A DNA stretch of 62,977 nucleotides, counting the filler, from Reticulomyxa filosa (Eukaryota > Protista > Foraminifera), in NCBI GenBank assembly GCA_000512085.1. It is 17 parts of 17 records of this genome, joined end to end, with 100 filler letters (N's around TTAATTAATTAA, not from the genome) between each part and the next. Parts side by side here need not be neighbours in the genome. Positions count along the whole stretch, not along the records: positions 1 to 12,436 come from ASPP01004526.1; 16 more parts are not named here. One strand, written 5' to 3'. The position numbers and the translations under genes were made by a program. Below, piece by piece: positions 1-62,977 of the stretch (position 1 is the first letter of the stretch; every line of letters begins with the position of its first letter). The notes under the pieces were generated by a model that was not told where the DNA came from, made no database searches, and worked only from the letters and a program-made list of their open reading frames with translations.

Positions 1-139
1 TCACAAAAATCCAACTATTTGACTTGAGGATTCTTGTTGTGTTGAAACGATTTGACCTTTTCGACGATTTTGAGATATATCGATATATCTACTTGTTCTA
101 AGTTTACTTGAAGTGATCTCGAGAGAATCTTGACAATCT

Positions 140-690
140 TTCACGATGATCGCTATCGACGCTTTCGAGAAATTAGCATTCTCGATGTAAATACCAGTCT
201 TTTGTGTTTAGCAGAACTCCGATGGTCGGGTAACTTTTATTGAATCTTGGGCAAAACCGAAACCCACTCGCTGATAATGATGCTTATGAAGGCGATCCGG
301 ACGGCCGAGGTATGTATTTTTTACCCTAATTTTCTCTACTGCAAGCCATGTTGGGACAAAATACCCCACTTGTAATTGGATGTTAAATACACTTTGGAGC
401 ATGTCTGCCACTAGTAAACTATCAAATACCAGTTGCATTTTGGCATTGGAAATGGAATTGGACACAAATAGCATAATGTGAATATCCATAAAACGAAAGA
501 TTCCAGATGATGGATTAACTGATGACATTGCAAAGAAAACAAAGAATCTATCTTTGACGTTTCAAGTTGTATTACACAGCTCAAGTATGGAACAAAACGA
601 GAAAAAAAAATCGATGAAATCACTTTTGGAAACTTGTTGAAAAAAAACAAGCCATTTTGACAATAATTACTTTGTACGAATACGCCAACG
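140..690 (+). pseudogene. Degenerate coding remnant, homologous to the inverted copy at 951-1364
   Basis: 560-682 reads FQVVLHSSSMEQNE..IDEITFGNLLKKNK..FDNNYFVRI with frameshifts and matches the minus-strand ORF 951-1160. ~160-255 matches the reverse complement of ~1155-1240. Confidence 0.55.
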
Positions 691-950
691 ATCGTCATCA
701 GTCCAATCAAATCCAAAGAACTTAAATCAGAAACATCGTTGATTAAATTCCTGTGTCATTTTTGTATCGGCATTTTACTACTTCGTGATTTGCCAGTTCA
801 CAATACTTACATATTTTGCGCTTTTTGTGCATTTACGAACAATATGGTTCAAACTATAGTATTTCCTGCCTGAAAAGCGATTTTATCCTTGATTTGCATT
901 TGTCAAATGACTCCACTTTCACCATGTCTTTCAATATCTTTACAACATCA

Positions 951-1364
951 TCAGTCTTGGATAGCATCACCTAACAATTGGCATCTTATTGAATCGTTTA
1001 ACCTCTTGTTGCATATTCGTACATAGTAATTGTCGTCAAATACCTTGTTTTTTTTTAACAAGTTTCCAAATGTGATTTCGTCAATCTTTTTTTCTTCGTT
1101 TTGTTGCATGCTTGAGCTGTGTAATACAACTTTAAATATTAACATTAATTTTTTGTACAATATTCAGTAAAAGTTACTAGACCTTCGGCGAAACACAAAA
1201 ATTAGTATTTGCCTCAATATTGCAAATTTCTCAAAGACTTCATACATTCTTTGTGCTAAGCAATGTTCGACCTTCTCCCACAAGCCGCACGTTTCCAATA
1301 GAATTGTTATTATCCCAGTTACCATTAGGACAAAATACTCTGTAAGTTTAACAAGCACTTCCAA
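951..1364 (-). pseudogene. Degenerate coding remnant of unknown family (inverted paralog of 140-690)
   Basis: Broken ORFs 1164-1364 and 951-1160 have clear nucleotide similarity to plus-strand 160-255 and 560-682. Confidence 0.5.
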
Positions 1365-1890
1365 AAAACTGTATAAAATTTTTTGGATATTGAAATGTAT
1401 CTTTTCAGATCTTGTTATCTCAGAAACTCAGAACTTCATTCCTTTTTTTTGAGTAAACAAAAAAAAAATGAAAAATTTGCACGCTAATTGAATAACATTC
1501 AACTTGTAAGAACATATAATGGACAATTGGGACAATGCTTAGACGGTTGTAAAAGAAAGCAGTTAGTAATTTAAAATTTACAACAACTCTTGTAATATAT
1601 TGATTAGGCGAGTCAAACTGGCCTTATCGATTTAAGATACAACTCCGCCAATTGAGATATCACAAGATGGAAAAACAATAAAAAAAAAAGAATCAAGAGC
1701 CGACAAACACAGTGCAACAATATTATTATTCTTGGGATTTACAAAAAAAAAAGTTACTTATCCATTTAGTACGCATGACTCTGTTCCATATCTTGAAAAG
1801 TGGAAAATGCTAAAAAGGCCATTGTTTTCTTGTTTTGTTTTGTCTTGAGTGGATGGCAAGCATTATGTAATGTTTTCGGAAGCACACAAT

Positions 1891-3324
1891 TCAAACTAAT
1901 CCAGCCATTTTTAAGCTCAAATTGACAACACATTGCTGAACATCATTAAAGACTTTTTCGACGTTTTCCGCATTGGTAGCAGTGGTGATATGAGAGCTGC
2001 AGAGGAGAGGTGTTATTTGATCAAGCCATATACCATACACCATATGTTATATATCACATGATCTTATATGTATAGTGTATCCTCCCTTCACAAAAAAAAA
2101 ATTAGTGAAACACTCAACAAGGTTTCTCTTTCGGAGTTAGTATTCAGTCTGATAAAGAAATTTTGGATATAGTCGACAGCAGGTTGAAACTCTTGAGGTC
2201 CTTTATAATTGGGGAAAGCGCTGGTGATAGGAGTTTGTTTGATTTTTTCTCGCATTAAATCGGCTTTATTGAAAAACAGAATGAACCCCGTCTTTTCAAA
2301 GCACGAAAAGGCGAGTGTTTCCTCAAACACTTTAATTGACTCGAGCATATTATTGCCTAACTCGACATTCGCGTCCAAATCCGACACGTCTTCAAACGGT
2401 ACTTCATCGTAGCATGCCAAAGACACTACAAACAACACTGCTGTCACGCCTATTTCAAAAAGAGGGACATTATCATTAATAATTAGTTGTTTTTTTTTTT
2501 ATGTATTGTACATATTACATACATAATGTACATATGTATGTATATGTGTACATAAGTATGTATATGTATGCATATGTACCACACAAAATTGTATACAGCT
2601 TATAACCGTCAAAGAAATTAATCCATTTCTTACGTTCACTTCGCTGACCTCCGACATCACATATTTTGAATATGGCGCCATTGATTTTGAATTCCTTTTC
2701 GGTCATTCCCGTGGTTCTATATCGCACGAGCAAAATATCGGTGGTGGCGGGGTCAAAATTGGTCCGCGCGATAATATCAATTTCATCTAGAAAGTGCTGC
2801 GTACTGTCAGGGACGCATATCTTGTTGCGATGGTCAAACATTTTGCGAATTGCCGTCGACTTGGTCCACAGCAGTTTGACGTGGCCAGCCAATTGCTCAT
2901 TCATCACCGCGCTGCCATTGGCAAGGTCCTGTATATACTTGCAACTCTCTGCAAATTGCTCGTCGATCTTATATTGTTCAATTTCGTCGTCTTTTATCCC
3001 CTCGCGCAAGTTTTCTGTTCTCTCGTCTACTTCGTGCTCCTCGTCTGACAATTCGCCTGTCACTAGTTTGCATTGGCGAATCAGGATTTGCATACTCTCG
3101 ATCACCTGTCCATAGATTTGCTTGCGATAACCCTCTTTGTCTCGTGCACTGTATCCATCTCCGTGCAGTTGCTTCAATTGCTTGAAAAATGTCGACTTGC
3201 CACTCCCTCCTGCACCCAACAGCAATAGCTTGTGTACTCGTGCCTCTTGGGCTTTGTCTTTCTCTATCTCTCTTTGCACTTCACGATCTTTGTTGTCACG
3301 AGGACTTCCCAAACAACAGCCCAT
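1891..3324 (-). CDS. Heterotrimeric G-protein alpha subunit; exons 3324-2607, 2449-2119, 1996-1891
   Basis: MGCC N-terminus (myristoylation/palmitoylation), G1 GAGGSGKST, G2 RYRTTG, G3 DVGGQRSERKKW, G4 NKAD, G5 TTAT. GT-AG introns 2450-2606 and 1997-2118 restore the frame, ending LKMAGLV*. Confidence 0.97.
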
Positions 3325-3651
3325 CCTTCAAATCACAATAATTACGGGGAGATACAAAGTACTTTAGTATATTGTCTCTTTGCTTATCTTTCAAAAAGGA
3401 GGCTTTACTTTATTATCTTTTTTTTTTTAAAAAAATTTTTGGTATGCACAAACAAATTTTTTTTTTGCTGAAATGTCTATACAATGTTTGTAGCAGTTGC
3501 AAAGTAAATTAAAATAAAATTAAAATAAAAAGTAAAGAAAAATCTAATCCTACAACAATACAAATAAATTATAAAAAGTTTATTTTCAAAAATCAAAATT
3601 TAATTTGAATTTGCAAAAAAAATCTTTTTAAAAAGAAATAAACACTTTGGT

Positions 3652-4065
3652 TTATTTTCTTCCACCATCTTCGATTAAACGCTTTACCTGCTTTCCATCA
3701 TTTTTGTGTAGCATTTTTCTATCTTGTGGTGTCAAATGAATTTCACCTTTCTCCAAGATAATACGTATTGCGTTTTTTTTGTTCTCTTCGCCTAAGATAC
3801 TTGACCACATTGCGTGGCTTGCCAGTTCACCTTTGTGCACATCAAGGTAAATTTCTTCTTTTGCAACGATATCAGAGATATTCAAGCTTTTTTCTCCTCT
3901 TTGAAAGGCTAGGGCAGCGTGTGGATTCACTAAAATTTCTAATCGTTGTTTTTGCTTGGTTTTAAAGCGACATACTCGGACTTCTGGATTTTCGTCAATT
4001 GCACCAGTATAGCCAGTCTCAATAAATTGTTTTGTCCTCTTAGTAGTTGTTGCTTGTGACATCAT
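3652..4065 (-). CDS. Stand-alone SBDS N-terminal (FYSH) domain protein, Rtc3-like
   Basis: RLEILVNP..A..F..G, IYLDVHKGELAS and IRIILEKGEIHLT..DRK match the SBDS N-domain. The ORF stops at 137 aa with no C-terminal SBDS domains. Confidence 0.85.
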   Translation of the reverse strand: MMSQATTTKRTKQFIETGYTGAIDENPEVRVCRFKTKQKQRLEILVNPHAALAFQRGEKSLNISDIVAKEEIYLDVHKGELASHAMWSSILGEENKKNAIRIILEKGEIHLTPQDRKMLHKNDGKQVKRLIEDGGRK

Positions 4066-4489
4066 AGATTATGTTTTCTTTTTAGGCTTTGTTATTTAAA
4101 ATCAACGAATATTTGCGAAAAAACCCTTCGGCTAAGTTATTACATGCATACAAAAGAAGGCTGCTTCTGTTATTTATACGTGTCAGACATTTATTCGTTT
4201 AAACTTTTGAAAAAACAGCTGAAATAGAGAAGAATTGAAGAAATGTTTAAGTTTGATCAAAGTATAACATTTTATGATGCTCATACAACAGTGCTTTGCT
4301 CGTCTGTTTTATTTGACTGAATAATCTTGTGCTAATTACAAAATTTATTTAGATTTATATTTCAAATGCTCATTCAGAATGTTTAGTAGTAAGTTACCCT
4401 TTAAATTTTCAAAAACTGACTGTTTCCAGCTGTAGTTTTGACATTCATTGTTATTGAAGCATTTGACAGGCAATAGCGATGAAAAAGAC

Positions 4490-6671
4490 AATGAAAACAA
4501 GTGGGCAAAAAGAGAGCGTGAATATCGAAACTAGCAAGTCTGAGAAGGAGGAGGAAAAAAGAGAGTGTCTGTAGTTTGTGCATTAGCAAATTAAAACTCA
4601 AAAACAAATAAGGTATATCACACTGGACCAGTTGTTTAAACGCTTAGAAAAGGGCAAATCGTGGTTTAAAATATTACAAGGTGATGTGGAGAATCTTTGC
4701 AAAACATTTGACGAGTTTCTCGAAGGTAAAGTGACAGACTCCAAACCTGAAATAAAAGAATCAGTTAGTGTAAAAAGTACTTGTATCAATCTAAAAAAGA
4801 AAACGCCAATGCAATGTATAAAAAAAGTTTCTTTTTTTTTAAGATTTCAACAACGTCGATCTTGGAGATTCCAGAGAGGCTGAAAAATTTGAACAAAAAG
4901 GCAATGACGCATCTAGTGGATGCCGAGAAAGCATTGGGATTCAAAACAAAAGACATGACTACAATGCAAAACATCTTGCTTCCAATTCACTATAAAAAAA
5001 AAATGAAAATGAGGAATTACAACAAAAAAGCCAAGCATTGGCTCAATTGTAAATAGTTTCTTTTTTTTTTTTTTTTTTTTTGGGAGCAATCCGACTCAAA
5101 AAAAAACCAATGTACATGCATCCATCCAATTTTTAAAAATGTACAGAGAGCTCGAAAGGAAGACAAAAAAGTCAGTCACACTGTTACTGGTAGGAGAAAA
5201 AGGAGCCGGTCAAACCACTCTACAACAAGCGATTATTGATTATCTACGACAAGTTAGCTTTGAAGATGTCAAGGTAAGAGAAGAAGACGAAATATCGCAT
5301 CATACATTAGCCCAGCGAAATGGACAAAGAAATGAACACCCCCAAACATTGTCATGTGTAGGTGAAAACTCTGAATTGAAGGTAAAAGTAATTAGCACCC
5401 CTGGGTTAATTGACTCGAACGGAGAGATCAGAGATGCCGAAAATTGGGAAGCTATTTCGAATTGCATAGCAAAGCTCGATTTTAATGCCGTCGTTGTAGT
5501 TTTGAAAGGAAACACGAACAGACACCAAGAAAGACTTAAAGAAGGATTGACAAAGCTGGCGTACGTATTAACAAAAGAGGGCCAAAAAAATTGCTTCATA
5601 TTGTTCACAAGCTCAATTTCGGAGCCTGATCTCTCCATCCTACAATTGTTTGACCAAGTCCAGTTTTCGTTCCGCGCTTACGCCTGGCTTGACAATGAGC
5701 GTTATAAAAAAGGATACAACGTCAAACATGCAAGCCATACGCATAAAATGGTGTTTGACCAATCACAAAACACTATTAAGCAACTGTTAACTGTATCAGC
5801 TGTATTACCAGTTTAGTTTTTCTTTATACATCCTCCCCTTTTTGTCCACTCCATTGTTGGTGTATGTACGTATACTTGAGATGTTTTTTGACCCTATCAA
5901 AAAAAAAGTTGTGCCAAGGGAACAAACTGTGCATATTTCGTACAAGTGCCAATGCACAATTGGAAGAATTGCAGCAGTTACGTATAGATATAGAGAATAA
6001 GATTGCGGTGTTGCAGTCTTTACATGAGCTTAAAAGAAAGTTACACTTCCGCGGCGAAGGAGAGGATGTCAACATAGATGAATTGATTGCGAGAGATAGC
6101 AATCTTTCATCTTTACAAATTAAGGAAACTAGAACAGTTTAATTTGTTTAAATCCTCTCTCCCATTTAATGTTGCAACATTTTTTTCTCCTCTTATTTTT
6201 TTTTTTTTTTCTATCAATGTTGGTTTGAAATAGTTTCAAATTATTTGTTCGAAATGCGAAAAGACAAAGACAGTTTGTATGAGAAATTGTTCAGTTTCAA
6301 AAGAAGATAATTTATTCAAGTCCGGCTTATTTCAGATTGAAACTGATCGTAGTGGAACTTTAGCTGTTTTTACAGGTGTCAGTGGTGTCTTTGCTCTAGG
6401 GGCTGCCGCCCTTAGCTTTCCAATTTTTGCTGCTGGGACATTTGCAGCTATTTGTTATTCGGCGGCAAACGCTAAAGCGATATGCAGGAAATGTGGACAC
6501 CCGCAGTCAAGGCATGCCTTAATCACGAACACTCTCGGGTCAAGTGGAACAGTGGTAGACGAGGTCGACAAAGAGATCAAACGAATTTCAACGCAAAAGG
6601 AAGAAATGGAGAATAAAGTTCGACAATTAGAATATCGTTTGGATAATCTTCAAAAAGCTTTTTTCACATAG
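4490..6671 (+). CDS. Multi-exon P-loop GTPase-like protein (AIG1/septin-like fold) with degenerate G1/G3, coiled coils, a Cys/His cluster and a hydrophobic segment
   Basis: TLLLVGEKGAGQTTL and VKVISTPGLID in 5139-5816; coiled coil ~5940-6140; CSKC..C..C and CRKCGH....H flank a hydrophobic GVFALGAAALSFPIFAAG stretch. Exon boundaries and start are approximate. Confidence 0.65.
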
Positions 6672-7450
6672 GAGTGATATAACTCCACTTTTTCCTGTGT
6701 TTGTGGTCTAGGATGGAGCCACGTCGTTTTTAGTCTTGCTTGCACTCCAATTGGTATGTGCGTAGATATGTTGCACATAACAATGACAAAAAAAAAATGA
6801 TGGCTTTAGTTTTAAAATATTTTTTCTTCTTATCTGCACTAGTTATACTTATCATTATTATTTGTTCGTTTTTTAACGTTTTTTTCTTTGGAAAAGAACT
6901 ATTTCAACAATAAAATCGAAGGAACTTTTTTCCCTTCGCCTCTAAACGAACACAGCTTATGTACTTTCGCCAAAACGCTTCTTCCATTATTTTCTCACTC
7001 CTTTTTCCTTTCTTGCTCCTTTTTTGCTCTACAAAAACGGCATTTTTGAGCCAAACAAAGGTCATTTTCAGATAGTGAGCATGGTTCGCAGAAATAAGAA
7101 TAAATGACAACATCAAGATCTATGGCTGAAGATATCAAAGTAAGGCGAATGAAACTAATCGCAGTATTGAACTCAAAAAAAGGAGGCTTGGCTCCAATCA
7201 GATAAGAAAGCAGCATCAATTAAGCAACATCAATCACAAAACATTCTTGTCGTTTTAGTCAAAAAAAACGTGAAAGTAAGCTAAATTTGAGTCATGATTA
7301 CATGAATAGAGTGTTCATAATTCTTTGGCGCAAAAGATTAGTTCGGAAAAAAAAAGGACTGAAAAACCTATTGTTATCACTGTCAAAAAAAATAGTGCTA
7401 TTTGTGCAAACCGCGTTTTTTTCTTTTCAAAAGTATAAAAAAAAATTGAA

Positions 7451-10234
7451 ATGTTGCAAAGCAAGCCGCGTCTACGCCTAGTATTTATCAAAAGTAAAAA
7501 ATCTTATCCCACTGCAGACGTACCAAAAAAAAGATGACAATTGGCACACGACGGATAGAGGCCTTTTTGAAAATTTACAACAGCGCGAGAAACGCTTACA
7601 GTATATATTGCATGCAATAGCCAAGGAACCACTGTGGTTATTGATTAGTACACTTAGCTTATGCATTATATTGGTATTTATTCCGTGCTGTTTGTACTTT
7701 TCCTCTGCCGAAGCAACTGCTGTCGCTCAAGAATTGGATAAGTTGAATCCATCCCAATTGGACCCTTTAAAAATTGATCAAGTAAAAAGTCAAATGCCAT
7801 CGATTATGCAGTATTTGCAAAATGGTGAGTCGCACGCATTTGAGTCCAAAGTGTACAGCTTTATCCACGACTACTGCGAAAAAGAGCTCTCATTTCGGTT
7901 AAACACTGACGGCTTAATTAGCCTTCATGCTAACATTAACCATTTACTGTTCTTGGTGCATTCACATGTTGAGCTCACAAAAAAGATTTCATGTTTTTTA
8001 TTGTTTTTTGGGGATGGATTAAGAAGTCTTTTTTTGGAATAAAAAAGGGTTCAATTGGTTATATGCAACCAAGCAGCGCAATGGTTATGGAAGACGGTAG
8101 TATAATTGATAGTCATACAAAAAACGATCGCTTAAATGGTAACTCGAAAAAAGGGCAATGTTCTTTGTTGCAAGGCGTACTGGAATACGCGAAAGAACAT
8201 GAGACTAAAGATGATAATTCCAAAAAAGAAAGTTTCATATTTGTATTTTAGTTTATCAATTTAATTTGTATTTTTGTTTTGAGATGGACCACAGCAAGTG
8301 GAAAATGCTAAATTTGCAACAACAAAAAATAGGAGATTCGCACGAGACATTCAGTTATGTGTTAAAAGATTTTCGAAGTAACAAGCATGACTTCAACGGT
8401 GACTTGGAGCACGACGCGACACATTTACTACAAATAATGAGAGAGAAATCAACAAACAAAAAGTTTGGAGCGACACTGGACAGCGACCAAGAGTTAGAGT
8501 ACGCGTTAACAGTAGCACTGCAAACGCATTGTCCCGAAGTGTTTAACGAAAAAGAGGCAACAGGAAAAAAGCAAGCGAGTAGCAGCAACAAAGTATACAA
8601 GTCAGTGACAGATGCGTTCGACATAATCGAGCAAGTGATCCATGCAAATGAACAAGGTTTGAATGCACCCGAAGGCATTCGAATTGGATTCAACAAGCAC
8701 GACGGACATGTGATGCATTGGACAGAGTCGGAGCTGCGAGTCAACTCTGAATTTTTGAAGCACACCAAAGACTACAGCATGTGTGTGTTAATGGACTATT
8801 TGATCGCCTTTCAAACAGGCACCAAAGAGCAGCGCATTCAAAAGCTTATCACTGCATTTCAATCCAAACATATTAAATCTTTTTACTTACACTCAAAAAT
8901 GCTATTCAATGAATTTTGTCCATTGCTTTACAGTCGTTTCGATTTATCCTCAACAACAACAACAACAACAACAACGACAAGATAATAGTTTCAACGACTA
9001 TGAATACACCTTTCAAAGTCACTTGCAAGATTTTGTAGATGCGCAAGTGCAAGGATATTTACAGATATCCGACGACAGCGACGGGAATGATTGGGTGGTC
9101 ACTACGCATGGAAGAATCTATCATCGCGATTATGCGCGAGACGTTCATCCGAATGAAGAAGTGATACCGTGTACATTATTCAATGACATTGCACGAATTG
9201 CAAAACAGAATGCCGAATTATCATCATCAGTAGCAGCATCATCATCATCATCTTCGGTGACTACGACTACAATAGTGTTGGCAGCTGTACAAGACGAAGA
9301 AAAATTCGCACATAGCGATCGAACGTTACCACAGCTGAAACACGAACTCGATCAAATGAAACAATTGACAATCGAACAGAAATTGGACCAATTGATCCAA
9401 CATCACGCCAACCATGAAATGTACCAGTTCAATATTTACTTACAAGCCATTGTCATGGAATATCATCCCGATGTTCATTCGTATATGAATGCTGCGGTCT
9501 TTCATAATTTTTTGTACAGTTTGACTGACGCAATTTCGTGGGTTTACGATAATGATTACTCACAATTGCAAGAGCAGAATATCCATTATTTACCCGACTC
9601 TTTCATGACTTTTGACGTATTCGGAGGCAACATTCACTTTCATGATATTACCGACAAACATTTACAACTTCCTGATACTCAAAAAAAGTCCCCCGTTTTG
9701 GACGAAATTATGAAACGAATTGCAAAAAAATTCCTTTTGTTATATCAAAATAATCCCATTCCTAAACCTACTACTAACCCTCAACACGATAGTCTTGTTC
9801 TTAACGTTGGTGAGGGGGAACCCACCACTCAACAGTCACCAGGAAATGAACGTGTTTTATCCAACAAAAAAAAATGCGATAATCACATGGATTTATTGAT
9901 TTTAAGCGCTAAAGATTCAGACATGGTCACTTTCACCAGTGATTTGTCTACGTTGTTAACTGCCCAATGTCTCAATGACCCGGTCTTTGTCCAAATTAAA
10001 GACTCTTCATCGGTTTATCGGTTGTTTCGATTAAATGTTTATTACTGGTTCCAAGAATTGTTTGCAAAAGGACAAGATACAGCAAGCAACAATAAACGTC
10101 TAATCTTTAATAAGGATGGAACTCTGCTTTCCGATAATCCCAGCCAATCCGCGTCCAATTCAAATGTCGGACAATGTCAATATTTGAATGATTTGGTAAA
10201 TTGTGCTTTCAATCATTTGTCGAAATACAGATGA
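7451..10234 (+). CDS. Large uncharacterised single-pass or secretory protein with about five diverged internal repeats
   Basis: Collinear ORFs 7608-8042, 7991-8251, 8266-8985 and 8909-10234 can be joined by introns (8933-8981 GT-AG is phase-consistent). TM/signal-anchor LWLLISTLSLCIILVFIPCCLYF. The ATG at 7451 is in frame if one A of the run at 7525-7532 is removed. Confidence 0.7.
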
Positions 10235-10803
10235 CTCGCTTGATGAAGCCTCAAATGTTGGCTTTTTTTGTTATTTTATAGTGTAAAGATGAAAACTCGT
10301 TCTCTTTGCAAACTCACATCTTGCAAATGAAAAAAAATAATATTTATGACTATTTTGTTGCTACATTTCTTGTCGTATATATACTCCAAAGTACATGAAA
10401 ATAGTTTGTGTAGTTTTTTACAAATATTCACTACTCCATTCTTGGCCATGTAGCAAATGTTATATTTTCCATACTATTCACATTTCTTCCTTGCAAAAAG
10501 TGAAACAAAAAGAAAATTTATTTCAGAAGTCTACAATTGAATTACTCGACTGACTGTGGACAGAAGTTCCTGCTGAACTATTGATCCCTTTTTAATCTAA
10601 TAACATACTTTTGTACTTCTCTCTCTCGCACTTTCTTGCATTTCATCTGTTGATTCGTAACAATCTTTCTGCAATTGACTCATTTTTGAAAATAACTAAA
10701 GATAGTATCAGCAAAAAACCTTTCGTATTACACTTTTGCGACTAATGTAAATGATATTTTTCAAGTGAAAAATGAAAATGATAATGAAAAATGAAAAAAA
10801 AAC

Positions 10804-11108
10804 AACATCGACAGGGCTTGAATCCTGAGAGACGACCACTATGTCAAAGTGATCCCTGTAGGTTAGCTTGGGCCCCCTAAGAGCGAAGACATGTGCTTTA
10901 GGGAACTGGTCACCAGCTTATGCGATAGCAGCCTACAGAGCACATGCCCATAAGTGGCTTGTGATGGCAGTTCGCAGATAGGGCCCAATCTGGATGGTCT
11001 CAACGCCCTTGTCTACACACTACAAGGGTTTTCAACCTCTCACATACAGCCCTAGGGCGATACAACCTGTGAACTGTTTGATCCACCACTGTATCTCATC
11101 GATGTTTT
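10804..11108 (-). ncRNA. Candidate ~300-nt structured non-coding RNA, family unassigned (probably Pol III)
   Basis: 50% GC (151/300 counted for 10801-11100) against 13-17% in the flanking 60-mers. Terminal stem AACATCGATG/TGTCGATGTT and several internal helices whose G-U pairs favour the minus strand. A T-run follows immediately downstream, with TATA-like sequence at about -30. Confidence 0.6.
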
Positions 11109-11813
11109 GATATATATTTATTTCATTTTTTACTATATATTCAAATTTTTCTATCATAATAATTTTTTGGTGAATTTCATTATTTTTGAACAAGATGATC
11201 AGCTTTTCCACAAAAAGGTTCAATATAATTGCAATTATTTTTTCCCAGCTGATGACCGTATTGCCCCTTAGTCTTTGTATTCCACTTCTGCACAGCAAGA
11301 GTTAGCACAGTCAAAGTGTAATATGAAAGTAGTTTTATTCTGGCAACAATTCTCGTTAAATGAAACAAATTAGATAAGAAAACAATCACAAAATACAAGT
11401 TAATAAAAGTTTTGATGAAAGCGAAAGGCAAACTTTTAAGAAACAAGACTCACAGTCCCTTCCTAATTGTAATAGTTGATATAGTATCTCCTTACGAGAA
11501 ATTGAGCAACACAATCAGAAATAACATATATTTTACATATAATGAGCGAGATAATATTCATATATGTTTGGAATTGACGCAGTTGTCGCATTTTTGAAAA
11601 AAAAAACAGAATATACTACCTAATTACTGGATTGATACTGTATAAACTGTACTTATGAGATTTGTGCTAATTGAAAATATGCAACGTCAAGGACGTAAGA
11701 TTTTGATTATAGACAAACTAAACAGCAGATTCTAATACACGACAATTAAAAAAGGCTACAAGTTTTTAAAAAGCCTGTTAAGGGTCGTATATATAATAAT
11801 AAAATAACGACAT

Positions 11814-12395
11814 ATGGACTTCTTCCAGAACTTGAAAAGAGGCAAGAAAGAGGATGTCGAACTTCAAGAGGTTGAAAATAAGTATGAGGCTGGTTTAATA
11901 GCTAAAAATGAGAAGCAAAGTCTGATGTCAACAGACCAACCAGACCCAAACACAGACAGCGAAGAAACAAGAGATCCACAATCAAGCCGAAAAGAGATTG
12001 TGCGTTTAAGAAACGTCCACAAGGTTATTCCTTTGAGAAAAAAAGGGTAAAAATGAAAGTGGTTCAAGAACAAAATAATAATAATAATAATAATAAGACC
12101 TATTTGTTAGGATTGGAAGGTGTGCCCGCATTGCGCGGGGTGTCAATGACAATAGACGAGGGCGAATTTATAGTGATACTGGGAAAATCAGGGGGCGGTA
12201 AAACATCAATGTTGAACATCATGGGTACCATTGACAAGCCAACCAAAGGAGATTTGTACATTTGTGGAAAAAGTTACTTTTTTTTCATTGCTTACTTTGG
12301 TTTGCATAACATTCGCATCAACTTAAAAAAAAAAAAAAAGGGATAAGTAGTGCAAGTACAGATTCAGAATTAGCAGATACAAGATTGAAAAAAAT
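11814..12395 (+). CDS. ABC transporter ATP-binding protein, MacB/LolD-like (5' part, cut by contig end)
   Basis: IVRLRNVHK|TYLLGLEGVPALRGVSMTIDEGEFIVILGKSGGGKTSMLNIMGTIDKPTKG (Walker A); introns 12024-12097 and ~12273-12340. Confidence 0.88.
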
Positions 12396-12436
12396 GTGAT
12401 TAAAAAAAAATTTTTTTTATTTGTTTGATACTTTTT

Positions 12437-12536
12437 NNNNNNNNNNNNNNNNNNNNNNNNNNNNNNNNNNNNNNNNNNNNTTAATTAATTAANNNNNNNN
12501 NNNNNNNNNNNNNNNNNNNNNNNNNNNNNNNNNNNN
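12437..12536. other. Artificial contig spacer (N44-TTAATTAATTAA-N44), first of 16
   Basis: Identical six-frame-stop linkers also start at 16789, 22717, 24743, 28308, 31790, 36290, 40578, 43186, 45396, 51778, 53259, 55384, 59101, 60201 and 61835. Confidence 0.99.
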
Positions 12537-12582
<46 letters not shown>

Positions 12583-13829
12583 ATTTCATGTAGTAACTTA
12601 CAACATTCACACAGCTACTAACAAGTGCTTCTATATACGTATGTATATTACCTTCAAAATTGTTAAGCGTTTTTAACACAAAGTGGTTTTGTCCACGATT
12701 CTGATGAAATCGGAAGAATGAGGTTTTCCAATGGTTGCACACACACTTGTAACGAAATTGCATACCAACAATCGCAAATCAAGTTTTCAATGATGAAATA
12801 CCTCTTTTTCTTTGAAACACGGAAAAACTCTTTTTTATTTGCTTCGTTGCACAGTGCTCCAGATTCTTCTTTTTTTTCTTCATATTTGTGATCCGTATTT
12901 ATGTCTTGCGCTTGTTCTTTCGTCTCAACGCAAAGCTGAAACCACCATTGCTTTCGTTTGTCTTGCTGTTGTTCCTTTTTCTCGCTTTGCTCTCTTTGTT
13001 TCATTTGCTTCTCTGCTTCCGTTTCAATTTCTTCCAAATTTTTAGCTTCCACCTTCCAGCTCACCATGACTCGGTCCATTGCCACTGCCACCATTCTCAT
13101 TTTCACTCCCGCTGCATACACTATTTTATTTGTTTGTTTATATTTTCTTCCCTTTTTGTGTACGCAGGCATATTTACTTTTCAAAAGATTGAAGGAAATT
13201 GTTTTGTATTCAAAGCCTTTTGGTGCGAATTGTAGTAATTATGATTTTGCATATGTTTAGTAGAGGAAAATAGTCACTTTTTTGTTTTGTGACGGGAATG
13301 CCTTGTTTTTGCAAATTTTCTTCTTTTCAAATTTTTGCAATTGAGAGCCACTTCCAATTAATATAGATTTGGCTCGGTACAGGTTGGGGTACTTTTCCAC
13401 TTCGTTCAGAACTTTGTTTGAATACACGTCGGTTAAGCGTTCCTTTTGAAAGGTAGCTTACCACATAAATGATATATTGAGCTTGAGTTTAAGGAATAAG
13501 ATTTGTTTAAAAATGAATAAAAACGTGTATTTTTTGACGTTTAAACGCAGTAAAGATATCATTCTTGCAGAACCTTGTATGAAAGAAAAGCATAATCTTT
13601 CTTGCAAGACGCACTGAATGTTTCAAATCCTTGCAGATAAATTCTTTACAAAAGGATGATAGAAAAGCAAAAGCGAATAGTAACTTTATTATCAATCCTT
13701 GAATCATGAGATAAAAAAAGATAGAAATAGAGAATTTGTAAAATTAAGTCAAATTTGTTCGTATCCATTACAACTCAATTCCATAATACATTAATATATT
13801 AATATATTAATTAAAGCAATAATTAATAA

Positions 13830-14618
13830 CACCATTAAGTTTGTGAATGTTTATTTGTCAATTTTTTTCGAAACCATTTTTTTTGACATAATGGTCCGTT
13901 TTTGTATATTTTTGTTTTCACTATACATAATAGATTTTCGATTGTGTTCATGCTGGAGAATTTGAAGTGAAATTCAATACTTTTATATTGTTTGCTCAAA
14001 TTGTTTTTTTACTGCAACTGCTTTGTGTCTTGTGCTGAAATATACAATTTCATTGTCTTATAAGTAACAATAATGATTTTGAGAATTTCATCGAATAGAA
14101 TATCTTTGTATATATATGCATTAACACTTCAATTAATTTTTCATTTATAACTATGTCCTAACAATCTAAAGCAAGACCACACTATTATACTTCCAAAACT
14201 AAATTTTAATGTTTTTATACTTACATTTTCAGCAAGTGATTCATGTCCTATTCCAATTATGACCTTTCAATAACTACCTTTTAAATTAATCTTGCTATAA
14301 TCAGATAAAAGTTCTTTTTTTCAATAATCGAATATCAATTACTTGTACTTTTTTACAATAATTTAATCATTTTCAAAAAAAACAAAATGATTAAAAATAT
14401 CAAATATTGGACCATACTGAAATAAAAAAAATAAATAAATAAAGTACAAAATATTGATATAATTATGAAATTTAATAAAAACCAAAATGATATTTAAAAA
14501 CTACACTATCCGTAGACATTTTTAAAAAAATTATGTCTAGTGTTGTTTTTTCTTGAAGAAAATCAATTATCTATATAAGGTACCGTTTTATGTGTCAACT
14601 TTCTTTTGCATTCTACTG
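13830..14618 (-). mobile_element. Decayed Tc1/mariner element with TIR
   Basis: The minus strand starts TA|CAGTAG at 14620. The ~140-bp TIR 14478-14618 is shared with 53365-53507 and 56131-56277. Transposase remnant SNSP.MNTIENLLCIVKTKIYKNGP near 13890-13970. Confidence 0.8.
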
Positions 14619-15272
14619 TACATGTAGCATAAGAAAACAATGTGTATCAATTAAAATCGCTCAATTAGTATTTTGAAAGAAATTGTTGATCCATATAATA
14701 CGACAATTAAAGTTCGGTTTGACTATTGTTTGAAACTGCGCACCAACATTTTGAGGACGGATGGATGACGAACCCAAGTATGCTGCGAAAAAACAACTGA
14801 AAAACCAGCAGAAAAACTGAATGAGCAGAAAATGCAGATTTAGAAAAAGAAGATATCTCTGCAATTGAAAGTTGGTTGATGAAATTAGCTTTTTTATAGC
14901 AAAGAAATTGCCTTTCTTCTTTGTCTCCTACCACTTTTGTTTTTGTCTTTAAATTTTAATTTAAAAATTGATTATTTTGAAATGCATTGTTGTATCATCA
15001 ATTCGATAACCAAACTTTTCAAAATATTGTTCTGCACAAGTTCGGCAATGTAGCGATTTTCGTGTCTCAAAAATACTTTTTGCAAGAAATTCACAATCAC
15101 ACCGTGTTGAAAAAATTCGATTAAAAAACCGAGAATTCGTATCTTCGAATTGTTTTTTGTTGTGAAATTCGTCACTCCAATCCAAAAAAAAAAATAAGAA
15201 TAAGAATAAGAATAAGAACAATAACGAATAAAAATTTCGCACAGACATTTTAAATATATGGGCCTTGAGAAT

Positions 15273-16649
15273 TTATTGTTTTTCTCCGTGGAGAGCAGGT
15301 TGCTGAACATCTTCCCAGTCAGTAGAATCATCACCGTCTTCCATATTATGTTCTTGAATACGATCACTTACGTGCTCCTCGTTTTCATCTTCTTCGTCAG
15401 GCAAAGACTGGACGGTGAACTTAACTCCAGCTTCGTTTAAGCGGTCAATCAAAGTGGTGCCGGAAAAGATGGTGGATGGCGTGAACACTCCTCCCTTTAT
15501 TTGTGGAAATCCTTTTTCGACATTTCCATGTCGAATGATTGACTCTTCTTCCAGCAAGCAAATAGCACTTTCGACACACATGACAGCAGTGCCGTGATAT
15601 CCACTATCGGGACCATGCACTCTGGCATGCACGCGCAGGTCATATCCTACGGTGTTGGGGACTTGCAAGGGATCGTTGTTGTACTTGTTCAGCACTTGCT
15701 CCGAGTACCCTTCGCCAAAGAGTTCACTTGTGAACGTGGAGGCTTCAATTTGTTCTTCGGTCGGGCCTTCACTGCTAAACGTCCCAAATGTCAACGCCCA
15801 AGGATAGGTGAGCATTAACTTTCGTCCCCAACTGTCGTCACAAAAATATATTTTATTGCAATTGATACACAAACACGAAGTTGTTGTTTTTTTGTTTTTT
15901 TTTTTGGAGCGCCTTCAATATGCAAATAAAAGACAACCAAACTCAAGTTGTCCAACAGTCTTCATCATCGCTCCTGTGGCTAATGTGGTGGACAATTCCC
16001 ATCCATTGGCAAAGCACAGGTAACAACCAAACTGAGGAAAAGTTCTATCCAAAGTAATTTCAATAGGCACTTCGTTTTTCAGTATTTTTTTTTTATGAGA
16101 AAAAATAGAGTGAGAACTTTTTTGATTTCCCCCTGATGATGTAGCAAAGCACTCCGAATCCCTTGACTGTTGGAAACAACAGCACTGTCAGCAAACGGAA
16201 ACAGCATAGCATATTTGTTAACACGTTTCGCCCAAAACCACAATTTTTTTGAATTTGTTGACGGGCCGCTGCGACTGATACCAGAACGAGCTTTCGATAA
16301 AGTTTTGAATTGTAATTTAAAAGTGTATCCATTTCATTTTGTTTAATCCAAAAAAATGCTCAAAACAAAAACAATCCTTTCTCCTTGTTCTCACAACTCA
16401 ACTGTGTCTCCACTCCACCGATTCCAATTGTTTCCTCAGTTTACTCAAGTCTTTGGACGCCGCGAATCCGTACAAGGCAGCTTCCAGAGTGGTTTTGTTG
16501 ACGGTGTAACCTTTGGCCATATTTTGGATCACATAGCATTCCACGCTCGAGCAAATCCCTTTTTGGCGATCGAACCATTGGCTCACAAACTCCTGTCCCA
16601 TGTCTGAAGGGATGCTATCGAATCCACAAGCACTAACAATGATGCTGCC
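15273..16649 (-). CDS. Saccharopine dehydrogenase-like oxidoreductase (SCCPDH family), 3' part, multi-exon
   Basis: IIVSACGFDSIPSDMG, GPDSGYHGTAVMCVESAICLL, GGVFTPST and LIDRLNEAGVKF motifs. Confidence 0.88.
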
Positions 16650-16744
16650 TACACGTCATTATTTTGCAATTACACATATATGCATACATACATATATGTG
16701 TTTTTTTAAGTTGGCCCGAGGAATCCAATTAAAAGTTCATTAAA

Positions 16745-16778
<34 letters not shown>

Positions 16779-16927
16779 AAAAAAAAAANNNNNNNNNNNN
16801 NNNNNNNNNNNNNNNNNNNNNNNNNNNNNNNNTTAATTAATTAANNNNNNNNNNNNNNNNNNNNNNNNNNNNNNNNNNNNNNNNNNNNAAAAAAAAATAA
16901 AAAAAAAAAAAAAAAAAAAAAAAAAAC

Positions 16928-17801
16928 TTGTTGCTGCAAAGTGTGCAATTGCGACTTGACATCGGTGAGCTTATCTCCCAATTCCATAGTTTGCACCATT
17001 AGGGCATCTCGTTCGGACTTTAACTGACTGGCGTCTTCGTTACATTGATCGAGTTTGGCTTGTAACTTGACTTTCTTATCTTTGAGTTTGCCAATGATTT
17101 CCTTTTTTTTCGACAGTTTGTTGGTCAAATCGACAATGGCTTGCTGCTCTGTCGATTGATTTTTATTGTTCAATTCATAGGTTTTATTGCCATCCGAGCT
17201 TTCATTGTCGTTTTCATGATCGTTGTCTTTGTCTTTGTCTTTGTCTTTGTCTTTGTCTTTATCTTTATCTTTGTCTTTGTTTTCGTCGCTTTCTTTTTTT
17301 AATATCTGACTGCCCCCTATTGCTCATACTTGTTGTAGCTGTCGCTGGTGGGACTACACTCTTCATTGTCGGAGAAAACAGACTGATTTCTGCAAATGTC
17401 TTTATTTTCCGAGTGCTTCCGCTGCTATTGCTGCTGTTGCTGTTGCTATTGCTATTGCTATTGCTGTTGCTATTGCTGCTCGTATTTGTCGTTGTTGTTG
17501 TCGTCGTCATCGTCGTTGTCAAACTTGGTGGTCCTTCTTGCAGTGACGCTCCTGAGAATGCGTTGCTATTGTCTTCTTGACCGCCGTACGTCGCGTTCAT
17601 TTCGCTCAAATGCTGCTTCACTGACGACTTCAACTTTGAAAAGCGGCTCTTCAATTGCTGCGGGGCCGACACTGCCCCCAGTGGACTTGCGACTTGTGAC
17701 TCTCCTCCTTTTGGCTTCTTATCTTGATCTTCTTTGGATAGCGGAGGGAGTGGTGCTTGAAACGAGGGCGGAGTGGTCACATTATGAGGAGAAGAGTCCA
17801 T
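16928..17801 (-). CDS. Uncharacterised low-complexity plus coiled-coil protein (partial)
   Basis: ORF 17265-17801 continues into the coiled-coil ORF ending at 17173 if one base of the T7 run at 17294-17300 is removed (DIKKESDENKDKDKD...). Confidence 0.55.
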
Positions 17802-18188
17802 ATGCTATCAAATTTGGTGATAATATTTTTTGTTTTGTAAAGGGGAGCTGAAAAGCAATCAATATATAATGTGTTCACTGGACAAGTCTTAAAATCTCAT
17901 GTTTTTAATGTAAAAGTATAAAACTGTCGAAAAATTCATCATGTCTTTTTTTTTCCTCAATAACGCAGAACCAATAAAATGGAGAGGATATTTTGAAAAC
18001 GAGAAAAAAAATATTTGGCACATAGCCTTAGGATTATTGGATATGAACATACCAGTGATTTTTTTTTCATTGTTTAGTATAAATGTATGTTTGTTTTTAT
18101 TTTTCACGTGTAACAACATTCTTGTGGTGGTATAACGCTGTTGTAAGTGTTGGGTCCCCTTTGAATAAAATTTTTTTTTAAAAAAAAA

Positions 18189-19330
18189 ATGATGTCACAA
18201 ACATTTCTTCATGTAATTCTAATCGCCTGGGCGACACTTGGTAATGGTGAAGATTGGACCAAAGCACAAGAAAAGCGCTGGTCGGAATATAAAGTGAATC
18301 CCTTCTACGACATCCCTTGGCTAAACTTGCAAAAAGGTCAAAGCATTCCGCAGCTGGGCATGGGGACGTATTTGTCCAACGGAGCACAGCTGATGGAAAG
18401 TGTGAAATTCGCACTTCGTTTGGGATATCGTATGTTCGACACAGCAAGCGGATACGAGAACAGCGAGGCGTTAGCGCAAGGGATATCGCAAGTGGGTATA
18501 AACTACCGGGACGTATTTCTGATAACAAAGATTCACCCAAGTCGAATGGGATACGAAAGCACATTGGAAGACTTGCGTAGCACATTAAAGCAATTGGAGC
18601 GCAAGAACATCAACATGTGTCTGGTGCATTGGCCGGGGAATATTTATGAGAAAGACGAGAAAAAGCTGGAAGACAGCTTTCGAAATGCGGAGCAAGGCGC
18701 TTATCTGCGTTATCAAACGTGGAGAGCATTGGAGCATGCCAAAGAGTTGGGACTGTGTCTCGGCATTGGCGTCAGCAATTACGAATTGACCCATTTGAAC
18801 GAGTTACTTCACTACGCACGCTATTCTCCTGCCGTCAATGAACTCGAAGTCCATCCTTACTTCATTCGTGATGACTTGCTATCCTTTTGTCGTCGCAATC
18901 ATATTGTCGTCATTGCTTATGGGTCTATTGCACCAAAAGGTTTTTTTTTTTTTTTTTTGAGGGTACCCCCTTTTTTTTTTTTTTATAAAATTGTTTGATG
19001 ACTAAATACTATTCCCCCCCCCTCTTTTTGCTCTAGGTGACAAAAGCTTATTGTCCGAACCTGCGGTTCTGGACTTGGCTCAAAAATATTCACGTACTCC
19101 GGGCCAAATCTTACTGCGATGGGCCGTGGAACGGGGGATGGTTGTCATCCCCAAATCCGATAATAGACAACATATCGCTGACAATGCTCACATTTTTGAC
19201 TTCACTTTGGAAAATGCGGATGTCGCCAAAATCAATGCCTTGAACCAAAATAAAAGATACTTCTTTGATTCTTCCAAATTTCCTACCGTCGATTGGAATC
19301 GCTTTTCTCTTCCAAAAAGAAGATTTATAA
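18189..19330 (+). CDS. Aldo/keto reductase with N-terminal signal peptide; intron 18940-19037
   Basis: IPQLGMGTY, FDTASGY (catalytic D, Y), FLITKI (K), LVHWP (H), IGVSNY, VNELEVHPY and VIPKS. The probable true end is LPKEDL* at 19330 after a one-A correction. Confidence 0.93.
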
Positions 19331-19793
19331 ATTTTTTTTTTTTTTTATTTTTTTTAGCATTCGTATTCCATATCTCCTCTTTTCTCTTTTTCTTATGTCA
19401 GATATATCTTCTACAGCCATCTTGGGTTTTGGTTTTTTTTTTTTTTTTTTTACATTTGAGCTGGTTAGAGGCTGTGCAAGGAGTTTAAAAATTGACATTT
19501 TTTTTAGGGAAAATGTTCAAATGAATTTATAATTGTCTAATTTTTGTACTTTTGAATATGTGTAGCTCTTGTCCCACATCATTTTTGCAACTCTTATGTT
19601 CGCTTAAGCGACGTTTGTGAAGAGATTAGTTTGCATTTTTAATTGTAATATAATGCTTTTAAAAGATCTTTACACCGTATTTTATTGACTAAGTCTTTTT
19701 AAAAAACGCTCTTAAAGTTGTCCTGACGGGGGGGGGAAGGGGGAAGACTGAACATGGATAACAAACCCCAAATAAGCAAGCACAAACAAATTG

Positions 19794-20762
19794 ATGGCGC
19801 AACTAAATACGGCAAAATTCCTGCTAAATTGGTTTGAAAAATTTGAAAAGAAAGGAATATGCGATGCTTGGGCGTCAATGAAGTGGCTTTCGTTGCACGC
19901 TGTACCGAATTTACGGAACTTTCTGTCCAACACCGACTCTCCGCAAGACATAAGAGATTGGCAAAAGCTGAGCAAATTGCAATTGACAATAAAGGAGCGC
20001 GAAACGTTAGAGCAGTATTTTGAACGACGACTAAACCATGAGCCAGTGCAATACATTATAAAAGAGTGGGACTTCTATGGTCGCACCTTCGAGATGGAAC
20101 CTCCAGTATTGATATGTCGTCCGGAGACAGAGCAAATGGTGGACCTTATCATTTCATCGATCAAGTCCCAACAACAACAACAGAAAACACGGGACCCTTT
20201 TTCCTTCTTGGAGGTCGGTGTTGGCAGTGGTGTGATAATGACCACACTTGCATGTGAAATACCAAACGCTTTTGGTGTTGGGATCGATTACAATCCAAAG
20301 TGTATTCAGTTAACTCAAAGGAACTTGCAACGACAAGGTGTTCCCTCTCAAAGGTATGAGCTACTCCAAAGTGACATTTTGGAGTGGGGTCGTGACTCCA
20401 AAGTTTGCAAACGGTTTGCAAATCAGTTTGACTTAATTGTGAGTAACCCTCCTTATGTGTTCACACGCGAAATGAAGGGGCTAGACAAAAGCGTTGTGGA
20501 GTGGGAAGATTGGAGGGCCTTGGACGGAGGACCACACGGCTTGGATGTCGTGGAGTGCATTTTGGGGAACAGTTTTTGGTTACTCAAAAATAGCACTTTA
20601 AGTTCTGTTTGGCTTGAAACGCACGCTGACCACGCCGTCATGATACAAAACCTCGAAAAGGAAAACAAATTTTTAACCAAAAAAAAATTAATTCTTACAC
20701 GTGTTTATTCTGATTGGAGTCAAATCGACCGATTTTTGCAGTTTTCACTCCTTCAGGCATAA
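19794..20762 (+). CDS. HEMK1: HemK/PrmC release-factor glutamine N5-methyltransferase (mitochondrial type)
   Basis: RRLNHEPVQYI, PVLICRPETE, SAM motif LEVGVGSG, VSNPPY and ALDGGPHGLD. Confidence 0.92.
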   Translation: MAQLNTAKFLLNWFEKFEKKGICDAWASMKWLSLHAVPNLRNFLSNTDSPQDIRDWQKLSKLQLTIKERETLEQYFERRLNHEPVQYIIKEWDFYGRTFEMEPPVLICRPETEQMVDLIISSIKSQQQQQKTRDPFSFLEVGVGSGVIMTTLACEIPNAFGVGIDYNPKCIQLTQRNLQRQGVPSQRYELLQSDILEWGRDSKVCKRFANQFDLIVSNPPYVFTREMKGLDKSVVEWEDWRALDGGPHGLDVVECILGNSFWLLKNSTLSSVWLETHADHAVMIQNLEKENKFLTKKKLILTRVYSDWSQIDRFLQFSLLQA

Positions 20763-21055
20763 ATATCTTTCTGCAAACACAAGAATACATAAACTTTAAA
20801 AAAAAAAAACACAATTTAAAGTTAAAAGTAAAAAATAAATCGATTGTTTTTTAATTGTTATTAAATGTGCTAATTTGTTTGTATTTAAATGAAACACAAA
20901 CAACAAGCACAAAAAAAAATCTTTTTTTTTAACAAAGTTATTGACGTTTAAAACCTCTTGTGACTTTGATACCCGAAAAGGGCCACAATTTTGTAAGTTA
21001 GAATTTCGAGTTACCTTTTTATTGAGGTTTTTCGAGTACGAATCGCTTTTAAGAA

Positions 21056-21741
21056 ATGCCAGTTCAATCACATCCATTGGATTTTTGTTTGGTGCCTCGC
21101 TTAAAATGGAAAGTCATTGAACCTCCAGCAGTGATCCCCCCAAAGCCAAAGAGGATTATCAGATACACTAACTACCGTCAACGATTGCCCATGTCTCCTC
21201 GCCTTTGGATTATTTATGGAGCGACCGCCACGCTCTCCGCCCTTGTGACAGATGCCACGTACCATCTTTACCTAAAACCTAGGGTCTTCAGGTGTGTTAT
21301 GTGCTTCTCACCACTTTTGTGTCTTTTTTTTTGGGACCTTTGTTGTTGTGTAGAAAATTCTGTTTTTTTAAATTAACATAAAAAAAAAAAAAATTACTGT
21401 GAACATGTTTGTGATTTTGGGGTGGTATATGATGACAGATTCCGAGAGTATTGGTTCGGCACAGGAGCAACCGATGAACCTGAGGGAGAATTTTTGAAGG
21501 CATGGAAGGCACAATTTCCAGCTTTTCCTGAAACAGCGGAGGAGTACTATGCTCTAGCTGAGAAAAATGACAAAGAGTTTTTCCCACCTTGTCCTTTGGT
21601 TCCTTATGATGCTCCTGGCTGGGATCGCTCAGTTTTGTACTTTTTTTTTTTTATTTTTAAAATATTTTTTTTTTTGATTTTATAAAATTTCCATAATTTT
21701 TTTTTAAATGTATGTGCTAGGGCTGGGTCAACTTTTATTGA
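21056..21741 (+). CDS. Small uncharacterised single-TM protein; exons 21056-21291, 21440-21631, 21721-21741
   Basis: Phase-consistent GT-AG introns join ..KPRVFR|FREYWFG..WDRS|GWVNFY*; hydrophobic segment LWIIYGATATLSALV. Confidence 0.65.
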
Positions 21742-22816
21742 AGGGAAAAAAAAAAACAGGCTTTTTTTTTCTTCAAAATGAAAAGCCCTTTTTAAACAGT
21801 TTGTGATTTTGCTTGTGTGTTTTGCAGAAATTGAAGAACATGAACTTAGAAAAAGAAAAAGTGGACAGCGCATCTCATTTCAACATAAACTTTTTACACC
21901 CTTATCTTTGAGGGCACTTTTTTGCTGGAAAACGCAATGCAAAAGGGTTGCAACAAAAAAAAAAAAGGAAGGGAAGAAAACAAACCAAAAAAGGTTTTGC
22001 TGTACGTTTTTGTTTTGTGTTATCACTGGTCAATATGAAACAAATCGAAGTCTACTCATGCATGTTGTTTCTCGTTTACTTTTTTTTTCCTCTGGTCCTC
22101 GTTGGCAACTTTTCTTACAGTTGTAATTGGATCACTACGTGTTGAAACATTTCAACCATTGACTTACTTTACTGTTCAAAAATGATAACAAGTACTTCCT
22201 GTTTGAAAAAAGGGTAAGGGGAAAAGTTATGGTTCAATGTGCGAAATTATAGTTCGTGGATAATTCCATAAGTAACCAAAAGTTGTCTTGATTCTCCTGT
22301 AAACTGCTCTTTGTTGCCCGCAATTTGTGTGTTTTCCCGAACCTTGAAAATAGGTACAGTGAATGCATATAAAACAGAATTGTGATTTTTCACGAAGGTA
22401 TAATAAAAAATTAATATTGCTTTTCGCTTGAACGCAACTTAGTAGAGAATTTTTTTGTTGAAAAGTTGGTGGGGTGTTAACATTTTTCTTGACGGATTGT
22501 TTTGAGACCACAAGGTGCCCATCTTGAATGAGCTTTTTTCACCTTTTTATTCTTATTAAACGGCTTTAAGAGGTGTACTTTTCTGCTCACCAGCATGAAA
22601 CAGAAATTAAAGAGTCTTTAGTCAAATTGAAGGATGAATGGCCGAAGCTGTTTGAATTGTGTCTTTGATACTGATCAGAGAAAAAATGTGATGAAAACAG
22701 CAAAAATGGTATGTTCNNNNNNNNNNNNNNNNNNNNNNNNNNNNNNNNNNNNNNNNNNNNTTAATTAATTAANNNNNNNNNNNNNNNNNNNNNNNNNNNN
22801 NNNNNNNNNNNNNNNN

Positions 22817-24625
22817 ATTTTGATCAACGAAGAAATACTAGCAAAATGAAAAAAAAAAAAAGATGAACCTCAATTACGTGTCGCGGACAATTGGGTATGG
22901 AAAAAAAAAAAGGGGGGGGGGGAAAGGAGGAGAGGGGAAAAAGAGAAGGAAGTTGGAACGGATCGGAATTTGAATAAACGGTGCAAAAAAAAAAAAAAAA
23001 AAAAAAAGATGGAAACCTCGAAGAAATAAAAAATCCATTGAAACGAGAGGAACAACGACTGAAAGAAAGTTTGAATAAAGGGAACAAGAATATCCTCCAG
23101 CCATTGACAGACAGACGACATCAGAGCGTGGAAGAGGGGGAGTCATGTTTCAAAGTGAGCACGCTGTCACACATAACGACACAAATGACACAAAACAAAG
23201 CCGAATACGGACGTCCTTGCATCGCGAGGGCACATTTGAAATTCATTGCGGTGGGAATGGAAAATGGGGCGGTCTTTGTCTTCGACCATTTTGAAAAGCT
23301 GTCTGTTGTGTTGCCGGTTACGGAAACAGAAGGCTCTGACAGTGTTACTGCGATGACTTTTTCTCCCAATGGCCAAAGTTTGTTGGTTGGCCATCAAGTT
23401 ACATAATCTTTATTGCTCTTTCTCCCTTGTCCCCTTTTTTTTTTTTTTTTTTTTTCTAATAATTGTAAAAAAAAAAAAGTGATGCGGACATTGCGAATAG
23501 AAAGGGTCGTTAGTTCTGTGGGACATCGTCAACAAAAAAGAGCTGAAGCGAGTTCGTGATGCTCACACTTCGCCCATCATTTATGCCAATTTTTATAAAG
23601 CAAATCAAATGAAAGCCATCACTGCTGATTCAAAAGTTTTTTTTTGAATTAACATATATTATATATGTACATATTATATGTATATATGTATATGATAATA
23701 ATGATATGTTAATGCTTTTTTTTTTTGTTTTTATCTTATTTGGAATTTAAAAGTATGCAAAAGAGGAGGAAAAAAAAAAAAAAAAGGTTGGTTTGGAAAA
23801 CATGAATAGGGATTATTATCAGTTTGGACCTTTTCGAGAATATTCTTTTCGTATCAGGCCGATCGACAAAACATTTTCAGTGGACAAAAAACTGGCGTCC
23901 TCTATGACATTGGTATTCATAGACCCAATCCGAACAATCGGCACGTGTTCGATTCCTTTTCTCTGTGCGCTGTCGCCAATCGCAATTGTGTGTTTTTTGT
24001 CTCGCTGGACCCGACGAGAATTCTTCTGCCTCGCATTGAACATCAGCCCGCCGAGGGATGTGTCCCTGTGCTTGCCTGGATGGACTCCTCTTTGCCACCT
24101 CGTTTTGTAATCTTTGCTTTCGTGACAGTCTCTCTTTTTTTTTCCAAAGGATATGAACAGATGTAATCAAATAATTAGTGTTGTTCATGTTTGTTTGTCA
24201 AAGCACGCACGACGGTGACTGTCGGACGGTCGTCTTCTCCGCAGCCTCCTGGGAAGCCGGCACCCTCGCATTTGGGAGATGGGCCTACTGGCAATTCGCG
24301 CAAAACGCCGTCGCCATCGCCGCCATCGGTACTCCCGCAATTTGCATCCGACAACGGAGAAGAGATGGCCAACTCGCAGCGCGAGCCCAGTCCCCAAGCG
24401 CAGCCTCTGGATACATCTTCCTCTTCGCAAGCGTTCAACTTGCAATTCCCTCGCAATCCTATCATCGCGTGCGGCGTCGGAAAAGTGCTGCAGTTGTTTG
24501 AGTTCTATTGCGCTGATGAGCGTCAGTTGCTACAGTCCAAGAATACCGAACTAATCAAACTGAGAGGGATTGGAGAGTTGCAATTGGAGCAGATTATATT
24601 GCAATGAGATGGTTGAATGATCAAG
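22817..24625 (+). CDS. VPS8: CORVET subunit VPS8, N-terminal beta-propeller (partial)
   Basis: GRP..A...FIAVGMENGAVFVFD, VTAMTFSPNG..LLVG, LVLWD......RVRDAH, VPVLAW and WLNDQ follow the Vps8 N-terminal pattern. Confidence 0.75.
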
Positions 24626-24705
24626 TTGGATTACACACATAGAGAAAAAATAAAAAAAATACATATATAATATATACATATATATATATGTATATATATA
24701 TATGT

Positions 24706-24742
<37 letters not shown>

Positions 24743-24842
24743 NNNNNNNNNNNNNNNNNNNNNNNNNNNNNNNNNNNNNNNNNNNNTTAATTAATTAANN
24801 NNNNNNNNNNNNNNNNNNNNNNNNNNNNNNNNNNNNNNNNNN

Positions 24843-24889
<47 letters not shown>

Positions 24890-24895
24890 TGGCAG

Positions 24896-38118: not shown

Positions 38119-39434
38119 TTAGGTATGGCTTATCTCGCTGTTTGCACTATTACTTTTCGGTGTTATGGGACCTCGATTAGTCAAAGCATCTTTGTGAACA
38201 TCTTCACAACACGGAACTCGAGTACAAAGCCCAAAAATCACATTAAATGCAAAATCGCCAAACCGAAAGGAGCACATTATTAATATGCTATTGGATAGTG
38301 AATCCAATGGAACAAATGCATACACTGGCGAATGAAAGATTGCAATGGCAATGAACAGTACCAAATTTATGATTATGCTTGTGATGCCAATGATGCATCC
38401 TCGAAACATTTGTTTTATTTTGCTTTTTGAGACAGGTACATGAGATTTTGTTGATCTTTGTTCTTTGGTAGTCATTGCTTCAATTTTCCAAAGTAAAACG
38501 TATAATCTCCTGGCATACATGAACGACAGCATTAAATTCAATCCGCATACAATCACAATTCCTTCAAATAAAAAAAAAAAAACAACAGAATGATTGGGGC
38601 AAATACTATTTAACAATTATTTTGTTGATACCAAAGAAAGCATAAGCATTTTCAATCCACTTGTCCCAACCACTACACGCATACGATTCTTGAATTAAAT
38701 AAAAGTCTTGAGAAATTACTTTGTCGGCGCAATTGGAAAAGGCTGCCATAGTTAATGATATAACAATACCGGCAATAATCCCACTGCTACAAACAAAATA
38801 TACCGCACTGCGCATATGCTTTGGCGTTCGTAAAACACTCTTTTCAAAAGAAGATTCTAATCTTTCGTACCAAAACAGCACTCCTGCAAAATTGTACGAT
38901 GATGCCAAAGACCATGAAATTGCTGTTTCATATTGGTGTTATCAAAATACGTAACTCTTTTTCTTTGTTTATTTGTTTTTCTATTTTCAATCCATACACC
39001 CTCAAAAAAAAAAAGAACAAAAAAAGCTACCTGGGAAAATATGACAGTATATTGGATAATGTATTTGCCACTTCCAATATGAAATTGGCCCAAAGTTAAG
39101 GAGACAAACTGTTTCACATAATTGTGTTTTTTTTCGTATACGTGCATGCACACATTATTAAATAAGTACACACCGAGGTTATATAGAAGTGCCCCAAATT
39201 GATACAACAAGCACAAGGTGCCAAGTAATTTCTTCTTTACTATTTGTGATACACCCTTTAGTGTATACATTGTAATGCATCCTTGGAAAAAGCAGCATAT
39301 TCTAAAAAAACATACACTTTGGCTATTTTTTTTTTTACGCGTGTTTTTATTCTTAAAAATCTTTACGTGAAAAGGATAAGACGAGTTCCTGCAAATATAG
39401 GAACAGAATGATCCTCACAAACAGGAAATGTCAT
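38119..39434 (-). CDS. Multi-pass membrane protein, probably GPCR-like 7TM, multi-exon
   Basis: Successive hydrophobic exons. The last helix VYAFVPLDSLSNSILIMCSF is followed by a Cys-containing tail; WYERL follows a TM3-like segment. Confidence 0.6.
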
Positions 39435-39827
39435 TGAAAAAGACAAAATCTAATACAAATACGTTTCAAGTTGTCCTGTACAAAACAAGTTTTTGAACTT
39501 CTTTAGAGTACAGAATATATTTCACTGTGGTAGTTCTTCGCTTGTCTTTTTACCAATAGAGAAGTGCGTTGGCCCTTGAATAAAATTTCACATTATGATG
39601 TGAATAATAACCAAGGTGTTTGTTGTACGTCCAGAGCAAAGTAGGACATTGAATCGTTTTGCAAAAAAAAAAAATTATTTAATAAGAAGAACAACAGAAG
39701 CGATTTTTGATTAGCAAAAAAACTAGGTCAAATTATGGTTAAGATTATTTCAATCTCTGTCACGTTATCACAAATAATATTTATATGTATTGGTTCATAA
39801 TAAAATAAGTGAAAAAATTGTTGAGCG

Positions 39828-40482
39828 TTACTTAGTCATTACTTTTTTTCCCAGATTTAATGTCTTTTGTTTCATCCAAAACCTTGGTTTCAACAACGTC
39901 TTGGTGAGTATTCGATGCAGTACCATCAAAAAAATGATCGTTAGCGTTATCAAAAGCATCGAATGACAAATTATTATTGTTATTTGCAGTTTCGGATGGC
40001 TAAAGGAAAATTGAGAAAGCAAGCACAGAATGGAAAAGCTAAGACAAAGATGTAGTGGCGAATGTACACAAAAAAAAATACCTGTTTCAAAGTAAGATTT
40101 GGATTAGGGGATAGAGTAGAGTTATTATTTTTTTTCTCGTCATGACGATCATTAGTGTCAGCAGAAGTATTGGGATCACTCCATTCCGCCCATGAAGTAT
40201 CATTATCATTGGGATTATCTTTTGAAACAGTTTCATTTGTTTTGCCAGGTGAAACGGATGAGTGAGTAGTATTTGAAGCACGAGTAGCGTCATTGGAATG
40301 AAGGAGGCCCGAAATACCAACACGAGCCACCGTATCACTCTTATGTGTGAATTGATTCAAAAAGGCATCCTCTACTTCATCCTCAACACCAGCATGATGT
40401 TTACCTGGGCTATCCACATTGGCAAAATTCAAATCCATTAGACTGGTTGAATCCATTCCTAATACATTCGGACGTTCTCCAC
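39828..40482 (-). CDS. Disordered C-terminal part of an unknown protein
   Basis: Two exons rich in S/N/D with LMDL, DAF and WAEW short motifs reminiscent of trafficking adaptors; 5' truncated. Confidence 0.45.
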
Positions 40483-40677
40483 CTTTTTTTTTTTTTTTTT
40501 TTTTGAGTTGAATTGAATTGAATTGAGTTGATATGCACACATAAGAAAAAGTAAACCTAACCTAATTGAATCTTAAGNNNNNNNNNNNNNNNNNNNNNNN
40601 NNNNNNNNNNNNNNNNNNNNNTTAATTAATTAANNNNNNNNNNNNNNNNNNNNNNNNNNNNNNNNNNNNNNNNNNNN

Positions 40678-43080
40678 CGAGTGCTTCGGCTTTTGGTGAT
40701 CGAACAATTCGTATCCACAGCAACTACATTTATGAGATGAGAGAAAAGGGGAAGGGAGGGCTCGACTGCAAGCATTAATGTTGTCCACGCATCCATCCAG
40801 CAGGCCCAGCGCCACCGACACATTGCCAATATCCAAGCTTTTTTTCTTGATTTGATAAAGAATGGAGCGACTTTTGAATCGTCGATTAAATTATCGACTG
40901 GCACAACGTTGTTACTTTTTGTAACAAATGACAACAGCCATTGTACTGCGCTTGACATTAACACACTTGCAGCAACTTCCATTGGAAGGTGAAGTGGGCG
41001 CACTATGTGAAATTCGACCATGTTTGAGAATACGCAATGCCCGATGTTGCCCGGGAGCTTACGATTCCTTACATCAGCACGCGCATGATTCAAAGCCCAA
41101 ATTTGCGCATGTGCACATACACTACCGTTTCGACACGAGTAACCAATCTTTGCGTTCCGATTATTATCTTGTGTTTATAAAAAAGACATTTCCATATCGA
41201 TCGAATTTCTCTTACTCGTTGACGCCGGTGGATCACAGTTGGACACAATATTTGCGGATAATTCTTAGCATGGGCAAAGCGCCAGATACTTGCGTCTGCC
41301 TACATTAATGGCAAACAAGTCCTTTCAATACTTCGGGTAGCATTTGTTATATCCGTTCAACACTTTCACGTGGCGACTTTGCGCGTTCCCAGGCGTAAAA
41401 AAGGCAAGTCTATAAAACCAATTTCAATAAAGCCGTATACTGGTTTTTTTTATTTTTGTTTTTATTTTTTAAACAAATTTAACACGGTAAAATTTTGGAA
41501 CGCTTTTTCTCTTCGTCTTCATTTTCTTGCTTGCTGGTGTCTTGTAGGCTAAATTGAACCACTCTTACATGTGATGATTCTCTCGATGCAGTGGTTTGCT
41601 CGATGTCCATGTAAGTTTTTTTTGACAACTCCTTGCTATTTTCTTATTCGGCTTCTTCTTCGTCGCTCCAGTTGCTGCCATCGTCGCTATACCATAGTAT
41701 CGACATCGTTTCCAATTACAAGTCCATCTGCTATCTTCGACGTTGTGATGAGGGACACATTTTGGCCTGATCGAATTGATGTGAACATTTGCAATGATAG
41801 CGCACCATTTGTATATTCTATTTTTTTATTAGACCTATTCGTTGTTCGTCTTTTTCCTTGCTTTCTTGAGCGCCATCCAACAAATCGTCCGTATTCCATA
41901 GTCGATCCCAGATGAAGTTCGGTAAAGATAATATATACTTGCTCGGCAAACAACTCTTGCGGCACTGAAGTCGAAAAATGCAACTAGCTATTTTATTTTT
42001 TCACTAATCGATAATGCTCAACGTCGCACATGAGCTAACGTTCAAAATCCAAGTTGCGAATTTGCGCAAGTACACGACCAGTTTCGGCACGGCCTCTGCG
42101 TTAATAAAATTATGGCTATTTCAATAACGACCAAGTTTCATTATCCTTTGACGTTCGTTGCACACATTTTGACGCTATCTTTGTGACTGCCACGCTAAGA
42201 GTTATCCGCAGACTTGTTTGCACATACGTTGATTGCAACCAAATTCCTTCTAATGTTTCGAGTTGACATTGCCATACTTCTTCAGCATTTTCCAGTGGTC
42301 GTGACGTATATCTTCTGTGGTGCCAATTTAGTACTGCGATACATATCAGCAATGTTTTGTGCGCTTTTGCGCCAAAGTTCGTGCATCAATTTTAACTTCA
42401 GCGTTTTCGCTCTGGAATTAATACTGCAGTCTTCTCCACAGCCTTTCGTTGCGCTATTTGTGCGTTTTTTGCTGTCGACCAGTCTACGGCAATGTGCTCG
42501 CCAATCATTTCTGCAAAGATTTTGACCAGAGAAGCCTGAATATGTAACTCCAATGTGCTCCTTCAAGTTTATAAACTCAATTAACTCGGAACATCTATCA
42601 ATTTGAACACGTAAGGCAATGCATAGTTAGTATACTTATCTTTTGCGTTTTTTCCTATTTCGTTGTTGGACAGGCGGATTTCCATACGCGCTAAAAATCG
42701 TCGCAATGTACTTTTCAATCATTGTGGCAATCTAGCGATGAGACTCCTTCGACAATCAAACAGTATGCCAACACAATCAGTCTAGTTCATAGACAAGTAT
42801 ATACTTAAGCAATATATACTTCGATTTGAACTGCATCTTCCAGCGACTCAGGTTTTTGCTCGAACAGGACGATCAAACACAGGACTATTCAACAGATTGA
42901 CACAACGTTCTCGAATGGTCATCTTGTCTTTCAATGCGATCCAAATTCATCAGTCTTTGCTTGTTGAATCCACGACGTCGCCACTTACACATACCAATTT
43001 GATAATGTTCGTGCTTGTGGTCATACGCACTTCTTCCAAGTTTCCGGGAACAATCTCCCGTTTTTTTCCATTTTTTTCAA
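40678..43080 (-). pseudogene. Heavily decayed gene, probably with several ZZ-type zinc fingers
   Basis: Coding-like GC with stops in all frames; remnants HIGVTYSGFSGQNL (~42520-42560), EFGCNQRMCKQVCG* (~42200-42250) and GLVCH*CRQT (~41290-41320). Confidence 0.45.
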
Positions 43081-43413
43081 TTTTTTTTACACTTTTTTAA
43101 ATCTTTTTTCTATCTTTTTTTCTTTTTTATATCTTTTTTTCCTTTTTCTGTTGTTTAATCTTTTTTTCTTTTTTGCACATTGTCTNNNNNNNNNNNNNNN
43201 NNNNNNNNNNNNNNNNNNNNNNNNNNNNNTTAATTAATTAANNNNNNNNNNNNNNNNNNNNNNNNNNNNNNNNNNNNNNNNNNNNTTTTGTTTTGTTTTA
43301 GTTAGAAGCGTGTGCTTTTTCCCCTAATCTTTTTTTTTTTTAAAAATTTTGGAAATAGTTCTTTGAACGAGTTGGTATTAGATCCAACAAAACAAAAGAA
43401 AAAAAAAAAAAAA

Positions 43414-45395
43414 ATGAAGGAAGCGGGGACAAAAAAGAATAAACGCCGACAGTCTCAAAAAGATAGAAAAGGTTTGCTTTCTCGACAAGGTAAAGAAGAA
43501 GCGGGTCAAGAGTTGGCATACAAGATCCACAGTGGGCCAAGCCATGACTTGGGAGTGATAACGAAGATGTTTGGGAATGGTTTCGAGATGCCACCGTATT
43601 TGAAGAACACACTGGGTAGTATCGAGCCGACGGAAGCAGAGGACATATTGCACGATTTGGTGGAGCGGCGGAACGAGACAGCGAAGGACTTGTCAAGAAA
43701 AGTGGGTAGTAACTATGTGCAATTTATCGACATGTCACGAAACGTGATGAACATTGAGAATCAAATGGAAGAAGTGAGTACAATGTTGAAGAACTTTGGG
43801 GCATTTGTAAAGAAGTTGAATGAGACAAAGTTCGGATTGTTGTTGCAAGCGCATAAATCGCACGAGCATAACAAGCATGCGACAGACAAAGAAAAAAGAA
43901 AAAGAAAAAGAAAAAGAAATGCAATATTTAGTAGCACCCAAACCTAATGAATTTAAAAAAGACATCTTCATCATCATCCTCATCATCCTCATCAGCATCA
44001 GTATCATCTCCATTGCACAAAGATGAAGAACTGTATTTGTATAACGAAGACATGATCCAATCGTTCCACGAACAGAAGGAACGACTGGAAAACGACTGGC
44101 AGGCTATATGCAGCTGGCACGAGCAGCTGTCGCAGTACGTGTGCAACCGACAATTCACCGAGGCCGTGGACCTGATCATCAACGCGCCGGTGATCCACCA
44201 CGGCAACAGCGCCAACGCGGGCGTCCATCCGCACCAGCAGCAGCACCAAGACGACTGGCTGTCGCAGCAAGAAATATACACATCTCTGTTCGCATTCCAT
44301 CGCAACACATTGCGTGCCCTGGTCGAACAGCAGTTGCACGCCTTTACCAAAATGAGTGCTCATTTGAATCTTGCTTTGAATGTTAATACCATTGGAAGTT
44401 CTAGTGGTAGTAGTAGTAGTAATAATAATAATAATGGTGGTGGTGTTGATGATGGTCATAATAGTAGTATGGATTTACATGTTCATAGTAATAGTAATAG
44501 TAATACCAATACCAATAGCAGTAGTGAGATTCGTCGGAAAGAAATGACACTACATTTAATGCGACTTGGATATGTCGATGAAGCAATGAAACTGCTGCTG
44601 CTATACAAGTCGAAACAACTCAAATCTCTCGTTCGCCAAATTATCATGTCTGGAGACATCAAAAAATACATCCGCGATTTGTGCGATATCTTCTTCATGC
44701 ACATTGTTCGCACGGCCGACGAGTATGATGGCATTCTGCAGGAGTATAGCACGATGGATCGCTTCTCCCAACGCACCGGCGGCCATCATCATCATCAGCA
44801 GCAGCAGCAGCAGCATCTTCATCTTCATTCCAATGTCAATGCTAATGATGCAAATACTCGTACTGTCGATTTGAAACATGCCAACTTCCGATTGTCCACC
44901 GACGCCGCCGCCACTGCTGCTGTTGCTGCTGTTGCTGCTGCTGATGATGAACGAAAGACTGAAACACAACAATCGACGACTAGTCTGAAAATCAATAAAA
45001 CTAAAGAGGAGGAAACTGCAATGGACAAATGGTCGCGCTTAGATTGGCAACAGTGTGTGGACGAGGAAAACCAAAGCTTGACCGCCATTGAGAAGAACCG
45101 AGAGGAAGATCACAAAGACAATCGCGGTGGTGGTGATGGAGAAGATGGAGGGGATGACGACGATGACGACGATGACAACTGCCGAAATTCACATATGAGT
45201 GGCTTGGTCGTGTGGATATGCCAAGAACTAAATCAATTCATCGAGTTGTTCGAACAACAGGTCTTTGTGTTCTTGGAACTGAAATATAGGGCCATTGGTG
45301 ATTGCTTGCGAGTTGTCTTTCAACAATCCCATCGCTTAGATAACTATGGCATTCATTCTTCGTTCCTCTTAACTAATAAATTTGAAATGCCAATG
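43414..45395 (+). CDS. EXO84: Exocyst component EXO84 (3' truncated)
   Basis: Vps51/Exo84 N-domain (DLSRKVGSNYVQFIDMSRNVMNIENQM) plus Exo84_C motifs RQFTEAVDLI, LMRLG..DEA..LLL, SGDIKKYIRDLCDIFF and LVVW...ELNQF..LFEQQVF. Confidence 0.85.
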
Positions 45396-46381
45396 NNNNN
45401 NNNNNNNNNNNNNNNNNNNNNNNNNNNNNNNNNNNNNNNTTAATTAATTAANNNNNNNNNNNNNNNNNNNNNNNNNNNNNNNNNNNNNNNNNNNNGCTTG
45501 CCCCACATACTGAATTTTCATTTTTCAAAAAAATTCGTCTGAAGTAAGTTCTTGTATAATCTTCAAAGTTAACTTACGTTAGTGTTGTGTTTTTGTTGAA
45601 AACAGAATTTTCAGTAAAAAAACTTTTAAAATAAAAAGTGTTGTTCATGCACAAGCAACTATAAATCAAAATTAAAGTATTTTTACTTTATGTTAAGTGT
45701 TTAATAGTAAAAACATTTGAAATAATCAAAGCCAAAAGTAATAAAAAACAATCAATAACATTTATGTCAATTAAAACAATTATTGAATTGTTAAAGATAA
45801 AAAGATGAAATGTAAACAGTAAAAAAATTTTTAATGCAAAAGATATAGTTTATTTTTCATAAAATAATAATGTTCACAAAACATTTATCTCAAATTTTTT
45901 AAAACTAATGTATTATATCATACAATATTCTATCCAAACATGATTGATTATATTTTGCCACAATATATAAAAAATAAATATTGTTTAATTGCATTTATAG
46001 TTGTTTGCACCTGAATCACACTTCTACTCTTAACATTTTTTTGCCGAAATTCTCATGTTTTAAGAGCTTTTTATCTGAGCGAAATAATTGATCGACAAAA
46101 CACAAATGTTGCAGAAACTGGCTGTTTTCTTTTGAGTGAAAATTTTTTTTTAGCATTTAAAAAAAAGAAAAACTTTACAAACAAAAAGCGATAGTCAAAT
46201 TATCTTTATGTATTAATTTTAATATTAGCAAAGCAGACTTGTTCGTTTGCAAAAGAACCTCGTTCTAACCAAAACATGTAAGTTTTTAAAAGAGCCAGAA
46301 AAAAGGTCTACCAAATAATCATATTGACTGTAATTGAGATTTTTCATTTGCTTTGAAGTTTACATTATTCCTCAAAAAAGA

Positions 46382-46654
46382 ATGTCTTTTGGCTATTGCG
46401 ACCCTTGCCGCTGGACAATGTGCTGGCTAATTGTGGCACTTATTGTTATCACCTGGGCAACCCACTATCAATATGAAAGCGGGTACGATGGGACAGTCCA
46501 AAAACAAAATTTTTTTTCGCTCCTCAAAGTGAACTTGTTGTTTTCCTTTTTTTCACCTTCCCTACCTTCTTACTCAAATCAATAGACAATGGACAAACTT
46601 ATACCTGGGATGGCTGGTCGTCCTAATAATTACAGTGGTAATGTGCATAGTTGA
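46382..46654 (+). CDS. Putative ~60-aa single-TM microprotein (2 exons)
   Basis: MSFGYCDPCRWTMCWLIVALIVITW..GT|TMDKLIPGMAGRPNNYSGNVHS* via a GT-AG intron at ~46497-46585. Confidence 0.4.
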
Positions 46655-47312
46655 TGCCATGTTTGACGAGAGAAGTTTTGTCTTTGATCCTGACTATCAA
46701 AACTGGGCTGTTAAGTCAGGGAATGACAAAGCGTTTTAATTGTATCATCCAAGGAAAGTCGCATCTGTTCATCCAACAAAGAAGAGAAGCTGTCAGAGAA
46801 GAAAAAGTTTGTTTGTCACGTATTCAATTAAGAAAAGACGGTTGTGTTGCCGTAAAACTCAAAACATCATTACGTTTGTGTTTATTTGCGTGTGAAAGAG
46901 GAGAGAGGGCGGGAAACAAAGTGATATGGAGTGTGATAACAGCCCACACCACACATACAAGTGTTGGTGTGTTGAGAAATTTCTTTCTTAAACCTTCGCA
47001 CACTTCGTTTCAACGCTCACTCTTTTGTTGATGATTTCATCCAATGCAAAAACTTGTCTAAGATGAAGCTGTCTCCAAATTTGAGTTTACTCGTTTTTTG
47101 GCAGTAACCAGTTTGCAATCGTAGCAATTTTTTTTTCTTTTTAAGTAAAGACAAAAATAAATAAAATTTGAAGACGATAACAGTTAAAAAAAGGAACACA
47201 AAAAACTCTTTGGCATTTGTCTTTTGTGTGCAAGCAATGAAAATTTTACGAAGTTTCAAAAAATTGTGATTGAATACCGTCTGGATCAACCCTTGAGAGG
47301 GAGGAAAAAAAT

Positions 47313-47828
47313 TCAATTTTTTTGTGTGGTTAAAACTGCTTTTGCTTCGTTAATTTTTGCGGCGAGATAAGGACTCCCGCCACAGTCGGGGTGGTTTAGT
47401 ACCATCAATTTGCGGAAGCGTTCATCAATTTTTTTTTTGGGCGCATTTATATGGACACCAAGTAATAAGGCGGCTTCGTTTGCGTCCATTGGGTCCTTGA
47501 AGCCGCCTCCATATGGAAGACCGTGAATATTTCGTGCAGTAAACTCGTGTTTTGCTTTTGGGGCATCTTGCGTAAAAGATTCGGGCTGAGGTTATGATTT
47601 GTGTTTGTCTGTTGTAAGTTCTTTCTAAACACGTTTTTCAAATGACACTTACAATGGAAGAACTGGCATTCTTCAAAGCAGAAGAACGAGCCATTCTTTG
47701 GATTGAACGAGTAACGGCAACACCAGCGGCCACACTCAGTCCAGCGACTATTGGCAACCAAACCTGTTTTGCGTTTGCTCAAAACGTTTATTCGAAGTGA
47801 ACACAAAAGAAGTGTTCTGACCAACCAT
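47313..47828 (-). CDS. PAM18: Mitochondrial import motor J-protein PAM18/Tim14 (DNAJC19 family), 3 exons, first coding exon ATG only
   Basis: Spliced product M|[19 protein letters not shown]...|...[20 protein letters not shown]...[29 protein letters not shown]. Absent from the ORF track. Confidence 0.95.
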
Positions 47829-48559
47829 TTTTATTTTGTTCCTTTATTTCGTCATTCGAAAAGTTCGGCAAAAAAATTCTAACCTCCAGAGGTGTCTCTA
47901 GCTGTTGTGTCGTGTTTTTGGAGCTGACTATGAAAATAAATGATTTTCAAAGAGATTTGAAATTTCTTGCCAAATTTAGAAAACAGCAAAAATCCAATTA
48001 TCCACTTTTTTCTCAAAGCAAGCCATTATACCTGTAAAATGGCATATTACTCAAAAAGAATAGTTCTATACAACAAAAAAATTTTGACAAAAAATAAAAT
48101 TCTTTTCTTGAAATATTGCATTAATTTCATTGTTATTATATTTCATTAATTTCTCTCATAGGATAGTAATATTTTAATAGTCTCAATTAGATTGAATAAT
48201 TTTATTTTCACATTAGTAATGCTACAAAATTGCCTAATTTCCTTAGTTGTTTCAAATAATATGGTTTGAACTATTTCGTAAATGAATGCAATAAAAAACT
48301 AGTATACAAATATTGTGTGAAAATAAACAATTCTACACCAAATAAAATGAGTGTGTTATATAAGTGAATAATATAAATAGTTCATTAATGTGAGAAAAAT
48401 TTTTTTAGTAGGATTATTTTGATCTAATATCTCACAATTCACTTGTCGATTGCATATAAAAATATTGTTCTAATTAAGATAATGTTTAGTTTAGCTTGTG
48501 AAATTAATATCTTTCAGTAAGAAATAATTTAAAACATTGTATTTTTAATGATCAAATTT

Positions 48560-48720
48560 TTTTCATATAAGTTGGCATTGTTCAGAGTTACATAGCGACT
48601 TGCATTATAGTCGTTTATCGATTTGTAGGATAAGTCCCTGTTGTGAGTGCTGAGTTCTGAGGAGCCCCAGTGGCTAAACTTTTTCACAATTCACTTTCCA
48701 TCGTAAACTTTTTTGTCTTG
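48560..48720 (-). mobile_element. Possible non-LTR reverse transcriptase remnant
   Basis: LATGAPQNSALTT followed (frameshifted) by INDY resembles the RT motif G.PQGS.LSP....IND; the surroundings are decayed. Confidence 0.3.
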
Positions 48721-49881
48721 TTGTAATTATTGCTGTTGATTTACTTTCCTTTTATTGAAATTGGCTTTCGGAACTAGTTTTTTTCGTAATACTTAATCTC
48801 ACTGTTCCTACAGACTCTTTTTGTTTCTTCAGAATATTTTTTAATACACGCTACATTTTTATGTTGCTAATTGTATTTAATTATCGCCTTTGAATTGACT
48901 ACTTTCTAGTTATTTTATTCAATAGTTTTAAAATGTATTCTAACTCATAGTGTTGAATATCTTTTGATAATTGAACATATAGCGTTGTGCAGCTACTTTT
49001 TTTTGATCGAATGAATTTTATTTAATTACCATAAAACGAGTCAATTACTATTCTGAATAACATTTACCATTTGACACGGTAATGACGAATATTACTTAAC
49101 TTGAGGATAAATATCGATTTAAGCATTCCCATGCTTTTTTTGTTTTCAGTTTCGTTTTCCACAAATGAATTTTTATTTCGGTTTTTCCTTTTATTCTTGG
49201 GTTAGTGATTGTTCATTCAATTAACTATTGTTTTCAACTACATTCAACGTTCAATAATGTTACAAATATAGACATCAAATATAAAATTTATGGCGATACT
49301 TTCATAAACAATTATCGCTATTATATTTGTAGCTTAAATGAAGAAAGGTCTTATCGATTACAATGAATTCCATGCTACAATTTTTCGACAAGCAGTACCA
49401 TTGTTAGCTAAAAATTTTTTTGAAGGCACGAAAAATGTCGTCCAATAAATTGCATAATACGATAAAATACAAAAATTTTATTTTACTTCTCGTTTTTGCA
49501 TATACACACTCTTTTTTTTAACTTCAAATATTAACAAATTTGTTTTGAATAACTTTCATCAATTTTTCTTGCACAAGCTTCACCATTTAGTATTATCGGT
49601 TTTGTTATGTGCTTGGCCTCGAATTACTCTAGCGGAGAAATAGTTATAAACCCTTCTCCAAATTTTTTGGAGCCACTTTTTTTGGCGGCAATTTTTTTCC
49701 TCTTTCTAAGACAAAAGCAAAAATAACATGGTAATAATTAAACAAAGGAAAACAAAAACTTTTAGACTTATTTCTTGTATGAAGCAATACGAAAAGTTTC
49801 AAAACAATTTAAATTGAAATACTGTTGGGTTAGCCCCTGAGGAAAAAAGTTTTTCTTTTGGCAGTTAAAGCTGTGTTTTCT

Positions 49882-50216
49882 TCATAATCTTTTGAGGGTA
49901 TATAAGGACCGCCGAATCAATCGAGGATCGAATGCTATCGTCTTGCGGAAACGTCCGTCAATTTTCTGTTTATATGGAGTTACACGGCCAAGAGGTTTGG
50001 GTTCAGGTCGAGGTTTGGGTTCAGGTCTCTGCTGATCATTTTTTGTGTTTGCTTGTCGTAATTTTTTTTAAACAAGTCTTTCAAACTTACATACCCAGAC
50101 TCCATACGCCATTGCACCACTCGCAACCACAAAGATTAAGAACGGCAAAACCTGGTTTTGGATTTGTTCAGAATGTTCATTAAAGTGAACACAAAAGAAG
50201 TACTCTAACCAACCAT
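49882..50216 (-). pseudogene. Diverged tandem duplicate of PAM18 lacking the HPD motif (pseudogene or new ~69-aa microprotein)
   Basis: Upstream region, ATG-only exon and both introns are homologous to 47313-47900. Spliced ORF M|VLPFLIFVVASGAMAYGVW|QRPEPKPRPEPKPLG..KIDGRFRK..RL*. Confidence 0.8.
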
Positions 50217-51022
50217 TTTTGTTTCTTATTTCATCCCGAAAAAGTTCGACAAAAAATTCTAATTATTCTCTTTAGTTCTAGTTGTTGTAGTTCGTATTTG
50301 TTTAGACCTAATATTTTTCATTTTAAAAAGTCTTTCAAAACTTTGGTAATGCGAAAAATTTCAAATCTCTTTGGAAATCACTTATCTATACGCGAAATGT
50401 TGACTTTAAAAATCACATAATAAGTATAATCTTCACTTGAAGTACATAAAAAATTCATATTTTTTTGCGCTCATTTACTTGCGTCAACATTATTTGATTT
50501 GTTTATACTTGGCCCCAAATAACTTATGTACAGAAACTAAGAGAGGCTTTGTGGAGTGGCATAGAAACCTTTTTACTTTTCAATAAATTTTTTAGATCTT
50601 TGCTTATATTCTTTTAATCGTATTCTATTTTTCGTTTAGCGTTGAAAATGGTCCATTTTATCACTTAAATTTAAGAATTTCTACAAATAGAATCACTTTT
50701 ATTGCACTCACCATAATTTTTGTTCTTGCAATAAGAGAAAAATCAAAAGAAGTCAATCTTGCTCGGCATCATAGAAATAATTTTTTAAAAGTTTTTGTTA
50801 ACGTATCTATGTTGTTATATAAAACCATTTATTTAAACATTGAATACCTTATTGACGCTAAGTTTCCGCGGAGTTTTGTTTCAAACATATAGTTTTCCTT
50901 GTTGAAATTGAAACAAAATTTCTTTGGTAAAACAAAGTCAAGTTGGCAGTGTGGCAAGCACCTTTTCGCTCGTTTTCGTTTCGGGGGACGATTCTCTAAA
51001 ATTTGCTTTATAATTTACATAC

Positions 51023-51700
51023 AATGCAAATACCAAATTACCATTTTTCTCAGCCCTCTCACCTGGGACTTACAAATTCTGTTTCATTTTCCTCTTTCTT
51101 TCAAGCACGTCACAGTATGGACCGTAATTGTTCACACCTCGAAAGCACTGCAGCCCCCAGCGGACTGTCGAGTGCCCGTGCAGCGTTGTCACAAAACCAA
51201 GTCTCAGCAACGGCGAATGAAGCCAAGGGATTAGTGAGTGACAAAGATAAAGAAGTGGATTTGAGTAAACAAAAGAGATCAAAAAAAATGGCACAATTAA
51301 GACAAAGGAGTGAGAAGGTGCTTGTGTTTCAGCTGAATCCGGATTCCCAGTCAATTGGCAATTTTACAAAAAACCATACTGAAGCAAGTGTAGCAGCGAT
51401 ATTAACAAAAACACTTACTTCTTCCACAAGTGCGACCAGTTGTGACAAAGATTTGGCCGGCTGTGGTCGAATGCCAATAACAAATGGCAATGTGGAGGAA
51501 AAGGAATGTGCGAAGAAAACGGCAGCCCAAGGAAATATTCCCAATTCCAGTTCTGTTATCAAGCTGGGTCCTGGATTTAGTCGAGCAAACCCATATCCTT
51601 CAACTGTCCCAAAGGCCAATACAAATGACAATTGCAGTGCTGCTAGCTGTTGTGATGAAAAGAGTTTACAGGTTATCATTTGGTCTATAATCGAGGAAGG
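51023..51700 (+). CDS. Hypothetical Ser-rich protein (partial)
   Basis: Long open frame with coding-like GC, running towards the contig end. Confidence 0.45.
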
Positions 51701-51737
51701 CCTATTTCTCAAAACATTTTCGCTTTGTTTATGCCTT

Positions 51738-51774
<37 letters not shown>

Positions 51775-52635
51775 ACCNNNNNNNNNNNNNNNNNNNNNNN
51801 NNNNNNNNNNNNNNNNNNNNNTTAATTAATTAANNNNNNNNNNNNNNNNNNNNNNNNNNNNNNNNNNNNNNNNNNNNTGTGATTCATGTGATTATTTTTG
51901 TGAATATGAATAAACATTTAAATTGATATTGTGAATTCAAATAAATGAAATAACAATAATATTAAATAAGTAATAACTTTTATAAAAAAAAAGCTTTTTT
52001 ATTTCGATTTGAGTTCTATTATGTAGTATATATAAATCAACTATGAATAGTATTTTCATGTACATACATAACACTTTTTTTTGAAATTTTTTGCAACATT
52101 TTGTACAAGTTTGTTTTTCAAAAACTGATATTTAAAATAAGATTCTTTGTATGTTGAGTGATGACACTATGAAACTCTTTCTTGAATTTTTTATACAATA
52201 CCTCCAGTAGAAATGGCCGTAATTGCATTTGGTCCGTTCGAAGAATGTTCTACATATGGCTTCAGTTGCAATAAATTTTTATTAGTTCAAATTGGTCGTT
52301 CTCTTGCAGCGATTGTTACGACAGGTTTTAAGTCAGCCCCCATCTTAGAGATAATGTGATGCAAAAGTGAAGAAAGTTTTTTGTTGCTATCTATGGAATT
52401 GAAGACAATTTCGATATTTATGTTTGACAAAAGACGTCAAAGGAATGATAGTAATAATAATAAAAAAGAAACAGTAATGACAAACAGACTAATTAAACAA
52501 GGTTTCTGTAAGTAAGTGTGTCAATGTTCAAAAAGAGCCAGTATTTATTTTTGCTTCTTAAATATTACTTTCAGAAGCTAGTAGGAAGAATGAAGAGAGC
52601 TAGATGAAAAAGTAATGGTGTTCATGTGGTCATTA

Positions 52636-53240
52636 CTAACATTTTTTAAAATCAAATCCACAAATCAGGCCAAGAATGATGTACAGCAATACCTATGAAA
52701 AAAAAAAAAAAAACCAGCAAAACAAAAAAGCAAGGCTTTGTTTTCGTGTCATCTCCGAATGTTATTTTTTACAACGAAATTGTTGTTAATTCCTCGCACT
52801 TGTTTTTGTTTTTTTTTTTTTAATGGGATAGTAGGAGAGCGTGAAGAGAACATACCGCAACAATAAAAAATATTAGTAAGGACATGCGAAGGTTTTTCCA
52901 AAACATTCTGTTTTTCAATTTCTTGGCATGTTTGTTGAAATATACGGCATCTTGTGTTAATTTGTCACTTTTCTCAACCAATAATTCTATGCGCTCGCCA
53001 CGATCCAATACTTTCTCTGCATTCGAATTTTGTGTATCAAACATGTGCAAAACAATAATAAAAAAAGTTTAAACACTGCTGCCCTCTTCCTCTCTTTCTT
53101 TTGTTTTTCCTCAGTCAACACTTATGTCTCTTACCTATGCTCTCCATAACCGTATTTTTGGTGTTGGCGATTTCCTCATTAATTTCTGATATTTTCGAGT
53201 CCGTTTTTTGATAATGACTCTTGGGATTATTGGCTTGTTC
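52636..53240 (-). CDS. VAMP7: R-SNARE of the VAMP7 type (3' part)
   Basis: VMESI|EKVLDRGERIELLVEKSDKL (R layer), F.K.AKKLKNRMFWKN, a TM helix and the CGFDFKKC* tail typical of VAMP7. Confidence 0.85.
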
Positions 53241-53358
53241 CTATATCAATTTGTCAATNNNNNNNNNNNNNNNNNNNNNNNNNNNNNNNNNNNNNNNNNN
53301 NNTTAATTAATTAANNNNNNNNNNNNNNNNNNNNNNNNNNNNNNNNNNNNNNNNNNNN

Positions 53359-53507
53359 ATCATAAAACCAATTTCATATTTAAAAACTACAAGATTTGTA
53401 GACATTTTTAAAAAAAAATTATATCTAAATGTTGATTTTTCATGGAGAAAATCAATTATCATCATAAGATATCGTTTTAGGCGTTCAGTTTTCTTTGTAA
53501 CATACTG
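53359..53507 (+). repeat. Tc1/mariner terminal inverted repeat
   Basis: Homologous to 14478-14618; ends ..TACTG|TA. Confidence 0.8.
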
Positions 53508-53629
53508 TATTATATTATCATTATTGCAAAGTTTATAACAAGCATTGATGAACTAAATTCAAGGCTATATAAACATATCAAAAAAATGTAAAATAAAAAT
53601 TGACATATTTACATTAAGAATAATTTAAA

Positions 53630-54175
53630 AGATTGAAATATCATTTTGGTTTTTTATTAAATCTTTCATAATTATTTCAATATTTTATCCTTTATTTTTC
53701 TTTTTTTTTTTTTTAGCTCAATGTCGTTCGATATTTGAGTTTTTTAATTTTTTTGAAAATTGCAAAGTATTGAGAATTTGAACAAGAGACTTGCTGTTGA
53801 TCTGTTGAGTCAGTGCTAGAGTTTGCTCAAAGCTTCAAAAAAATTTTATGTAAGTCATGAGTGGTGCGTAGATTTGAGCTGACGTTCGTCATAAAAACAT
53901 CAAAAATTGTTAGTGTAAGCATAATGTATGGTCTTGCTTTGTAGTTTATGACCTGTTTATGCAAGTGACATTAGTTGACGTGTAAATGCAGATTTTACAA
54001 AGAAATTCTATATGATGAAATGATCATAAAGCATTAATCGTGTTTAGAAAATAATGGAAATTGTATATTTCAGCAAGATAATGCCACTAGTCACAAAGAA
54101 ATTATAGCAAAATAATGATTTGAGCAAAACTATATCAAATTATTGAATTCCACTTCAAATTCTTCAGACCTGAAG
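53630..54175 (+). mobile_element. Decayed Tc1/mariner transposase fragment
   Basis: CIFQQDNATSHK...NSSDLK with stops; the 5' part is homologous to the reverse complement of 14160-14490. Confidence 0.8.
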
Positions 54176-55017
54176 TAAATCAAAAATATGTGTTCTTTGG
54201 TCAGGTGATTGCATTTGATAGTCGTTGGCACTACTATGCAGGCCACTTGATATGAATTGCAATACTCTTATTTGTATTGTTGCGTCTTGCATTGCCACTC
54301 TGTCTAGTCGCAGCCTCAAATAACTCTTACCTCGCACTATGTCGCTGGCCACTGATGAGTTGTCCAAATGACTTACAGAATCTTCTCTACAAATGACAAT
54401 GATCGACTTAAAGCATTCTTCACAACTGTAAATTTGACAACAACTTCAAGTAAGGCATGCAGAATTGTCTATATTCGATCTCATGGAGAACATATCTTCG
54501 CTTCAAAAGACCAGTTCGAAGTTATAGTCTTAACATGATTTGATCAAAACAGAAATAGTTGTTTTTTTTATGATTTGATCCCCTAAACAGTGGGTTCAAT
54601 GTAGTCTACGCTAGGAAAATCAAAAAGCTAAAATAGAAAATAATCGTAATGTTGCCAGAAAAACGCTGACTCAACGTTAGAGTCAATTATGGCTATACTG
54701 ATGGTTTATACTGCAATCTCTAGCTTGTTTATCGCTCAAGTTTATTTAACATGTTGAATATACATCCGCATAATCAAAAAAATATTAAAATAAATAAACA
54801 AAAAATTATGAGAAAAGAATTAAATAAAACTTAAAAATAAGAAACTTATAAATATGACTGGTTCACATCTGTTTAAAACAAAGTAAGGTGAACGTGTTTT
54901 GCTTACTTGCAAAAAAAAGGATCATCTTGATATAATTCAAAACTGCTATTCAAAACAAATTCAAAGAGTAAAAAAAAACAACTTATAAAATCGATTAAAT
55001 AACAAATCAAGGCAAAC

Positions 55018-55330
55018 ATGTCATGGCATTACGTGAATACTTCTGGAGATTCAAACGGCCCTGTCGGGGTGGACGTGTTGCAAGCGAAATTTCAAAGCGG
55101 AGATATCAACGACGAGAGTTATGTATGGAACGGAGTTGATGTTAACCAATGGACGTCGTTGAAGAGTGTGCCAAGTTTGTACGCCCAAGTCAAGCCAAGC
55201 GCGATACCAAAGCCTCCCCGTTAGTAGGTTTCCGTGTATCTATTTCCAATTAATCACATAAACAGCAGTCATAGACGTTGAAACAAACAAATAAAAAAAA
55301 AGCTGGTGGAGTGCCCCCTCGCAGAACTGG
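55018..55330 (+). CDS. GYF_2 (DUF4339) domain protein, 5' part
   Basis: WHYV.....NGPV....L......G.I...SYVW......W..L..V..L pattern followed by a Pro-rich linker. Confidence 0.85.
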
Positions 55331-55483
55331 TACGTATTTTTTTTTTTTTTTATGACAAGAGGGGAGGAAGAGGGGTTTCTCTCNNNNNNNNNNNNNNNNN
55401 NNNNNNNNNNNNNNNNNNNNNNNNNNNTTAATTAATTAANNNNNNNNNNNNNNNNNNNNNNNNNNNNNNNNNNNNNNNNNNNN

Positions 55484-56277
55484 TTGATTTTTGTCATTTT
55501 GATTATTTTATTGCAGAAATATTGATTTACAATTATTATATGGAAGTTTCATAACAAGAAGATCAAACTTTGGTGGTAGAAGCATTTTAGTCTGGTCATG
55601 TTTTGGAGTATTATGAATAAGTTATGCTTGCAAGGCGTAAGGTGGATTAAATACTGATATATATAAAGAAATTTTATCTGACGAAATCTAAAGAACGTCA
55701 ATTGCTGCTTAGAAAATAAAGAGGATTGAATTTTCAGCAAGATAATGCAACATGCAATAAATCGGAAAAAATTATGAAATGGTTAAAACAAAAAATGAAA
55801 ACAATGAATTTCCTGATTTAAATACAATTGAAAAGATTTGGTGGATAGTAGATACAATGATTCACAAAAAAGGACCATTTAATACCACTGAAAAAATCTT
55901 TGGAACTAATTCGAAACATAATGTGAAAAAATGGAAACAAACATTTATGAAACATTGATAAAGTCGATGCCAAAGAGAATACAGTCAGTTAAAAAGGTCA
56001 AAGGATATATAACGCGCTGGTAAACTTAAATTAAATTCTAAAAAACAAATCTTGTCATACTCAGGCACCATATAAAATTTTTTTAAAGTAAATGAAAGAA
56101 TAAAATTTTTGAAAAAATTTTAAAGACTTAAAAAACCAAAATGATATTTAAAAACTACAAGATTCGTAGATATTTTTTTTTAAAAAAATTTTGATTAAAT
56201 GTTGTTTTTTCATGGAGAAACACAATCATCTATATAAGGTGACATTTTAGTTTTCAACTTTCTTTTTTATTTTAATG
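55484..56277 (+). mobile_element. Tc1-family transposase pseudogene (C-terminal half) with 3' TIR
   Basis: GGRSILVWSCF, FQQDNA, PDLNTIEKIW and LIKSMPKRIQSVKKVKGYITRW* remnants; TIR 56131-56277 followed by TA. Confidence 0.9.
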
Positions 56278-56409
56278 TAGTTTTTTAAAATAAGTCTAAA
56301 TATTGACCAATTAAATCTGGATCGATTATATTATTTTATAGATTCAATTAACTACAAAACAAATTTTATGACATTTGCTAATTTGATATGAAAGTTTATT
56401 GCTAAAAAG

Positions 56410-57798
56410 TCAAGACTGCCATGAGTTAATGAGATGCATATCATGTATTGGTTTGCGATCATTTACATAATTGAACCACTGCAAGGGTTCCTGGCCTCTG
56501 AGTTGAATAGAACCTGAATTGAGTTCTTCAATAGAAACCCAGCACGCGCCGATGCTTTCATAGTTTGGAATCGATTTCGGAATGACATTTTTGTCATCAT
56601 TTTTGTCATCACTTTTGTGTTTTAAATCTTTTTCAGCGTGTTTGGTCTCCAGAGGCTCCGCATAGAAAATCACTCTCATGCGGTCGTAGCAATCTTCTCT
56701 GCTATGTCTTTTGATAGCATTGAACTCAACGCGTAAGATACCTTTTAAAACAACAAAAAAACTCTTTTCAAACTCTGTTTATGTTATATATATATATATA
56801 ATATATACATAAACAAAGAACATTAGACTACCTTTCAACTGAATAGAAACACCAGCTTCCTCTTGTGTCTCCCGAATGGCAGCTGCACAAAGTTCTTCTC
56901 CGGGATCGACTCTTCCCCCAGGCAACCAAAAACCGCAGTCTCCGTATTCCTGAACCATTAAGTACTTATTGTCTTGAGGTCTTTTCACAACTACCAATGA
57001 AAATATGTAGCTGCTCGTACCAAATTTGTATTCGGGTACATGATCGGGTGGTCCATGAGTATTGTACAAATGCACTTGAAATGGTACGTTGCTACTCCGA
57101 CCCGATCCTTTTTCTTTACCTTCGCATATGGGGCAGTCCACTTTCACTTTGTTCGGAATGCCAATATGATACAATGGACAATGTTCCCACAAATTATGCG
57201 CTGACAAACCTTTGATAAAACACTTTGGATATGGACATGCATATGTTGCTTCAGAGTGTTCCTAATTTTTTTAAGTTTGTATACTTTTTGGTTTCTAAAA
57301 AAAAATAAAAAAAATAAAAAAAAATAAATAAAATAATAATAGCAGAATAACTTGTGATTGGGCAATTTGCTTGATGGTGCTGGCAATTAATCGACATGCA
57401 TGCACAAATGCACGCGAGTCGAAGGTCACCATGTTAACCCCTAATTGGGTGCACTCTTGCCGGAATAACACACATTCAAAGGCCTCTTTGTGATACACCA
57501 CTGTAAACACGCTGCTCTTTTTGTCCACATTGGCTCCAATCACAACTGGAACCAACTGGTCGATGTGCTCTTTCAGAGACAGCTCGTAGAAAACAACAAT
57601 GTCGTACATATGCCATTCATCTTGCTTCGGTTTTGTGGGCACTGGTAACAATGTCACGTTTGCGTTTGTTGGAAAGGAATTGTCTGTTGGAATGAGAGAA
57701 CGCAACGGAAAAACCTCGTTGGAAGAATATTGATGGATAATCCCAATTTTGCAAATTTCAGACACAGTCGGCTTGTCTTTTTTTTTTAATATATTCAT
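56410..57798 (-). CDS. Nudix hydrolase with an N-terminal alpha/beta domain and Di19-like C2H2 zinc fingers (3 exons)
   Basis: Perfect Nudix box GRVDPGEELCAAAIRETQEEAGV; CPYPKC..LWEH....H and CPIC..FQVHLYNTH upstream. Confidence 0.9.
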
Positions 57799-58332
57799 AT
57801 TTTGAAATAACTTTTTAGAACTTTTGTTCGTTTTTTCCCTTCTTAGGGCTACCAACAAGAAATACAAGAAGGGAAATACAAGTTGTAAACGAAGTGTAAA
57901 ATGAACCATTACGAAAGAAGAAAAATTTTTATGGCCTTCGAAAGGCGTAGCGAGTGTTGATAGTTTGTCTGGATAAGGTAGGTCTTGAACATTCACGAGT
58001 TTATGGCATCAAGAGGTTTTTAAAAAACAATTCAAATAACTTGTGTTGTTCTCAAACAAAAGGTAGTAATTCAATAATAGTTGCTTAAAATTTTACTTTA
58101 TGATCAACCCTGTCATAACACCAACATACCCGCAAAAAAAAAAAAAAAAACAAACTGAAAAAAAAAACAAAAGAAAAAAAAGCAAACACAAAAAAACTCG
58201 CTCTTGGATTCTCTACTTGAAGAGACAGAGACAAAAACGAAAGGCATCCAAGAAAGCTTTGTGAACGTAGCCGCCTAACATTTTAATTTTGTATAGTTTT
58301 GTTTCATATAAACGAATAAGTTTGTGCCCGTG

Positions 58333-59050
58333 TCAGAACAATGTTGCTATCATCATCATCACACCGTCAAGATCATCACAAATAGAAATGAAGTGTTCAA
58401 GCGAAAAATCCGTTCCCACTTCCGTTTTGGTCCCAGTTGTCGTTGCTGTTACCGTGGGTATTTCCGTATGAAAGCTTGAAGGAATATCACTGTTGGCATA
58501 GCAATTATCCGACCATTGCGATTTGCCAGTGGGAAAATAACGTTGTTGCTGTTGCCATTGCTGTTGTTGCTGTTGTTGCTGTTGCTGTTGTTTGTCCACA
58601 AAATCAATATGATTTCGGACAGTCCAATTGGAATCATCAGACGATTGCACAAAGCGAGGATGAAAAGGCTTTGATGAAAGAGAATCAAAGTGGAGAGTTT
58701 CAAGGCTATTTCTGGAGGCGACAAAGGATGGCTGTGGCGTCGACAAAAACGATTGGGTGTCGGAAGATATCGTCGTCGATTGAGGAATGGTGGTAGTGGA
58801 CCACCCAGACATATCACTACCATTAGCTAACGCTGAGTTCATCACTGGCCGGCTCCGAACAGGAAAGGGGGGATGGCCAAAGCCTATCCACGCGCTTTCA
58901 TTCTTGGGGCTGCTCAGTGACGACAAAGAATTGGTGGACGACGTATACTGTTGTTGCCCTAAAGTGCCCGCAAAGTGTGGTGAGCTGTTGGGTTTATTCG
59001 ACTGCAAACTACTGACGTCATTATTTGCCAATGACGACGACATTGTGTAG
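58333..59050 (-). CDS. Low-complexity Ser/Gln-rich exon of an unknown gene
   Basis: 236-aa open frame with coding-like GC, bounded by a homopolymer tract. Confidence 0.5.
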
Positions 59051-59058
59051 CCATTACC

Positions 59059-59100
<42 letters not shown>

Positions 59101-59200
59101 NNNNNNNNNNNNNNNNNNNNNNNNNNNNNNNNNNNNNNNNNNNNTTAATTAATTAANNNNNNNNNNNNNNNNNNNNNNNNNNNNNNNNNNNNNNNNNNNN

Positions 59201-59232
<32 letters not shown>

Positions 59233-60200
59233 CATTGTTATCATTGCCATTATCACTTTCGACGTCCATGTCTGGAATACCACCGGCAGCAGTGGCGGTA
59301 GCGGATGCAATGTTTTGAAGCGATGCGACAGGATTGGAAGCGGCGGTCAAAAACAAAGTGGAAGGCGGTGCTGCAGAGAGGTGGAGATGATTTAATTGCA
59401 ATTCGTGTTGTAAACTATCGGATTTGAAGGAGCTGCCACGATGCAAAATGATCTTGCCCCAAGCCGCACTGTGGGCAGTATTCGACTTTTCCTCCACCAT
59501 GTCATCGTTTTCATCGTCAGTTTCAGTCTTTGCATACTTACGACCCACAGCCAGCAGTGGATTATCCACAGTGCTGTCAAAGTCATTGTCCAACTCCAAT
59601 TCCACACTCGACCGATTCTTTTTAGCTTGCTCACTTTGCGTTCTTTTAACTCCTATGGTCTTGTCCAATTTCTCTTCCTCGTCGTCATCTTCATCGTTAT
59701 GGTCTCTTCCTTGGCCCTTTTCCCGGCGTTTGGGATTGTGTAAATGCTTATGTTTGTTCGTGTGCTTATGCTTGTCATTGCTATTGCTGTGGCTATTGCT
59801 ATTGATATTGCTATTGATATTGCTATTGCTATTGATATTGATATTGATATTGCCATTATCGTTGTCATTGTCGTATTCGCTAGGATGGCTCTGACTTTGG
59901 TGTCGTTTCTTTGCTTTCGATGCGTCATTGTATTTGTTGTATTTCGATCGTTGCAAAAACAAACTGTCGCTCAGCTTCCTCTGGAACACGTTGCTTGGGA
60001 TGATCTCTTCCGTCGATCGGAACACGGGTTTGTGAATTCGCGACCGCCGCTTGCTCGAAGCGGAGTTGCTCGGCGCGGAAGACGACGACGGGGGCGGGAT
60101 ATCCGAGTGCGAGTATATATGCGATCGGCTGTTCAATTGTGCAGACAGGTTCGTGTACGACGATGGCGTGGAAAGTCCGGCATTCGTGCGCACTTCCAAA
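59201..60200 (-). CDS. Low-complexity internal fragment of an unknown protein
   Basis: The whole contig is open in one frame. Confidence 0.55.
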
Positions 60201-60302
60201 NNNNNNNNNNNNNNNNNNNNNNNNNNNNNNNNNNNNNNNNNNNNTTAATTAATTAANNNNNNNNNNNNNNNNNNNNNNNNNNNNNNNNNNNNNNNNNNNN
60301 AT

Positions 60303-61172
60303 CAAATTTGTGCAATGTTATTGTATTGTGGTAAATCATGTAATAATGAATTTAGTTATGATCAAATTAAATTTAGACATCATAGATGGCCTTATTTGGA
60401 TAGTCTTTTGCAGAGTGCTATCATAATATTGCATCAACACGAAAGAAGAGAAGAAGATGATACTGAATTATATTGTGGATTGAAAGGAGTGAGATTGGAG
60501 AATATTAAAGAAATTAAAGCAGGATTTTTCATAAGTCATGTAAGTACTTCTGATGATATTGAAGTTGCAGAAATGTATAGAAGTGATCAAGGATGTATTT
60601 TACATTTTCATCCTTCTATGAGAAGAGCATTTTACATTAAAAGTTGTGATGTATCATGGATATCACCGTTCAAACATGAACGTGAAATTTTATTTTCCAG
60701 ATCACATGTAGGCTGTACTGTTAGTGATAGTGAACTCAAAGAATTTTGTGTATGGAATGCAAAAGTAGAAAATGAAGATGAACATACACAAATGATATTA
60801 TTAACATGGGCAATATACGATCAATATATGCAGCGAGTTATGCAAATAAGTACAATGTGGAATCATAAAATTGATTTAAATCTCATTTATGTTTTATTTG
60901 ACTCTTTTGATACAAGTGATGTAAATATGATAACTAAAGTATTGCGTGAATTTGAAGAATGGAAATTGAAAGATAATAACAAAGAAAAATACAAAGAAAG
61001 AAAGAATGAATTTGTGAATAATCGTTGTTGCAATCATGACGTTAATTTACTATGTGTTTTTCTTTTTGAAAATAAAATACTTCAAACACTCACTGATATT
61101 GAGCTTGCAACACTAGATACAGCTCATTGTGGATTACCATTTGTTGACAATGATAAAAAGATGTTTATATAA
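60303..61172 (+). CDS. ADP-ribosyltransferase-like protein (R-S-E clade fold), 5' truncated
   Basis: LYCGL (usually LYRG), HVSTSDD..VA and DVSWISPFKHEREILF (ExE). Confidence 0.75.
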   Translation, partial: QICAMLLYCGKSCNNEFSYDQIKFRHHRWPYLDSLLQSAIIILHQHERREEDDTELYCGLKGVRLENIKEIKAGFFISHVSTSDDIEVAEMYRSDQGCILHFHPSMRRAFYIKSCDVSWISPFKHEREILFSRSHVGCTVSDSELKEFCVWNAKVENEDEHTQMILLTWAIYDQYMQRVMQISTMWNHKIDLNLIYVLFDSFDTSDVNMITKVLREFEEWKLKDNNKEKYKERKNEFVNNRCCNHDVNLLCVFLFENKILQTLTDIELATLDTAHCGLPFVDNDKKMFI

Positions 61173-61557
61173 AACAAATAGATAAACTTCTTTTGTTTAA
61201 ATTGTTCAAGAATTTTTTGTGAAAATAAAATAATTGTTAAATCATGTTTTTCATGTTATCAGAGTTTTCTTATTATCGAGTTTGTTTTGGAATGTTCAAA
61301 TAAGAAAAAATTGTGTATAATTAAAACAGATTTAGAAGATGATAGAAATATATTGTCTTAAATTTTTAAAATTAAACGATAGAAATATCAACGATATTCA
61401 TTATTATGATTTAAATATTTCCAAACTGAGTATTTAATGAAAAAAAAAAATACTTGAGATATATTATGTCGATTGGATAGAGAAAGATTACCCCATTTAA
61501 CTCACTCAAAAAAAAAAACGAAAGCAGTCAAATTTTATTGTTGTTGTAAAAATGATG

Positions 61558-61834
61558 CTACCCCCAAACACGAATAAGACCGTTCCATGAACCATAACAC
61601 AGATTAATACCACAATTAAGGCTATCATTAGTTTTACTTTCCCTTTCTTTCTTTTTTAACTGTAGAAATTTAAAACTGATTATCCCGCCATCTTCAAAAT
61701 CATCTCCTTTGATTTCATATAACTCCTTTTTATTTGATCGAATGTCCCAAAAACGAATTGTGTTATCCCATGACCCAGAACATATTACAGTTGAACTACC
61801 ACCAATTTCGATATTATTTACTACAAATGGTGAA
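61558..61834 (-). CDS. WD40-repeat protein, C-terminal fragment
   Basis: ICSGSWDNTIRFWDIRS and LCYGSWNGLIRVWG*. Confidence 0.9.
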
Positions 61835-62977
61835 NNNNNNNNNNNNNNNNNNNNNNNNNNNNNNNNNNNNNNNNNNNNTTAATTAATTAANNNNNNNNNN
61901 NNNNNNNNNNNNNNNNNNNNNNNNNNNNNNNNNNAAAAGCATAATAAATAAGACTTGTATCAAATATCAAAATAAATTGCAAGATATTTCAAGTGTTGTT
62001 TTTTTTTTGTATAATCGAGCAGTAATTCATGATAAAAATTTTTTCTGTTTCGATGAACACGGAGTATTATTTAAAAACTTGATGTCATTGAATCTTTTCG
62101 AAGAATGCAGTGATAGATATAAAAAAAAGGCAAACCAATAGTGAATCATTTTAGACGGTGCATCAATCAAAACATAATAATAGAAGGGAATATGATCATG
62201 GATCAACTGTGGCTATCAAGAAAAGCATTATATATGGATTATTATGAAAATAATCACAAATTAGGTAAATACGAAATAGAAGTGTTTGCCTGCATCGAGT
62301 GTATTGGAAAACACCATGATGACAAAACAAAGCGTTTTTTTTTTATTCCATAACCACAAAATAAGCAAAGTATGAATTGCGCAAAACATCAAGTTAACTC
62401 TCAAAAACCTTGTGTACTTTGTCTAAAGAAAATGTGCAATCTGTCGAGTGTAATTTTAATCAATGTTTGTATTATGTTTTTGTGCAAAGACATTGACTGT
62501 TTAGAATAGTTCCAGTTTCTTGATTATTACAACTGGTCTTAGATAGAAAGCATTGAACAAGAAACCAATTTGGAATCTTATTTCTTTGTTCTCATTACAT
62601 AATTTTGTCAACACAAGACTTATCAAACTGTATTGCATGAACAGCATCAAAATACTCAAAACAGGAAAATGTTAAAGTGATAACAGGATGTATTATCAAA
62701 AACAATATCTCCTCCTGAGTCAAGATATAGATAATCAGTAATTCAAAAAAAATTTCAATCATTGAATATTTCAGGAATAGTTTATGTTTAGAATTGTATT
62801 TACAAAAAGAAGAGATTTCGGATAGACATTACATTACTTTCATTTAATCATATTTTAATTGTATTGTTATAATAACAAAATTAAAAATATTTTGATTTGA
62901 ATAAGTTATCAAATACGAGATTAAATCATCTTTCTCTTGCAAAGATTATGTTGATTATAATTGATACAAAACGCAAT

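What the first reader, a model, noticed from the sequence alone, without database searches (positions are those of the whole stretch)
10804..11180. Unassigned ~300-nt highly structured RNA gene with a Pol III-like promoter and terminator
Seen: a sharp 50% GC island between 13-17% GC flanks with no credible ORF. On the minus strand the ends pair (5' AACAUCGAUG / 3' UGUCGAUGUU). Internal helices are GAUACA/UGUAUC enclosing GUGGAU/GUUCAC, CCCUUGU/ACAAGGG (or long-range GACAAGGGCGUUGAG/UUCAAGCCCUGUC), UUGGGCCC/GGGCCCAA, GCGAA/UUCGC, GGCAUGUGCU/AGCACAUGUC and GCUGG/CCAGU. The wobble pairs work only on the minus strand. A T-run follows the 3' end; TATA-like TATATAG lies at about -30 and a PSE-like TCACC at about -65. 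Known: this size and architecture fit SRP, RNase P/MRP, U3 or telomerase RNA. By eye it lacks the SRP helix-8 (CAGG..GNRA..AGCA), RNase P/MRP P4 (GAAAGUC) and U3 box signatures. Inference: a very divergent member of one of these classes or a new RNA family. Possible telomerase templates are CUAACCUA (10859-10866, TTAGG type, but unusually close to the 3' end) and UUGAAAACCCUUG (11023-11035).
Basis: partly seen in the sequence, partly recalled or inferred. Interest (0 to 1): 0.85.

Follow-up and report, generated by a model that had tools for sequence, protein, structure and literature searches.

The report
Unclassified structured small-RNA gene family
This is a gene for a folded, non-coding RNA of about 300 bases in the foraminifer Reticulomyxa filosa; it is the best-kept of about 17 copies and matches no known RNA family, so it looks real but has no assigned function (the organism's unidentified telomerase RNA is one testable candidate).

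Summary
There is a 50% GC island on the minus strand (window 11106-10804). Its flanks are 13-18% GC, and no ORF exceeds 46 aa. TATATAG lies at -33..-27 and a T9 run follows a terminal stem.

The genome is Reticulomyxa filosa, judged from its assembly statistics. It holds 17 copies, 9 of them full length. GC content and fold z-score decline together across the copies, and the window copy is the best preserved. Three copies have decayed to background composition.

Between the window copy and C1662/C26473, the RNA and promoter differ by 14-17%, while the co-duplicated downstream flank differs by 30-31% (P about 3e-5). Nine of 48 base pairs show compensatory changes against a 4% background (P about 1e-4).

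A long-range helix, 18-42 with 128-146, is better supported.

Rfam gives no match. SRP RNA, RNase MRP RNA and U6 are encoded elsewhere in the genome. The signatures of RNase P (CR-I/CR-V), U3, Sm and H/ACA RNAs are absent.

It is not a SINE or MITE.

Verdict: a genuine Pol III-type structured RNA gene of an undescribed family, function unknown. Telomerase RNA remains possible at about 12%: TERT is present, but the telomere repeat is unknown. No expression data and no homologues in other species could be obtained.

The parts
10804..11106 (-). Transcribed region of the candidate RNA. RNA position p corresponds to window position 11107-p. It is 303 nt to the end of the terminal stem, and the primary transcript probably runs a few U further.
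   Evidence: GC island; terminal stem with compensatory changes; 14% substitutions versus 30-31% in the flank; no Rfam match
10794..10802 (-). T9 run, a Pol III-type terminator, one base after the terminal stem
   Evidence: Sequence; a T-run of 7 or more stands at the same place in six of the nine full-length copies, is interrupted in C9057 and C8286, and is absent in C11893
11133..11142 (-). GAATATATAG, a TATA-like element at -36..-27
   Evidence: Conserved in the paralogues; collinear with TATATATAG upstream of SRP RNA copy L019
11107..11119 (-). AAATATATATCAA, a start-proximal AT element at -13..-1
   Evidence: Conserved in the paralogues; SRP copy L019 ends its upstream with ...ATATATACTATCAA at the same position
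11145..11177 (-).
   Evidence: Alignment A1; promoter divergence 15-17% versus 30-31% in the flank
11099..11106 (-). 5' strand of the terminal stem P1 (RNA 1-8), pairing with RNA 296-303 (window 10804-10811)
   Evidence: 47 of 48 cells paired in six copies; 3 of 8 pairs show compensatory change, P = 0.003
11065..11089 (-). 5' strand of the long-range helix (RNA 18-42: GUGGUGG..CAGU.CACAGGU), pairing with RNA 128-146
   Evidence: RNAalifold; also present in the window MFE fold; compensatory changes including transversion pairs in C7551 and C19366; 6 broken cells versus 22 expected
10961..10979 (-). 3' strand of the long-range helix (RNA 128-146: AUCUGCG.ACUG CCAUCAC)
   Evidence: As for the 5' strand
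11006..11028 (-). Hairpin CCCUUGU/ACAAGGG (RNA 79-101); variable tip, replaced by another hairpin in C19366 and partly deleted in C7551
   Evidence: C-G changes to U-A in four copies
10904..10918 (-). Hairpin AGCUGG-UGA-CCAGUU (RNA 189-203), in the most conserved block
   Evidence: 36 of 36 cells paired in six copies, with C-G to U-G changes
10875..10903 (-). Hairpin CCCUAAAGC / GCU-C-UUAGGG (RNA 204-232)
   Evidence: Two independent C-G to A-U transversion compensations: 206/230 in the C1662 group and 205/231 in C19366
10859..10866 (-). CUAACCUA (RNA 241-248), a template-like 8-mer of TTAGG type. It lies 1-2 nt 3' of the possible helix UUGGGCCC/GGGCCCAA.
   Evidence: Sequence; identical in win, C1662 and C19366, with a 1-nt deletion in C26473; function not shown
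10812..10827 (-). 3' hairpin CAGG-AUUCAAGC-CCUG (RNA 280-295) directly before the P1 3' strand; its loop resembles a T-loop or B-box. RNA 289-295 may alternatively pair with UAGGGCU at RNA 53-59.
   Evidence: C19366 covaries (UAGG/CCUA); ARAGORN finds no tRNA or tmRNA
10567..10761 (-). Downstream flank co-duplicated with the gene in all full-length copies; unstructured; used here as the neutral yardstick
   Evidence: fold z = +0.2 on both strands

Best explanation
The window holds the best-preserved member of a Reticulomyxa filosa gene family encoding a structured small RNA of about 300 nt that belongs to no described RNA family.

It is most likely transcribed by RNA polymerase III, or a closely related snRNA-type system. 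Transcription would start from an upstream AT/TATA-type promoter, with conserved blocks out to about -70, and end at the T9 run that directly follows a terminal stem joining the 5' and 3' ends.

The RNA folds into a 5' domain closed by a long irregular helix (nt 18-42 with 128-146). A 3' domain carries two conserved hairpins (nt 189-203 and 204-232). The whole is closed by the terminal stem.

Shown here: the sequence features; the family of 17 copies; slower change of the RNA and promoter than of the co-duplicated flank; and compensatory pair changes.

Inferred: transcription, the polymerase, and function. My best guess for function is a stable protein-bound scaffold RNA (an RNP component) specific to this lineage. 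Among named classes the only live candidate is telomerase RNA, at about 12%. Two to four copies (window, C1662, C26473, perhaps C19366) may be active; the rest are pseudogenes decaying towards the AT-rich background.
For: GC 0.505 against flanks of 0.135-0.18, and no ORF over 46 aa.

There are 17 copies in the genome, 9 of them full length. They form a gradient: window GC 0.50, z = -2.8; C1662 and C26473 GC 0.44, z = -3.1 and -2.4; three copies at GC about 0.30 with z above -1.3.

Window versus C1662/C26473: RNA 14% substitutions, promoter 15-17%, downstream flank 30-31% (Fisher P = 2.5e-5 and 6.6e-5). Window versus the decayed copy C8286: 33% versus 32%.

Revised structure: 86.6% of cells paired, covariation 0.156 versus 0.121 in shuffles (6/500), and at most 0.075 when partners are slid. 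In the six best copies, 48 pairs have 91.7% of cells paired, and 9 pairs show compensatory change against a 4% background, binomial P = 1e-4.

The T-run follows the terminal stem in the six best copies. The upstream region is collinear with that of SRP RNA copy L019, with TATATAG and ...TATCAA at the same distances (shuffle test 22/500).

There is no Rfam match at E<=10 on a 351-nt slice or on five paralogue loci.
Against: There is no expression evidence: no sequencing run could be listed. No homologue was found outside this genome, so all comparative evidence comes from paralogues, several of which are pseudogenes.

Some compensatory changes are G-C to A-U, which AT-biased decay can mimic. 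The promoter resemblance to the SRP gene is only marginally significant in this AT-rich context (P about 0.04). The U6 genes have a different upstream region.

Parts of the fold are ambiguous. The palindromes GGGCCC and GCCCUAGGGC allow alternative pairings: UUGGGCCC/GGGCCCAA, UAGGGCU/AGCCCUG and AUCC/GGAU each have one supporting copy and would cross the long-range helix.

Function is not demonstrated.
Confidence: 0.65

Rival explanations
1. It is the telomerase RNA of Reticulomyxa. CUAACCUA (RNA 241-248) would template TTAGG-type repeats: 3 nt for alignment plus 5 nt copied. The helix ending 1-2 nt upstream (GGGCCCAA) would act as the template boundary.
For: A TERT RNA-binding domain is encoded in the genome (62.5 bits), so a telomerase RNA must exist. 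None is known in Rhizaria, and known ciliate and plant telomerase RNAs are Pol III transcripts with upstream promoters (PMC8287931). Such RNAs evolve too fast for homology search, which fits the Rfam blank. Size, closing stem and U-run 3' end all fit. The 8-mer is identical in the three best copies. I estimate from word counts, not from a computation, that such a telomere-like periodic word occurs by chance in about 2-5% of 300-nt sequences.
Against: The telomere repeat of this organism is unknown (PMC13746701). The assembly holds only one interstitial (CCTAA)7 array and three short TTAGGG sites, none of them terminal arrays. The word lies near the 3' end, downstream of the possible pseudoknot, the reverse of all known telomerase RNAs. 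In the RNAalifold model, CCUACAG is paired with CUGUAGG. C26473 carries a deletion in the word. Seventeen copies with pseudogenes is unusual for this RNA. Twenty-two other periodic words exist in the RNA.
Confidence: 0.12
2. It is not a functional gene. A GC-richer segment inside a dispersed 600-bp segmental repeat merely looks like an RNA gene, or the whole family is dead.
For: The duplicated unit (-70 to about +540) is larger than the RNA. The downstream 200 nt aligns in all copies at 0.5-0.7 identity. Most copies are visibly decayed. There is no expression data. Single-sequence z-scores are moderate.
Against: The RNA and promoter change at half the rate of the flank in the best lineages. 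Compensatory changes exceed background. The T-run and TATA sit exactly at the ends of the conserved structured part. GC 0.50 is maintained against a background of 0.13-0.36.
Confidence: 0.12
3. It is a very divergent nuclear RNase P RNA. P1 would be the terminal stem, AUCCAGA/UCAGGAU a P4-like long-range helix, and the inner part a specificity domain.
For: The Rfam RNaseP_nuc model finds nothing in this genome, although only 15 candidates were scored. Size and Pol III-type gene structure fit. A nested P1/P2/P3/P4-like topology can be drawn, and AUCC/GGAU covaries to AUAA/UUAU in one decayed copy.
Against: The universally conserved CR-I and CR-V motifs are absent, even allowing one mismatch. 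No RNase P or MRP family matches at E<=10, whereas the genome's own MRP RNA scores 62 bits and shows GGAAAGUC and ACCCAACGAGGCUUA. A PRORP (protein-only RNase P) homologue is present and the RNase P-specific Rpr2/Rpp21 was not found.
Confidence: 0.03
4. It is a U3-like or other pre-rRNA-processing guide RNA, using the box A-like stretch CAGGGAUCACUUUGACAUAGUG.
For: The Rfam U3 model finds no U3 in the assembly. The stretch at RNA 249-270 resembles the U3 A'/A boxes as I recall them from memory, which makes this a lead and not a test.
Against: There are no conserved box C, C', B or D and no k-turn at the terminal stem. The motif lies near the 3' end, not the 5' end. It forms a hairpin stem that covaries (GUGAUCAC/GUGAUCAU in the paralogues), and the likeness to U3 exists only in the window copy. 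No U3 family matches.
Confidence: 0.03
5. It is a SINE, MITE or other mobile element, or a tRNA/tmRNA-like molecule.
For: There are 17 dispersed copies, many decayed or truncated. The 3' hairpin loop AUUCAAGC next to the terminal stem resembles a T-arm or B box, and AGUGG near +17 resembles part of an A box.
Against: The copies include 70 nt of upstream promoter and about 230 nt of downstream flank, so they did not arise from the transcript. No terminal inverted repeats or target-site duplications were found. Different copy pairs share different larger extents, as expected of segmental duplications. ARAGORN finds no tRNA or tmRNA down to 85% of its thresholds and only inconsistent noise at 70%.
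Confidence: 0.03

Closest known systems
Pol III small-RNA genes with upstream (type-3-like) promoters, such as the 7SL/SRP and RNase MRP RNA genes of the same genome
   Same: About 300 nt; AT/TATA element upstream; a T-run directly after a stem that pairs the two ends; several genomic copies. The upstream region is collinear with SRP copy L019.
   Different: No sequence similarity to the SRP or MRP RNAs. No helix-8 motif and no CR-I/CR-V. No Rfam match.
Telomerase RNAs of ciliates and plants (Pol III transcripts; PMC8287931)
   Same: Gene type, size range, closing stem, U-run 3' end, and lack of detectable homology between lineages. A short periodic C-rich word lies next to a helix.
   Different: The template cannot be checked because the telomere repeat is unknown. 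The word is near the 3' end. No pseudoknot or stem-terminus element has been demonstrated. Many copies and pseudogenes.
RNase P / RNase MRP RNA
   Same: Size; terminal P1-like stem; nested long-range helices enclosing a second domain.
   Different: The conserved catalytic-core sequences are absent. A separate canonical MRP RNA exists. PRORP is present.
Lineage-restricted Pol III RNAs with pseudogene families, such as rodent 4.5SH/4.5SI and BC1 (from my own knowledge, not tested here)
   Same: Restricted to one lineage as far as can be seen; multi-copy with decayed copies; no universal function known a priori.
   Different: Those derive from tRNA/7SL SINEs with internal promoters. This family shows an external promoter and no similarity to tRNA or 7SL.

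Membership tests
SRP (7SL) RNA | Helix 8 with a GNAR tetraloop and conserved AGCA-type loops; a match to the SRP covariance models | tested here: not met
   No SRP family at E<=10 and no GNARNNNAGCA. The genome's SRP RNAs lie elsewhere and carry GGCCGGAAACGGAGCA. No similarity to them.
RNase P / MRP RNA | P4 helix with CR-I (GNAANNUCNGNG) and CR-V (ACNNNANNNNGNNUA) | tested here: not met
   No exact or one-mismatch match in any of six copies. No clan CL00002 match. A canonical MRP RNA is at C20817.
U3 snoRNA | 5'-terminal A'/A boxes plus box C'/D and B/C k-turns | tested here: not met
   RUGAUGA and CUGA are not conserved in the copies. The box A-like stretch lies at nt 249-270 and only in the window copy. 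No U3 family match.
Telomerase RNA | A single-stranded template complementary to at least 1.3-1.5 telomere repeats of the same organism | not testable with these tools
   The telomere repeat is unknown. The assembly has no terminal arrays. The candidate CUAACCUA exists.
Telomerase RNA | Template-boundary helix 5' of the template, a pseudoknot, and a stem-terminus element | tested here: inconclusive
   The helix UUGGGCCC/GGGCCCAA ends 1-2 nt before the word and has one compensatory pair (C10879), but it competes with other pairings. No supported pseudoknot follows the word.
Pol III gene with upstream promoter (type-3-like) | Upstream TATA-like element about 25-30 nt before the start; a T-run terminator; upstream sequences conserved | tested here: met
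   TATATAG at -33..-27 and a T9 run after the terminal stem. The promoter is conserved among copies. It resembles the SRP L019 upstream.
Pol III gene with upstream promoter (type-3-like) | Actual transcription by Pol III | not testable with these tools
   No sequencing run was listed.
SINE / MITE | Copies bounded by the transcript (SINE) or by terminal inverted repeats (MITE), with target-site duplications | tested here: not met
   The copies extend from -70 to about +540. No terminal inverted repeats were found.
tRNA / tmRNA-like | Acceptor stem plus canonical T-arm recognised by ARAGORN | tested here: not met

The most novel reading that the evidence does not exclude
This is the telomerase RNA of a foraminifer, the first for Rhizaria. 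It would be a Pol III transcript whose template CUAACCUA, set against a boundary helix, specifies TTAGG-type telomeres. Its layout would be unusual, with the template 3' of the main structured core.
Probability: 0.12. Interest if true: 0.85.

Novelty: new variant of a known kind. Interest (0 to 1): 0.55.

Why it matters
Foraminifera and Rhizaria as a whole have almost no annotated non-coding RNAs. Even this genome's SRP RNA falls below Rfam's threshold, and no U3, RNase P RNA or telomerase RNA has been identified.

This is a well-delimited RNA gene of about 300 nt with a Pol III-type promoter, under purifying selection, and matching no known family. It is either a lineage-specific RNP component or one of the missing essential RNAs in unrecognisable form.

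It gives a concrete target for a northern blot, RACE or pull-down. It also gives a promoter pattern that could help find other small-RNA genes in this genome. If it proved to be telomerase RNA, it would also reveal the foraminiferal telomere repeat and extend the Pol III telomerase-RNA lineage to Rhizaria.

Tried and rejected
- Rfam cmscan: on the whole contig, on a 351-nt slice at E<=10, and on five paralogue loci. Nothing over the RNA.
- Own-genome family searches. SRP, MRP and U6 were found elsewhere. RNaseP_nuc and U3 were not found, but the assembly is incomplete and only some candidates were scored.
- Telomere patterns T2-4AG3 and TTAGG. Only three short TTAGGG sites and one interstitial (CCTAA)7 array were found, so the telomere repeat is not established.
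- Sequencing runs: none listed, so read laying could not be used.
- Two metagenome pattern scans with the most conserved block: 0 hits.
- Exact-protein look-up of the 46-aa spurious ORF, as a proxy for transcript contigs: not on record.
- Literature: nothing on Reticulomyxa small RNAs or foraminiferal telomeres.
- Second template UUGAAAACCCUUG: rejected. It overlaps a covarying hairpin and is deleted or replaced in C7551 and C19366.
- Pseudoknot UGAGAGG/UCUCUCA: perfect only in the window copy, rejected.
- Downstream conserved flank as a second RNA gene: not structured, z = +0.2.
- tRNA/tmRNA-like reading of the terminal stem plus T-loop-like hairpin: no ARAGORN support.
- Hammerhead, Sm-site and H/ACA motifs: absent.
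- Unbiased helix enumeration over nine copies was too noisy to use directly. It was replaced by tests against a background of random column pairs.

Full report
**Organism and context.** The window is contig C4526 of a 101,867,045-base assembly in 50,809 contigs. These figures match those published for Reticulomyxa filosa: 101.9 Mb in 50,809 scaffolds (PMC13746701). Neighbouring ORFs are eukaryotic: a G-protein alpha subunit, an SBDS domain and a P-loop GTPase.

**Checking the observation.** On the minus strand, window 11106-10804 has 50.5% GC. The 70 nt on either side have 13.5% and 18%, and the contig as a whole has 35.6%.
- No reading frame is open for more than 46 codons.
- A T9 run (10794-10802) follows the terminal stem after one base.
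- TATATAG lies at -33..-27 and TCACC at -67..-63.
- Folding energy alone is unremarkable: z = -2.1 on the minus strand and -1.8 on the plus strand.

The case therefore has to rest on comparative evidence.

**A gene family.**
- A DNA search found 11 matches, and a sequence profile found 17 copies in this genome, nine of them full length.
- Similarity between copies starts about 70 nt upstream of the RNA and continues about 230 nt beyond the T-run. Different pairs share different larger extents, and no terminal inverted repeats are present. These are DNA-level duplications of a gene with its flanks, not SINE or MITE insertions.
- The copies form a decay series. The window copy has GC 0.50 and z = -2.8. 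C1662 and C26473 have GC 0.44, with z = -3.1 and -2.4. C19366 has GC 0.45. C10879 has 0.40 and C7551 has 0.37. C9057, C11893 and C8286 have GC of about 0.30 and z between -0.4 and -1.2.
- The window copy is the best preserved.

**Selection.** The unstructured downstream flank (fold z = +0.2) serves as a neutral yardstick.
- Between the window copy and C1662 or C26473, substitutions are 14% in the RNA, 15-17% in the 70-nt promoter and 30-31% in the flank (Fisher P = 2.5e-5 and 6.6e-5).
- Against the decayed copy C8286, the RNA and flank differ equally, 33% and 32%.

At least two lineages of the family have therefore been under purifying selection on both the promoter and the RNA.

**Structure.**
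They give a long-range helix instead: GUGGUGG/CCAUCAC, CAGU/ACUG and CACAGGU/AUCUGCG, that is nt 18-42 with nt 128-146.
- This helix keeps its pairing through different sequences: UACAGGU/AUCUGUA in the C1662 group, CAAAGAU/AUCUUUG in C19366, and GUGAUUG/CAAUCAC in C7551.
- The terminal stem changes from AACAUCGA/UCGAUGUU to GAUAUCGA/UCGAUAUC, including an A-U to G-C change that runs against the AT mutation bias.
- The hairpin CCCUAAAGC/GCU-C-UUAGGG has two independent C-G to A-U transversion pairs.
- I tested these helices against a background of all column pairs that can pair in the window copy, of which 4% show a compensatory change among the six better copies. The terminal stem has 3 of 8 pairs compensated (P = 0.003). 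The long helix has 3 of 18 (P = 0.03), with 6 broken cells where 22 are expected.
- Over the 48 pairs of the revised core, 9 pairs are compensated (P = 1e-4).
- The counting tool gives the revised model 86.6% paired cells and a covariation score of 0.156. Shuffles give 0.121 (6 of 500 reach the observed value) and slid partners give at most 0.075.
- Some ambiguity remains. UUGGGCCC/GGGCCCAA, UAGGGCU/AGCCCUG and AUCC/GGAU each have a supporting copy, and they would cross the long helix, so a pseudoknotted fold is possible.

A caveat applies to all of this. The sequences are paralogues, some of them dead, and G-C to A-U double changes can arise from AT-biased decay. The transversion pairs and the A-U to G-C change are the more telling cases.

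**Promoter and polymerase.**
- The 70 nt upstream are conserved among the copies.
- The upstream of one SRP RNA copy (L019, contig C47817) is collinear with it. TATATAG(A)AGTAAAAAAT and ...ATATA..TATCAA end at position -1 in both. A shuffle test is only marginal, 22 of 500, because both sequences are AT-rich.
- The MRP RNA gene also has GAATATATATAG just upstream. The U6 genes look different.
- Together with the T-run, Pol III is the most likely polymerase. This is an inference.

**What it is not.**
- Rfam gives no match at E<=10 on the slice or on the paralogues.
- SRP RNA genes with a canonical GGCCGGAAACGGAGCA helix 8 lie on other contigs, although they score below Rfam's gathering threshold.
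- A canonical RNase MRP RNA (62 bits) and nine U6 genes are also elsewhere.
- The candidate has no local similarity to the SRP or MRP RNAs.
- CR-I, CR-V, box C/D, the SRP helix-8 motif, an Sm site, a hammerhead core and a 3' ACA are all absent.
- ARAGORN sees no tRNA or tmRNA.
- RNase P RNA is further disfavoured because a PRORP homologue is present and Rpr2/Rpp21 was not found.

**Telomerase RNA.**
- TERT is encoded in the genome. No telomerase RNA is known for any rhizarian, and the known ciliate and plant telomerase RNAs are Pol III transcripts with upstream promoters (PMC8287931).
- CUAACCUA (nt 241-248) would template TTAGG and lies 1-2 nt after a possible helix.
- However, the telomere repeat of foraminifera is undescribed. 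The assembly holds only one interstitial (CCTAA)7 array and three short TTAGGG sites.
- The word is near the 3' end. It is partly paired in one model, and it carries a deletion in C26473. Twenty-two other periodic words exist in the RNA.
- I put this reading at about 12%.

**What could not be done.** No sequencing run was listed. No homologue was found in metagenome contigs. There is no literature on small RNAs of this organism.

**Verdict.** This is a genuine, well-delimited gene for a structured small RNA of an undescribed family, probably made by Pol III. The window copy is the best-preserved of a family that is mostly pseudogenes. Its function is open.

Noticed in passing
G000:C47817 (L019), C9208 (L018), C1831 (L017), C14692 (L020): SRP RNA genes with a canonical helix-8 motif (GGCCGGAAACGGAGCA) score only 33-48 bits against Protozoa_SRP, below the gathering score. 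Their true 5' ends (GAUGAGUYG...) lie about 25 nt upstream of the model match, and the ends pair with ...CUCAUC before a T-run. Only L019 has the TATATAG-type upstream.
   Followed up: partly
G000:C20817:2572-2860 (L028): A canonical RNase MRP RNA (62 bits) with GGAAAGUC, a GCAGAAAUGC loop and ACCCAACGAGGCUUA. GAATATATATAG stands directly upstream and a T9 run downstream.
   Followed up: partly
G000 genome-wide: The Rfam RNaseP_nuc and U3 models found nothing. A PRORP (protein-only RNase P) homologue is on C21920 and C42001, and no Rpr2/Rpp21 was found. This may point to protein-only RNase P in this foraminifer, but the assembly is incomplete.
   Followed up: no
G000:C27058:1154-1462 and C14242:4346-4657: Two loci match the TERT RNA-binding domain (62.5 and 48.9 bits); the second has an in-frame TGA. 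Telomerase is therefore present, while no telomeric arrays are in the assembly.
   Followed up: no
G000:C9885:1231-1265 (L014): A perfect interstitial (CCTAA)7 array directly next to a C-rich tract (CCCTCTCTTCCCCCCTCCCCCCCTCCCCC). It is the only TTAGG-type array found.
   Followed up: partly
G000:C5505:11525-11629 (-) and 11934-12038 (+): Nine U6 genes are identical over the 105-nt model match, including a head-to-head pair 300 nt apart. Their upstream regions share AAGTGTG..CATGAAAA and lack the TATATAG element.
   Followed up: no
window 2500-2597: An imperfect (TA/TG/CA)-rich palindromic microsatellite gives sub-threshold matches to several miRNA families (mir-297, mir-466 and others) on both strands. 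This looks like a low-complexity artefact.
   Followed up: no
window 10832-10858 (RNA 249-275): CAGGGAUCACUUUGACAUAGUG resembles the U3 A'/A boxes as I recall them from memory. The resemblance exists only in the window copy. In the paralogues the stretch is a covarying hairpin, GUGAUCAC/GUGAUCAU.
   Followed up: partly
window 10567-10761: About 200 nt downstream of the T-run are co-duplicated in all full-length copies. The stretch includes a small hairpin plus a second T-run (GCAAAAGUGU..UUUUUU). It is unstructured overall and its role, if any, is unknown.
   Followed up: partly
window 2515-3324 (-), 3652-4065 (-), 5139-5816 (+): ORFs matching a G-protein alpha subunit (E = 1e-54), the SBDS N-terminal domain (E = 2e-17), and weakly an AIG1/septin-like P-loop GTPase. 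These are probably exons of ordinary nuclear genes.
   Followed up: no
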